This document shows, in pieces, positions 1 through 64,000 of a stretch of DNA of 64,000 bases. Numbering within the stretch: the first letter of the stretch is position 1; every line of letters starts with the position of its first letter. A program made the translations under genes and the position numbers. Where the stretch lies: assembly GCA_963765765.1 (NCBI GenBank), contig CAVXYC010000015.1, positions 96,001 to 160,000 of the forward strand, in the 5' to 3' direction. This stretch comes from an uncultured Chloroflexia bacterium. GTDB lineage: Bacteria; Chloroflexota; UBA6077; JACCZL01. Under the pieces are notes generated by a model. That model did not search any database and was not told the DNA's origin. It saw only the letters and a program-made list of their open reading frames with translations.

Positions 1-15
1 GAAGGAGCGCGCGTA

Positions 16-501
16 ATGTCTAACGCCAGTCTGCAACGCCCTGAAGCCATTAAGGCGGTTGAGCGCATCTACAAGCGGCTCATTGACGCCTGGAATCGAC
101 GTGATGCTGCCGGCATGGCCGCGCTGCTGAGCTCGGAGGCGCTCATGATCGGCTTTGATGGCAGCACGATGATCGGTCGGGACGACGTACGGGTTACGCT
201 GGACGCGATCTTTCGGGATCACGCTACACAACCGTACGTGTGCAAGATCCGCTCGGTGCGCATGATCTCGTACCACACGGGAGTGCTCCACGCGATTGTG
301 AGCATGGTTCCGCCCGGTGCCGATGTTGTGCAGCCTGAGCTCAATGCTATTCAGACGGCGGTCATTGCTTCGGAAAACGGTGAGTGGCTGATAGAGCAGT
401 TCCAGAATACGCCCGCGCAGTATCACGGACGCCCAGAGCTTGTAGCGGCCCATACTGAAGAGCTCCGACAGCTCCGCCCGGATCCTCAGGCTTACCTCTA
501 G
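16..501 (+). CDS. SnoaL/NTF2-like protein (SgcJ/EcaC, DUF4440-like)
   Basis: 161 aa; AWNRRDAAGMAAL and IGFDGS...GRDD pattern, C-terminal WLIEQFQNTP; GAAGGAG RBS upstream. Confidence 0.8.
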   Translation: MSNASLQRPEAIKAVERIYKRLIDAWNRRDAAGMAALLSSEALMIGFDGSTMIGRDDVRVTLDAIFRDHATQPYVCKIRSVRMISYHTGVLHAIVSMVPPGADVVQPELNAIQTAVIASENGEWLIEQFQNTPAQYHGRPELVAAHTEELRQLRPDPQAYL

Positions 502-503
502 CC

Positions 504-2124
504 ATGCTTCCTCGGGCCGACACGTATGAAGAAGTTGTCGAGGCATTTCGTTGGGACATGCCCGAATACTTCAACATCGGCTTCGACGTGTGCGACCGTT
601 GGGCCGATTCCGAGCCGAATCGGCTTGCACTGCTCTCAGTAGGCCGCGATGAGCAGGTCTCCACATACTCGTTCGGTGATCTCCAACGCGGATCGAATCG
701 ACTCGCCAATCTCCTGGACGATATTGGAATCAAGCCGGGCGAGCGAATTGCAATTCTGCTGGGGCAATCGCTGGAATGCGGATTGGCGCACATTGCCACA
801 TACAAGCTCGGCGGGATCGCGGTTCCGCTCTTCTCACTCTTTGGGCTCGATGCGCTGCAATACCGTTTATCGGATTCAGGAGCCGTGGTCGCGATCACCG
901 ATCGCCAGGGCGCCGACAAGCTCGATCGGATCCGCTCCAGCCTGCCAGCGCTACGGCACGTGTTAATTATCGACGGGACCAGAGACGGCTGCCTCGACCT
1001 GCACGCCGAGCTCGATCGGCAGGGCGACTCGTTTGATCCGGTCCGAACGCGCGCCGATGATCCGGCCTTGATCATCTACACGTCGGGAACCACAGGCCCG
1101 CCCAAGGGCGCGCTGCACGCACATCGCGTGCTCCTGGGACATTTGCCCGGCGTCGAGATCTCACACAACTTCTTTCCGGAACCTGGGGACCGTATATGGA
1201 CGCCGGCCGACTGGGCCTGGATCGGCGGTCTGATTGACGTCCTGTTACCCGCCTGGCATCACGGCGTCTCGGTGGTCTCGAATCGGATGGAGAAGTTTGA
1301 TCCGAGCGTGGCCTTCAAGCTCATGGCCGATCTGAATGTGCGCAACGCGTTTCTTCCACCCACGGCGCTCAAGCTCATGCGCACCGTGGAGCATCCGGAG
1401 CGGCAGTGGAGCTACAAGCTGCGCTCGGTCGCCAGCGGCGGCGAGACGCTGGGCGCAGAGCTACTGGATTGGGGGCGAGAAGCGTTTGGTCTGACCATCA
1501 ACGAGTTCTACGGCCAGACCGAGTGCAACATGATCGTCTCGTCGTGCGCGCGAATCATGCCGAACAAGCCGGGCGTTATGGGCCGGCCCGTGCCCGGGCA
1601 TGACGTCGCTGTTGTGAGTGATCAGGGCGAGCCCTGCGCGGTGGGGGTGTTGGGACAGGTAGCGGTGCATCGGCCGGATCCGGTGATGTTCCTGGAGTAC
1701 TGGAGCCAGCCGCAGGCTACGCGCGATAAGTTCATCGGCGATTGGATGATCACCGGAGATCAGGGCGAGCTGGATGACGACGGCTTTATTCGCTTCGTCG
1801 GCAGAAATGATGATGTGATCAACAGCGCCGGCTACCGCATCGGTCCGGGCGAGATCGAGGACTGTCTCCTGGGACATCCGTCAGTGAAGATGGCCGCCGC
1901 CGTTGGCGTACCCGATGAGCTACGCGGGGAGATCGTCAAGGCGTTCATCGTCCTGGACGACGGATACGCACCTTCCAACGAGCTGGTCCGCGAGATCCAG
2001 GACCACGTCCGCTCGCGCCTGGCGGCGCATGAATACCCGCGCCAGATTCAGTTCATCGATGCCCTGCCACTGACGGTGACCGGGCAAAGTGATTCGGCGA
2101 GAGCTGCGCGACTGGAAGGGCTGA
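504..2124 (+). CDS. Acyl-CoA synthetase (AMP-binding family)
   Basis: YTSGTTGPPKG, YGQTE and SAGYRIGPGEIE motifs; a frameshift near 2085 hides the expected TVTGKVIRREL end, which stops at TGA 2122-2124. Confidence 0.9.
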
Positions 2125-2195
2125 CGCTGGTCCGCCAGTCGGGTCCCCTCGTGGCGCCGACTGGTTCGCTTGTTAATTCAATTTCCAGACGTCTT

Positions 2196-2282
2196 TGTCA
2201 TCCTGGAGCGCAGCGAAGGATCTAGCCCGCCGGAGCTCAGGACTTCCGTGGGCTAGATCCTTCGCTGCGCTCCAGGATGACA
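2196..2282. repeat. TGTC-tagged REP doublet (perfect 33-bp inverted arms)
   Basis: TGTCATCCTGGAGCGCAGCGAAGGATCTAGCCC at 2196-2228 and its exact reverse complement at 2250-2282, between convergent genes. Confidence 0.9.
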
Positions 2283-2374
2283 GAGATTACTTGATGAGCG
2301 GACGCCTACGTGTTCAAGGATTCCGACTGTGTCGGCAGAAATTCTCGCTGATACATTTGTAATCGCCACGTAAA

Positions 2375-2406
2375 CTAGGGGCGCGCCCCTTCAGAGGCGC
2401 GCCTAC
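2375..2406 (-). repeat. Single GTAG-tagged REP-like palindrome
   Basis: Minus strand reads GTAG GCGCGCCTCT GAA GGGGCGCGC CCCTAG, just after the MOSC stop codon. Confidence 0.55.
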
Positions 2407-2417
2407 CCGAGACGAAT

Positions 2418-2963
2418 CTAGACCGGCTTCAGTGGTCGATGTGGCCCTTCCGGGAGCTCCACCTTAATGGCGTCGCCCGGACGTACCTCGCCGCCCGTCA
2501 GGACAATGGCCATGACGCCGGCCTTGCGGATGAGCTCTCCTTGAGCATCGTGGTCCAGTACGGCTGACTTCAAACCAGGTTTGAATCGATCGATCTGAAC
2601 GCACGGGTTGCGAAGGCCGGTGACTCTCGATCAACGACTTCCCTTCCTATTCGAAGGCGCGTGCCAGTTGGTAAGCCAAGAATATTCGAGTCCACGAGTG
2701 GTGACGTTCTCGCCCATCTGTCCCGCCTCAACATCAAACCCAGCATCGCGAAGCTCCTCGTGAAGCTCGGAGTGGATGAGGTGGACTTGCCGTAGATTCG
2801 GTTTATCGGGATTGTTGCGAGCGATGTACAGATGCTGGACCGTGGTGCCGCGATGGGCATCGCCTTCCACGCCCTCGCCGGGTATCAGCCGGATGCTCTC
2901 CCGATTTGGCTTGCTGAACGAGTGTGAGGACGATGCGCTGACCGCGGCGACGTGCGATTGCAT
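2418..2963 (-). CDS. MOSC domain protein (frameshifted)
   Basis: GVEGDAH, RQVHLIHSE and GENVTTRG, continuing in other frames as GLRNPC...KAGVMAIVLTGGEVRPGD to the stop at 2418. Confidence 0.85.
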
Positions 2964-2967
2964 TGAT

Positions 2968-3777
2968 CTAGATCCCTTGCTGCATGGGCCCGCCGAGCTG
3001 CGGCCAAGCGGCGGGCGAGATCGCTTTTTCGATCCGGTGCTCGATCGGCAGAGACTCGTCCCAATCCTGAGCGATGATGCGACGACCGTGGATGCCGTCG
3101 GACTCAGCGGATGCGAGCCAGACTACTGGGTCCTGCATGATTTCTGGCTTGAGTAGCTGGGAGCGATCACGATCCATGGGGATCATGTGCGTATCCACCG
3201 CTCCACCCGGCAGGAGCGCATTGACCGTGACGCCGCTACCTTCGAGATCGCGGGCCATAGCGGTGATCAGCGCCTCATGGCCGGCCTTGGAAGGTCCGTA
3301 CGGAGCGCCCCACAGCATGGTGGAGAAGCTGGTGGTCACGCCGATGATCCGCCCCCAGGCCTGAGCTCGGAAGTATTCCACCGAGGCCCGAGACATCATG
3401 AACGGGCCCGTAAAGTTCACACCAATGGCGCGCGTCCAGGTCTCAGGTTCCAGCTCCCAGAAGCCGCTCGTGCGGGGGTTGATTCCGGCGTTGTTGACCA
3501 GGATGTGGTAGCCGTCAAACGTCTCAATCGTCTTCGCCACCGCTGCCTTGGCATCGTCCCATGAGCTGACGTCGCCGACGATCGGAATCGCACAATCACC
3601 GCCGCCCGCTTCCAGGACCTCGGCGAGCGTTCGGTCCAGGCCCTCACGGTCGATATCCATCATGGCCACCCGTGCTCCCGCGCGGACGAGCGCCAGACTG
3701 ATGGCTCTACCAATCCCAATATCGCTCGCGGCGCCAGTGACCAGTGCCACCTTGCCGTCCAGGCGTACGTCTGTCAT
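2968..3777 (-). CDS. SDR family oxidoreductase
   Basis: VALVTGAASDIGIG, NNAG and YGPSK (YxxxK); start MTDV after GAGG. Confidence 0.9.
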   Translation of the reverse strand: MTDVRLDGKVALVTGAASDIGIGRAISLALVRAGARVAMMDIDREGLDRTLAEVLEAGGGDCAIPIVGDVSSWDDAKAAVAKTIETFDGYHILVNNAGINPRTSGFWELEPETWTRAIGVNFTGPFMMSRASVEYFRAQAWGRIIGVTTSFSTMLWGAPYGPSKAGHEALITAMARDLEGSGVTVNALLPGGAVDTHMIPMDRDRSQLLKPEIMQDPVVWLASAESDGIHGRRIIAQDWDESLPIEHRIEKAISPAAWPQLGGPMQQGI

Positions 3778-3946
3778 TGCGATGTCCTCGTGAAAAGCGT
3801 CGTGATTGTGACGGTAGCCCCGATCCTGTGACGCCAGCAAGGTTCCACGCACTGAGTGAGCGCTTGATATGGCTTCGTCGTGTGTGTCGATGCCGTGCCA
3901 CCGAGCTTGCGCGGTCGTTACCGGCGCACGGGGGCGCCGACAATCA

Positions 3947-4061
3947 CCTGTAGCGCGGCGGTCTTGTGCCCCGCGGACCGGGATCCCTTAAGACGAATAA
4001 GTATTCGCCGTGAGTTAATGATCCCTGGTCCGCGCGGGGCACAAGACCGCCGCGCTACAGG
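3947..4061. repeat. GTAG-tagged REP doublet (REPIN-like)
   Basis: CCTGTAGCGCGGCGGTCTTGTGCCCCGCG (3947-3975) and its exact reverse complement (4033-4061); related copy at 51902. Confidence 0.85.
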
Positions 4062-4244
4062 GGAAGCTGGGACTGTAGCTCCCAATTGCGCCCGAGGATC
4101 AAGTTATGGAGTTGTATCAATTGCTCACTACGTGCGTTGGAATCTGGCTTACAAACCGGATTGACTTGATATTCCTTGCCATGATGGGTGCGTCGGGAGT
4201 CTTATAAAGGGGACTGCCCGTGCTGTCATGTAAGGAGGTGTCCG

Positions 4245-5336
4245 ATGGGACAGATCCTGGGTCTCGGTATCACGCACTATCCTGGGCTGGCGTATAAGAG
4301 CAACCTTGCCGGTCGCATCAACCTGTTGCGTTCCGACCCGGCGCTTCCGGAAGAGCTTCGTTCTCCCGAGAACTGGCCCGAGCCAATGCGCGCGCAATGG
4401 TCGAACGACGAGGGCAACGCGCATCAATCGACGCATCGGCAGGAGATGATCGAGCAGTTCCGCACGATCCGCCGCGAGCTCGATGCGTTCGAGCCGGATC
4501 TCGTGGTGCTGTGGGGTGACGACCAGTACGAGAACTTCCGAGAGGACTGTGTCCCGGCGTTCGCTGTGCTGGCCTACGAACAGGCGGAGATTCAGCCCTG
4601 GCACCATGAGCCAAGGCCGGCCTCTGGCCCGGGCACGATGGGAAGCGACCGTGTGCTGAACTCGTGGGACGAGCCCGATGACACGACGTTCACGTTCCGC
4701 GGTCACCAGGAAGCGGGTAAGTACATCGCCAGCTCGTTGCTTCACGACGGCTTTGACATCGCGTATGCCTACAAGCCTCTGCATGGCGCGGGCCTGGGTC
4801 ACGCGGTCGTGAACTCTGTGCTGTACCTGGATTGGGATCGCAGGGGATTCGACTATCCGATCCTACCGATTACCGTGAACAGTTACGGTCGAGCACTGGT
4901 ATCGGCTCGCGGTCGGCCGCAGACCCCTTCGCAGGCGCAGGCACTGGAAGGCCAGATGGATCCTCAGGGTCCGCAGCCCTGGCGATGCTTCCAGCTTGGC
5001 GCAGCGGTCGCTCGCGCGGCCCAGCGAAGTCCCTGGAAGGTGGCGCTGATCGCATCGTCGAGCTGGTCCCACTCATTCCTCGTTGGCAAGCATTCCTTGA
5101 TGTATCCAGACGTCGAGAGCGACAAGCGGTTCTACCAGGCGCTGAAGCACGGAGATTGGGATACCTGGCGAAACGTCACGATCGAAGAAGCCGAGGATCG
5201 CGGGCATCACGAGCTTCTGAACTGGTTCTGTCTGGCCGGCGCCATGGCCGAGCTCGACCGGAAACCTGATTACTCCGTCTTCCTCGAATCCTGGATCACG
5301 AACTCAGACAAGGTCTTTGCCGCGTTTCGACCCTAA
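4245..5336 (+). CDS. Extradiol ring-cleavage dioxygenase class III subunit B (LigB-like)
   Basis: GLGITHYP, PDLVVLWGDDQYENF, GHA, ASSSWSH and GHHELLNW; AAGGAGGT RBS. Confidence 0.8.
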   Translation: MGQILGLGITHYPGLAYKSNLAGRINLLRSDPALPEELRSPENWPEPMRAQWSNDEGNAHQSTHRQEMIEQFRTIRRELDAFEPDLVVLWGDDQYENFREDCVPAFAVLAYEQAEIQPWHHEPRPASGPGTMGSDRVLNSWDEPDDTTFTFRGHQEAGKYIASSLLHDGFDIAYAYKPLHGAGLGHAVVNSVLYLDWDRRGFDYPILPITVNSYGRALVSARGRPQTPSQAQALEGQMDPQGPQPWRCFQLGAAVARAAQRSPWKVALIASSSWSHSFLVGKHSLMYPDVESDKRFYQALKHGDWDTWRNVTIEEAEDRGHHELLNWFCLAGAMAELDRKPDYSVFLESWITNSDKVFAAFRP

Positions 5337-5340
5337 CCGA

Positions 5341-5407
5341 CGAGTCATGAGTGATGAGTGGGACTCCGAATTTACTCATGACTCATGAGCCCATCACTCA
5401 TGACTCG
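5341..5407. repeat. Heptamer-period (TCATGAG/CTCATGA) low-complexity inverted array
   Basis: gagtcatgagtgatgag...ctcatgactcatgagcccatcactcatgactc between convergent stop codons. Confidence 0.6.
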
Positions 5408-5935
5408 CTATGCGGGATACCAGCGCTTCTGCTCGATGCAGCCTCGGAGGTAGGCGGCCTGGCCGGCGTGCTGGATGTTGTCGGCGATCACGCTCACAAG
5501 GCGGACTCCGACGGTGGGAAGCGGATTCCATTGCGGCTCATTCAGCTCGCGGTCGAGATCGGATTCCGACAGCGTCTTGATATACTCGACAGAACGCTGA
5601 TATACGGCGTCGTGATAGTCGAGGAGTAGCTGAGCGTCGGTTGGTCGAATCTCGGCGACCTGCTCGGATGTGTAGCGCTGACCAGTGTCCTGGGGATCTG
5701 CTGGCTTGCCGAAACGCTCATGCCAGCCATCGGAGACCCATAATTGTGGTTTCTCGGCGAGGCCGGAAAGATGATGGTCCTGGATGCGGGTGAGGTGCCA
5801 GACCAGCCAGGCAATGGAGTTCGCTTCATCCGTTGGCCGATAGACGAGCTGCTCCGGTGTGAGCCCGGGGAGCACTCGATTCAGGATCTGGCTAATGCGG
5901 CAGTAGCCATCGATGAGGACTTCATTGACGTTCAT
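5408..5935 (-). CDS. DinB/DUF664 family (mycothiol transferase-like) protein
   Basis: NSIAWLVWHLTRIQD, TVGVRLVSVIADNIQHAGQAAYLRG. Confidence 0.85.
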   Translation of the reverse strand: MNVNEVLIDGYCRISQILNRVLPGLTPEQLVYRPTDEANSIAWLVWHLTRIQDHHLSGLAEKPQLWVSDGWHERFGKPADPQDTGQRYTSEQVAEIRPTDAQLLLDYHDAVYQRSVEYIKTLSESDLDRELNEPQWNPLPTVGVRLVSVIADNIQHAGQAAYLRGCIEQKRWYPA

Positions 5936-6006
5936 AGGTGCGTCAACCTCCACGCGGGCAATGGTACCTTGTTCCACGTGCGATCTCGGGCTAGCATGGG
6001 CACCCT

Positions 6007-7299
6007 ATGACAAATGACAGTCCAAAAGCATCGACTGGTCTGCCCGAATTCAAGCGCCCAATCCTCCCCGACCAACTGTGCAATCTTGAACGACTCCTGG
6101 ACACGATGGAGCAGCGTGGCCTTGATGGACTGGTCGCTTATCTGCGTCCCAACGTCCTGTATCTGAGTAGCTTCGCTCCGCCGAGTGGCGCTTCGGTGCA
6201 CGAGACGAACGGCTATGCCGCGGTCGTGCTGTCCCGCCATGAGCCCCAGCATCCAGTCATCGTGGTGGCGGAATTCGATCTACCTTACTTTGCCTCACAG
6301 CCGTCATGGATTGGCGACGTTCGGCCGTTTGCCACGCTGATCACGCCGCTGGATATCGATTGGCGCCAATCAGCAATCGATCGATTCTTGCCCGCCGATG
6401 TCGCTCGCCTGGAGTGGGCTCAATCGGCTCGAGAGCATTACGCATCGAGTCTCGTGGATGGAGTGCGAGGGGCGATGCAAGATCTAGGGCTCACTCAATC
6501 CCGCGTGGGTTTCGATGATGCCCGCCTTGGCAGAACGCTTGACTTTGCTGACACCGTTCAATCGGACGCCTACGGCATGCTCAAGTACGTCCGACAGGTG
6601 AAGACGGACAGCGAGCTGAATCTGCTGCGGAATGCGACACGGCTCAATCAAATGGCCATTGAGCGGACGGTCGGGGAATGGTCGCCCGGTATGACGTGGC
6701 AGGAGATGATTCACCGCTATCACGTACAGGCCGTGTCGCTTGGCGGTTTTGTCAGAGATCCAGGCGCCATCGTGGTGTCCAACACCGCGGGGCCTGAAAC
6801 GGCTTTTTTCACTGGTGCTGTCCTGGAGGACTTCGACGTACAGCCAGGTATGCGGATCATGTGGGACTGCCACGGTACCTGGGGGCACTATTGCTGGGAT
6901 GGCGGCAAGACCTGGCTGGTGGGTGGCGTTGATTCTGGCCCAGGAAGCGCAAATGCCCGAGCCACAGCGGCTTCGATGACGGAGATCATCGATCGAGCGC
7001 GACCAGGCATTACTATCAGCCAGCTCCAGGCGGCGGCGCGAGCGGCGTTTCGCCGCTCAGGCGGGGATAACGCTGAAGGCGTGTTCATCTTCTTCCACGG
7101 ACTCGGTCTGGAGCATATCGACATGGAGCTCACCTCCAGTCGGAAGGACTGGAGCCTGGAAGCCGGGATGGTTGTCTCCGCGCACATCCAGGTTCCGGGC
7201 GATGATCACTCGCGGAGCTGGTTGGAGGAGATCATGCTGGTGACGCCGGATGGCGGAGAGCCGTTCTTTACCTGGGGGCATGAGCCTCTGATGGGCTAG
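6007..7299 (+). CDS. M24 family (Xaa-Pro peptidase/creatinase-like) hydrolase
   Basis: Creatinase-type N-terminus, RQVKTDSE, WD...YCWDGGKT, HGLGLE, LEE. Confidence 0.8.
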   Translation: MTNDSPKASTGLPEFKRPILPDQLCNLERLLDTMEQRGLDGLVAYLRPNVLYLSSFAPPSGASVHETNGYAAVVLSRHEPQHPVIVVAEFDLPYFASQPSWIGDVRPFATLITPLDIDWRQSAIDRFLPADVARLEWAQSAREHYASSLVDGVRGAMQDLGLTQSRVGFDDARLGRTLDFADTVQSDAYGMLKYVRQVKTDSELNLLRNATRLNQMAIERTVGEWSPGMTWQEMIHRYHVQAVSLGGFVRDPGAIVVSNTAGPETAFFTGAVLEDFDVQPGMRIMWDCHGTWGHYCWDGGKTWLVGGVDSGPGSANARATAASMTEIIDRARPGITISQLQAAARAAFRRSGGDNAEGVFIFFHGLGLEHIDMELTSSRKDWSLEAGMVVSAHIQVPGDDHSRSWLEEIMLVTPDGGEPFFTWGHEPLMG

Positions 7300-7414
7300 T
7301 GCCAGGTACGTCGGCACAGAGCAGATCTGGAACAATTTTGGTGATCGTGATCCGGCCGGTCGTCATCCGCGAATCATCCATCGATATCGCGGAAGTTGTG
7401 CAAGGAGCACTCTC

Positions 7415-8621
7415 ATGGCCGATGCTCAGCCTGCCCTCTTTAGCGCGGACATGCTGGCGAACCCATACCCGATCTACCAGGCGATGCGATCGGCTGATCC
7501 GATGTACTGGGAGCCCGCGCTGAACGGCTGGGCATGTACGTCGTACGAGGACGTCGTTCAGTGCCTCTCGCATCCGGACCTCTCAGTTGAGCGCGTCCGG
7601 CGCATGCCTGGCTGGGTGGAGTCCGAGGCGCAGGATCTCGAGCCGCTGCTCCGCACACTGGAAAGCATGATGCTCTTTGCCGATGGCACACGCCATCAGC
7701 GTCTCCGCGGACTCGTCTCCAAGGCCTTTACGCCACGCCCCGTGGAGCGTATGGAGACGCACATCCAGGAGATCGTCGATCGCTATCTGGACGAGGTAAA
7801 AGGTAGGTCCACGATGGACGTCCTGGCGGGCCTGGCCAACCCGCTACCCACAACCGTCATAGCTGAGATGCTCGGCGTGCCGGTTGAAGATCGCGTCGCG
7901 TTCAAACGCTGGTCGGATGACTTCGCGATGGCCTTCGCCAACGTGCAAACGACAGCCGAACAAAACGACGAGATTTTGAGCAGCGTGGCGGAGATGACGC
8001 GGTACTTTCGCCCGCTCGTGGAGCAGCTTCGTGAGAATCCGCGCGACGACCTTCTGAGCGGCTTCGCACTGGCGGAGAACAATGGTGACCGACTGACCAC
8101 CGAAGAGCTATTTGCCAACGTCATACTCATTCTGGTCGCGGGGCACGAGACCACGACGAACCTCATTGGCAACGGGACCTGGGCGCTATTCAGCATCCAG
8201 AACAGCTGCGGGCTGTGCGCGAGGATCCTACGCTGCTGCACGCTCGGCCATGGAGGAGCTACTGCGATTCGATAGTCCGGTGCAGTTCACGGCCAGGCTG
8301 GCCATGAAGGACGTTGCGCTCCGAGACCACACCATTCAGGAAGGCCAGGTCACGATCCTCATTCTCGGCGCGGCCAATCGTGACCCCGCGGAGTTCGCCG
8401 AGCCGGATACGCTGAACATCAGACGCGAGCACAACCGACACCTGGCATTCGGCCATGGCCATCACTTTTGCCTGGGCGCCGTGCTTGCGCGTATGGAAGG
8501 CCGGGCCGCGTTCAGCAGCCTGCTGCGGCGTTTCCCCGACATACGACTTGCGGACAATCCACCGAAATATCGGCCCAACTTCAACTTGCGTGGCCTGGAG
8601 TCGCTCGTCGTAGCAATCTGA
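7415..8621 (+). CDS. Cytochrome P450 (frameshifted near 8190-8250)
   Basis: AGHETT I-helix, EELLR K-helix and FGHGHHFCLG heme motif split over two ORFs. Confidence 0.92.
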
Positions 8622-8795
8622 CCCTGGATGGTTCGCCGGCCACCGAGATCTTGATATGCTTCATGCGCTTGCACGCACTAAGAGGTCATTAACACCAGCA
8701 GCAGTTCCTGCTGACGGGGGCCACTGGCCGGCGAATAATCTTGGCACGGATGATGAAGTCAGGTACGGGAACCTGCAGGCCTGTACAGTGCCGGT

Positions 8796-9335
8796 ATGCA
8801 GCTCGAGACGCAGCGACTCATCCTACGCGAGTTCACGCCCGATGACGTTCCGGCCGTGCTTGCTTATCAGCAGACTCCCGAGTATCGAAGGCTCCGTTCC
8901 ACCGACGCCTACACGCTAGAAGATGCCGAGGCATTTGTTGACAGATTCGTTGGCTGGCAGCGGGAATGGCCGCGTCAGCGGTTTCAGCTCGCAATGACTT
9001 TGAAGTCACATCCCGACCTCATCGGAACCTGCGGTATCCGCATGCAAACAGGAGCGCAACGCATTGCGACGATCGGCTACGAGCTGGATCCTGCGTACTG
9101 GGGCTCTGGATATGCAACCGAGTCCGCCCGCCGCATGATCGAGTTCGGATTCCAAGATCTCGGGTTAGAGCGGATCGAAGCTTGGTGCCGCGTGGATAAC
9201 GCCGCCTCAATCCGCGTTCTGGAGAAGCTGCGGCTATGTTGCGAGGGGCGATCCGCCGATTCCGAGCACGTACCCGAGCGATGGCGCAAACACTTCCGCT
9301 TCGCGTTGCTCAAGTCTGAGTGGCGCACCGCTTAG
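8796..9335 (+). CDS. GNAT N-acetyltransferase (RimJ/RimL type)
   Basis: LETQRLILRE, IGYEL..YWGSGYATE, NAASIRVLEKL. Confidence 0.9.
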   Translation: MQLETQRLILREFTPDDVPAVLAYQQTPEYRRLRSTDAYTLEDAEAFVDRFVGWQREWPRQRFQLAMTLKSHPDLIGTCGIRMQTGAQRIATIGYELDPAYWGSGYATESARRMIEFGFQDLGLERIEAWCRVDNAASIRVLEKLRLCCEGRSADSEHVPERWRKHFRFALLKSEWRTA

Positions 9336-9484
9336 GTTTTCGGCCCATCCATTGCGTGAGTCTGGGTCAATCCGGTTGATCTGACAATGTCAAGGGGGCT
9401 AGAATGGCAACAAACGTGTCGGCGGATGAGCTATCGAGATCGATCGAAGCTGACTGCGATGCCACTGGACGGTTCTGAGCTGGG
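9167..9484 (+). repeat. Diverged direct repeat, left copy (GNAT 3' end + spacer + dksA-like 5' relic + usp 5' relic)
   Basis: Aligns with 11966-12252 (38-bp exact match 9401-9438 = 12189-12226); 9462-9484 equals 12608-12630. Confidence 0.85.
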
Positions 9485-9960
9485 TGAAGTTTTCTAGCGA
9501 GCTACGTCGATACCCTGCGTAGTCATTGCGGCAGGCCTCTGTTCAGTGACGCGAGTGCCTATTGCATCGGTGGCTAAGCTAGGGTCCGGTCCTCGCGACG
9601 ATTGGTGCCTCCACTCGACCTGCTCGCCGAGTGATCCCAAGGAGGGGAGGATCCTGTGAGCTTCGTCAGTCCGCACTCCACATCCGCTACACAATGCTCG
9701 GTACGGTATTCGGTGCATCTCTTACTACAGTTAACCCGGAACTGAGATCAGCGCCACACAACAAGGCATTCGTCCAAGTCCCGCCCATGCGGCCCCGGCA
9801 AACGTTCAAGTCGGTGATATTGCGTTCTCGCCGTCGGTGAATAACGTTGCGAATCCGATTGACCCTGTTATTCAGTACCCCAGCGGCACTCGATGAGCAA
9901 AAGCTCCTTCTGGCGTGGCTCGCCCCAGCGAGCAACAACTGGACACAGGTGCCGAACTCC

Positions 9961-11196
9961 AGCAGCAAGTTCAGGATGACGGATGAAGTGCTCGAGTCTT
10001 ACGTCCGCCAGCTGATCGAGTCACAAACAAGACCCCGAAATCACCGTGGCCTGGCAGGGTGGCGAGCCTACCCTCATGGGCCTAGGATTTCTTCGCGTCG
10101 CTCCGTGGAGCTGGAAAGCAAGTACGCCACGTCAGGGACAGCCATCGAGCACACCATCCAGACCAACGGCACGCTGCTCGACGACGGAGTGGTGCAACTT
10201 CTTTCGGGAGCATGACTACCTGGTTGGGATTAGTCTGGATGGCCCGCGAGAGCTTCATGACGCATACCGAGTCGACAAAGGCGGTGGACCCACATTTGAC
10301 CGAGTGATGAAGGCGATCGGCCTGTTGAAGGAGCATGGCGTCAGCTTCAACATCCTCACCACGGTCCACGCGGCGAATGACGGACCACCCTTTGGAACTC
10401 TACCGCTTCTTACGAGACGAGATTGGCACCCAGTTCATCCAGCTCATTCCTATCGTCGAGCGGGCGACAGCTGAACTTTTGTCGATAGCCAATGAAGGCT
10501 GGAGTAAGCGGCCCGGGGGTGGTTCGCCCGCTTTATCAGCAGGTCGGGGACCTGGTGACGGATCGATCCGTCGGCCCCGAGCAGTGGGGGCGCTTCCTTA
10601 TTGCCGTTTTCGACGAGTGGGTCCGGCATGACGTCGGTACGGTGTTCTTTCAGATGTTCGAGTCTGCACTGGCATCGTGGATGGGATTGCCGCCGTCGCT
10701 CTGCGTCTTCGCTGAGACATGCGGAAACGCGCTCGCCCTCGAGCACAACGGCGATCTCTACTCCTGTGATCACTTCGTCGAGCCCGCTTACAAGTTGGGG
10801 AATATTACGGAGCTACCGATGCTCGAGATGGTCGCCTCGGAGCAGCAGCGCACGTTTGGTGAGGACAAGCGGGACACTCTACCCAGATATTGCCGCGAGT
10901 GCCCCGTCAAGTTCGCCTGCCACGGCGAATGTCCAAGGAACCGCTTCATCAATACTCCCGATGGCGAGCCCGGACTGAACTATCTGTGCGCGGGCTACAA
11001 GGCGTTCTTCATGCACATTGACCATCCAATGCGCGTCATGGGGCAGCTCATACAGCAGGGTCTGCCTGCCGATCACGTCATGGGCATTCTTGCGCAGGAA
11101 GAATCGGCGCTAAAGACCAAGCTAGCCCGTGCCGGGCGCAACGATCCCTGCCCGTGTGGAAGCGGAAGAAAGGTAAAGGTCTGCCACGGGCGATGA
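9961..11196 (+). pseudogene. Anaerobic sulfatase maturase (radical SAM/SPASM with SEC-C tail), 5'-truncated and frameshifted
   Basis: WQGGEPTL, QTNG, ISLDGP, GDLYSCDHFV, CRECPVKFACHGECP and RNDPCPCGSG present; no CxxxCxxC motif seen upstream of SKFRM. Confidence 0.8.
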
Positions 11197-11336
11197 GAGC
11201 GGCTAGGCATAGAGCTCCCGCGGGAAACCTCGGAGAGGCCCGGCCACCCAATGACGCTTGCAAACGACCCCGGATCTTAGGCGTTCAGCTCATCCTCTCC
11301 GGGACTCAGAGCCCACGCTCGCCTGATGGCTCAAAA

Positions 11337-11724
11337 TCAGGATGCGGGAGCAGGACGTGGCTCGGGTGGCTGGCCTCCATCGCGTAGTTCTTGCTTCTCC
11401 GACTTCACGTCGCGAGAAAGTGCGGCATTGAGGGCCGTTCGTATAGCCGCGATTGCCGCCAGCTGACCAATCTGCTGCCAGCTCGGTGAGATGGCCGTGG
11501 CGAGGACGTCAGCGGCGAGCTGGAACTCCAGGCCCCAGCGCGAGATAGCGCGTCAGACCGAGGCGCAGCAGAGTGAATCCTCCGGGGGTCTTGCCTGGAC
11601 GCCGACGCACGAAGGTTACAGTGGTGACCAGACAGCCGATCGCTATTACGATCGCTCCAGCGGCCTCAATGGCCAATCCGAGCCATCGGACACCCTGCGT
11701 GACGAGAGCCTCTGCTAGCTCCAT
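11337..11724 (-). CDS. DUF1622 family membrane protein (frameshifted)
   Basis: RLGLTRYLALG / LEFQLAADVLATAISPSWQQIGQLAAIAAIRTALN. Confidence 0.85.
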
Positions 11725-11965
11725 GTCGCTACTTTCGTCGGTGCCGGCCGCCTCGGAAATATCAAATAACCGAAGTTTCGATCCGTCCGATATTGGCGAC
11801 ACCGTGGAACCGACGCGGCATCCTTTAAGTGTGCCTGGCCACCAGCTCTCGTAGTCGGACACACTTGGTGGCCAAACCTCTCGAGGCCTGACTCTAACGG
11901 TTAGATGCCGTCCGACACATTCCCCGAGACGGGGATTTGAGAGTACCTCCAGGGGCTTCGACTGA

Positions 11966-12252
11966 AGAGCGTATCGAGGCCTGGTGTCGCGTGGACATCG
12001 CCGCTCCATCCGGGTTCTGAAGAAGTCAGGGCTACGGTGCGAGGGCCCTCCGCCGATTCGGAGCACGTTAACGCAACCACTTCCGCTTCGCGTTGCTCAA
12101 GGCTGAGTGGCAGGCCTCTTAGGCTTTCGGCCCGTCCATTGCATACGCCTGAATCGACGAAATCAATGGTCAACGCGATGGGAGTCAGAGAATGGCAACA
12201 AACGTGTCGGCGGATGAGCTATCGAGGATCGAGTCAAAGCTGACTGCGATGC
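11966..12252 (+). repeat. Diverged direct repeat, right copy (decayed GNAT 3' end + spacer + start of intact dksA-like gene)
   Basis: cacttccgcttcgcgttgctcaag.ctgagtggc and cttagg.tttcggccc.tccattgc shared with 9291-9355. Confidence 0.85.
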
Positions 12253-12560
12253 GAATCGAGCTGCAGGGACAAATCGCCACTGAGGAGGACGAGGTCCAGC
12301 AATTTTCCGGAGATCAAGCCGACGAATTCGTTTCCCAGCACGAAGGCGACCTGGGAACGGACACGTTTCTGCAGGAGCGCGCTTTAAGCACCAGGAAAGC
12401 GCTAGAGTCAGAGTTGACGGCCGTGGAGCAAGCGCTGGCTCATATTGCTGATGGCAGCTATGGACAGTGCGAACGATGCGGGCAGCCAATTTCGCTTGAG
12501 CGGCTGCACGCTCGACCACACGCCATTCGCTGTATCGACTGCGAGCGGCAAATGACGTAG
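12192..12560 (+). CDS. TraR/DksA family C4 zinc-finger protein
   Basis: GSYGQCERCGQPISLERLHARPHAIRCIDC. Confidence 0.9.
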   Translation: MATNVSADELSRIESKLTAMRIELQGQIATEEDEVQQFSGDQADEFVSQHEGDLGTDTFLQERALSTRKALESELTAVEQALAHIADGSYGQCERCGQPISLERLHARPHAIRCIDCERQMT

Positions 12561-12586
12561 GCTGGTCAACACAAAGGAGGAGCCAG

Positions 12587-13960
12587 ATGGCCCAGACCAT
12601 AGTGGTCCCACTGGACGGTTCTGAGCTGGGGGAAACAGCTCTACCCTGGGCAGCACTCCTCGCGCGTACGCGTGGGTGCTCAATGACACTGGTTCGTATC
12701 GTTCCCTGGCCGGACCTGCCGGCCGGCGAATTTGGTGAGTACTTCTCACCGAACGTCTACGACGACGTCGTCGCGGCCGAGATCGGAGCCGCGCAGGAAT
12801 ATCTGGACGGTCTGAAAGGACGATTCTCGGCGGACGGTGTGACAGTCGACACAGTCGTGCGTGAGGGTATGGCGGCTGAGGGCATCCATGACGTGGCTGA
12901 TGAGCTGGGCGCGTATGCCGTGGCCATGGCGAGTCATGGGCGTGGAGGCGTGGCGCGGATCGTACTCGGGAGCGTTGCCGAACGCCTCCTTCATCAGGCG
13001 ACGGTGCCAGTGTTCCTGATCCGCGCCGGCGGTCCGACGCGTCCTGCGTCATTGAACCGTATCGTGGTTCCGCTGGATGGCTCCACACTGGCGGAGCGAG
13101 GCTTGGATCAGGCTCGAGAGATTGCCGGACCTGACGCCACTCTTGTCCTCGTGCGTGTAGTTGAGCCTGTTTACGACGTGATGGGTAGTGACGATACAAC
13201 CCTTATCGAGAACACGGAAGCCACGGATCAAGAGGAGATCGAGGTAAGAACGTACCTGGACAACCTCATTGCTGATCGAGGTCCGGGCGCCGGCAAAATG
13301 GAGATCGTTCTCCGTCGTGGACGCTCTGGCCATGAGCTGTTGGAAGCGATTCACGATTCGAACGCCGACGCCGTCGTCATGACGACGCATGGCCGCACCG
13401 GACCTACACGCTGGATCATGGGCAGCGTCGCGGACGAGGTGTTCCGCCATACAGATCGGCCAGTGATGCTCGTGAGCGCCCGTATGCTCACCGCGCGAGT
13501 CGTTGGTCGTTTCCTCGTGCGAGACCTCATGACTAAGGATGTGGAGTTCGTCGAGGAGAACGAAACCGTCCTTTCAGTCGTCCGAAAGGTTCTGCGACGT
13601 CGTGTGTCAGGAGCCCCCGTCTTGAATAAGGATGGCGAGCTCGTCGGAATCATCTCCGAGCATGCGCTGCTCAACTGGCACACAAAGGTGGTAGACGAGC
13701 TTGCGAAGGACGAGGACAATCTCGATCCGGTGAAGTACGCAGAGCGCGTCGGAAGCGACACGATCAAGAACCTCTTCACGAAGCCGGCTATCTCCATAGA
13801 TGAGTCAGCCGATTTGAGCTCCGCGACGCGGATGCTCATTGACCACCGGATCCGTCGCTTAGCGGTTACCAGTAACGGACGGCTCGTGGGGGTTATCTCC
13901 CGTGCTGACATTCTCAAGGGGATGGCGGCAAATTGGGAGACGCTCTCGGTTAAGGAGTAG
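12587..13960 (+). CDS. Tandem universal stress protein domains fused to a CBS pair
   Basis: Two IVVPLDGS...HGR.G..R..LGSVA units, then VRDLMT...GAPVLNKDGELVGIIS and RRLAVTSNGRLVGVISRADIL. Confidence 0.9.
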   Translation: MAQTIVVPLDGSELGETALPWAALLARTRGCSMTLVRIVPWPDLPAGEFGEYFSPNVYDDVVAAEIGAAQEYLDGLKGRFSADGVTVDTVVREGMAAEGIHDVADELGAYAVAMASHGRGGVARIVLGSVAERLLHQATVPVFLIRAGGPTRPASLNRIVVPLDGSTLAERGLDQAREIAGPDATLVLVRVVEPVYDVMGSDDTTLIENTEATDQEEIEVRTYLDNLIADRGPGAGKMEIVLRRGRSGHELLEAIHDSNADAVVMTTHGRTGPTRWIMGSVADEVFRHTDRPVMLVSARMLTARVVGRFLVRDLMTKDVEFVEENETVLSVVRKVLRRRVSGAPVLNKDGELVGIISEHALLNWHTKVVDELAKDEDNLDPVKYAERVGSDTIKNLFTKPAISIDESADLSSATRMLIDHRIRRLAVTSNGRLVGVISRADILKGMAANWETLSVKE

Positions 13961-14040
13961 TCATGCTGGGTGGGGCGCTTGGCGGACGGTGTGTTCGCGG
14001 CGCCTCACCTGGCTCTCTCGCGGGGGTAGGCGAGCCGCGT

Positions 14041-14631
14041 CTACTTCCGCAATTGCTGGACGGCTGCCCAACCTGCCGGAAGAACGAGTGCCCCAACGAG
14101 AATTTTCAGGGCGTCGCCAACCAGGAACGGCGCAACGCCAGCGTCAAATAAGGCTCCCACTGGAACGAATCTCGCCAGGCCGCTGACCCCGCAGACGTAG
14201 ATCATGGCCTGTCCCGCGAGCATGGCCAGTAATGCCGTGTGCACGCGTCGATCCCAGTTTCGTTCGGAAAGCCAGCCCGTTAGCCAGGCCGCCACGACGA
14301 AGCCAACAAGGTAACCAGCGGTTGGGCCAAAGATGGTCGGCACGCCCGGGATACGTGTCGGTGACCATGCGGTCATTCCACCGGCGAAGACCGGGAGGCC
14401 GGCAAGCCCCTCACCGAGATACGCCAGCAATGCCAGTGAGCCCAGGCGCGGTCCCAGCAACGCACCTGTCAACAACACAGCCAGAGTCTGGGCTGATACG
14501 GGCACGGGTGTATTTGGGAGCCAGACGGCGACTGACGCCGAAACTGCCACAAACAAGCTCGCGGCAATGACCAGGAGCGCATCCTGCCACACGCGGCGAC
14601 GTGGCGCCGCTGCATCGATCATGACTGCCAT
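14041..14631 (-). CDS. bioY: Biotin transporter BioY
   Basis: PVPVSAQTLAV, GLPVFAGG, GPTAGYLVGF, PFLVGDALK. Confidence 0.9.
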   Translation of the reverse strand: MAVMIDAAAPRRRVWQDALLVIAASLFVAVSASVAVWLPNTPVPVSAQTLAVLLTGALLGPRLGSLALLAYLGEGLAGLPVFAGGMTAWSPTRIPGVPTIFGPTAGYLVGFVVAAWLTGWLSERNWDRRVHTALLAMLAGQAMIYVCGVSGLARFVPVGALFDAGVAPFLVGDALKILVGALVLPAGWAAVQQLRK

Positions 14632-14673
14632 GAGACCTCCGAAATTACCGCGCGTCTGTGTTGATCTATGCGT

Positions 14674-15471
14674 CTAAAGACCAGTGATGTGATAGCCGGC
14701 ATCAACAAAGAGAATCTCGCCGGTAATACCACGGGCCATCGGGCTACAGAGGAAGAGTGCCGTGCTGCCTACCTCGGCCGCGTCCACATTTCGCTTGAGC
14801 GGGGAGCGCTTTTCCATTTCCTCTTCCATGACCGTGAATCCTGAGATGGATCGAGCTGCCAGGGTGCGGATTGGGCCGGCCGAGATCGCGTTGACACGGA
14901 TGTTTTTTGGACCCAGCTCCAGCGCTAGATAACGAACGCTCGATTCAAGTGCGGCCTTGGCCACGCCCATGACATTGTAGTGTGGCACGGCGCGCTCTCC
15001 GCCGAGATAGGTCATGGTCAGGACGCTGCCACCGCTACGCTTCTCCATAAGCGGCTCAGCGCGCTTGACCATGGCTGTCAGCGAGTACGCGCTGATGTCC
15101 AGAGCCATATGGAAGTTGCTGCGTGATGTATCAGTGAAGCGTCCTTCCAGATCTTCCTTCGCGGCGAAGGCGACACTGTGCACCAGGATGTCTAGCCCAT
15201 CGAACTGCTTGCCGACCTCACCGAACACGGTATCCAGGTCTTCGTCACGGGTCACGTCACATGGAAAAACAGGAGCGTCCTGACCAAGTGAGCTGGCGAG
15301 CTCGCGAACCCCGGCTTCGATGCGCTCGCCTTGATACGTAAACGCCAGTCGGGCGCCCGCCTCGGCCAGGGACTGGGCTATGGCCCAGGCAATGCTGCGA
15401 CGATTGGCAACGCCAAACACCAGCGCGGTTTGGCCTTCGAGAGCTCGCCCGACGGGAGCGGTCTGCGTCAT
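14674..15471 (-). CDS. fabI: Enoyl-ACP reductase
   Basis: GVANRRSIAW, YNVMGVAKAALE, SAGPIRTLAA. Confidence 0.95.
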   Translation of the reverse strand: MTQTAPVGRALEGQTALVFGVANRRSIAWAIAQSLAEAGARLAFTYQGERIEAGVRELASSLGQDAPVFPCDVTRDEDLDTVFGEVGKQFDGLDILVHSVAFAAKEDLEGRFTDTSRSNFHMALDISAYSLTAMVKRAEPLMEKRSGGSVLTMTYLGGERAVPHYNVMGVAKAALESSVRYLALELGPKNIRVNAISAGPIRTLAARSISGFTVMEEEMEKRSPLKRNVDAAEVGSTALFLCSPMARGITGEILFVDAGYHITGL

Positions 15472-15529
15472 GTCATTCTCCAGAATGGAACGCTGAGATG
15501 CGGACGGGCGATGACCCGCAAGCCGCCAC

Positions 15530-16350
15530 TCAGTCGAGTTTGCCTAGCTCGCGGGAGCGCTCTGTGGCCGCCAGTACGGCGTTCATGACGATGCCGCGAA
15601 ACCCGCCATTCTCCAGTGCGTGGATGCCTGCCATGGTCGTTCCGCCAGGCGAGCTCACCATCTCCCGCAGTGTAGCCGGATGTCGTTGTGTCTCGAGGAT
15701 CATCTGGGCAGTGCCCAGCGTCGTCTGGACGGCCAGTGTGGTTGCAACATCACGGCCGAGACCCACGCGCACGCCGCCTTCGATCAATGCCTCGATGAAC
15801 AGCGCCACAAAGGCAGGACCGCTGCCGGACAGCCCGGTGACCGCATCGAGATAGGCCTCGGGAAGCGTGACCGCCTGACCCGACGGCGCTAAAGATCTTC
15901 GTCGCTAGCTCTTCGTCGCGCGGTCGAGCGTGCTCGCCCAGGGCGAGCACGGCCATGCCGGCTCGAACGAGCGCCGGAGTGTTGGGCATGACGCGGATCA
16001 CCGGGGTGGGACCTGGCAAAGCGCGCTGAATCGCTCGGATCGGTACGCCCGCGGCTACAGATATGACAAGCTGCTCGCCTCCGAGCACCGGCCCCACCTC
16101 ACCCAGGAGCTTGGGCACATCCTGCGGCTTCACGGTGAGGATGACGATCTCACCATGTGAGGCAGCTTCGGTATTGCTCTCGACTTGTGCGAATTCCGAG
16201 GGATCCGGAAAGCTCGTCGAGTCGATCGGGCCGAACGTCCGTGGCGGTAATCTGTTCCGGACTCACGAGCTTGGAATCGAGAACGCCGCCGATGATGGCC
16301 TCAGCGATCTGGCCGGCGCCCAGGAATACAATGCTCGGAAGATCAGCCAT
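15530..16350 (-). CDS. proC: Pyrroline-5-carboxylate reductase (frameshifted)
   Basis: FLGAGQIA, VKPQ, RVMPNTP and SSPGGTT spread over three ORFs. Confidence 0.92.
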
Positions 16351-16765
16351 GGCTCTGTAGCTGTCCTGATTTCATCTTCTGCGTCGCGCGCTCGAGAAAT
16401 CGGTCAAGGCCCACGATGAACCGCTCGTGCCACCCTTCGCCGATAAGGTCGACCGGATCCCTGGCTTCGACCTTGAAGCGCACGCGCCGCCCATCCACTT
16501 CGACAACCTCTGCGCGGGCGGTCACCTCGAGTCCAATGGGCGATGCCGCGAGATGCTTGATATCGACGACCGTCCCGACACTCGTTTCGCCGTCAGCCAG
16601 GTGGATCGCGATGGCGTTCCAGGACGCGTGCTCCATGAGGCCGATCATGGACGGCGTGGAAAACATTGGCACAGCGCCCTCAACGACTTCATTGGCCGTG
16701 TTTCCTACGCGAACCGTCGTCGTAGCTTCGCCAATCAGCCCAACCGCGAGCGAATCCAATGGCAC
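16343..16765 (-). CDS. Hotdog-fold thioesterase (fluoroacetyl-CoA thioesterase-like)
   Basis: FSTPSMIGLME, SVGTVVDIKHLAASP, IGEGWHERFIV; GTG start inferred from RBS. Confidence 0.85.
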   Translation of the reverse strand: MPLDSLAVGLIGEATTTVRVGNTANEVVEGAVPMFSTPSMIGLMEHASWNAIAIHLADGETSVGTVVDIKHLAASPIGLEVTARAEVVEVDGRRVRFKVEARDPVDLIGEGWHERFIVGLDRFLERATQKMKSGQLQSHG

Positions 16766-17303
16766 CCATCTCCTCCGTAAGGAGCCCAAGGATATCAGAG
16801 TCGGACCCGTGCAATCCCGGCTTGGGAGGGGCCGCGGATTGCGGCCAGCGGAGGCAATGGTTTGGATGAACCGCGACACCGACGATTCGGACTGTAGCGA
16901 GAGTTGGAGCCGCGCTACCGCACCTCGCACTCGAGCCCTTCGGGCCTCGGTCGTTTTATCCCGCACCCCAGACGGACTCCGGGATAGAATTCCGTCGCAT
17001 GGTCCGGCTCGTTCTTCGGCTCATGATGGTGCGCACGCCGACTCACTGGGCGCGAGCGTCGTGACCATCGAGCCATCCCAGAAAAGACGCACAGCCTCTG
17101 GTGGATTCCCACGTTGATGCACTGGGGCCGGATCGGCTTTCCGGCCTGGCGCTGTGCCCCCGGCCACTTCGATTCGGGGCAGAAACACTGTCTTTATCAT
17201 CGGCGACGCCAGGCGGCGGCGCTGAGCGCGGCAATCAACGGAAACGTCCTGGTGTTAGTCGGTCGAATGCGTCGGCGCGTCGAAGGGCGCGGGTCGCCAC
17301 GCG

Positions 17304-19361
17304 TTGATTAGCTCCAAGGACAATCGGGCCACCTTCATCGGTTGGATCGTCGTCGGCATCGCGGCGGTGCTGCGCCTGGGCTGGCTGGATCTCGCCGCTT
17401 ATCAGTACGACGAGGCTGACGTCCTTCTGCGTGTCTTCGACATGCAGGGAGGACAGATCCCTCTCACCGGCGCAATGACCTCATGGGGGGTGCCGGATCC
17501 GCCCATGATGGTCTATTTCGCAGCTCTGGTGGCGTGGCTCCCTCAGCCGGCTCTTGGCATCGCGGGCCTGGTAGCGGTCATGAACGTGATCGCGGTGGGA
17601 GTTACGTACGTCGCAGCCTTACGTCATTTCGGACTCTGGACCGCCCTTGCCGCGGGTCTGTTGTTCGCGGTCAATCCCTGGGCAGTGTATTTCGGGCGGC
17701 GATTCTGGACGGAGATCCTGCCTGTCTTCACGGCGGTCGCATTCTGGGCCACCCTGGAGATCACACAGCGGCGAGATCCGCGATGGCTCCCCGTGCTTGG
17801 CGCCGCCCTCGCAACCCAAATTCAGGCGCGGCTTCTCGGTGGCCTCTATGTTCCAGCGGCTCTCATCTCAACATTGCCGGTTGCCTATCGGTGGGGGCGC
17901 TCCATTGCGCTGACCGCCGTCATCGTCCTGGTGATTTCATCGCCGTTCATCATTTACGTCGCCACGTCGCTCGATGAGATCTTGCGTGCGCTGAGAGAGG
18001 GCAGTCGAGGACTGTCATCCGAAGCAAACGCCGGGCTTCTGGATCTGGTGCGGTGGACGATCTCAGGTGAGCATCTACTGCCCCTGGAGAATCGTCGACT
18101 GACCGACCTTCAATGGCTTGGAGGCCTCGTCAAGCTCGTTGGTATAGCGACGGCAGCGCTGCTGGTTGCCGGCGCTGCGCTGAGTGTCGTGGCTACGGTG
18201 CGCCGCAACTCCGGATGGACTCGGTATCCTATCTTGCTTCTATGGGCTATCACGCCCATCGCACTTCTGGCGGCGCAAACATCCTCCCTCTACCTTCACT
18301 ATCTCGTCGTTCTCTCGCCGTTCCCGTTCCTACTGATGGGATTGACCATCGGTTGGCTCATGAATGGCGGGCGGTTGGACACGACGGGACACGTGCCTGT
18401 GCGGTCGATTCCACGGGGCAGCCTGCGGCTTGGTGGAGCGCTGCTGTTGATCTTCGTGGTCTACGTGCAGTCCAGCCTCACGCTGTCGCTCTACTCAACG
18501 CTGCGGATCTATGACGTTCGGGACGACGAGCGGCAATCACCGCCAGCGCAGTCGCAGACCGCGGCCGCTCAGATAGCCGAGAGCGGGCCAAGAGAAACGG
18601 CGCAGGCGCTGGGTACGGGGGAGACCTATGGGATCGAGATTCCCATGCGTTACTGGCTCGACGTACGGTCCGTTGCTTTGAGACTTGCACGTGCGATGCC
18701 CACGTCAGAGGTACTGGTGCTGACGGAAGGGACGATTCCAATCGCGGAGGAGCGCCCGGCGATGGTGGAGGGGATGATTGGACCAGAGCTTCGCGGTCGC
18801 TATTTGCGGCCATTGAGCCTGGCGATCCCGCTCAATCGACCGTCGTTGGTGCTGGAGACCTGGGGGCTTGATCCGGCCGAGCCATTCCAGCGGCTGGGTG
18901 ACCGGCTAGAGACTGTGCCGTTGCCCACGAGTAGTCGCAACTCTCGTGACGCGACTCGTTTCTATCGCATCCCTGCCCGGACGGTGGACGAATGGTCAGC
19001 GCTCTCGGACGGCAACCTGAACATGAATCTGGGTGGAGCGCGGATTGTTGGCGCGCGTGGCCCCGAGCGCGTCCGCTCTGGGGAAACGATTGAACTTGTG
19101 ACGTATTGGATCGTTGAGCCTGGGATCGAGTTGACAGCCGAGAAGGTCTTCGTGCGTCTCATCGATCAGCGCGGCCAGCGCGTAGCAACCAGTGAGCTGA
19201 TGCTATCGGACGATCTCTACGAAGCCCGTGAGACGCTCGGGGTGGTGCTCCGCCATGATCTCGAAGTGTCTAGCCGCGCCGCCCCCGGTGAGTATCGATT
19301 TGAGGTTTCGACAGGAGATGACTCGACATTCGCCGCGCGGACGGAAGTGATGGGGCGGTAG
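17304..19361 (+). CDS. GT-C (ArnT/PMT-like) membrane glycosyltransferase with C-terminal extracellular domain
   Basis: LRLGWL...YDEA, PP motif, AAGLLFAVNPWAVYFGR, many hydrophobic segments. Confidence 0.75.
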   Translation: MISSKDNRATFIGWIVVGIAAVLRLGWLDLAAYQYDEADVLLRVFDMQGGQIPLTGAMTSWGVPDPPMMVYFAALVAWLPQPALGIAGLVAVMNVIAVGVTYVAALRHFGLWTALAAGLLFAVNPWAVYFGRRFWTEILPVFTAVAFWATLEITQRRDPRWLPVLGAALATQIQARLLGGLYVPAALISTLPVAYRWGRSIALTAVIVLVISSPFIIYVATSLDEILRALREGSRGLSSEANAGLLDLVRWTISGEHLLPLENRRLTDLQWLGGLVKLVGIATAALLVAGAALSVVATVRRNSGWTRYPILLLWAITPIALLAAQTSSLYLHYLVVLSPFPFLLMGLTIGWLMNGGRLDTTGHVPVRSIPRGSLRLGGALLLIFVVYVQSSLTLSLYSTLRIYDVRDDERQSPPAQSQTAAAQIAESGPRETAQALGTGETYGIEIPMRYWLDVRSVALRLARAMPTSEVLVLTEGTIPIAEERPAMVEGMIGPELRGRYLRPLSLAIPLNRPSLVLETWGLDPAEPFQRLGDRLETVPLPTSSRNSRDATRFYRIPARTVDEWSALSDGNLNMNLGGARIVGARGPERVRSGETIELVTYWIVEPGIELTAEKVFVRLIDQRGQRVATSELMLSDDLYEARETLGVVLRHDLEVSSRAAPGEYRFEVSTGDDSTFAARTEVMGR

Positions 19362-19410
19362 AGCGTCTCTGAGCGCCGCGCGGCTCAATGCCATCTAACC
19401 CATGTGGAAG

Positions 19411-20145
19411 TCATTTCGCGTCGTGGAAGATGATCCCGAGGGTTGATCGCTTGCCTCGGCGGATGCGGCTTACACCGTGGCGCACGTTGGCTCGATAGTA
19501 TCCGCGCGTGCCTTTAATCGGTCTGTAGCGAGTGGTGAAGATCACCAGGGCACCTTGCACCGGCTGCAGGGCCTCGCCGATTGACTGAGCCCGAGGTCTC
19601 TGCTCCACGAGAATGAACTCACCGCCGTCGAAATCAACCGAAGGCTTTGAGAGAAACGCTGTGATCTGCAGAGGGAACCAGATCTCGCCGTAGAGATCCT
19701 GATGGAGGCAGTTGTATCCGCCCTCGTTGTAGCGCAGTAAAAGCGGCGTTGGACGGGTCTGCCCCGACTTATGACAGTCGTCCAGGAACTCCTCCAGTCG
19801 ATCAGGATAGGTAACCGTCTGTCCCAGCGCCTGCTCTAGTTCCGATGCAATCCTAGCTAAGTGTCCGAAGAGCGCGCTTCGAAGCTCCGTGACTTCCGGT
19901 GGAAGCGGGTACTGAAAATATTTGTACTCGCCTATTCCAAAGTTGTGCGCAGCCATGTCGATACGCTTTCGAAATCGCGATTCGTCTTCGTAGAGTGAGT
20001 CCAGGGCCGCGCATTCTTCTTGCGACAGAATTGCTCCGGTCTGAGCATAGCCGTAGCGCCAGAGCGACGACTCGATCGCGGGCCAGTCGAGCGCGTCGAT
20101 GCGATTGGAGATTGTCGTCGCATGCTTCTTTTCTGTCGCTGTCAT
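19411..20145 (-). CDS. 2OG-Fe(II) oxygenase (Oxygenase-NA/DUF2086 type)
   Basis: RPTPLLLRY, YNCLHQDLYG, EQRPRAQS, RHGVS, LGIIFHDA. Confidence 0.88.
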   Translation of the reverse strand: MTATEKKHATTISNRIDALDWPAIESSLWRYGYAQTGAILSQEECAALDSLYEDESRFRKRIDMAAHNFGIGEYKYFQYPLPPEVTELRSALFGHLARIASELEQALGQTVTYPDRLEEFLDDCHKSGQTRPTPLLLRYNEGGYNCLHQDLYGEIWFPLQITAFLSKPSVDFDGGEFILVEQRPRAQSIGEALQPVQGALVIFTTRYRPIKGTRGYYRANVRHGVSRIRRGKRSTLGIIFHDAK

Positions 20146-20218
20146 TGTGACGTAGCTCCGTTGTAAGTCCGGTGTGTCAGCATGTATCGTCCGCTTAGTT
20201 TTACATAGAGAGGAACAC

Positions 20219-21392
20219 ATGCTTCTGGTTCGTTCGTTCGGCGCGGTGAGCGCAATTGCACTCCTCCTGGCGGTGACCGCGTGCGCGCCGGCCGCGACCC
20301 CCAGTCCCACGGCGGCTCCAGCCAAGCCCGCCACGACCAGCTCCCCGGCTGCCGCGAGCGGTTCTCCGGCGGCAGCCCGCGCCAAGCCGCGCTTCGCCAG
20401 CAGCGTCTCCAGCGGCGGCCGCCAGCAGTGCGCCAGCCGCCGCTCCCGCTCCGGTAGCCAAGCCCGCGGACTTCCCCAGCAAGCCGATTGAGATCGTGGT
20501 GCCATTCGCGGCGGGTGGTGGGTATGACGTCGTCTCACGTCAGCTCGCTGTCCCGCTTCAAAAGATCGTGGGCCAGCCCGTGGTGATCAAGAACGTGGTG
20601 GGCGGCGGTCAGCGCATTGGCGCACGAACACTGCAGCAATCGCCCGCTGACGGCCACACCATCGGCTATTTCGCTGACTCCACGCTGTATCCCGCGACGC
20701 TCGTGGAGGCGCCCGAAGGTTTCGACCTGAACAGCTGGACCTGGATCGCGGGGTTGCGCAAGTCTCCCGTTTACATCGGGGTTGGCAAGGACTCCAAGAT
20801 CAAGAACATCCAGGAATTGCTGGACGCCGACAAGGCCGGCACGCGGCTGAGATTTGGGCATGGCGGAATCGGGAACTTCCTGCCCACGCAGGTGGCCTTT
20901 GCTGAGACTGTTGGATTGAAGAACGCGGCATACGTGGGCGGCTTCACGGGGACTGCTGATATGGCGCCAGCACTGGTGCGTGGCGACCTGGACGTGGAGG
21001 TGCTCTCCCCGATCTCATCTACAATTCAGTTCGTCCAATCGGGCGATGTCAAGCCGATCCTTCAGCTCGAAGCGACCCGCAATCCGCTTCTTCCTGACAC
21101 TCCTACCGCGCGTGAGGTTGGACTTCCTAACCTCACCGACCTCGAGGCCATTGGCGGTTTCACTTCGGGAATCTCCGCGCCTCCTGGCGTTCCTGAGGAC
21201 CGAGTGAAGTACCTGGAGTACGCGGTGCTCAGCGCGGTTCAAGACCCCGAATTTGCACAGTGGGCGAAGACAGCCGGTGTGGAATCAGACCTTCTCTCGC
21301 TTCCCGGTGCAGAGATCAAGGATCGCAAGGTCAGCGAGTATCAGCTCTACACCAAGTACAAGGATGCCCTAGCCAAGGCTGCCGGTTCGTAG
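20219..21392 (+). CDS. Tripartite tricarboxylate transporter substrate-binding lipoprotein (Bug/TctC; frameshift in Ala/Pro linker)
   Basis: Lipobox-like AVTAC, FPSKPIEIVVPFAAGGGYD, ADGHTI, PPGVP. Confidence 0.85.
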
Positions 21393-21410
21393 TCGATCAT
21401 TCTTCAGTGC

Positions 21411-21453
21411 ACGAAAGAGCGCCTGCCCTATATCGGGGCAGGCGCTCTTTCGT
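21411..21453. terminator. Bidirectional rho-independent terminator-like hairpin
   Basis: 18-bp arms ACGAAAGAGCGCCTGCCC / GGGCAGGCGCTCTTTCGT between convergent genes. Confidence 0.75.
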
Positions 21454-21535
21454 TGTTACTCGTCCCTAATTGCGGACCAACGGTTCGATTCGATGACGCT
21501 TGTCCCGCCGCAGTCCAAAGGGGTGGCACCGATCG

Positions 21536-22723
21536 CTAGTCTCGGAACTTCTCCACGGTCCCCATCAGATCGTAATTGATCCCGATGGCACGCAGGGCCT
21601 GCTCTTCACGACGGATGGCGATCATCGGCTCGTTGCGGGCCGGGTCTCGGACCACGCCGAGCGGATCTTCTCCCCGGGCGATACGCTCGATCTGCTCGCG
21701 GAGGAGGCTACGGAACAGGATGACGCCTTTGTCTGACGTGCCCAGCCGCTCGGCTGTTCGGTCCGAGATCGGTCCCTGGGTAATCCAGGCCATCATGTCC
21801 TGGGCATTGATGTTGTCAACAATGAGCTTGCCGTGCTCGTCCTGGTAGGGATTGTCCCAGATCGGAACCTCGAGCGGAACAGACTCGCCTGGCTGTAGTG
21901 GTTTGACCTGATACCAATAGTGTCGTGTCTCGTGATCATTTATCGGCACTCGCACCTGGAACATGGGACCGTACTTGCTGTTCACCGCCAGAATATTGGG
22001 GAAGATTACTGGGTGGCCGATCCGCCAGTCGTCTGAGTCCTCGGTGTCTCCCTCAAGGAGCCGGCGCTTCATGATGCCGTGCTCCCAGACGTCGAAGGCG
22101 ATGCGGAGATGTCTCTTGGGTGTGGATGCCTCGGGCGCACCTTTTCGCCGCATGACATAGTTGCTGTAGATCGCGTGCAGATATTCCACGTGGACGGGGT
22201 CCATGGAATTCTCCATGATCTGCAGCCAGTTGCATGGCAGCCGAGCTACGCCAACGTCCCGTGCCCGATCTGGAATGACGAAGAGGTCATAACGCGGCAG
22301 CAGCGGAGCTGGCGTCGGGCCGAGGTACGCCCAGATCAACCCGCCCATCTCCTGGACCGGATATGCCGGGATTCGGACTCGATGTTTGAACGTGCTGGTT
22401 TCCGGCTCGGCTGGCTGCTCCAGACACACGCCCTGGTCACTGAATTTCCACCCGTGGTAGGGGCAGCGCAGGCCACCGTCCTCCGGGATGCCATAGACCA
22501 TGCTCGCACCGCGGTGCGGGCAGCGTTCAGCCATCAGCCCCATTTCACCGCTGGGCGAGCGATAGAGCGCCAGGTGCTCTCCGAGGATCTCAACGGGTAG
22601 CACAGGCTCATTCTTCAGCTCCGCGCTGGCGGCAACTGGATGCCAGTACCGACGCAAGACGTTGCCCATGGGCGTACCCGGACCGACTTGCGTGAGCAGT
22701 CGATTCGCTTCCGAGGTGAGCAT
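21536..22723 (-). CDS. Rieske non-heme iron oxygenase alpha subunit (phthalate 4,5-dioxygenase/LigX-like)
   Basis: CPHR...CPYHGW Rieske motif, ENSMDPVHVEYLH, QD, ERLGTSDKG. Confidence 0.9.
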   Translation of the reverse strand: MLTSEANRLLTQVGPGTPMGNVLRRYWHPVAASAELKNEPVLPVEILGEHLALYRSPSGEMGLMAERCPHRGASMVYGIPEDGGLRCPYHGWKFSDQGVCLEQPAEPETSTFKHRVRIPAYPVQEMGGLIWAYLGPTPAPLLPRYDLFVIPDRARDVGVARLPCNWLQIMENSMDPVHVEYLHAIYSNYVMRRKGAPEASTPKRHLRIAFDVWEHGIMKRRLLEGDTEDSDDWRIGHPVIFPNILAVNSKYGPMFQVRVPINDHETRHYWYQVKPLQPGESVPLEVPIWDNPYQDEHGKLIVDNINAQDMMAWITQGPISDRTAERLGTSDKGVILFRSLLREQIERIARGEDPLGVVRDPARNEPMIAIRREEQALRAIGINYDLMGTVEKFRD

Positions 22724-22825
22724 TTGAGATCCTCCGAATGCCTGCGCTGCTCCGATAATACTGCCTCCAACGAAGCTGCAGGCATTGATGCTCGACGTGG
22801 CTATCGTTGCTGTACGATCTGAGCC

Positions 22826-24242
22826 ATGAATTCGGATGATCTCTGCTACACGCCAGCGTTGGATCTGGCGAGGCTGATCCGTGAGCGCGAAATCTCATCC
22901 ACCGAGCTTCTCGAAGCGTTTTTCGCTCGCATCGAACGCGTCAACCCAGCGATCAACGCGTACTGCACTGTGGCCTACGAGCGGGCCCACGAGGAGGCGC
23001 GCGAGGCGGACGCGGCGTTGCTCAGTGGCGAGCCGCTCGGAACGATCCACGGGATTCCTGTCTCGATCAAGGACCTCACGGCCACCACGGGTGTTCGCAC
23101 GACGATGGGGTCGAAGATCTTCGAGCACCACATCCCCACAGCTGATGCTCCCTTTGTACGCCGTGTGCGAGCGGCCGGCGGGATCATCATCGGGAAGACG
23201 AACACTCCTGAGTTCGGCTGCAAGGGTGTCACGGACAACAGGATTTTCGGGGCCACGCGCAATCCCTGGAATTTAGACATGGTCTCTGGCGGCTCCAGCG
23301 GAGGCGCGGCAGCTTCAGTGGCCGCCGGACTGGGACCGCTAGCGCACGGTACAGATCTGGCTGGCTCGGTCCGGATACCAGCGGCAGCCTGCGGTGTGGT
23401 CGGGCTCAAGCCGGGCCCGGGACGAATCGCACGAGCGCCTGCGGCGAATGCCTGGAACACCCTGGCGGTGGATGGTCCGATCGCCCGAACGGTGCGCGAT
23501 ACGGCGCTCCTATTTGACGCCGTTGTGGGCCCAGATTCGCGCGATCCGATCTCGCTTCCCTCAACGGGCGAAAACTTTGTCGATGAGTGCGACCGCGCTC
23601 TTGGTCCGATTCGAGTAGCCTGGAGCGCAAACCTCGGTTACGCGCCAGTGGAGGCCGAGGTGAGCCGAGTTGCGGAAGAAGCAGCAATGATGTTCGCTCA
23701 ACTCGGAGCGGACTTGGAAGCCGACGATCCGGGCTTCGCCGATCCAGACGATCTATTTCGGCGTCTCACCGGCGCCGCGCGATCGGTGGCATTTACGAAG
23801 TACCTTGATGATTGGTCCGACCAGATGGACCCAATTCTTATCGAGCGGATGCACATGACGGACTCCATGTCCGCTGATGACCTGGAGCGCCTGAATCACG
23901 AGCGGACCGAGCTATGGCTCAAAGTCGCGACGTTCTTCGAAAGCTACGATCTGCTCATAACGCCGACGCTCGCGATGGCGCCTTTCCCGATTACGAATGC
24001 TTATCCGCCATCGTCCGTGGCCAGGGCTCGCTGTAGACACGCCAACGGCCTGGTTCCCGTTCACGTTTCCCTTCAACCTGACGGGCAATCCCGCCATCAC
24101 CGTGCCCGCTGGCTGGACTTCAGGTGGATTGCCGGTCGGACTGCAGATCGTCGCGCGCCGGAATGAAGAGGCGCTTCTCTTCCGCGCGGCCGCGGCGTTC
24201 GAGTCGGCGAGGCCGTGGGCGGGAAGTCGACCGGCTCTTTAG
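22826..24242 (+). CDS. Amidase signature family protein (frameshift near 24020)
   Basis: SIKDL, GKTNTPEFG, GGSSGG, GTDLAGSVRIPA; C-terminus FNLTGNPAITVP...GLPVGLQ in another frame. Confidence 0.92.
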
Positions 24243-24300
24243 TCCAGTAAACGCCCACGGCGCTTCGCGCCGGGTCGTACATACAGGAGCCGTCAGTCGA

Positions 24301-25672
24301 TCATGCCCACTTTGTCGTTGCTAGCACTTCGTGCGCGGCTCGCAGGCCACTGGAGATGGCGCCGTTCATCGTGGCCTGCCATGCGTCGGTGTGCTCGCCA
24401 GCAAAGTGAATGCGGCCAACCGGCTGAGCCAGTATCGGGCCGAGCCGAGTGAGATCCCCGGGCTCAAAATAGGAATAGGTCCCGAGACTGAACGGGTCTT
24501 TGTCCCAGATGGCCGTGTAGCCAACCTCAAAGCTGCTGCTTGCGTTGGGAAAGAGCTGGTCGAGCTGTCTCAGACACCAGTTGATCCGATCGCTCTCTAT
24601 CAGCTCGGCCAACGCTCGACCCTTCTTGCCCGGCCGTGTACGTTCCTAGAATCCCGCGTTCGCCTGGCTGATCCCGAGTGGCGTCCCAAGCGGACAGAAA
24701 TGGCAGATCGGTCATTATTCCGCGGAGTCGCTGACGCTCGAGCCAGAACCTTCGACTGAATTGCATGAGCACCTTCACGACGGTCCCGTACTTGAGATCC
24801 TGAATGGCCTCAGCGTGGGAGCGCGGTAACGAGGGGCTGAACCTGACCCGCTGCAGCGCCGGAGTGGGCACCGCAACGATGACCTGCCCAGACTCCAGCT
24901 CTCTCGGGGAGCCCGCGATCTCCACGGTAACACTCGCTGAGTGTTCAGTCTGCCGCACCTCCATGACTTGGGCGTTGAGTATCACGCGGTCGCCAAGCTC
25001 CGCGGCCATTGCGCGAGGCAACAGGTCCATTCCGTCAGATGGTCGCCCAACGTCTGGTCCGGTCGCCGATCGATAGAGCCGATCGTCGCGCGCAAACTGA
25101 AGCAGGGAGATGCGATCGTTCTCGATCGAATAGTCCAGACGCTGCCAGACGTCGAGATACGTCGATACAAGCGGCGTAAGTTCCAGATCATCCAGCCAGT
25201 CGCGAACGGAGCGCGCGTCCAGCTCCTTCGCCGAGGGCGCGAGCCATGGGTGGTACGGATCTGGAATTTTTCGACCCATTAGGGCCGTTCTGCGTCCGAG
25301 GCGTCGCAGGTCCGTCGCTGCCTCGGTTCCGAAAGCCGCCACCGTTCGACCCACAGTGCGATGCTCGCCGAATACGTACAGGCGGGGTGCGGAGGGCCCA
25401 TTGCGATTGAGAAGGCGAAAGCGCCGAAGCATGGACTGAGTGTAGGTATGCTCGGCACTGACATATTCTGCTCCGGCCTCTCCATGGAGTCCGTCAGAGA
25501 AGGGCGCGCGAATCGTATGCACACGTCCGCCCACTCGATCGCGGGCCTCGAGCACCACAAAGTCCAGGGCGCGGTCCTTGAGCTCGAGCGCCGCGGCGAG
25601 CCCCGCGAGGCCGGCTCCAATGACGATGGCGTGAGGCCGTGCTTTTTGGGTCAGAATGGCTCGGTCCCGCAC
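24301..25672 (-). CDS. Flavin monoamine oxidase family protein (frameshifted)
   Basis: IGAGLAGL, LEARDRVGGR, HFAGEHT...MNGAISSG. Confidence 0.88.
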
Positions 25673-25853
25673 TAGCGAACAGCGACGGCGATTATGAGCG
25701 CCACGCTACGCCTCTCCCAACGGGTTCGGCCGCTTGGATCGCCATCCTGTTCTTCGTATTCGCGCGCTAGCTCAGACTGGAACATGCGCATTGCTAGCCG
25801 GCGAACTCAGATGTGCACGACGAATCGTATCGAAGCATCAGTACGTGGTTGAG

Positions 25854-26573
25854 CTACTCAGGCGTCGCCTGCGTGCGCTGAAAGTCCACGAAACGGTAGC
25901 CCAGCCCACGTTCAGTCAGGATGTAACGGGGATTCGCCGGGTCTTGCTCCAGCTTCTGCCGGAGATAGTTGATGTACAGCCGTAAATAGTGGCTGGCATC
26001 GCGGTATTCTGGGCCCCACACCCGCGACAGCAACGCCTCATGAGACAAGAGGACACCGGGGTTACTTGCAAGATGGAAAAGCAGTCGATACTCCGTCGGC
26101 CGAAGCTGCACTTTCTCGTTATCGACTGTGACTTCATGTCGCTCGAAATCAATTGAGAGTCGATCGTCGACCTTAATGGGCCCTCGCGGCGCCGAAGGCG
26201 TCGTCTCAGCTCTTCGCATGACCGCTTTGATGCGGCTGAGCAGCACAGGCTGACTAAACGGCTTGGAAACGTAGTCATCCGCTCCGAGCTGGAGCCCCAG
26301 GATCAGGTCCTGATCATCCGACTTCACAGTAAGCATGATCACGGGGATGGTCGAGAACTTACGCAGCTCACGCAGCGTCTCAAAGCCGTCCATCTCCGGC
26401 ATCATGACGTCCATCACTACCAGGTCGGGAAGCTGCGTGCGAACCTTCTCCAGCGCCTCTACGCCACTCTGAGCTTCGAGAACGTTATAGCCCTCGACTT
26501 CCAGGTTCATCCGCACGGAATCGAGAATCCTGGGCTGGTCGTCAACCAGCAGAATAGTGCGGCGCTCTTTCAT
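25854..26573 (-). CDS. OmpR/KdpE-type response regulator
   Basis: LLVDD, MDVMMPEMDG, GADDYVSKPF, winged helix ILTERGLGYRF. Confidence 0.92.
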   Translation of the reverse strand: MKERRTILLVDDQPRILDSVRMNLEVEGYNVLEAQSGVEALEKVRTQLPDLVVMDVMMPEMDGFETLRELRKFSTIPVIMLTVKSDDQDLILGLQLGADDYVSKPFSQPVLLSRIKAVMRRAETTPSAPRGPIKVDDRLSIDFERHEVTVDNEKVQLRPTEYRLLFHLASNPGVLLSHEALLSRVWGPEYRDASHYLRLYINYLRQKLEQDPANPRYILTERGLGYRFVDFQRTQATPE

Positions 26574-27751
26574 GCGTTCTGGCTCAACGGTAATGCGATG
26601 ATGAACGTGCTCCCTTGTCCGGGTCCCGGCGACTCCACCCATGTGCGGCCGCCATGTGCATCAATAATAGCCTTGACGATAAATAAGCCAAGGCCGACCC
26701 CCGGGGTCGTTCGGCTCAAGCTCGTATCCACGCGGTGGAACCGATCGAAGATGTGCTCGCGTTCTTCTTCGGCTACACCGATTCCCTGATCCCTCACGGC
26801 GATGCACAGCTCGTTCTGGACGGCCTGAACACCGACCGTGATGCCGGACTCCGCCGGCGAGTACTTGATTGCATTATCAATGAGATTCTGAATCGCTCGC
26901 CGTAGTTTGTCGGCATCCGCTCGCACCGGTGGCAGGTCTGGTGATATCGAAAGGTCGATGCGTCTGTCGGGCGCCTTGATCCGCATAGCCTGGACCGCAT
27001 CGCCGACCAGCTCGCCAATCTCCACGAGAGAGAATGCCATCGCGACGCGCCCTGCCTGGATCCGCGAGATGTCCAGCAGGTCCGTCACGAGCCCCTGGAG
27101 CCGGCTGCATTCGTCCTCGATCGTGCTGGCAATCCGCCGAACCACTTCGGGCCGCCAGGCTCCGTCGGGGTTTCCCAGCGTACTTGCATAACCTTTGATG
27201 ATGGCGATCGGCGTCTGGAGCTCATGACTGACAATGCCCACGAAGCTCTCTTGCATCGCTTGAAGCCGCTGGCGCTCTAAAGAAGCTTCCTGAAGCAGTC
27301 GAGATGATTGAATGGCCGCCGCAGCTTGCTGCGCGAAGATCTCGAGAAGACGTACATCACGCACCTGGAACTGGCGAGCGGAGGCAGGCCGGAACACGTA
27401 GATCACCCCGACAACATCCTGCTCCTGAGTGAGAGGAAGAGCGAGGATGTGCTCCAGGCGATGTCGGCCCGGCCAGCGCAGATCACTCGGGATCAACACG
27501 AGCGGTAGATTCTCACCCGTCCGACCGAGGATGGAGAGGATCGTCCGATCAAGGCGAGGGTGGAGGAGCTGGACGTCGACCGCCTCGAGCCCGTAGCTCG
27601 CACGCGGGATGAAGCGCTGGAGCCGGGTTTCCCAGAGGGCGATGGCGCCGGCGCTTCCCTCGAGAATCTGCACGGCGCTGACCATGATGAGATTGAGAAC
27701 CGTTGAGAGGTCCTCATGCTCCGGCTGTCTCGTCTCGGTCCGCGTCACCAT
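26570..27751 (-). CDS. Cytoplasmic GAF-domain sensor histidine kinase
   Basis: SHELQTP H-box, NLIDNAIKYS, DQGIG, GVGLGL; overlaps the regulator start. Confidence 0.9.
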   Translation of the reverse strand: MVTRTETRQPEHEDLSTVLNLIMVSAVQILEGSAGAIALWETRLQRFIPRASYGLEAVDVQLLHPRLDRTILSILGRTGENLPLVLIPSDLRWPGRHRLEHILALPLTQEQDVVGVIYVFRPASARQFQVRDVRLLEIFAQQAAAAIQSSRLLQEASLERQRLQAMQESFVGIVSHELQTPIAIIKGYASTLGNPDGAWRPEVVRRIASTIEDECSRLQGLVTDLLDISRIQAGRVAMAFSLVEIGELVGDAVQAMRIKAPDRRIDLSISPDLPPVRADADKLRRAIQNLIDNAIKYSPAESGITVGVQAVQNELCIAVRDQGIGVAEEEREHIFDRFHRVDTSLSRTTPGVGLGLFIVKAIIDAHGGRTWVESPGPGQGSTFIIALPLSQNA

Positions 27752-28132
27752 AGAGGTTGGCTCGCAGAAGAATAGCATGCCAGGGGCCAGGGGCTAGAGG
27801 CGAGCGGGAGGTGAAGATAAATGAAGAGTTGAGAATCTCGTCGCCTCTCGCCTCTCGTGATCCGACTCTCTCATCCCCTTCCGCAAATGCTCGGAGCGTT
27901 CTATCGCTCGGTAGGGCGCGGCGTTCAGGAGTGACGTCGCCCTGCGAGTGAGAGGGGCATGAATTCCTCCGTTGTTATTCGACTCATCGCGGCGCTTGTG
28001 GCAGCCGTGCCGTTTCTCTGGAAAGACGCTGGACCAAGAATCGGCCCAGTCGAAGCGCACGTCGGATTGTCCCAGCGGCCTCACTCTCCGTTGGGTCAGC
28101 TTCTACCGGAGTTCCGCAGCGCCCGAGACACG

Positions 28133-28657
28133 ATGGATCGATCGAAGCTGTTGATGAGCAAAGTCGATGCAAACAAAGAGCAGGCAACCCCGCGACCCGC
28201 CCGGTGACCGCGATCCAGCTTCAGCTCCTGCAACTGATCGAGGCCGGCGTGACGGAGCTTCGTGGCCTACAGAAGACCGCGGATGTCTCGATGGAGCTCC
28301 TCGATCGCAACGGTTTGCGTGACTACCTGTTGGCCGTTGCGTCTGACACTGATCATCGATTCTCTTTTTATGGAGCATGCTGACTGCCGGCTCGCCCTCG
28401 TCATTCGGACCTCCTGGGATACGGGGCACGATGCCCCGGAGTTCCATAACGCGATGAGCGAGAGTCAGCGGAATCGATTCCAAATCACCTTGCCCGCGTT
28501 CCAGCGGTTTTCTGCCTGGCAGCTACTCGCCTCAGCAGAGTATTCGGCGCTGGTGAGCAGAAATCGGAGCGAAGCCCTCGTCGCGATCACGTCAGACGAG
28601 CCAACGGCACTGCAGATGGCCAGCCGCCTGGGATTCCAACGACCCTACTGGCAGTAG
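28133..28657 (+). CDS. Hypothetical protein (probably one frameshifted gene)
   Basis: Protein-like segments in overlapping frames ending LGFQRPYWQ; no family recognised. Confidence 0.35.
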
Positions 28658-28736
28658 AAACTCTTCAGCCACACTGCCGCGGGTCCAGGCGTCATTTGTT
28701 GCCGCTTGCACAGGGCTCACGTAAGCTGAATTTGTA

Positions 28737-30143
28737 ATGGCGCTCCTGTTCCGACTTCTTCTCGCCGTCTCGCTACTCACAAACGTTGGGCTCGGCTGGG
28801 TGTACCTCACTGGGCAGCGAGAGGTAGAGCAGGCGCACGCTGACGTCGAGCGACTTCAGATGCAGGTCACTGAGCTCAACGCCGAGCTGCGCCAGGCACG
28901 TTCCGGATCAACACAGTTTCGTGCCGACCAAGCTACGGCGGACGCACCCGTGGAACCGCCCGCGCCGGTCGGTCAGCCTGCGCCTCCAGAGGTGCTGGCG
29001 GAGCTCCATCGCATCGAGGACTCGGTGACCGCCATTCGCGGCTTGACGCCGAAATCAGATGTGCCGATCGTATTTCTGGATAGAGACCAGCTTCACCAGT
29101 ATTTCCAGGAGTCTTTTGACCACGAGTACACGCCAGAAGAGCGCGTTCAGGATCAAAAGCTCCTTTCCTACATTGGACTCGTTCCTTCGAGCTTCGACCT
29201 ACCCTCATTTATCGTGGACCTTCTGGGCGAGCAAGTCGTCGGCTTCTACGATGACGACCAGAAGCGCATGGCGCTCATCGGTGAAGCATCGGACCTGAGC
29301 CCGGACGAGCGGATCACCTTTGCTCACGAGTACAACCACACGCTTCAGGATCAGCACTTTGACCTGCGTAAGCTTAATCCGCCGGACTCAGAGAACGATG
29401 ACCAGAGTCTGGCTGTTCAGGCGTTGGTTGAAGGTGATGCCGTTCTGCTCATGAGCCTATGGGCAAACCAGAACCTGACTCGAACTGAAATGGAGCAGGC
29501 GTCGCGCGGTGGCGGAGAAGATCAGAATCTCCGCCAGGCGCCACTGGTCCTGCGAACTGAGCTTCTGTTCCCATACACCGATGGCGCTCGGTTCGTTCGC
29601 GTGCTTTACGATCAAGGCGGCTTCGCGGCAGTGGATCAGGCTTTCCGTGAGCCGCCACGTTCCACTGAGCAGATCCTTCACCCTGAAAAATTCAATCAGC
29701 GAAACGAGCCCATACCGGTGGAGATCGTCGCTACTGATCAAATTCTGGGACCTGGTTGGACGGATGTCACATCGAACACGCTCGGCGAACTCGATCTCCG
29801 AATTCTGATCGAGCAATTTACGGATCGGAATACCGGCAACCGCGCCGCCGCTGGTTGGGGCGGTGATCGCTATCGTCTCGTTGAGCGCAGTGATGGTCAG
29901 CTCGGGCTCATTTTGCAAACTGCCTGGGATACGCAGAATGACGCCGATGAGTTCGCAACTGCCCTAAGTCAGGGGCTCAGGAAGCGATTTGGAGTGAGCA
30001 ACACTGATACGACGGGATCGCGGGTGCTAATACGGAATTCGGAACAGCCGTCTCTCATTGTCAAACGCGGCAGTGACGTTCTTCTGGTCATGGGGCCAGA
30101 TGAAGCCATGTTGACGCAAGCCGCGAACGCGCTGGGGTTTTGA
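28737..30143 (+). CDS. Membrane-anchored putative zinc metallopeptidase
   Basis: N-terminal TM segment + coiled coil, GFYD, HEYNH...EGDA, FPY.DG, STEQILHPEK, GWGGD. Confidence 0.7.
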   Translation: MALLFRLLLAVSLLTNVGLGWVYLTGQREVEQAHADVERLQMQVTELNAELRQARSGSTQFRADQATADAPVEPPAPVGQPAPPEVLAELHRIEDSVTAIRGLTPKSDVPIVFLDRDQLHQYFQESFDHEYTPEERVQDQKLLSYIGLVPSSFDLPSFIVDLLGEQVVGFYDDDQKRMALIGEASDLSPDERITFAHEYNHTLQDQHFDLRKLNPPDSENDDQSLAVQALVEGDAVLLMSLWANQNLTRTEMEQASRGGGEDQNLRQAPLVLRTELLFPYTDGARFVRVLYDQGGFAAVDQAFREPPRSTEQILHPEKFNQRNEPIPVEIVATDQILGPGWTDVTSNTLGELDLRILIEQFTDRNTGNRAAAGWGGDRYRLVERSDGQLGLILQTAWDTQNDADEFATALSQGLRKRFGVSNTDTTGSRVLIRNSEQPSLIVKRGSDVLLVMGPDEAMLTQAANALGF

Positions 30144-30158
30144 GAGCCTTCCGATCCA

Positions 30159-30235
30159 GTGGGGCGGGTCTCCGTACCCGCCAGCAGTCAACTCCAATCG
30201 GACACAACACTGGCGGGTACGGAGACCCGCCCCAC
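30159..30235. repeat. GTGG-tagged REP doublet (REPIN-like)
   Basis: 26-bp perfect arms GTGGGGCGGGTCTCCGTACCCGCCAG (30159-30184) and reverse complement (30210-30235). Confidence 0.85.
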
Positions 30236-30263
30236 CGCGATCTGATCACAATTGGCCGCAAGC

Positions 30264-30297
30264 AAAAAAGAGCGGGCCTCGTGAGGCCTGCTCTTTT
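30264..30297. terminator. Bidirectional rho-independent terminator
   Basis: AAAAAAGAGCGGGCCTC-GT-GAGGCCTGCTCTTTT between convergent genes. Confidence 0.8.
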
Positions 30298-30399
30298 ATC
30301 GTTCGGACTAGTAACTAGTTGTTGTCGTTATTTTCCTCGTTGTCGTTGTCCAGACCGCTGCGGCCTTTAACGCCGAAGCCAGCAGAGCCAACTTCCTCA

Positions 30400-30885
30400 T
30401 CATTGAGATACATGATGATGTTGTAGGCTAGCGCCGGGGAGATTCGCTGGCGCGGCGAGAACTCCCAATGCGCTCAGCATGCCCGGCTGGGCATACGTGG
30501 CAGGATCGTTTCCGTACTCGCCTCTGTGATCCAGCTTGAAACCAATGCGGCGCTCAGGAAACTGACAGCAACCGGGAACTTTCCCCCAGGCGTAATCTCC
30601 TTCGTTTGCGCGCACGAGAAACGTCAGCGCACCACCAGTGTAGCCGGTGTACTCGGTCGTGACCCAAACGTCGTCGGAATCCGAGAATTCCGTTTGAGGG
30701 TTTGTCGGAATAAAGTCTTGACTGACCGCCGTCGCAAACTTAATTGCGCCGAGCCTGAAGTTTCCAACGTCTGCCGACGGAGCTGCCTGGGCAGTTCCGC
30801 TTCCTAGCCCTGCTCGGTCCAATACGCCGCCAGCCATGAACGCCGTACTAACGACTAGCGCACCCGCCACTAATACCCGCCGCAT
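30400..30885 (-). CDS. Hypothetical secreted protein (3' end uncertain, probably frameshifted)
   Basis: Signal-like MRRVLVAGALVV...AQA, GGGAG RBS, beta-rich body. Confidence 0.55.
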   Translation of the reverse strand: MRRVLVAGALVVSTAFMAGGVLDRAGLGSGTAQAAPSADVGNFRLGAIKFATAVSQDFIPTNPQTEFSDSDDVWVTTEYTGYTGGALTFLVRANEGDYAWGKVPGCCQFPERRIGFKLDHRGEYGNDPATYAQPGMLSALGVLAAPANLPGASLQHHHVSQ

Positions 30886-31048
30886 ACACTTACGCTCCCG
30901 TTCAATAAGTTGCGCCGCCCGAGCTTACGCGCGGCACAGATGGGCGCATTGTGTCACGTTTCACCGGCAACTGCACGCACCAATATGACTACTCCATCGT
31001 GGGGATTCGGGGTGCAGATCGCGCGATTTTTACCGGAGGTGTGAAGGC

Positions 31049-31432
31049 CTACTGAATGCGAACGACCGGGTGCGCTGCTGACCACAGCTCCTCGAGGTTG
31101 TAGTACTCGCGCTGCGACGGTGAGAAAATGTGGACCACGACGTCGCTGTAATCCATGAGCACCCACCCTGAATCGGGCGAGCCCTCCACATGGGTGGGAC
31201 GAATGCGGTCTTCATTTCTCAGCGCGTCCGTGATGTCGCGCTGAATCGCCTGGAGCTGACGCTCGGAACCGCCTGAGCAGATGACGAAGTAGTCGGCGAT
31301 TTCTGTGATCGGTCGAAGATCAAGCAAGACGATATCAGCCGCCTGCTTGTCTGACGCAATGTCAACGATGCGCCGGGCCAGGGCGTCCGGCTCAAGTCTT
31401 TGAGGTCTGGGTGAGTGCTCGGCGGTAGTCAT
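31049..31432 (-). CDS. rsfS: Ribosome silencing factor
   Basis: DKQAADIVLLD, ADYFVICSG, WVLMDYSDVVVHIF...REYYNLEELW. Confidence 0.95.
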   Translation of the reverse strand: MTTAEHSPRPQRLEPDALARRIVDIASDKQAADIVLLDLRPITEIADYFVICSGGSERQLQAIQRDITDALRNEDRIRPTHVEGSPDSGWVLMDYSDVVVHIFSPSQREYYNLEELWSAAHPVVRIQ

Positions 31433-31579
31433 ATCGATGGGCTCATGATACCACGGGCGTTCTCGCGGCCACGTCCAAGGAGCGCTTCACACAGGCATCG
31501 ATGCCAACGCGTATTTCCGCGGAGTGAGCTTTGTAGGTGCGCCTGACGGTTGTTATACTGCTCTCCTGTCGCCTACCTT

Positions 31580-31652
31580 GGGCCTGTAGCTCAGCTGGGA
31601 GAGCGCACGGTTCGCATCCGTGAGGTCAGGGGTTCGAATCCCCTCAGGTCCA
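31580..31652 (+). tRNA. tRNA-Ala (anticodon CGC)
   Basis: Acceptor GGGCCTG/CAGGTCC with G3:U70, anticodon arm CACGG-TTCGCAT-CCGTG, T-loop GGTTCGAATCC; CCA not encoded. Confidence 0.95.
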
Positions 31653-32311
31653 CCCCCGTTGGTCATCACGTTCCTCTAGGCAGTACGGAGCTCAGCTCCC
31701 ATACGCTGCCTGCGCCTCTCAGGACAGCCCGGTGAGTGCCGAGAGGCAGATCAGGCTAGGCGGAACTCGCGGTGCAACCGGTAGCTCCAGCATTCGGTTC
31801 TGAACACCGACATGACATAACCGACATAACGTATATGTACTTCTGCAGGGGATTGCATCGTGTACACTGCCAATGTCGGAAGAAGCTTTCGACTATCTAA
31901 GTGACGCTGAGAAGGCTGCCTTTTAGGGCGCGGTAAACGCGTGGCGTCACACAATCAAGGTTGAGCGGAATCGAATACGGCGAGCGCGTTCCCACGCCAT
32001 GACGGCGTGCCACACAATGCTCAGCTCAACCAAGCCTGCCACGCTCCGTGGCATTCGCGGCGTCACTGATGACGCCCTGCGCTTATAGATCTCAACGCCA
32101 AATCCACCCATAAACCTGGCGGGATCCACCTCTCGGTCCTTCTGAGATCTCAACCAATATGAACCACGGGACATCTCCGCGCGCTAATTGACGCGGTATG
32201 AATGCACAGGGTCGCGGCACGTATCTATTTCGTCGCGCCCATCAGGTCCGGCCGTCATTCCTTTTCAGGCATTGACGCGCGGGCTCCCGATCCCAGTCCG
32301 AAGGAGTAGGA

Positions 32312-33398
32312 ATGTCAAATAGCTGGTCGCGGTGCTCCACCCCAGGCGTCTGGACCACTGCGATACTAGTTGTGCTGTGCTCCGTACTTAGTCTCAGAAC
32401 AGCGCAGGCGGAGGAGATCTTCCGCGAGGCTCTCGATCCGGCGACTAGTCCGGTGTCGCCCACTGTTCTTCCCACGAACGAACCGGGCAGCACGGGTGCG
32501 TCTGACAACGAAAGGAAGTCAGACAAAAAGAAGAAGGAGGGTCTGGCTGCAAGCTCGGGGTCGGCTACCCAGACAACGGATTTCGTGAATGCCGTGGCTA
32601 AACCAGAAGCAGCCATTCTCCCGGACACCCCTCAGCGAACTGTCTCAGGACAACCAATGAGCCCACCGGAGATCGCTGTCGTCGTTCCGCCAGCCACTGT
32701 GTCGGGTGCGCCAGTACCCATGCCGAATGCGACACCGGACGTTGCACTAAGTACCGAGTCAGCTCAGCTGCCGATCGTGATCGAGTCTCCGAGTGCACCC
32801 GTAACAACGGGTAGCACAAAGCCAGAGGGACAGTCTCCCGTGACCAGTGACCCGATCGTGAATGATCTGGTCAAGTCAGCGGACGAGGCCGTCGAAGGAT
32901 CATCGAGCAAGCCTTCCGCCCCGGCTTTAGTGCAATCCGGCGATTCTTCCTGACCCAGCCATTGCCGATCCGGCGGGCATCGTGCCGGTGGAAACTCAGG
33001 TTGCTGAGGAACCATGGTCCGCTGAGCGCACTATTGCGCTATTGACTGAGCGGGCAATTGCTCAAGGAAGCTCTCCCTACGAGGTGCTTGCCGTGGCGCG
33101 ATGCGAGACTGGATACACCTTCATGCCCTGGCGTGAAAACGGCAACCTGCTGCGCGGCTCCATGGGAGAAGTCGGCGTTGGGCAGTGGCTCCCGCCCGTT
33201 GAGCGGAACCACTGGGGCCGAACGCCGCATTGGCAGGAGTACCAGTACCACATCATGGCCGCCTACGTGAATGGCGACCCGAACGCAATCTGGTGGGACG
33301 CTGACGCGCTTGCTTGGTCCATGGGACCAGCTGCACCAGCGGGATTCAGGTCCGGCTGGTCATGCTGGCGCATCCGCGGCCCGTGGTGGTTCATGTAA
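32312..33398 (+). CDS. Secreted Pro/Ser/Thr-rich protein with C-terminal lysozyme/SLT-like domain (frameshift near 32950)
   Basis: Signal peptide ending AQA, low-complexity linker, VLAVARCETG...GEVGVGQW. Confidence 0.5.
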
Positions 33399-33480
33399 GC
33401 CACAGGGACTATTGGTTAGGGGATGAGGGGCTAGCTGGCTCGATCGGTGTGAGCACTGGCCCTTATCCCTGGCCCTCCTG

Positions 33481-34121
33481 CTACGGTTTGCGCGGCTCCA
33501 GAAGCATAACCGTCGGTTCGTCGGGGAGTCCGGATCGGCTTATGGAGATGCGGGGCTGAGGAGTCTGTGACTCCACTCCCAATTCTTTACAGAACGCATC
33601 GGCAGAATCTAGCTGGCTCTCATCCCCGTCCACCGCGTAGCGCATTGGGATAATCAGTCGAGGCTCCAGCCTGCTCACAATCTGCGATGCCTGTGCCGCG
33701 GAGACCGTGCCATGCCCTCCAACGGGCAAGAGAAGTACTTCCGCGTCTTTGAGCTGCTCCATCTCGTCGTTCGTGGGGACGCTCGAGATTGCTCCAAGAT
33801 GGCAGACGGTCATTTCATCGAGTTGAATGAGGTACGCAGTGTTCTTCAGCTGTCTTCCGTCACCGAGCTCGAGTTTACTCGTCGCAACGCCCGTGATCAT
33901 GAGCCCCGCGATCTCATATTCACCCGGACCGCTGACGATTTTGCGAGCATCTGATACCGCGCGGGCATTGTTATGGTTCGGATGATCGTGCGAGATCGTA
34001 ACCACCGTCGCTGAACTCTTAAGCGAACCAAAGCCCGCGGAGGTCCATACGGATCGGTGACCACCGAGACGTCTCGGCTTCGCAATTTAAAGCACGAATG
34101 GCCGTACCAATTGATGTCCAT
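33481..34121 (-). CDS. MBL-fold metallo-hydrolase (frameshifted)
   Basis: WYGHSCF, VTDPY, SHDHPNHN, LPVGG. Confidence 0.85.
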
Positions 34122-34246
34122 GCAGCATTTGTCCTCTAAGCGATTTCGTAGCGATGTGATCGGGAAAATAGTACCAAACCCCTCCGGAACACCTTCTCCG
34201 ATGAGGAAATCATGGTGCTCGCACCCGCCCCGCTATACTTCTTCTC

Positions 34247-34684
34247 GTGCTCGAATCTGCTGACATCCAGCGCATCATCCCTCACCGATACCCGGTACTC
34301 CTTGTAGATCGCGTCCTGGAGCTCGAGCTAGGCCAGCGCATCGTTGCCATAAAAAGCGTCAGTGGGAACGAGCCGTTTTTCCAGGGACACTTTCCGGGGA
34401 ATCCCATCATGCCGGGGGTGCTCATTGTGGAGGCGCTCGCGCAGACGGGTGTAGTGCTTATGCTCTCCGACGAAGCCAATAAGGGTAAGCTGCCGCTTTT
34501 CGCCGGGATAGATAAGCTTAAGTTTCGCCGCCAGGTCTTACCGGGCGATATCCTTCGTCTGGAGCTCAATGTCACCTCACAACGCGGTCGGGTTGGGAAG
34601 GGTCACGTGCGAGCGACAGTGGATGATCAGGTGGCCGCCGAAGGTGATCTGACCTTCGTCATGGTTGACGCCTCAGTGGCCTGA
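34247..34684 (+). CDS. fabZ: 3-hydroxyacyl-ACP dehydratase
   Basis: [38 protein letters not shown]. Confidence 0.95.
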
Positions 34685-34751
34685 GTGTCTCCTCGTACGG
34701 GCAAGCCATGGCGAATCATTCGCGAAGTGATCCGACCGGCATGAGAACAAG

Positions 34752-35936
34752 ATGAGCTCGCGTCGGGACATCCGGTTGAACGTCCTGGAAAGCATTGGGC
34801 GTTTGACATCCCAGCGGCCCGAGGCCGCTCTTCGCGGCAATGCTCGTGTGCTGCTGATTCGGCCCGATCACATTGGGGATGTGCTGCTAACAACGCCCGC
34901 CGTTGCCCTTCTGCGCCAATCCATGCCGTCCGCGTCTCTGGCCGCGCTGGTAGGCCCCTGGAGCGCTGAGGTCATCCGGCGCGGCCCTCCGATCGATGCT
35001 GTAAGCACATGCGAGTTCCCGGGATTTACCCGACGACCGTCGCGTTGGGTAGGAGAACCGTACGTCAAGCTCCGTCGAGCGCGTGAGCTGCATCGACAGC
35101 ACTTCGACGTGGCAATCATTGCTCGACCAGATCATTGGTGGGGGGCGCTTCTGGCAGCGGCCGCGGGCATCCCGCATCGAGTCGGATTCAATGTGCCGGA
35201 GTGTGCTCCTTTTCTTACCGAGACGCTGGAGGCGCCAGCGGGAGCTCACGTGGCGGAGCTGTCATTGATGCTGGCGGACCGTGTGGCCCAGATGGCTGGT
35301 GCTACGGTGCCAATCACTGACAGGCGGCCAGTCTTTAACGTGACGGAGACCGAGCGACTCCAGGCGCGCGAGGCAATCTCCAAGATTCACTTCAACGTGG
35401 ATGGTCCTCTCATTGTGCTGCACCCCGGGGCGGGGACCGAGCTCAAGCTGTGGCCATCAGAGCATTGGGCATCAACCCTGGACCTATTGCGCGAGCGGAA
35501 GAACGCGCGAACGATCATCGTTTCGGCCTCATCCGAGTCCTCCATCGTCGATCAGATTCAGGATGCGTCCCGTTCCGAGCATGCCTACCTCAACACGGAT
35601 AGTGGACTCGGCTTCCTCGCGGCTGTGCTGGAGACGGCAGATGTTGTTCTGGGCTCTGATTGTGGCCCACTTCACCTGGCAGCGGCCATGGGTGCCGCTA
35701 CTGTCCGTCTCTATGGACCCACTGATCCTGCTCTCTTTGGACCATGGCCCTCAGATGACCGGCAGGTGGTGCTTCGGGCAATGACACCCTGCAGTCCGTG
35801 TGGTTACGTCACAGGTCCGCCATGTGGCGCTACCACGCGACCACTCTGCCTTATGGAGCAGTCTCCCGAGGACATCGTGGACGCGGCGAGCTGGGTGCTC
35901 CGTCGATCCGCGTGGCCCGAATCGGCGGTTCTGTGA
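34752..35936 (+). CDS. Glycosyltransferase family 9 (heptosyltransferase-like)
   Basis: RPDHIGDVLLTTP, LHPGAG..K.W, DCGPLHLAAAMG, YGPTDP. Confidence 0.88.
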   Translation: MSSRRDIRLNVLESIGRLTSQRPEAALRGNARVLLIRPDHIGDVLLTTPAVALLRQSMPSASLAALVGPWSAEVIRRGPPIDAVSTCEFPGFTRRPSRWVGEPYVKLRRARELHRQHFDVAIIARPDHWWGALLAAAAGIPHRVGFNVPECAPFLTETLEAPAGAHVAELSLMLADRVAQMAGATVPITDRRPVFNVTETERLQAREAISKIHFNVDGPLIVLHPGAGTELKLWPSEHWASTLDLLRERKNARTIIVSASSESSIVDQIQDASRSEHAYLNTDSGLGFLAAVLETADVVLGSDCGPLHLAAAMGAATVRLYGPTDPALFGPWPSDDRQVVLRAMTPCSPCGYVTGPPCGATTRPLCLMEQSPEDIVDAASWVLRRSAWPESAVL

Positions 35937-35940
35937 GCGC

Positions 35941-37056
35941 ATGCATATAGGGATCGATGCAAGTAGAGCCATGGTCTCGTTGCCCACCGGAACCGAGCAA
36001 TATAGCCGCGAGATCATTGATCACCTGGCTCCACTCGCCGCGCACGATCGCATGACGCTCTATGTAAATCGCTGGGATGGCACGGATTGGCGGCCACCCT
36101 CGGGCGTTGGAGTTCGGGAGCTTCCATCGCAACGCGGTTGGACGCATGCACGTCTCTCAATGGAGATGCTTCGGTTTGCTCCAGACGTATTGTTTGTCCC
36201 GGCCCATTCCGTACCGCTCTGGCACCCGCGGGCCACAGTGGTAACGGTGCACGATCTGGGCTATCGTCGCCTGCCTGACGCACATCCCGATAGCTCTCGA
36301 CTGTACCGCGTATGGTCTACCCGCTTCAGCGCCCGAACCGCGACACGCGTGATCGCGGTATCTGAAACGACCAAGCGCGATCTGGTGGAGATGGAGGGCA
36401 TATCCGCGGAGCGCATCCGCGTTGTGCACCATGGTGTGGATACGTCGCTTCAGCGGGTCGAAAACGCTGCTCAATTGCGCGATGTCAGACGACGCTACGG
36501 ACTCCCGGAGCGTTACTTTCTCTACGTCGGTACGCTGCAGCCAAGGAAGAATCTTCAGCGCCTCATTCAGGCGCATCGACGGTTGCGAGAGTCGGACGCT
36601 CATTTGCCGTCGCTCGTTCTCGCTGGCCAAACTGGTTGGTTGGCGGACCCGATAATCCGCGAAGCGCGACAGAGTGTGTCCGCCGACTCAGTGATCCTCA
36701 CGGGCTATGTGGATCGCGCTGACCTGGCCGCACTTCTCTCCGCGTCGGTCGCCTTCGTGTACCCATCGCTCTACGAGGGATTCGGTATGCCAGTCTTAGA
36801 GGCTATGTCGTGCGGCACCCCGGTTCTTACATCGAACGTTTCATCATTACCCGAAGTGGCCGGAGATGCGGCAATGCTCGTCGATCCAGAAGACGTTGAC
36901 TCGATATGCGAAGGGCTTCGTCGGTTGGCCGACGATTCTGAGCTACGGGAGGACCTTCGCGGGCGAGGCCTGGAGTGGGTATGTCAATTCAGCTGGGATC
37001 GTGCAGCGCGGGAAACGTTGGCGGTGTTGCGTGAGGCTGTTGATGCGGCAAGGTAA
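35941..37056 (+). CDS. Glycosyltransferase family 4
   Basis: TVHDL, VGTLQPRKN, PSLYEGFGMPVLEAM. Confidence 0.92.
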   Translation: MHIGIDASRAMVSLPTGTEQYSREIIDHLAPLAAHDRMTLYVNRWDGTDWRPPSGVGVRELPSQRGWTHARLSMEMLRFAPDVLFVPAHSVPLWHPRATVVTVHDLGYRRLPDAHPDSSRLYRVWSTRFSARTATRVIAVSETTKRDLVEMEGISAERIRVVHHGVDTSLQRVENAAQLRDVRRRYGLPERYFLYVGTLQPRKNLQRLIQAHRRLRESDAHLPSLVLAGQTGWLADPIIREARQSVSADSVILTGYVDRADLAALLSASVAFVYPSLYEGFGMPVLEAMSCGTPVLTSNVSSLPEVAGDAAMLVDPEDVDSICEGLRRLADDSELREDLRGRGLEWVCQFSWDRAARETLAVLREAVDAAR

Positions 37057-37080
37057 GCTCATGCCACTCGAGCATCGAAC

Positions 37081-38191
37081 TTGACTCCCTTGAGGCGTCT
37101 TCTCGTCATCAAACTGGCCGATCTCGGCGATCTGCTCTCGATCACTCCGGCGCTTCGGGCGTTGCGTAATGGCCTACCTGGCGCGCACATCAGTGCTCTC
37201 GTGACGCCTTCAAGCGCATGCTTGCTGGATCGGTCTGACCTTGTGGATGAGATCATCCCATTCGATAAGTTCGCCTTCGATCGCAAGCGTGACGCATATC
37301 GCGGGGTCCCGAACGCTGTTGGCCTCGCCAGTGAGCTGCGCTCGCGACATTTTGATGCGCTTGTGCTCTTTCACCACCTGGCCACCGGCTGGGGACGCGC
37401 AAAGTACGCGGCGCTTGCGCTGGCCAGCGGGGCACCCCAGAGAGTCGGCCTGGATAACGGCACGGGCTGGTTCCTTACCCACCGAGCGGAAGACCGCGGA
37501 TTTGGGGCTCGGCATGAGGTGGACTATTGGCTTGAAGTTGCCGCGCTTCTAGGTGGGCATAATCCGAATCCCACACTCGAGCTGACTCTGCGTGATGAGC
37601 ACCAATCCTGGGCTGACGATCGATGGGCGCGACTCGGGCTGAGCGGCCCTGTCGCGGTGCTCCATCCCGGCTCAGGAGCGTTCAGTACCGCCAGACGGTG
37701 GCCGACCGGAGCGATTTGCGACGCTTGCGCGGCAGTTACGCGAGCGACTGGGGCTGGGCATTGTGGTGCTGGCCGGGCCGGCTCCGTCTGAGCTCGCATT
37801 GGCAGATGCGGTGGGTGCTTCGGCGGTGGACGCTCAGGTCGTCAGCGATGTGCCTTCGCCGTTGCATCTGGCCGCCTTCCTTCGGAATGCCGCGTTAGTC
37901 ATAGGCAACGACAGCGGCGTTCTCTACATGGCTGCCGCGGTTCAGCGACCGATCGTGGCGATATTCGGTCCAACAAATGATCGAGCATGGGGACCGTATC
38001 CGCCTGACGCCGCGCGTCATCAGGTGGTCGCTGAGACTCTGGCTTGCCGTCCATGTATCCACCGCGGATTCTCTTTTGGCGACCCACGGGGATGTCCCGC
38101 GCGCACCTGTCTGCATTTAATCCAGCCTGACACGGTGTTCGATGCCGCCCGAAAAGCGCTTGAATCGGCCACTACCCAACTTACAATATGA
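37081..38191 (+). CDS. Glycosyltransferase family 9 (frameshift near 37710-37760)
   Basis: KLADLGDLL, LHPGSG..RRW, GNDSG, FGPT. Confidence 0.85.
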
Positions 38192-38731
38192 CCGTGAGCC
38201 AGGTACCCGAGGCAACCCGGTGCGCTCGCCACCCTGGTGTGGAGACGTACCTGCGGTGCAGCCGCTGCGATACTCCAATCTGTCCGAGCTGCCTTGTGCA
38301 GACACCGGTCGGCGCCCGCTGCCGAAATTGCGCCGGGCTCAAGCGCTTGCCGACGTTCCAGGCAAGCAAAATGCTCCTGGTGCGCGGCTTTCTGGCCGCC
38401 GTTACCGTCGCGATGGCGGGTGCTTTCGTAATCGATCTTGTGCGCGGCTTTGGCTTCATCCTGACGATCGTATTGGGAGTTCTGCTTGCCGAAGCGGTGA
38501 GCCTGGCGGCAAATCGTCGACGCGGGCCGTACTTTGCCTGGACCGCCGCGATTGGCGCTGTCATTGGGATGCTCCTGGAACGCGGAATACTCGTATTTAT
38601 TGCCCTTGGCCCGCGTGCTCCGGAGATTCGGCTTCAGGGCGCCCTCGCTGCAATGGCCTCGATCAACTCTCATTGGCTGGGTCATGATTCTCGCAGTGGC
38701 GGGCATCGCCTTCTACCGACTTCGTCAATGA
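38188..38731 (+). CDS. B-box-like zinc-finger membrane protein
   Basis: CARHP...CSRCDTPICPSC...CRNC followed by about four hydrophobic segments; 3' end frameshifted. Confidence 0.7.
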
Positions 38732-39724
38732 CCGATCGATCGGCGCGACTGAGCGCTTTGCTCGATAAGTTTTCATCGTTGCGCGTCCTGGTGGTCGGCG
38801 ACATCATGCTGGACGAGTACGTCGATCGGCGCGCCCACGCGAGTGTCCCGCGAGGCGCCCGTGCTTGTGTTGGAGCAGCGGCGGCGGTTCGTTCGACCAG
38901 GCGGTGGAGCAAACCCAGCGGTGAATGTGCTCGCGCTAGGCGCGTCGCCGCGATTGGTTGGCGTCATTGGCGATGACGCGGTGGGCCATGAGCTTCGCGA
39001 ATCGCTGGACCAGCTTGGTATAGAAGCGACAGACCTTGTTGTTGCCACCGGAACAGAAACAACTCGCAAGACGCGAGTTCTGGCCGAAACCTCAAGTTCG
39101 TATGGTCAGCAGCTCTTTCGATTGGACCGACTAGGCGCTGCTCCGGGCGCGACGGCGGAGCAGCGCGTCATGGGACGGATACGGTCGTTGACTGCCGAGG
39201 TCGATGCCGTGCTGCTGTCCGACTACAAGGGCGGTATCATCGGCCCGGCCACCATTCAGGCTGCCAGAGAAGCGGCGCGCTCGCACCGGAGGCTGCTCAG
39301 CGTGGACTCACAGGGCGGCTTGGATCGCTTCCGTGGATTCGATCTGGTGAAATGCAATCGTCCCGACGCTGAGTCGTATGTTGGTCGGGAATTGGACGGC
39401 GAACGAGACTGGGCGGATGCCGGGATCGCGCTGGCCAAAGATCTGGAGATCGGCTGCCTGATGATCACCCTCGGCGGAGAGGGCATCTCTGTGAGCTCCC
39501 GCGATGCCTCGAGTCACGTGCCCGCTTCCAACCGCACGGAGGTGTGGGACGTTACCGGCGCCGGCGATACGGTCGTCGCAGTTGCCACACTCGCCCTCGC
39601 CGCATCTGCAAGTGGAGAGGACGCAGCCTATCTGGCGAACCTTGCGGCGGGGGAAGTGGTGCGGCACCTGGGCGTGACCACGACGTCACGCGACGAGATC
39701 CGTAGGCTACTCGCGACTATCTGA
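38728..39724 (+). CDS. PfkB-family heptose-7-phosphate kinase (RfaE/HldE domain I-like; frameshift near 38830)
   Basis: VVGDIMLDEY, SREAPV, PGGGAN, TTRKTR, LSDYKGG, DVTGAGDTV. Confidence 0.88.
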
Positions 39725-40009
39725 AGCGCTTGCTCCGGCAGCAGCGGCCTCGCGTGGCTTTTTCTTTCGCGAGGCGCGCATGGCCTCTTGGAGTCGCCAG
39801 CAAGTACGCCGAGGCTGCATGCACTTATCCTGCTCTTCAACAGTGAGCGGCGGCGTGTTTTGCAGGCAAATCGACTGATACAGAAGCAACCCGTCTTCGC
39901 CGCGCTCGTCCTCGTGGAACCAGCGCTCGCGATAGTACGGACAGGCGCTCTTATGCCGCCGCCAGTTTGGATTGTCAGGAATCTGCACGTTGTCGCCAGG
40001 GCATGACAT
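39707..40009 (-). CDS. Small Cys-containing hypothetical protein
   Basis: About 100 aa filling the intergenic gap, five Cys, basic tail. Confidence 0.5.
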   Translation of the reverse strand: MSCPGDNVQIPDNPNWRRHKSACPYYRERWFHEDERGEDGLLLYQSICLQNTPPLTVEEQDKCMQPRRTCWRLQEAMRASRKKKPREAAAAGASASDSRE

Positions 40010-40205
40010 TCTCGATTTTAGCACGTGCCCGGTGATTTCAGGGCTTCCCCAGATCACGCATATTCCGCCTCTCATTTGGTCGCTTCCTACATGCGCCCGG
40101 TCGCGGATTATTGGGATCCGACCGATACATTCGCGAAGCCTAGATTGGGTATCGTGCCCTGTATACTGCGGCTAGTTTGGGACATATGTTCTGCGAGGAG
40201 GGCAG

Positions 40206-40861
40206 GTGCCGAGACCGCTGCGAATCCTCATTGCCCGACACGGAGAAACAGAATGGAACTTAAGCCGCAGGTTTCAAGGTCACCTGGATTCACCGCTCAC
40301 CGAGCGGGGGAATGAGCAGGCACAGCGTCTCGCGTCGCGACTGGCACGAGAGCCGGTAGCGGCGATCTTCTCCAGCGATCTTGGTCGAGCGATGCAAACG
40401 GCGACGCCCATTGCCGATGCGCTTGGACTGGAGGTGCGGACAAGTCCGCTGTTACGGGAAATCGACTGCGGGACCTGGACAGGCCGACTTAAGGAAGAGC
40501 TCGCCAGAGAGGATCCCACGGGGATCGAGCGGTATCGGATCAGGCCCTCGGAGCACCGGATGCCCGACGGGGAATCGCTGGCCGACGTGCAAGCGCGCGG
40601 CCTGGCATTCCTTCGGGAGGTGCAGGCGCGCGAGCTCCGCCGTCCCATCCTCATCATTACCCATCACATTGTGGTGGAAACGATCGTTGTTCACGCGCTG
40701 AAGCGCGATCTCTCACAGCTCTGGCTAAGTATTCCAACGGGAAATTGCTTCCTAGCGAGCTCGAGCTTGCCGATCGCCGACTTCGAGCATTGACGGTTTA
40801 CGATGGCGCGCATCTCGGTGATGCGGCCCAGCCATATTTTGAAGGCGAGCGGGTGGCCTGA
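40206..40861 (+). CDS. Histidine phosphatase family protein
   Basis: ARHGETEWN, SSDLGRA.QT, REIDCG.W, GES, ITH; 3' end uncertain (40793 or 40861 after frameshift). Confidence 0.85.
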
Positions 40862-40866
40862 CCGGC

Positions 40867-42046
40867 ATGCCGCTGGACGCACTTCAGATCGGCGGCCAGG
40901 TCAAAGCGCTCAGCGCGCATCTCGAGTCGAACCAGGTTTTTCGGCGAGAGCGGCTGCCGCTGGCCCGCGAGACGCTACGCAGCCAGGCCGCAAGCTGGGA
41001 GAGCCTCGCGACACTCGCGGCGCGCTCGCAGAGTAGGCTCGCCACGCCGATTGAGCCATTGGACGCGGTCGCGAACGCGACTCCGGCGCCCGAGGCGTAT
41101 ACGGTCATGGCCACTGACGGTTCTCAGATCGAGCCAGATCATCACGGGATTGCCGAGTACTTCTTGATCAATCTCGGATCGGTGCGTCATTCGATACGGC
41201 GCCTCGCCAAATGCCCGGCTGGAGACGGCGGCACAGCTCTACTTCACCGACGAGGATCGATTCATCACCGACGGCTCTTCGGGCCGACGTCGTGTCCCGA
41301 TCCAGGAAGGACACCTGGCAGCACTGCGTAGCGTGAAGGAGCTGGAGGCGGTCGTCAGGCTAGCGGACGGCGAGCGGCTGGATTTTGAGCCGCGCGTGGC
41401 GCTGCAAGACGGAACACTACTGTTGTGGGTGCTGGAGCAGCGGCCGAATGACTACATACGCGAGCGGCTCCTGCGGCCGTACGTGGGACACCTGGAGCGC
41501 CTGAAGAGGCTCAATGTGCCAGTCGCAAGCTATATCAGCAGGCCGCGCAGCACTGAAGTTAGCGGACTATTGCGAGAGGCAACCTGTGGCGGAGACGTGA
41601 GTGGCTGCGCGTCATGCAGGCGAATTGGCAATCAGTGCGCACTCGATGCGCTGCACGATCGCGAGCTGTTCGTCGACCTCGAAATCGGCCAACGGTCCGC
41701 GCGATTCGCTGTAACCTTGAGCAGCGATCTCGACACCTACTACGCCGGCCATCGCATCCACTTCTTCTTCGTCCGCGTTGATGGTGACGAGATCGCCCGT
41801 GTGGAAGTGCCTGAGTGGGTGGCGACCGACGAGGTCGCGCTCCAACTGGTCCACAGTGTTGTGCTGGATCAGTGTCGGCGCGGGCTGGGCTACCCGGTCT
41901 CGATTGCCCGGGCGCACGAGAAAGCGGTCGTCACCGGAGCCGACCGATCGGTGGTTCGCACATTGATCGAATCCAGATTGGCTTACGATGGATTGCACGT
42001 GTCGAGCTCAGCGAAACAAGCCAGTAAGCGGATTCACGCCGTATGA
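40867..42046 (+). CDS. nurA: NurA-domain 5'-3' nuclease (frameshifted)
   Basis: ATDGSQ, LQDGTL, ARVEVPEW, GYPVSIARAHEKAVV. Confidence 0.88.
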
Positions 42047-42621
42047 GCGGCTGGCAAGGAGAGGTCGTGGAGACGCGCTCCACGGAGTTTGTCGCGCAAG
42101 CATACGACCACCGATCAGTCCCGCCATTCGGGGCGTTGCTGTGCTCCACCGTGGAACGAAGAACGATCTATGCGGTCGTCTATCAGGTCGCTACGACGGG
42201 GATCGATCCGGGATCGCGGCCGGTTGTGCGTGGCCACACGGGCCTTCGGGATCAGGCGATCTACGACGCCAATCCGGATCTCGCGCAGGTGCTGCGAACG
42301 GACGTGTCCGCGTTGATTGTCGGCTTCCACGATGGACCGACTCTGCGGCAGGTGCTGCCTCCCGAGCCGCCGCCACTTCACTGGACGGTGTACGAGTGCG
42401 ACGCCGAAGTCTGCCGCGCGTTTGGTGCAGATACGGCGTATTTGCGCTCGCTAGTAGATGCAGTACAGGCGCCCTCAGATGAGCTCATTGGCGCCCACGT
42501 GCGACTCATGGACTCCTACGCGGGTGCAGGCGATGCCTATCTGCCGCGCGCCGGCCGAGAGCTGGTGGAGCTATTGCGGAGCGATTATCCGACGATTGAT
42601 GGTCGATTATTGAGCGGGTGA
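42043..42621 (+). CDS. Stand-alone HAS-barrel domain protein
   Basis: GEVVET.STEFVAQ, PPFG, QVLPPEPPPLH..V; lies between nurA and herA; true end may be TGA at 42641. Confidence 0.75.
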   Translation: MSGWQGEVVETRSTEFVAQAYDHRSVPPFGALLCSTVERRTIYAVVYQVATTGIDPGSRPVVRGHTGLRDQAIYDANPDLAQVLRTDVSALIVGFHDGPTLRQVLPPEPPPLHWTVYECDAEVCRAFGADTAYLRSLVDAVQAPSDELIGAHVRLMDSYAGAGDAYLPRAGRELVELLRSDYPTIDGRLLSG

Positions 42622-42637
42622 GGCCAAGCCGTGTCCG

Positions 42638-43168
42638 ATGATCGGGTCGCATGTCTACTACGTGTACATCATGAGTAGTCTTCGCCGAACGCTTTACATC
42701 GGCATGACGAACAATTTGGAACGACGAGTGTTCGAACATAAGACCGGCACGGTACCAGGATTTACAAGTCGCTACCGAGTGACCCGTCTGGTCTACTTCG
42801 AAGACACGAACGACGTCGTCGCAGGGATCGAACGCGAAAAGCACCTAAAGGGATGGCTTCGCGCGAAGAAGGTGGCGCTGATCGAGTCGATGAACCCATC
42901 GTGGAACGACTTTGCCGAGGATTGGTTCACGCCGGAAGATCTAGCTGTACGCCGGAGTGCGTTCCTACGCACCGTTCGAAATCATCAACCCCAGACTCCC
43001 TGTCATCCTGAGCCCGCAGGCGAAGGATCTTCCCCGCCGGTATCAATAACCCCGGTGGGGAAGATCCTTCGCCTGCGGGCTCAGGATGACAAGAATCCCG
43101 GGCGAACTGGGGAAACTGCCGAAGTCCTGGAAATCGGTCAGGGCCCCAGTGGACCTGAACGCCAATGA
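42638..43168 (+). CDS. Small GIY-YIG nuclease with C-terminal extension partly encoded by a REP doublet
   Basis: YYVYIM...LYIGMTNNLERRVFEHK, FTSRY, LVYFE, EREKHLKGW, NPSWND. Confidence 0.9.
   Translation: MIGSHVYYVYIMSSLRRTLYIGMTNNLERRVFEHKTGTVPGFTSRYRVTRLVYFEDTNDVVAGIEREKHLKGWLRAKKVALIESMNPSWNDFAEDWFTPEDLAVRRSAFLRTVRNHQPQTPCHPEPAGEGSSPPVSITPVGKILRLRAQDDKNPGRTGETAEVLEIGQGPSGPERQ
43001..43091. repeat. TGTC-tagged REP doublet inside the GIY-YIG ORF
   Basis: 40-bp arms (one mismatch) TGTCATCCTGAGCCCGCAGGCGAAGGATCTTCCCCGCCGG, 11-nt loop. Confidence 0.92.
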
Positions 43169-44830
43169 CCTTCCCTCCTCCCTTCCACGATCGCCTCGGC
43201 GTCATCGTCGCCGGCTCGCTCATTGACGGGCTGACGGCGCGGTTGGACGCTCAGGCTTCGGTTGAGGACATGCGCGTTGGGAAGTTCGTGCGCATCTCTG
43301 GGGAGAAGCACGATTTCTTCTGCCTGGTTACGGACGTTGAGCTGGGCGCATCCAATGCCCAGATCGCGGAGCAACCGCCGGACCCTGATGACGGCTTCTT
43401 GCGTCAAATCCTGGCAGGCACCGCCACGTTCGGCACCATTTCCGTCCAGCCAATGATGATGTTCGATCGAGCGCTCCTCGCCGAAGGTCAGGTGGACGTG
43501 GACTCTGCTCGCGCGGTGAAGACGGTGCCGGTGCACTTCTCGGCCGTGCACGCTGGCGGACGAAGAGGATTTCAAGCGAGTCTTCGGCGTGGAGGATCAG
43601 GAGCACCCCAATCACTTTGAGATCGGACGCCCCCTGGACATGGACGTGCCGGTCTGTCTCGATTTGAAGCAGTTCGTGGAGCGCTCGAACGGCGTCTTTG
43701 GCAAGTCTGGTACGGGTAAGAGCTTCCTGACGCGGCTGCTTCTGGCTGGCGTGGTGCGCTCCAAAGCCGCGGTGAACCTCATTTTCGATATGCACAGCGA
43801 ATACGGTTGGTCGAGTCAGAGTGAGTCGGGAGACCGTCGGCTGGTGAAGGGGCTCAGTCAGCTTTTCGGCTCTCAGGTGTCGGCATTCACCGTTGACGAG
43901 CGCTCCACGCACCGCCGCGATGTGCGCCCAACGCCGGTGCGGATAGGACTGGACGAGATCGATGTCGAGGACATCGTTCTCCTGCAGGATGAGCTCAAGC
44001 TCAATCCGACGGCGGTGGAGCACTCACATCTTCTGATGGACGAGTTCAAGGGCCAGTGGATTTCGCGCCTGCTGGAGATGGACAACGATGAAGTCGGCGA
44101 ATTTTGCAGTCGGCGTGGCGGGAATCAGCAGGCAGTTGCGGCGCTCAAGCGGAAGCTAGGTGAGATTCAGCGCCTCGATTTTGTGGACGCCCACGTCGAG
44201 GTCTCGGCCGTTGACAAGATCGTCCAGTGCCTGGAGCAGGGCACGCATGTCGTGCTCGAGTTCGGTCATCATCGCGGCCTGCTGCCGTACATGCTCGTGG
44301 CCAATGTGTTGACGCGCCGCATCCACCAGAGGTGGGTGGACAAGACCGAGCGCTACAAGGCCAGCCAGCAAGCCTCGGACGAGCCCCGGCAGCTCATGAT
44401 TACCATCGAAGAGGCGCACCGCTTTCTCAACTCACAGGCGGCGCGACAGACCATTTTTGGAACGATCGCCCGTGAGCTTCGGAAGTTCTACGTCACGCTG
44501 CTTGTTGTAGATCAAAGGCCATCCGGGATCGATGACGAGGTGCTTTCGCAGATAGGTACGCGCGTTACCTGTCAGCTCAACGACGAACGGGATATCGATG
44601 CGATTCTGGCTGGTATGCGTAATCGCGATCAGCTTCGCTCGGTGCTGAGCACCCTCGAGTCTCGGCAACAAGCCATGCTCGTGGGCCATGCCGTTCCGAT
44701 GCCGGTCATCATCCGGACGCGGTTGTATGACGAGGATTTTTACCGAGCCATGGCTGTGCCCCAGTGGAGTGCTGCCACAACCGGACGCGCTGGCGACGAA
44801 TATGAGCGGCTCTACGGGGTCGGGGAATGA
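43165..44830 (+). CDS. herA: HerA-family helicase/ATPase (frameshift near 43550)
   Basis: N-terminal HAS barrel, GKSGTGKS, FDMHSEY, IEEAHRF, ARELRKF, DQRPS. Confidence 0.88.
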
Positions 44831-46044
44831 TTCGATTCGTCCACGTGGCAGACGTCCATATCGGCATGGATAACTACGGTCGAGTGAATCCGGCCACCGG
44901 CATGTCTACCAGGCTGGAGGATTTCCTCAACACCCTGGATGAGTCGGTCGATTGCGCCATTGAGCGGAACGCTGACCTTTATGTACTGGCCGGTGATATC
45001 TACAAGACGCGCGACCCAACGCCAACGCATCAGCGTGAATTCGCTCGGCGCATTCGGAAGCTCACCGGCGCGGGCATTCAGGTTGTGATGGTGGCAGGGA
45101 ATCACGACCTGCCGCTCTCACCAAGTCGGGCGACTGCGATCGATATCTTTTCCGCGCTCGATGTGCCGGGTGTTCACGTGGCAAGGGTCATTCGCTCGAT
45201 GCGCATCGAGACGCGAAATGGCCCGGTGCAGATCCTCGCGTTGCCCTGGATGACGCGCAGCATTGTGTTCGCGGACGATCAGCACAAGGGAGCGACGATC
45301 GAGGAGCTGAACCAGCGCATGGTCCAGATGTCCACCGACCGTCTTCGTCAGATCGGGGAGGACCTTGATCCGGAGATCCCCACGATGGTTATTGCGCACG
45401 CCCACGTCTTCGGTGCGAAGATCGGTGCTGAGCGCATGCTGAATGTCGGGCGTGATCCAGTACTTGCTCTCGATGCGTTCCCGGTGCAGAACATTGGATA
45501 CATTGCTCTCGGGCACATACACCGCCACCAGGCGCTCATCACGACTGACCCCGCCGTTGTCTATCCAGGGAGTATCAATCGGGTGGATTTCGGCGAAGAG
45601 GACGAAGACAAGGGTTTTGTCCTGGGCGAGCTGCACGTGGGTCGCTGCAAATGGGAGTTCGTCCCAGTAAAAGCGCGCCCATTCCTGACAATCTCAGCCG
45701 CTGTCGACGAGGATGCGCCGATGGATTCGGTGATCCAGGCGATCCGCTCGCAAGAAGATCGGCTGCAGAACGCGGTTGTCCGCGTGCAGCTGGTGACGAC
45801 TCGCGCGGGGGGATTGCTGGTCAAAGACGACGCGATCCGAGCCGAGCTGAAGTCCGCGTTTCTGGTTGCGCCGGTTCACCGCCAGTACTCCGATGATCTG
45901 GATCGGCAGCACGTGGAAATGCCAACTGGGCTGGCGCCTCTGGACGCGCTCGAGCTCTATTTGAGGCGCACCGGGCGATACGATGCCGACCGACAGCGCA
46001 CGTTGTTGGAGTACGCGCGCCGTCTCATGGCAGCCCGAGTTTAG
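44827..46044 (+). CDS. sbcD: SbcD/Mre11 nuclease
   Basis: ADVH, AGDIY, GNHD, AHAH, LGHIH, YPGS. Confidence 0.92.
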   Translation: MIRFVHVADVHIGMDNYGRVNPATGMSTRLEDFLNTLDESVDCAIERNADLYVLAGDIYKTRDPTPTHQREFARRIRKLTGAGIQVVMVAGNHDLPLSPSRATAIDIFSALDVPGVHVARVIRSMRIETRNGPVQILALPWMTRSIVFADDQHKGATIEELNQRMVQMSTDRLRQIGEDLDPEIPTMVIAHAHVFGAKIGAERMLNVGRDPVLALDAFPVQNIGYIALGHIHRHQALITTDPAVVYPGSINRVDFGEEDEDKGFVLGELHVGRCKWEFVPVKARPFLTISAAVDEDAPMDSVIQAIRSQEDRLQNAVVRVQLVTTRAGGLLVKDDAIRAELKSAFLVAPVHRQYSDDLDRQHVEMPTGLAPLDALELYLRRTGRYDADRQRTLLEYARRLMAARV

Positions 46045-46064
46045 GTGCGCCAGGAAGCGCAACC

Positions 46065-48617
46065 TTGATTCCGCTCAAGCTCGGCATGCGCAATTTCATG
46101 TGCTACACCGACGTGCACGAGACGCTGGATTTCTCGGGCATTCACGTCGCGTGTCTCTCGGGAGACAACGGGCACGGAAAATCCACGCTGCTGGATGCCA
46201 TCACCTGGTCCCTCTGGGGGAGATCCAGGGCGCGCTTCGCCGATGAGCTCATTCACTCTGGTCGTACCGAGATGGAGGTGGAGTTCGAGTTTCTCCTGGA
46301 CGACCAGCGATACCGAGTCATTCGAAAGCGCGAAAGTCGAGGCGCTGGCAAGACAGTGCTCGAGCTGGCGGGCTTCTATGAAGACGGCTGGAGGCCACTG
46401 ACTGGTAACACGGTGGCCGAGACCGAACGTCAAATCCAGCAGCTCCTGCGTATGAGCTACGAGACGTTCACGCAGTCATCGTTCATTCTCCAGGGACGGG
46501 CAGACACATTTACCACCGCCACACCCGCTCAGCGTAAGCAAGTGCTGGGTGAGATCCTGGGACTGTCGTACTACGACGAGCTGGAAGGGCTTGCCCGAGA
46601 TCACGCGCGCAACCGGCAGGAGCAAGCAAGCAATATTCGCCTCCGCGTGGAGGAGACAGAGCGAGAGCTGGCTCGAAAGCCCGAGATCGAGGCCGAGCGA
46701 GATCGGTGCGAGGCACGTCTGGCCGGAATCGATCAGGAGATCGAGAAGGCGGAGCTTCGGTTGGCGGGGGCGCAGGCCACGTTAGCGCAGCTCGTCTCGG
46801 CCGAAGGTCAACTAGAGGATGTCCAACGAAACCTCGAGTCACTGCGAAACGAGCGCAACCAGGTGCAGAAGCGCCGTGAGCAGCTTTCGCAACGCCTGGA
46901 GAAGGCCAATCGAACCCTTGCGCGGGAAGAAGAGGTCCGAGAGGGCCATCAACGGCTCATGGCCGCCCGGATTGAGCTAGCGTCGCTCAACGATCGATTG
47001 CGGGAGCATGCTCGTCTGACGTCTGAAGCGGCGGTGATCGAGCGCGAGATTGCGGCGCGGCGAGGGGCGGCTGAGTCGGCCGTGCAGACGCTACGCGAGC
47101 GGCTGACTTCGCTACAGGCCACGGCGAGCCAGCTCAACGATCTTGAGCGACAGAGGGCGGACGTCGATGCTCGGCTTGCCGCTCTAAGCACGCAGGAGCA
47201 ACGTCGTATCGAGGTGGAAAAGAAACGACACGCGTTGAGCGAACGTCTTGGCGCTCTGCGAGGCTTGAACGAGCGGCTCCTGGCGGACATGGTGAGCCTC
47301 AGGCAGAGGATCAATCAACTTGCCGGGGCGGACGCCTGCCCGCTCTGCCGGGCTGAGCTATCGCCGGCACGCCATGCGCATGTCACCAGTGACTACGAAT
47401 CGCAGGGCCAACAGCTCAAGCAGCACTATCAGAGGAACAAGCATGAAGCGTCGCGGGCGGAAGTAGAGGCTGAAGCACTCTGCGCCGAATACGATCAGCT
47501 CGGAGTGGCGTTGGCCGAGGCCCCGGCGCTCCAGCGGCTCCAGGCGAGTATCGCGGCTTCCCTTGAGCAGACGCGCTCTGCCGAGACTGAGCTCCGTGAC
47601 GGTCAAGCCCGACTCGCCGAATTGACCCGAGCATTGGAAGACCAATCCTTCGCCGCCGCGGAGCACGCGCGCCTGGCGCCGCTACAGAAACAGATCGCAC
47701 TGCTGGAATATCGTCCCGAGCGTCACGACGAGCTTCAGGCGAGCATCGGGCAGCTTCAGCAATTCGAGCAGGCTCAGGCAACGCTGGAACAAGCGCGACG
47801 CGTGGTTGAGGAAGAGCGTCCTCATTTTGATGAGGTTGAGCAGAGCCTGCTGCGATTGAGTGCCATGGTGGCCGAATCGGAACAGCGCATGGCCTTGTTG
47901 AGCGAGCAGGCACGCGGTGTTGCCAATGCTCGCTCAGCCGCTGAAGCTGCCGACAGTGAGGCCCGCCAACGCCGCCGCGAGCGCGATACAGTGGCAGATG
48001 AGCTTGCCGCCGCCCGTCAGCAGCTTCAGTTCTGCGAGCGCCAAGCCGAGGTGCGTCGCGAGCTAGAGCGCGAGCTTCAGGCAGTTCTCAAGGAGCAGGG
48101 CATTTACGCCGACCTCGTTCTTGCCTTGGGGAAGAACGGTATGCAGGCAATGCTCATCGATACAGCCATTCCTGAGCTGGACGAACACGCGAATTCTCTG
48201 CTCACCCGTATGACTGATGGTCGGATGCACGTGAAGCTGGAGATGCAGCGACCCAAGCGCAGCGGCGGTGGTATGGCAGAGACGCTGGACATCAAAATCA
48301 GCGATGAGCTGGGCACGCGTAGTTACGAGCTGTACTCAGGTGGAGAAGCGTTCAGAATTAATTTCGCGCTCCGAATTGCTCTCTCGCGGCTCCTGGCAAG
48401 ACGAGCCGGCGCGCGTCTGCAGACGCTTGTGATCGACGAAGGCTTCGGAAGTCAGGACGTGGACGGTCGAGATCGGCTGGTTGACGCGATCAAGGCCATC
48501 CAGGACGACTTCGAAAAGATCCTGGTCATCACGCACATCGCTGAGCTGAAGGATGTGTTTCCGGTGAGGATCGAGGTTTCCAAGACGCCCGCTGGGTCCG
48601 TGATCGCGCTCACCTGA
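46065..48617 (+). CDS. sbcC: SbcC/Rad50 SMC-like ATPase
   Basis: GDNGHGKS, coiled coil with CPLC zinc hook, YSGGE, IDEGFGSQD, ITH. Confidence 0.93.
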   Translation: MIPLKLGMRNFMCYTDVHETLDFSGIHVACLSGDNGHGKSTLLDAITWSLWGRSRARFADELIHSGRTEMEVEFEFLLDDQRYRVIRKRESRGAGKTVLELAGFYEDGWRPLTGNTVAETERQIQQLLRMSYETFTQSSFILQGRADTFTTATPAQRKQVLGEILGLSYYDELEGLARDHARNRQEQASNIRLRVEETERELARKPEIEAERDRCEARLAGIDQEIEKAELRLAGAQATLAQLVSAEGQLEDVQRNLESLRNERNQVQKRREQLSQRLEKANRTLAREEEVREGHQRLMAARIELASLNDRLREHARLTSEAAVIEREIAARRGAAESAVQTLRERLTSLQATASQLNDLERQRADVDARLAALSTQEQRRIEVEKKRHALSERLGALRGLNERLLADMVSLRQRINQLAGADACPLCRAELSPARHAHVTSDYESQGQQLKQHYQRNKHEASRAEVEAEALCAEYDQLGVALAEAPALQRLQASIAASLEQTRSAETELRDGQARLAELTRALEDQSFAAAEHARLAPLQKQIALLEYRPERHDELQASIGQLQQFEQAQATLEQARRVVEEERPHFDEVEQSLLRLSAMVAESEQRMALLSEQARGVANARSAAEAADSEARQRRRERDTVADELAAARQQLQFCERQAEVRRELERELQAVLKEQGIYADLVLALGKNGMQAMLIDTAIPELDEHANSLLTRMTDGRMHVKLEMQRPKRSGGGMAETLDIKISDELGTRSYELYSGGEAFRINFALRIALSRLLARRAGARLQTLVIDEGFGSQDVDGRDRLVDAIKAIQDDFEKILVITHIAELKDVFPVRIEVSKTPAGSVIALT

Positions 48618-48619
48618 GC

Positions 48620-48692
48620 GGGGGACAAAGGGGACAACAGAGAACATCGGACAACAGGGACATCAAGGACGGGTCTCTGTTGTCCTTGAGAC
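48620..48692. repeat. Degenerate ~9-bp tandem repeats with short inverted partner
   Basis: gggacaaag gggacaaca gagaacatc ggacaaca gggacatca aggac ... ctctgttgtccttg after the sbcC stop. Confidence 0.55.
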
Positions 48693-48720
48693 CCTATTCC
48701 CCATGCGCTCCCGGTGCTAG

Positions 48721-49555
<835 letters not shown>

Positions 49556-49580
49556 ATCCAGCTCCGTTGACCGGCACCGT

Positions 49581-49692
49581 AGGCGCTCTGGAGTGCGGCG
49601 TGTGAGCGCCGCTTTGGATTGGACCCGAAATCTCTGGTGCGGATACTGGAAGAGTCCAAAGCGGCGCTCACACGCCGCACTCCAGAGCGCCT
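49581..49692. repeat. REP-like doublet with perfect 38-bp arms
   Basis: AGGCGCTCTGGAGTGCGGCGTGTGAGCGCCGCTTTGGA (49581-49618) and reverse complement (49655-49692). Confidence 0.9.
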
Positions 49693-49716
49693 CAGAGGAA
49701 GTTGGAGCGCTGACAG

Positions 49717-50634
49717 ATGACTGAGTCGGAAACCATTGCCGTTGGGTACGCAACTGAGGGGCAGGGAGCGGGCCCGGTCTTCGTGACCCAGCGCGCGGGG
49801 CTCTTCGCTGCCGAAGGCCTGGATGTGACTGTGCGACAGCTCGGGAGCGCCAGCGGTGTCATTCGTGGGCTGATCGATGGTGAGGTGGTCTTTGGCAATC
49901 TGGCCGCCCCGGCGCTCGTCCGCGCCGGACTCGACGGCGCTCCAATTCGCTACATCACGGGCGGGATCAACCAGCAATTTCTTGTCGGCCGACCGGGAAT
50001 CTCGAGTGTGGCGGAGCTCCAGAACGGCCGTCTCGGCGCGAGCGGGCCGAATGACCTTGGCTACCTGCTCAATCGATTCCTGATCACGCAGCTCGAGCCG
50101 CGGGGTATTCAGGGACTCACGATTGTCGATGCTGGCAGTGGTCGAGAGCGGCTTCAGCAGCTACTCAAAGGCGAGATCGACGCTGCGCCAATCTCACCTC
50201 CCGTGGCAATTGAAGCACGCCGAGCCGGTTGTCCATTTCTTCTTGACTTCGCCGAATTCGGATTGAACTTCACGCTTGGCGGCGTGGCAACGACGCAGGA
50301 CATGATCGATCGTCGTCCCGATCTCGTTCGGCGATTTGTTCGCGCCTACATTGGCGGGATGCATCGCTACAAGACAGATCCTGCGTTTACGATGCAGGTT
50401 CAGGCTGAATACAGCGGGCTTACCGATTCGACGATCGCGGAAGAGACATACGCCATGACGGAGCCCGGGTTTCCTCGCGCGCCGTATCCCGTGACTTCAG
50501 GGCTTGAGATCTTGCTCCAGACGCTGGCGATCGAAGATCCACGGGCAGCAACCGCCAACGCCGCCGATCTCATCGACGATCGGTTCGTGCGCGAGCTCGA
50601 CACTTCGGGGTGGATCGAGCGACTTTACACCTGA
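49717..50634 (+). CDS. NMT1/TauA-type substrate-binding protein
   Basis: GLFAAEGLDV, LLKGEIDAA, RPDLVRRFVRA, IDDRFVRELD.SG.I..LY; no signal peptide seen. Confidence 0.8.
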   Translation: MTESETIAVGYATEGQGAGPVFVTQRAGLFAAEGLDVTVRQLGSASGVIRGLIDGEVVFGNLAAPALVRAGLDGAPIRYITGGINQQFLVGRPGISSVAELQNGRLGASGPNDLGYLLNRFLITQLEPRGIQGLTIVDAGSGRERLQQLLKGEIDAAPISPPVAIEARRAGCPFLLDFAEFGLNFTLGGVATTQDMIDRRPDLVRRFVRAYIGGMHRYKTDPAFTMQVQAEYSGLTDSTIAEETYAMTEPGFPRAPYPVTSGLEILLQTLAIEDPRAATANAADLIDDRFVRELDTSGWIERLYT

Positions 50635-50835
50635 TGCAGGTCATTGGCGATTAGCCCTTTGCCTCTTCGCCGGGCGGACGAACGAGATAGAGTGCGACGA
50701 TGCAGAGGACTCAGGTCGCCGTCATGAACAGCAAGCCACGTCGGATTAGTGAGCCGCGAACTACCTGTCCGATCACCAGGCCGCTATAGTTTCCCAATCG
50801 CCAGGTGTCAGCAATGAGGACGGAGGCAAGGGACC

Positions 50836-51890
50836 ATGACGCAGCTATCGAGCATTGTGACTTCCGAAGCGGAGCTGCAGGAGTACTACGCGGAGCTTCG
50901 ATCGCAACACGTCAAACCCGCGTGGATCGGAGCACACCAGACCGACAAGCCCACGACCAAAGTCGTGCCGTATGTCTGGCACTGGCGCGACTTGCGACCG
51001 CAGGTCATGCGCGCGGCCCAGCTCATTGGCACCGATCAGGCGGAACGTCGCGTGCTGCGCATGACCAACCCGGGACTCGAGGAGTCGGCGAGCAACACGC
51101 TGGTTGCCAACTTTCAAATTGTCATGCCTGGCGAGATCGCGCGGGCACACCGCCATTCCGCGTCTGCGCTGCGTTTCATCGTCGAAGGCGACGGTGGATC
51201 CACGATCGTCAACGGCGTCCGTATTCCCATGTACCCCGGCGACCTGGTCCTGACGCCCAACTGGACATGGCACGACCACATCAACGACACCGCCGAACCG
51301 ATGATCTGGCTGGACGGCCTTGACACACCCCTGGTGCGCATGCTGGAGGCGGGGTTCTACGAGCAGTTTGGCCAGGACTCACAGCAGGTCGGTCCGAACG
51401 ATGACCCGTCGCTGATGAATGCTGGCTATGGCGGTTTACGGCCGTCATGGGAGCCCGCCTCGAGCCCGAGATACTCGCCGCTGTGGCATTACCCCTTGTC
51501 CCAGGCGGTGGCTGCGCTGGAGCGCCTATCCGCTGAGACCCAGGGCAGTCCGTTCGACGGTGCGATCCTCGAGTACACCAGCCCGCTCACGGGTGGCTCG
51601 GTAATGCCAACCATCGGCTGCTACATCCAGCGCTGCGTCCTGGTGAGCACACGCGAGCCCACCGACACGTCTGCTGCACCAACTACCACGTCATCGAGGG
51701 CTCCGGGTATTCGCTCGTCGGCGACCAGCGCCTGGAGTGGGACGACAAAGATGTCTTCACGGTGCCTACCTGGACCACCCACGAGCACGTCAACAACGGC
51801 GATCGTCCTGCTTATCTGTTCAGCTTCACCGACGCGCCCGCCATGAAGGCGCTGGACCTGTATCGCGAAGAGTCGGTGGAGTCGGAGTAA
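50836..51890 (+). CDS. Gentisate 1,2-dioxygenase-like bicupin (frameshift near 51635)
   Basis: ERRVL..NPG, AHRH.ASALRF, TPNWTWHDH, WLDGLD.PLV; C-terminus HEH...YLFSFTD.P in another frame. Confidence 0.88.
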
Positions 51891-51901
51891 GGACGCCCGC
51901 T

Positions 51902-51928
51902 TGTAGCGCAGTGGTCTTGCGCCCCGCG
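51902..51928 (+). repeat. Single GTAG REP related to the 3947 doublet
   Basis: TGTAGCGCAGTGGTCTTGCGCCCCGCG, 3 mismatches to 3949-3975. Confidence 0.7.
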
Positions 51929-51976
51929 CCCCGAGACTCTCGTCGACCTGAAATGGCGGTTCAGGGTCCCGTTTCA

Positions 51977-52071
51977 CCGTAGTGGCGTCCTTTACGGGCG
52001 CCACCTAGATACAATTGCCGCGACCGCTACCTGGATATCTAGGTTGCGTCCCTTTGCGGACCCCACTACGG
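51977..52071. repeat. Imperfect GTAG-tagged REP doublet
   Basis: CCGTAGTGGCGTCC...CCACCTAGATA with inverted partner TATCTAGGT...CCACTACGG. Confidence 0.65.
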
Positions 52072-52280
52072 ACGATCGACGTGGGATGAGCGGGAACAGA
52101 TGCCGCCGGACAGGCCTATACGGCTCCAGTCGGCGAGTCGGACTAGTTCTGGACGGTGCTCAAGGTCTTAGCGTGCGAGCGCAACACCACCCAGCTACAC
52201 CGGTGACGAATGATTGAGCCCGATTACTTCTCCGTCGGTTAGGCTGATGCTGAGCCATCTTCTCGCCACTGGAACTGACG

Positions 52281-52802
52281 ATGATCATCTACCTGCTTAG
52301 GCATGGCATTGCCGAAGATCGTGACGCGGCCGGTGTTGGCAGCGACGCGGAGCGGCAGCTCACCGCCAAAGGCGTGCGGCGCATCGAGCGTGAAGCCTCG
52401 GGCATGCGGTTGCTCGGCATCGAGCCCGATCACATCTTCACCAGCCCGCTGATCCGGGCCGAAGAGACGGCGCGCATTGTTGCGGATAAGTACGATGGCG
52501 AGATCGATGTCACGGTGACGGATGCGCTTGCGCCCGGCCGCGGTTTTGGGGCGCCCCTCGACGATCAGAGTCCCGTCGTGGCGCTCCTCCGTCAGCCGGA
52601 GCTAGAGAGTGCCATGCTCGTCGGCCACGAGCCTGATTTGTCCCAGCTCGCCTCGTTGCTCCTGACAGGCGCCTTGAATCTCAATCTGCAGCTCAAGAAG
52701 GGTGGTCTGTGCGCCATAGACTTCCAGGACCCGATATGCAGCCACAAGAACTCGCTGTTATGGCTCCTGGCGCCGAAGCAGCTTCGGGCCGTGCGAGCCT
52801 AG
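52281..52802 (+). CDS. sixA: Phosphohistidine phosphatase SixA
   Basis: YLLRHGIAE, R.LT.KG, SPLIRAEETA, LVGHEPD, LKKGG. Confidence 0.88.
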   Translation: MIIYLLRHGIAEDRDAAGVGSDAERQLTAKGVRRIEREASGMRLLGIEPDHIFTSPLIRAEETARIVADKYDGEIDVTVTDALAPGRGFGAPLDDQSPVVALLRQPELESAMLVGHEPDLSQLASLLLTGALNLNLQLKKGGLCAIDFQDPICSHKNSLLWLLAPKQLRAVRA

Positions 52803-52928
52803 CCGCGGCGCATCTCCTGAAGCTACTCGTCCACGGCGATCCCCCGGTAGACGCGCATCCCTGTCCTCAAATGTATCTAGGCGGGACGTAGGCGGTAATG
52901 CCCTGGCCATTTCCAGGAGCCTCACATT

Positions 52929-54578
52929 TCAGCCGTCTGGGAGGCGGCCAGGAGCGACCAGTCGCCGCTCGCGAGCGCCGGGCAGAGCCTGGCTCACGTC
53001 GCAATTCGTTGTCGCGGCTTCGGCGACGGGGTCGAAGAGCTCCGGATGTCCGACGAGGATAGCGCCCTGGACCCTTCCGGACCGGAGGATGAGCTTGCGG
53101 TACCGGCGCGCGTCGCCTTCGTCGACGCGAATCTCAGCGACATCCTCGCCTGATGCCGTTATCTCCCCGACGGACAGGAGATCGATCCCGGCAACTTTCA
53201 GCTTGGTGGGGGGCGTGATGGCTCGATAGCGACGCGCCTCGCCGAGCATGTTGGCGGCCGCCACCCGGGCTTGTTCCACTCCAACCTGCCAGAGCCCGTG
53301 GACGCGGCCTTCGTAAGCGGCGACATCGCCGGCGGCGAAGATCTGAGGGTCCGACGTCGCCATGCGCTCGTCGACCACGACGCCCCGATCGATGGCGAGT
53401 CCGGCCGACTCCGCGAGCGCGACATTCGGCTTGATGCCCGTGGCCACGAGGCAGAGATCGGCCTCGAGGCGTTGGCCGTCCGAGAGCTCGACTTCCTCGA
53501 CGCGATCCGCACCGATGACGCGACGGGCCTGCACCTGGGGCAGGATCTTGATGCCCAGGTCGCTCATCATCTGCCAGAGCAGGGCGCCGGCGGGCCGATC
53601 GAGCTGGCGAGACAGCGGCCAGGGGGCGAGGTCGAGGACGAACACCCGCACGTCCATCTGGCTGATGCTCGATGCCGCTTCGAGCCCGAGCAGGCCACCG
53701 CCGATCACCACTGCCGTGCGGCACCGCCGGCGTCGGATGTGCTGCTGGAGCTGCACCGCGTCGTCGATGGACCGCAGGACGAAGCTGCCGGCCGTCCCGA
53801 AGCCGTCGATCGGCGGGACGAAGCACCCGGCGCCTGTGGCCAGAAGGAGGCGATCGTACGGGATCGTCTCACCGTCTTCCGTAGTCACCTGGCGCCGGTC
53901 GCGGTCGATCGAGCGGGCGGCCACCCCGCGGAGGTGGCGGATCTGGCGGCTCTCGGCCCAATCGTGGGGCATCAAATACAGTTGGCTGATCGCCATGGAT
54001 TCGCTGACCAGCTTGTTGATGACCATGCGATTGTAAAAGTCGTAGGGCTCCGCGCCGATGATCGTGATCTCGGCATCCGGGTGGCGATCACGAAGCTCGA
54101 CCGCCGCGGTGACGCCGGCGACGCCGTTCCCGAGGATCACCAGGCGCCGCACGTCCGCGGCCACCCGAACGGCCGCGGACACCGGCCCCGCGGACGCGGG
54201 CGCGAGGCCCGGCTCGGCCTGGACATCGATGCCCGGCGCAACCGTGATGGGGCCACGCACGCGGGCAGTGCAGGCCATGCGGCAGGCGGGCGGCAATCGC
54301 AGTCGCTGCAGCGTGGCGCGCTCCGCCGCTGATGGCGGAGACAAATTCTCCGCGCCCGCGATGATCCGTACCGGATCCGCCCCGCAGAGGCCCATCCGGC
54401 AGCCCGACTCGAGCGAGACCTGGTTCGCTTGCGCCACCTTGAGCAGTGACTCACCGGGGCGCGCAAGCACGGTCGGCCCGGGCGTAAAGCGGACCTCCGC
54501 TTTCTCGGGCAGAGTCTCGGCGTGGACCCGGAGCACGCTGTCGGCGACGCGTGGGGGCGTGTGGTGCTCCGTGGTCAT
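52929..54578 (-). CDS. 2Fe-2S ferredoxin fused to NAD(P)/FAD-dependent (rubredoxin reductase/NirB N-terminal-like) oxidoreductase
   Basis: CRMGLCGAD...CRMAC, GNGVAG, ATGA, GGGLLGLE, TSDPQIFAAGD, YRKLIL; extreme 3' end may be frameshifted. Confidence 0.88.
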   Translation of the reverse strand: MTTEHHTPPRVADSVLRVHAETLPEKAEVRFTPGPTVLARPGESLLKVAQANQVSLESGCRMGLCGADPVRIIAGAENLSPPSAAERATLQRLRLPPACRMACTARVRGPITVAPGIDVQAEPGLAPASAGPVSAAVRVAADVRRLVILGNGVAGVTAAVELRDRHPDAEITIIGAEPYDFYNRMVINKLVSESMAISQLYLMPHDWAESRQIRHLRGVAARSIDRDRRQVTTEDGETIPYDRLLLATGAGCFVPPIDGFGTAGSFVLRSIDDAVQLQQHIRRRRCRTAVVIGGGLLGLEAASSISQMDVRVFVLDLAPWPLSRQLDRPAGALLWQMMSDLGIKILPQVQARRVIGADRVEEVELSDGQRLEADLCLVATGIKPNVALAESAGLAIDRGVVVDERMATSDPQIFAAGDVAAYEGRVHGLWQVGVEQARVAAANMLGEARRYRAITPPTKLKVAGIDLLSVGEITASGEDVAEIRVDEGDARRYRKLILRSGRVQGAILVGHPELFDPVAEAATTNCDVSQALPGARERRLVAPGRLPDG

Positions 54579-54623
54579 CGATGCCTGCCGGCCACCGCGG
54601 TGCTTGCGTCTGGCACCACCGGA

Positions 54624-55091
54624 CTACAGTTCGCCGAGCAGCGCCAGGCGACGGTTGTGCTCACGAAAGCGCACGCTCAGGATGCGGCCCAGGTCCAGCA
54701 CGAAGCACATGGCGAGCCTCGGATACGCCAGACGCAGCTTGTCGAAGCCTGCCGGCGTCATGATGAGAGCTTCCGAATCCCCGACCGCCCGAACATCGGC
54801 TGATCGAGGCTCGCCATCGAAGAAAGCCAGGTCGCCGAAGATATCTCCAACTCGGAAGGTGCGAGCATGCCGAGGGCCACCTGGGGTCGGTATGAGTACC
54901 TCGAAGGCGCCCGCGGTGATGACATACAGACCGCGATCGGTGTCGCCACAGCGGATCGCCAGCTCGCTCGCGGCATAGCGGCGCGCCTCGGTGTAGCTCA
55001 GCACGGTGGCGATCTCGTCGTCGTAGAGGTCGTCGAGGAAGCCGGCGGTCTGCGCGTCGCGATCGGCGCGAAAGAAGACTGACGAGCCCAT
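54624..55091 (-). CDS. Stand-alone cyclic nucleotide-binding domain protein
   Basis: GD....LYVITAG, GDIFGDLAFFDGEPRSADVRA; no HTH. Confidence 0.88.
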   Translation of the reverse strand: MGSSVFFRADRDAQTAGFLDDLYDDEIATVLSYTEARRYAASELAIRCGDTDRGLYVITAGAFEVLIPTPGGPRHARTFRVGDIFGDLAFFDGEPRSADVRAVGDSEALIMTPAGFDKLRLAYPRLAMCFVLDLGRILSVRFREHNRRLALLGEL

Positions 55092-55120
55092 ATCTCACGT
55101 CTCCAGGCCGGGCCGGCGGA

Positions 55121-55528
55121 CTACTGCTCCGCGCCCTTGAGCATGATGTCCTGCACGACCTGATAGGCCTCGGCCCAGGCTGAGGTGTACTCGGGCTTCC
55201 AGGCCGAGCCGCCCATTTCGGCCATCGTCTCGAGCAGGACGGCGCCGACCACCGGATAGTGCTCCGGACGCGCCCCGTAGTCAACGTGTCGGGCACCGAG
55301 CTCCTCGAGGTCCGGAGCGATCACGGAGAGATCCCGGAGCGACTCTCGGAGCGTGATGAGAATCGCCAGCAACGAGCTCTTCTGGGTGTCCATGTCCACC
55401 GTCTCGAAGAGCGGCCGCGTACCGGGCGCGGTTTCGAACAGTCGATCGTAAAACCGATCGACGAGCTCCTGGCCGCGCGGGGCGATCAGGTCGAAGCTCT
55501 TCTCCAAGAGCTCGACATCCACTGGCAT
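55121..55528 (-). CDS. Single-domain globin (flavohemoglobin-type 3/3 fold)
   Basis: FYDRLF (Tyr B10), PLF (CD1), Gln E7, LGARHVDYG (His F8), EHYPVVG, AW..AY; GGAGG RBS. Confidence 0.92.
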   Translation of the reverse strand: MPVDVELLEKSFDLIAPRGQELVDRFYDRLFETAPGTRPLFETVDMDTQKSSLLAILITLRESLRDLSVIAPDLEELGARHVDYGARPEHYPVVGAVLLETMAEMGGSAWKPEYTSAWAEAYQVVQDIMLKGAEQ

Positions 55529-55730
55529 GTTCCCACCTCCAAACTGGATCGAGCGCACATCCTACTTCAGGGCCGGGATCGTAATGCTCCGCACGCCGCT
55601 CGTCAAGCGTTGCCCGCGCCCACCGGTGGAGCGCCGCCGCTCGGTTGGGACGCGCATCATCGGGCCGGATGGAAGGGCGCGGCCGATGAGTCCGGTTGTT
55701 GAGCAGGTTAGCGAGTGAACGCTCGGCGGT

Positions 55731-56148
55731 TCACGCGACTCCGATGATTTCGTGTGTCGCTTTCAGCAGCTCGTCAATGTCCATCGGCTTCGCGATCACC
55801 GGATGCTTCCCATACCGTGCCTGCTCATCCTGGGCCCGCGAAAGTAGCCCCTGCGCGGTTGACGTAAGTAGCAGTGGAATCCCCCGCGTGGTCACCGCGT
55901 CGTGCAGCTCGGTGAGCAGCGACCACCCCGCCTCCTGCCCGGCCACCAGATCCACGATGACCAGGTCCGGATGGAGGGCGTCGACGAGGCTCGAAGGTTT
56001 TCGGCACAAAGTTCGTCGTGGTGACGTTGAAGCCCTCCTCCTGGAACAAGATCCGGATGAAGTCGAGAAACTCCGGCGCTCCGTTCACGACGAGGATGTG
56101 CTTCCGGGCCATCTGCTGCTGTTCATCGCGGCCGTCGTCATGACTCAT
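55731..56148 (-). CDS. Single-domain response regulator (frameshifted)
   Basis: HILVVNG, PDLVIVDL, IPLLLTS, AKPMDIDELL. Confidence 0.8.
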
Positions 56149-56463
56149 GCGTTTCACCATCCAATACTGTCATTCTCGATCACCGAGCTGAGCTTCTGAG
56201 TGCTGCCAATTCTATGACGCGTACTTTCTACAGATATTGTGGGCCCCCGGAAGGAGGGCGATCGTGGGGGACAATGGCAAGGGCAGCGGCAAGGCGATAC
56301 AGTTGCCCTCCGCGGCCGTCTTTACAGACTCCCGGTTGGGCCGCCGCTCCCATCTGCTCGGCGTAATTGTCCCGCGGCATGGCTGCTCCTTCGCACAACT
56401 GTGCACGCTCTCATCGGGGTGTTGGGCAGATCTTAGGTCGTGCCTCCGCCGACCTGGCAGCAT

Positions 56464-56511
56464 GACGAAGGGGCTTGTCGCGAAAATCGACAAGCCCCTT
56501 CGTCCTCTTTA
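56464..56511 (+). terminator. Terminator-like hairpin with no evident upstream gene
   Basis: 17-bp arms GACGAAGGGGCTTGTCG / CGACAAGCCCCTTCGTC followed by ctctttatgtt. Confidence 0.5.
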
Positions 56512-56892
56512 TGTTCCTCGTCACCTCAGGTTTACGCGCGTGGGAGTCCGGAAGTGGACTCGTGCCCCGGTGTGTCTCGGCCCGACAGGCTGACGAGCAC
56601 TACGGCGGATCCTGAGGGGTCTGTCTCGCTCCGCGTTCTTTGAGCGCGGAGCCTCACTGATCCACTTCGAAGCGGTGCTGGAGGACAATCAATTTCACGT
56701 GCATAGGCCCTCCCTGGGGTCAAATTTAGCGGACGCTCCGAACGGTCCGCGTATTTTTTTGTACCACTTCGAGCGACCTCGAGCAAGAGGTTCGGAGCCA
56801 TTTCCGGGGCCGCGTCCTGGTCTGATCAGATCGTCATACAGGCGGTGTCAGCGGAGTATCCGAACGAAGTGGGCATGATGAGCGGTTCCCGC

Positions 56893-57156
56893 CTAGAGAG
56901 GGGCGCTGTCACGCGGCATCGAGGCACTCAAACGATCGTAGAAATGGACGATCGCTTCTCCAAACCCATCGTGTTGTTCGACCAGACTGAGATGACCGGC
57001 GGATTCCAACTCGAGCAACTTCGATCCCGGAATCGTCCCGTGCATCAAGCGGCTCACCTCCGGCACGAAGACGCGATCCGTGTCCGATGTGAGCACCAGC
57101 GTGGGCGTCGTCAGCGTACGGAGTGTCGCGGTCTCGTCGAACTTAAACGACGCCAA
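56893..57156 (-). pseudogene. C-terminal fragment of an alpha/beta hydrolase
   Basis: PTLVLTSDTD, IPGSKLLELESAGHLSLVEQ; nucleophile region absent. Confidence 0.7.
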
Positions 57157-57505
57157 ATGGACCGGGTACGTTCTGTGCCTTACGGCCGGACACGGGCCGC
57201 GGGTCGGGCGACACTGACCCCGACGGAGAGAAGGTCCAGAAGGTGGCGGAGGAGACGCAGTCGGCGGCTCAGAAAGCGGCCAGCGAGCAAAAGCTTACGG
57301 CGTAAGAACGCTAATCTCCAGGCAACCGGGGCGGCTGAGAGGCCGCTTCAGTTTTTGCCTGGGGTAATGGCCAACAGCTTCCCGGGAAGCTGTTGCGGAT
57401 CGCTACCGATCGAACAGGATACTTCCTTCGGTCCGTGGACCCGCTCACGCCGATTAACGCCGTTCCGGTAGGGGTAGGAAATTGAGCTTCAGAAGGAATC
57501 CACCG

Positions 57506-58000
57506 ATGAATGGTGACGAACGCGACGCGCTCCAGGCGCTGGTGGATGAGCAGCGAAAAACGATCGCCGAGCTCCAGACGCCGGTCATTCAAATCTGGGA
57601 TGGCATCCTCGCGCTGCCGATTGTCGGCAGCCTCGATACCGCTCGCACGCTGGATATGAATGAGGCCCTGCTCGACAAGATCCAGGCCACCGAATCGGAG
57701 ATCGTCATTGTGGACATTACCGGCGTGCCCTTGGTCGACACCGCCGTCGCGAAGCATCTGCTCGAGACGGTGGCCGCCGCCCGATTGCTGGGTGCCGAAG
57801 TGCTGATCGTCGGACTCTCGACCACCATCGCGCTCACGCTCGTGCATCTGGGCCTCGATTTGGCGGGCGTCACCACACGCACCACCATGGCCAAGGGGCT
57901 CGAACTGGCCTTCGCTCGGCTCGGTATCGAGATCGTCGCGCGCCGGGGCAACCGCGACCGAGCGGGGGGCCATCGGTTCGACGCTATCGGAGATCTGTGA
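57506..58000 (+). CDS. RsbR-like STAS domain protein lacking a sensor domain
   Basis: LQTPVIQIWDGILALPIVGSLDTAR, DITGVPLVDTAVA..L. Confidence 0.9.
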   Translation: MNGDERDALQALVDEQRKTIAELQTPVIQIWDGILALPIVGSLDTARTLDMNEALLDKIQATESEIVIVDITGVPLVDTAVAKHLLETVAAARLLGAEVLIVGLSTTIALTLVHLGLDLAGVTTRTTMAKGLELAFARLGIEIVARRGNRDRAGGHRFDAIGDL

Positions 58001-58604
58001 CGGACGCGTCGCGAGACGTTCGAATAACCATCGAGACACGTAAGAAACCGGGTTCTGATGATAGGGTATCAAAACGAGCGCTTCCTCAATTGGGATCACG
58101 GGTAGTGGATTCGAGGCTGTTCAGACCGTACTCTTTCTCCCCGGGCTGGCCACTCACGGGCGGTGTTCCAAGGGTCGGATCGCGTGACCGTCCTCCGGAC
58201 GGCTGCGGGCCCGCGCAGATCGGTAGGACCAAACGCGTCACGGCGCTTATCGATCCTCGGACCACCAGGGGCCGGTGCACTCGGGAGGAGAACGGTCAGA
58301 GGTAGAGAGACGCATCAGTTTGTCTGGGCGAAGCCTAGTGCCTCGTCCCCATGTAAATGACGTTGCTTCGGATGGGCAACGGGCTCAAGCGGGGGCTCTC
58401 GAGCGCCTGGCCTCGGGCGGCGTATCGGGCCGCTATATTGTGTTGCTCCAACCGTCGGAAGTCGAATGACGGCAGCGTCAATGTGAACGTGCTTCCGTGG
58501 CGTTCTCCCGCGCGCTCGGCCCCGGTAGTGATGATCGGGCGATGAACTGGTGGGTCCGAACTCCTGTAACTAGGCCGCCTGGCGCATAGGCTGGGTAGGA
58601 AAGC

Positions 58605-58722
58605 ATGCTCAACGTTACGCTGGACACAAACTGTTTGATCGATCTCGAAGAGGATCGTCCGAACGCCGTGCACGTACGGAAGATCATCGCGGCGGATGCC
58701 GCGGGCGTCGTGAAGGTTCGCC
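58605..58722 (+). pseudogene. Possible N-terminal fragment of a PIN-like protein
   Basis: MLNVTLDTNCLIDLEE after AGGAAAG; breaks off at the dioxygenase repeat. Confidence 0.4.
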
Positions 58723-58724
58723 CG

Positions 58725-58839
58725 CCTGGACCGCCCACGAGCACGTCAACAGCGGCGATCGTCCGGCCTATTTGTTCAGCTTCACCGCCGCCCCGCTATG
58801 AAAGCGCTGGATCTCTATCGCGAGGAGGCGGTGGACTGA
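58725..58839 (+). repeat. Diverged duplicate of the gentisate dioxygenase 3' end
   Basis: Aligns with 51769-51880; encodes WTAHEHVNSGDRPAYLFSFT...MKALDLYREEAVD*. Confidence 0.9.
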
Positions 58840-58955
58840 GAAAGAAGACATTATCCCGGGCTCACCGTCCTCAATCGAGAGCCTGACCGACTCGCCCTGG
58901 CGTGGGCGTTCCCAGCGAGGGCAGTCTGGTGGCTGCGCGCTCGGCGAACAGCGCC

Positions 58956-59759
58956 CTAGCGCGGCGGAGCCAATTTCGTGCCGCCAGGGATCTCAATCGA
59001 GATGCCGGCATCGACATGCAGCGTCTGGCCGGTGATCCAGCGCGCTTCATCGCTGGCGAGGAAGACGGATGCCCAGCCAATGTCCCAGGCGGTGCCTTCG
59101 TCCTTGATCACCCCTGACGTTGCCCGCTCCTCCCGCCCCTCGGGCGTCAGCCGCCCGGCCACAAGTGGTGTGTAGACCTGGCCTGGGGCCACGGCGTTGA
59201 CGCGAATACGGCGGTCACCCAGTTGGCCTGCTAAAGCCACGGTCAGGCCCATCGCCGCCGACTTGCTGGTCGTGTAGGCGGTCGACGTCGGTGGGTAGGC
59301 ACGCACGGCCGCGATGGACGACAGATTTATTATCGAGCCGCCGCCGGCCTGCTGCATATAGGGGACGACCGCCTGCGCTGCCATTACCATGCTGCGCAGG
59401 TTCACCTGGAAATGATGATCCCAGTCCTCTTCGGTGATGTCCTCGAGCTTCTGGCGCGACGGGATGCCCACGTTGTTCTGCAAGATGTCGATGCGGCCGT
59501 AGCGCTCAGACGCGGCGGCAGCCATCGCCTTGCACTGGGCCTGCTTGCTGACGTCGGCTACGAAGGCCGATGCGACGCCACCCTCGTCACAAATGAGCCC
59601 AACAGTCTCCTGCGCGCGCTCCTCAACGATGTCGACGCAAAGCACGCTCGCGCCTTCCCGCGCGAACAGGATTGCCGCGGCCTTGCCATTCCCGACGCCG
59701 GGGCCGCTGGAGCCCGCCCCGGTCACGATCGCTACTTTTCCCTGGAGTCGGTCAGCCAT
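58956..59759 (-). CDS. SDR family oxidoreductase
   Basis: TGAGSSGPGVGNG, NNVG, YTTSK, ITGQTLHVDAG. Confidence 0.92.
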   Translation of the reverse strand: MADRLQGKVAIVTGAGSSGPGVGNGKAAAILFAREGASVLCVDIVEERAQETVGLICDEGGVASAFVADVSKQAQCKAMAAAASERYGRIDILQNNVGIPSRQKLEDITEEDWDHHFQVNLRSMVMAAQAVVPYMQQAGGGSIINLSSIAAVRAYPPTSTAYTTSKSAAMGLTVALAGQLGDRRIRVNAVAPGQVYTPLVAGRLTPEGREERATSGVIKDEGTAWDIGWASVFLASDEARWITGQTLHVDAGISIEIPGGTKLAPPR

Positions 59760-59973
59760 TTGACACCCTCATTACTCGTCGTGCTCGCGTGGCAGTCTAG
59801 CAGCACTTGCAGCAGTATGCGCCGTATCGTTCGGGTGTACTTCGCGCGGCGCCAAAAGGCTGGGCAGGGACAGGGGCCATTGGCCGCACTGCTGGCTCAC
59901 TGACCAGGGGAATGCTCGATGACTGCTCGCCGTGGTGGCATAGTCTGCAGCCAGCAGAACGGAGGCACGCCCC

Positions 59974-60527
59974 ATGGCACGCATACCACTTATCGACTCA
60001 CGCGATCAGTTGTCCGAAGCGGACCAAGGCTATCTATGCCGAGACGCTGCGCATGCCGGGAGTAAGCCGGCAGATCACCGGTCCGCAGCGGCTGGTCCTT
60101 CGGGATGCGAAGCTCAATCACGCCTTCCAGGTACTCGTTAGCGGGCTGCGCACCGAGACCACGGTGACCGATCTCGATCACGAGCTGGCCATTCTGGCCA
60201 CCGTACGAGAGATGCGTAGCACCTATCCCTGGGGCGCCACGTGACCCGCGCTCGGGAAGCCGGCGTCTCGGAGACGGCCATCGACGTGATTCGGAGTGGG
60301 GCGACCGTGGACCGCCTGCCTGCTGCGGGTGCCGACATCGTTTCGTACGCGCGGCAGCTCGCGCGCGATGGTCAGGCGGAGCAAGCCGTGTTCGATCGTC
60401 TCCTGTCCGCGCCCGATGAGCGCTGCTCATGGAGCTGACGCTGCTGATTGCGTAGTACTGCGGCATCGCCACGTTCGCGAACGCATTCGAGATCGAGCCG
60501 GCGGACATCTGCCACCTGCCTTGCTAG
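59974..60527 (+). pseudogene. Carboxymuconolactone decarboxylase/AhpD-like protein, disrupted
   Basis: MARIPLI, ELAILATVRE...YPWGA, AREAGVSE, ELTLLI; several frameshifts and an in-frame TAG near 60453. Confidence 0.65.
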
Positions 60528-60731
60528 GGTCGGTTTGTGACGGGACGGTGGTTGAACACGCACGGCTACACGAATCGCGACACCCCCGGGCGGCGAATAG
60601 AGGACGAAAAGCGCGCACGTGCGAATAACCTCACCCCGGTGATTGGAGGGCGGCCGGCAGTCGGATGATGGTTGGTATAGAACCGTTAGCATCCGTTGGT
60701 GAGAGCATCTTAGACTGTCTATGGAGTCCGC

Positions 60732-62195
60732 TTGATATACCCATCTGACCGCCGTGGCATCTGGTGGCTTCCGTCTGACCCATCCAACATGGTGCCCGGC
60801 TCACTGAGCTACTCCCCCGAGAGGGGCGTCAACCTCGACCTTTCCGGCATTCTCCAAGCTAATCGGCACCCCCTGACCTTGGACGTGCACGACATCGTGC
60901 TCGGTATTGTGGACGGCAGCATCCCGGTAACCCTTCACCGGGTGACGGCCAGAAACACAAAATTCGATTGGCCGTCGAGGCAGGACCTACACGTACAGTG
61001 GGCCTTCATCGGATGCCACTGCGACACCTCGTCTGATTTGCTCTTCGACCGAGCCAGAGCCCAGTACAGCCATCTAACAGACTGGGTGCGAAAGCCACCG
61101 TTCAAAGAAACATTGGAGCACGGCGCAAGCGGCGAGCGAGCTCGTTACGTTGTGGAGTACGTACGGCCTGCCTCCTTGACCGCCCGTGTTCGCGGGGCGA
61201 CGCTGACTATTGATCACGTGTTCCTTCAAGATACGGACTCACTACGCGACGTGTCGCTGCAACAATTGGCGGTAGTTGACGTTGTGCCGGATACTCCTCA
61301 GAGGCACGATGCGTTGCTGAGACAGTATGTCAGGCCGATGCAGGATCTATTGACCTTGTCGATGGATCGTTGCAACGCCCTGACGAACGTCGAGCTGCGG
61401 TTGTGCAATGACGATAAGAGGCAGCATGCCGACCCCTGGTGGAATGAGAGAATACAACTCTACTTTCAGCCAATCTTCATGGAAGATATCAGAGATTCCA
61501 AGAAGTTCTTCGCTCCAGCTCCAGAACATATAGTATTTGCGCTCTGGGATATCGAGAAGCGATTTGAAATCACAATCAACCGATGGATTGATTTAAGTGA
61601 AGAACTAGACAGTGTTTTCAAGACCTACTTCTCTCTGAAGTATCAAGAGTCTGCTGGATTCGTATATCAAGAGCAGAAATTTATTGCCGTATGTCAGGCG
61701 ATAGAATCATATCACAGGCGTGCGGTTCAATATACTCCTATGTCAAAGTCAGAATTTCGGACATTAACGCGTGGAATATATCGAAAGTTGAGCAAAGAAG
61801 AGTCAAACTGGATAAAACCAACATTGATGTACGCAAATGAGTACAGCATGAAGTCAAGATTACAGCAATTACTCGAGAAAGAATCAGTCATCATGAATCC
61901 TCTGATTTCAGACAGAGATAGGTTCATGAAATCGGTTGTTGATACGAGAAATTATCTTACGCATTACACCAGGACCAGCAAGTCCATCATCTTATCTGGT
62001 GCTGAAATGCACAGCGCGTTTGTTCTACTCGAGTTCCTTCTCGTTGCGTGTTTTCTTGATGAACTAGACAAGCCTCGCGGAGTCTTACCCGGACTACTAC
62101 GTCGCAATGACCGATACGCCCAGACTGCGAGGGTAGCGGGGAATGATGTTCGCACCTATCTCGAAGCGCCCTACAGCGGGTCTCATAGTAGTTGA
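60732..62195 (+). CDS. ApeA-type HEPN domain defence protein
   Basis: GIWWLP...GSLSY ApeA-like N-terminus, QAIESYHR, RNYLTH (RxxxxH); visibly AT-rich second half. Confidence 0.82.
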   Translation: MIYPSDRRGIWWLPSDPSNMVPGSLSYSPERGVNLDLSGILQANRHPLTLDVHDIVLGIVDGSIPVTLHRVTARNTKFDWPSRQDLHVQWAFIGCHCDTSSDLLFDRARAQYSHLTDWVRKPPFKETLEHGASGERARYVVEYVRPASLTARVRGATLTIDHVFLQDTDSLRDVSLQQLAVVDVVPDTPQRHDALLRQYVRPMQDLLTLSMDRCNALTNVELRLCNDDKRQHADPWWNERIQLYFQPIFMEDIRDSKKFFAPAPEHIVFALWDIEKRFEITINRWIDLSEELDSVFKTYFSLKYQESAGFVYQEQKFIAVCQAIESYHRRAVQYTPMSKSEFRTLTRGIYRKLSKEESNWIKPTLMYANEYSMKSRLQQLLEKESVIMNPLISDRDRFMKSVVDTRNYLTHYTRTSKSIILSGAEMHSAFVLLEFLLVACFLDELDKPRGVLPGLLRRNDRYAQTARVAGNDVRTYLEAPYSGSHSS

Positions 62196-63170
62196 TCCAT
62201 TGTCCCGTAACCGCAGTGCTGGAACCAGCCAGCGGCGTCGCGCGGGGTGATCGTGCGGAGCGCGGCCCAGGTCGCCGCGCGCAACGTTTCCTCCGTCCGG
62301 GCCTGGACCCGTCGCAGCTGCGCTTTCACCTTGGAGAAGGCTTCCTCGATCGGGTTGAAATCCGGGGAATAGGCCGGGAGGTGCCACATCTCAGCCCCCT
62401 GCGCTTCGATCAGCGCCCGCACCCGGGGATGAAAATGGGCCCGCAGATTGTCCATCACCACGATCTGCCCGGGGCGCAGCCGCGGAGCCAGGCCCCGTTC
62501 GACGTACACGGCGAAGGCCTGGCCGGTCATCCCGCCATCGACGGTCAGGCCCGGGAGCATGCCCGTCGGGGGCCGGGCGGTCACGACGGTGTGATTGACG
62601 CCGTTGTTCCGGGGCGCGGACCCTGGCGCGCGCGCGCCACGCGGGGCTCGGGAGTAGGTCGGCGTGAACCCGGTGTGACTGCCCGGTCTCGTCCACCCAG
62701 ACCCAGCGCCGCGGATCGATCGTGGCGGCCCGGTCCCGCCAGGCCGCGCGCTGGGCCTCGTTCCGTTCGGACGCGGCCAGCGACTTTTTTTGACCGTCCA
62801 GCCGAGATCGTGGACGATCACCCGGCTCAGCGTGGCCCGGCTCACTTCGATGCCGTGCTGCTCCGCGAACTGACGCCGGTAGTCGTTCAGCGTCGCGTCG
62901 GGGTGCGCCTGGACCAAGGGCAATAGAGGCGCCCGCAGGGCGGCCATCGTGATCGACGGCGCTCCCGGACGCGGGGACGTCCGCAGCGATCCCGTCTGGC
63001 GCTGGCGTCGCAGCCAGCGGACGATCGTGGGGAGAGAAACCTGAAACTGCTCGGCGACGACGGCCGGGGCACGCCGCGCTGGACTGCCGCCACCACCCGC
63101 TCACGCAAATCCACGGAGTAGGCCTTCATACTTCAGGCTACCAGACGATCAACTCCCCCTGGACCCGCTG
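62174..63170 (-). mobile_element. IS630-family insertion sequence
   Basis: Imperfect TIRs CAGCGGGTC-N7-AGTTGATC at both ends; TA duplicated at 62172-62173 and 63171-63172. Confidence 0.92.
62183..63129 (-). CDS. IS630 transposase (split frames)
   Basis: MKAYSVDLRERV, DETG, VMDN, LPAYSPDFNPIEE; A7 run at 62785-62791 at the KK junction. Confidence 0.9.
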
Positions 63171-63746
63171 TAGAATATCCTTCTTAACCCGTGGGCCGTC
63201 ACTTGGCATGGGTTTGCTACAGTACCTTCGACTGTAACCTCACTCGGTGCCTTCCCGGGGCAATCATCGAGGGGGATGAGATCCAGAGTCATTGAGTGGA
63301 CGCGAGCATGAGCATCGCTCCGCGAATTTGTACGCATACAGTCATGCATGTAGCCTGCTCGGTGCACAGTTGCGGTAGTTCCTGTCCGGTGGCCCCCTGC
63401 GCAGGTGGAAAGCCAGCCATGCGCAAGACGGCGTACAGAATCAGCCACCCAGCCAGTGGGCAGACTGAAAAGCGTGGTGATAATCCACAGACGGTGAGCG
63501 CCATATAGACGATGCCCGCGGCTGTGAGTAGCAGCGATCGCATGTGCACTCGCGGGTGGGTGAATGAAACGCGAACGCTACCGCACACCCGCACGTCCGT
63601 AGAATCGATGCTGCAACGGGGAGCGTGGATGATGGCTCCGAAGCCGCGTGTGGACTCCAGGAACGGCGCCCCTATGAGTCCGATGCGCGAGTCGGCAAGC
63701 GATTTTGCCCCAGCCGGACGACTCCACGCCCATCGACGGCTGCGGC

Positions 63747-64000
63747 TCAGACCTTGAAGAACAGGCCTCGGAATGTCCTGGCGGCATCCAGGTCGCCCGA
63801 GTCCTCACCGGCCTGGGTGCGCTGGAAACAGGTCAGCACGAAGTCGCTGGGAGTAAATGACAGCGTGGCCGGGGCGCTCGGGGACGGATCTGGCTGGGCG
63901 CTGAATTCACCGTTGTCCACCGTGACGTTCCAGGATCCGCCATTCGCGCCGGAGACTTTGATGGCACAGCTCACGGTCCGATTGGCGGCGCGCTGCGCGT
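63747..64000 (-). CDS. C-terminal SCP2-like domain, possibly mycothiol-dependent maleylpyruvate isomerase family (partial, runs off window)
   Basis: VSGANGGSWNVTV, ATLSFTPSDFVL, GD.DAA..F..LF. Confidence 0.55.
   Translation of the reverse strand, partial: AQRAANRTVSCAIKVSGANGGSWNVTVDNGEFSAQPDPSPSAPATLSFTPSDFVLTCFQRTQAGEDSGDLDAARTFRGLFFKV

Follow-up and report, generated by a model that had tools for sequence, protein, structure and literature searches.

A GIY-YIG nuclease gene of the Ssn kind and a TGTC-tagged repeat doublet between nurA and herA in a Chloroflexota genome

REP sequences tagged with CGTC or TGTC were defined by Di Nocera et al. (BMC Genomics 2013, PMC3733652) and include dRS3 of Neisseria and RPE-4/6 of Rickettsia. 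In the accessible text of that article RAYTs are given as the mobilisers of GTAG REPs, the CGTC/TGTC REPs seem to have no transposase of their own, and its authors came across no tyrosine transposase with CGTC units at its flanks. An enzyme tied to such repeats was described later by Chenal et al. (Nat Commun 2025, PMC11893778): SsnA, a single-domain GIY-YIG protein of 94 aa with no DNA-binding domain besides (cd10448, GIY-YIG_unchar_3), is spatially associated with the NTS/SRM repeats, which are CGTC-tagged hairpins bound and cut by Ssn on ssDNA. As far as the accessible part of this work goes, an SRM lies near 71% of the Ssn homologues and on both sides of 42% of them, and four purified homologues cleave ssDNA site-specifically near their own repeat, duplex DNA, RNA and the reverse strand being left uncut. 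Chenal et al. likened the NTS-ssnA-NTS layout to an insertion sequence and also to RAYT/REP; transposition by Ssn is not demonstrated in the accessible text. Their Supplementary Data 4 lists Chloroflexus aggregans as having an Ssn homologue and yet an SRM fold enrichment of 0.91. Among the sources accessible to us, the literature from 2024 onward adds only a preprint in which SsnA loci are used as a benchmark.

The DNA analysed here, referred to as the window, is a stretch of 64,000 nucleotides from a genome of 6.49 Mb, whose nearest HerA relatives place it in Chloroflexota, and its features are listed together with those of the other loci in Table 1. The nuclease ORF contains a GIY-YIG domain (PF01541, residues 7–78, E 1e-12 in Pfam), the only domain found in a conserved core of about residues 1–97 (42638–42928). 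Residues Y10, Y20, R30 and E67 were invariant in an alignment of nine sequences, those from Neisseria and Kingella among them, which bears out the GIY-YIG core with conserved Tyr, Arg and Glu residues recognised in the initial annotation. No stop codon occurs ahead of the hairpin, and the frame runs through the repeat to a length of 176 aa; the resulting read-through tail of about 80 aa matches no family. The TGA of the ORF overlaps the start of herA in the sequence ATGA (43165–43168). BLASTP against the ssnA orthologue of N. meningitidis (L227) gave 43% identity over 87 aa with 69.3 bits and an E value of 5e-22, which refers to one pairwise comparison. Homologues were defined by Chenal et al. 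as proteins with E < 1e-10 against N. meningitidis SsnA, according to the accessible text (PMC11893778), and the window protein lies below this value. Its Kingella homologue was found by whole-genome search with an E value of 3.2e-17 and bears canonical NTS copies on both flanks. No match to the window protein came from the genomes of N. lactamica and N. mucosa that were searched, from NCBIfam or from a sequence search of the PDB. Homology and the catalytic Tyr/Tyr/Arg/Glu set place the gene in the Ssn family on sequence grounds, and the cleavage chemistry of its product is presumably that of the family.

Table 1. Positions of the genes and repeats discussed in the text (window coordinates unless a contig or locus is named).
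Feature	Position	Strand	Basis or remarks
nurA, read as two ORFs (40867-41331, 41333-42046)	40867..42046	+	PF09376 on second ORF
Conserved 192-aa gene ("X") between nurA and herA	42043..42621	+	No match in Pfam or NCBIfam
GIY-YIG nuclease gene, assigned to the Ssn family	42638..43168	+	Pfam, homology, alignment, ORF table
Inverted doublet of two TGTCAT-tagged units, tags outward	42990..43102	.	Repeat and folding analysis
Unit A of this doublet	43001-43029	+	
Unit B of this doublet	43063-43091	-	
herA, read as two ORFs (HAS barrel 43165-43620, DUF87 43589-44830)	43165..44830	+	PF09378, PF01935
mre11	44827-46044		Name from gene order; metallophosphatase match only in Pfam
rad50	46065-48617		Name from gene order alone
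Nuclease-free doublet of the same family, inner variant GGAGCGCAGC	2192..2286	.	
Units of the nuclease-free doublet	2197-2222, 2256-2281	+, -	
Decayed GIY-YIG paralogue	C14:250283-250492		Ends at TGA after residue 75
Decayed GIY-YIG paralogue	C15:732370-732558	-	Stops and frameshift; GTCATGCTGAG dialect upstream
Paralogue-flanking doublets, 129-132 bp	C14:250039-250661, C15:732662-732779		Stem GTCATGCTGAG (ATGCT)
Nuclease-free TGTCATCCTGAG array at X/herA junction	L207:2030-2510 (G005)		
Fused remnant of TGTCATCCTGAG units at X/herA junction	L215 (G011)		

The repeat that follows the nuclease core consists of two inverted arms of 51 nt (42990–43040 and 43052–43102) that are 88% complementary. 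Its central part, 42998–43094, forms a perfect palindrome (43+11+43) with a loop of 11 nt. As ssDNA this palindrome folds at -58.5 kcal/mol (z -14.1), and none of 200 shuffled sequences folded equally well. Each arm carries one unit made up of TGTC, ATCCTGAG, an inner mini-stem, GAAGGAT and then C, so arranged that a 2x2 internal loop separates a 5-bp stem beginning with A-T (ATCCT/AGGAT) from an inner stem of 3 bp, which carries a loop of 4 nt; the tail of the unit is CTT or CTA. The initial annotation had described a hairpin about 70 bp past the core, formed by two inverted units that are each a mini-palindrome, and a nuclease-free doublet near position 2196. The distance agrees with a core ending near 42928 and a palindrome starting at 42998, the second doublet was located, and the two-unit inverted hairpin stands. 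Regarding the single units, the ATCCT..AGGAT mini-palindrome is conserved but folds weakly, at -5.3 kcal/mol (z about -1) at the nuclease locus and at -2.0 kcal/mol at 2194. An Rfam search with 42993–43099 gave only sub-threshold scores for the plant microRNAs MIR6143 and MIR2933 (50 and 39 bits), which we read as generic matches to a long hairpin. Three further palindromes of the window, at 49581–49692, 3944–4064 and 30159–30235 (arms of 38, 32 and 26 nt, 97–100% complementary), fall outside the TGTCAT family.

The whole genome contains 67 strict units, and a reversed control pattern gave none. When one mismatch per anchor was allowed, 144 units were found, corresponding to 39 tag-outward doublets and 66 singles, and no pair in the opposite arrangement was present among them. 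The doublets fall into two size classes, of about 91–101 bp and 129–135 bp, and the two arms of a doublet share one inner variant although their loops differ. Variable 5-nt flanks of the doublets were at one point considered as target-derived, and this was dropped: the flanks share the consensus CTCCC...GGGAG and are therefore part of the element. Three loci of this GIY-YIG type occur in the genome, and the window copy is the only intact one. The decayed paralogue on C14 is boxed by two complete long doublets of another dialect, GTCATGCTGAG, and the doublets flanking both decayed paralogues contain an inner CGGACATCGG/CCGATGTCCG inverted repeat; the ATGCT doublets are a second repeat dialect within the same genome. 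At the window locus itself, the repeat unit lies on one side of the nuclease gene only.

The published SRM search motif matches neither doublet of the window, and it is not enriched in the genome as a whole, where it has 61 matches; three genomes simulated with a first-order Markov model gave 63, 74 and 72. The fold enrichment of 0.91 listed for Chloroflexus aggregans is consistent with the motif missing units such as those of the present genome.

Linkage of gene and repeat was surveyed at 79 homologous loci from Chloroflexota, Acidobacteriota, Bacteroidota, Planctomycetota, Nitrospinota and others, where the homologues occupy unrelated gene contexts across many phyla. The tag GTCATYY was counted from -45 to +170 of the stop codon, or within 250 bp upstream of the start. 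It was present at the stop in 68 of the 79 loci and upstream in 69, compared with means of 6.6 and 6.8 in thirty shuffles, and on both sides in 63 (mean in the shuffles, 0.4). The upstream unit was on the + strand in 43 loci and on the - strand in 26, whereas the downstream unit was on the - strand in 51 and on the + strand in 17, so that the tags mostly point outward, as they do in a doublet. A narrow pattern for the unit type of the window had matched at only 12 of the 79 loci; since the flanks revealed clade-specific stems (ATCCT, ATTCT, ATTCC, ATTTC and ATCCC), the tag-only count was adopted instead. A strict detector requiring GTC followed by a 5-nt Watson-Crick stem was also set aside: it scored 27 of the 79 loci downstream and 32 upstream versus 2.2 in shuffles, and the imperfect stems of Acidobacteriota escape it.

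Stem classes were then compared with a tree of 159 loci, from which four were removed (ORF without stop or outside 80–165 codons) and to which the window protein was added; 27 rows of a rare class or of none were left uncounted, giving 129 labelled rows. The six main stem classes require 23 changes on this tree, whereas 200 shuffles of the labels required 61.8 on average and never fewer than 54. A single change suffices for the 36 rows and two classes of Acidobacteriota taken by themselves (300 shuffles: mean 12.3, minimum 7), and one metagenome-assembled genome has both protein clades, each paired with its own stem class. As a repeat adjacent to a gene is inherited together with it, the agreement between stem class and tree indicates linkage and not specificity. 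The initial annotation had proposed that this GIY-YIG subfamily is an equivalent of RAYT that recognises, nicks and spreads such palindromes, and had named tags in the flanks of homologues and co-variation of repeat and nuclease phylogeny as checks. A dedicated partnership between the subfamily and palindromes tagged with CGTC/TGTC is supported by the tags found on both sides of the homologues, by their excess at the stop and upstream, and by the number of stem changes; spreading by the nuclease would be a further step. Among 39 relatives (one genome omitted), a homologue was found in nine of the 14 with at least 20 strict units and in six of the 25 with fewer, a tally that is descriptive only, because the genomes are kin and many are incomplete. 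Five relatives with 23–89 units gave no homologue with the window protein as query, their completeness being 64–98%.

The nuclease gene and its doublet form a cassette of roughly 465 bp within the gene order nurA, 192-aa gene, cassette, herA, mre11 and rad50. The cassette had been thought to split the HAS-barrel gene from herA; this has to be corrected, since the HAS barrel forms the N-terminal part of herA itself and the cassette is bordered by the 192-aa gene on one side and the HAS-barrel ORF on the other, and so is not inside herA. It starts about 17 bp past the stop of the 192-aa gene and replaces the ancestral C-terminal tail of that gene, as judged by comparison of the junction with that of a genome of the same genus (G004). 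In three of three relatives checked, the HAS and DUF87 parts of herA are in one frame, as are both parts of nurA, whereas in the window herA occupies different frames and the nurA copy is frameshifted. The split of herA reflects either an assembly indel or a gene that is broken.

The 192-aa gene is present in 28 of 40 relatives and adjoins nurA wherever the locus was displayed. None of the 19 relatives carrying this gene had a GIY-YIG match between it and herA, and the cassette is consequently not a fixed member of the operon. The gap between the BLAST matches of the 192-aa gene and herA is at most 139 bp in 14 of the 16 loci with both neighbours, compared with 547 bp in the window. The two remaining loci, which belong to a single related genus, have nuclease-free TGTCATCCTGAG units at the junction, which suggests a hot spot of insertion, or an old insertion followed by loss. 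In the same-genus genome the 192-aa gene abuts herA through an ATGA overlap, and neither nuclease gene nor repeat is found there. Six sites of nuclease-free doublets were also compared with this genome: the doublet was missing at the three syntenic sites, the other three being non-syntenic and therefore uninformative. These comparisons point to gain or loss of both the cassette and the doublets without a nuclease at orthologous sites, and such empty sites are indirect evidence for mobility.

We conclude, with a probability of about 0.82, that the window gene encodes an Ssn ssDNA endonuclease, that the doublet is its cognate SRM variant, and that the cassette entered the nurA-X-herA-mre11-rad50 operon in this lineage. 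By homology, the window protein would bind the folded unit on ssDNA and hydrolyse only the tagged strand, the cut falling a few nucleotides to the 5' side of the tag. A tag-outward doublet would then offer one cleavable unit at the 5' edge of each strand; the 39 doublets of the genome behave like REPIN-type units. Counting against this reading, the tags are base-paired within the doublet hairpin, and duplex DNA is not cut by Ssn. The lack of matches to the SRM motif, the weak folding of a single unit, the one-sided repeat and read-through tail of the window copy, the five relatives with units but no homologue found, and the shared inheritance that could by itself produce the agreement of stem class and tree also weigh against it. 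A part played by the nuclease in the origin or movement of the repeats would go a step further. The Ssn gene and the tag-outward doublets might constitute an autonomous/non-autonomous mobile pair, an analogue of REPIN/RAYT driven by a hydrolytic GIY-YIG ssDNA nuclease; cuts made by it at the 5' edge of a doublet, on each strand, would be followed by copying of the hairpin to new sites through the replication or repair machinery of the host. We regard this extension as possible but rather doubtful. Were it true, it would represent a route of transposition without a covalent protein-DNA intermediate, and the published SRM motif would be one dialect of many, the system being far commoner than has been counted.

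Other relations between gene and repeat have also to be considered. The nuclease gene could be a selfish element of the homing type whose insertion sites are tagged repeats that were already there; these would be its targets and not its products, and would have spread otherwise. The usual layout, with an upstream unit on the + strand, the gene and a downstream unit on the - strand, does resemble a doublet with a gene inserted in its loop, and the array of L207 and the remnant of L215 place nuclease-free units at the X/herA junction, so that the repeat may predate the gene there. DNA hydrolysis by GIY-YIG enzymes involves no covalent intermediate, and this suits homing better than cut-and-paste. 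However, the junction of the same-genus genome has neither gene nor repeat, the C14 paralogue sits between two complete doublets and not between the halves of one, and there are three gene copies, one of them intact, versus 144 units, which implies that the gene itself is not the proliferating part. All this makes the homing explanation unlikely to us. A further candidate for the mover of the repeats is another enzyme, for instance a transposase of the Y1/RAYT type, with the GIY-YIG gene hitch-hiking. The genome does encode three Y1_Tnp (PF01797) genes above the curated cut-off, and RAYTs are known for GTAG REPs from the accessible text of Di Nocera et al. (PMC3733652). Nevertheless, no HUH/Y1 transposase flanked by TGTCAT units was found: the nearest unit lies 2.8–18 kb from the three Y1 loci and only 146–212 bp from each of the three GIY-YIG loci, and the same accessible text reports no CGTC-flanked tyrosine transposase (PMC3733652). 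Such a mover is accordingly very improbable.

Least credible of all is a reading in which the nurA-herA-mre11-rad50 operon has the GIY-YIG protein as a constant repair component, next to a hairpin that is a REP of no relation to it or a terminator. The orientation of the gene, the same as that of the operon, and the overlap of its stop with the start of herA would fit such a factor. It is contradicted by the 19 relatives that bear the operon with no such gene at the junction, and the short X-herA gaps of 14 of the 16 loci and the tagged homologues in unrelated contexts across many phyla likewise speak against it; as for a terminator, no T-run follows the hairpin.

The Ssn endonuclease with a cognate repeat variant therefore remains our preferred interpretation. 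The initial annotation had presented the locus as a candidate new system, and in this it was anticipated, the association of gene and repeat and the cleavage of ssDNA being already contained in the accessible text of Chenal et al. (PMC11893778). The question about a partner enzyme of the CGTC REPs raised in 2013 was answered in 2025, and the locus thus opens no new field. What it adds to the Ssn work is a repeat variant that escapes the SRM motif, together with empty sites as indirect evidence of mobility. There are, then, Ssn partners with repeat dialects invisible to the published motif, and the tag was found on a given side in 68–69 of our 79 homologues, as compared with the 71% having any SRM in the accessible text of PMC11893778. 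The genome, in which a single intact nuclease gene stands beside 39 doublets and two decayed paralogues that have a dialect to themselves, is a natural test case.

Compared with the described systems, the window doublet belongs to the superfamily of CGTC/TGTC-tagged REPs as a variant. According to the definition in the accessible text of PMC3733652, it shares with them the unpaired TGTC tag, the stem starting with A-T, the 4-nt loop, the predominance of head-to-head dimers (39 versus 0 in its own genome) and a location mostly between genes. It differs in its stems, which are interrupted (5+3 bp) whereas those of the CGTC REPs measure 8–9 bp, and in its tail, CTT/CTA instead of CCA; in addition, no associated enzyme gene is reported in the accessible text of the 2013 paper. 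The likeness to REPIN/RAYT systems (REPtrons) lies in one intact enzyme gene per genome beside its own repeat, in dozens of inverted doublets with co-varying arms, in a gene flanked by inverted repeats and in a presence that varies at orthologous sites. Nevertheless, the enzyme is here a GIY-YIG protein of predicted hydrolytic action and there a single-copy HUH/Y1 tyrosine transposase acting through a covalent intermediate, and the tag and stems are unrelated to those of the GTAG REP doublets.

The closest relationship is that with Ssn/SRM. Differences from that system are the bipartite stem of the window unit (5+3 bp with a 2x2 internal loop, versus an 8-bp stem in SRM), the organisation of the repeats mostly as tag-outward doublets of 91–135 bp, the one-sided repeat of the window copy, the extension of its ORF to 176 aa and the host, a member of Chloroflexota. 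Common to both are a small core in which GIY-YIG is the only domain and the catalytic residues are kept, (Y)GTC-AT... hairpins beside the gene and dispersed through the genome, a C directly after the palindrome as in NTS, and homologous genes usually boxed by inverted units. The window locus is thus a further case of the Ssn/SRM pairing already published, its repeat being a dialect that escapes the published motif.
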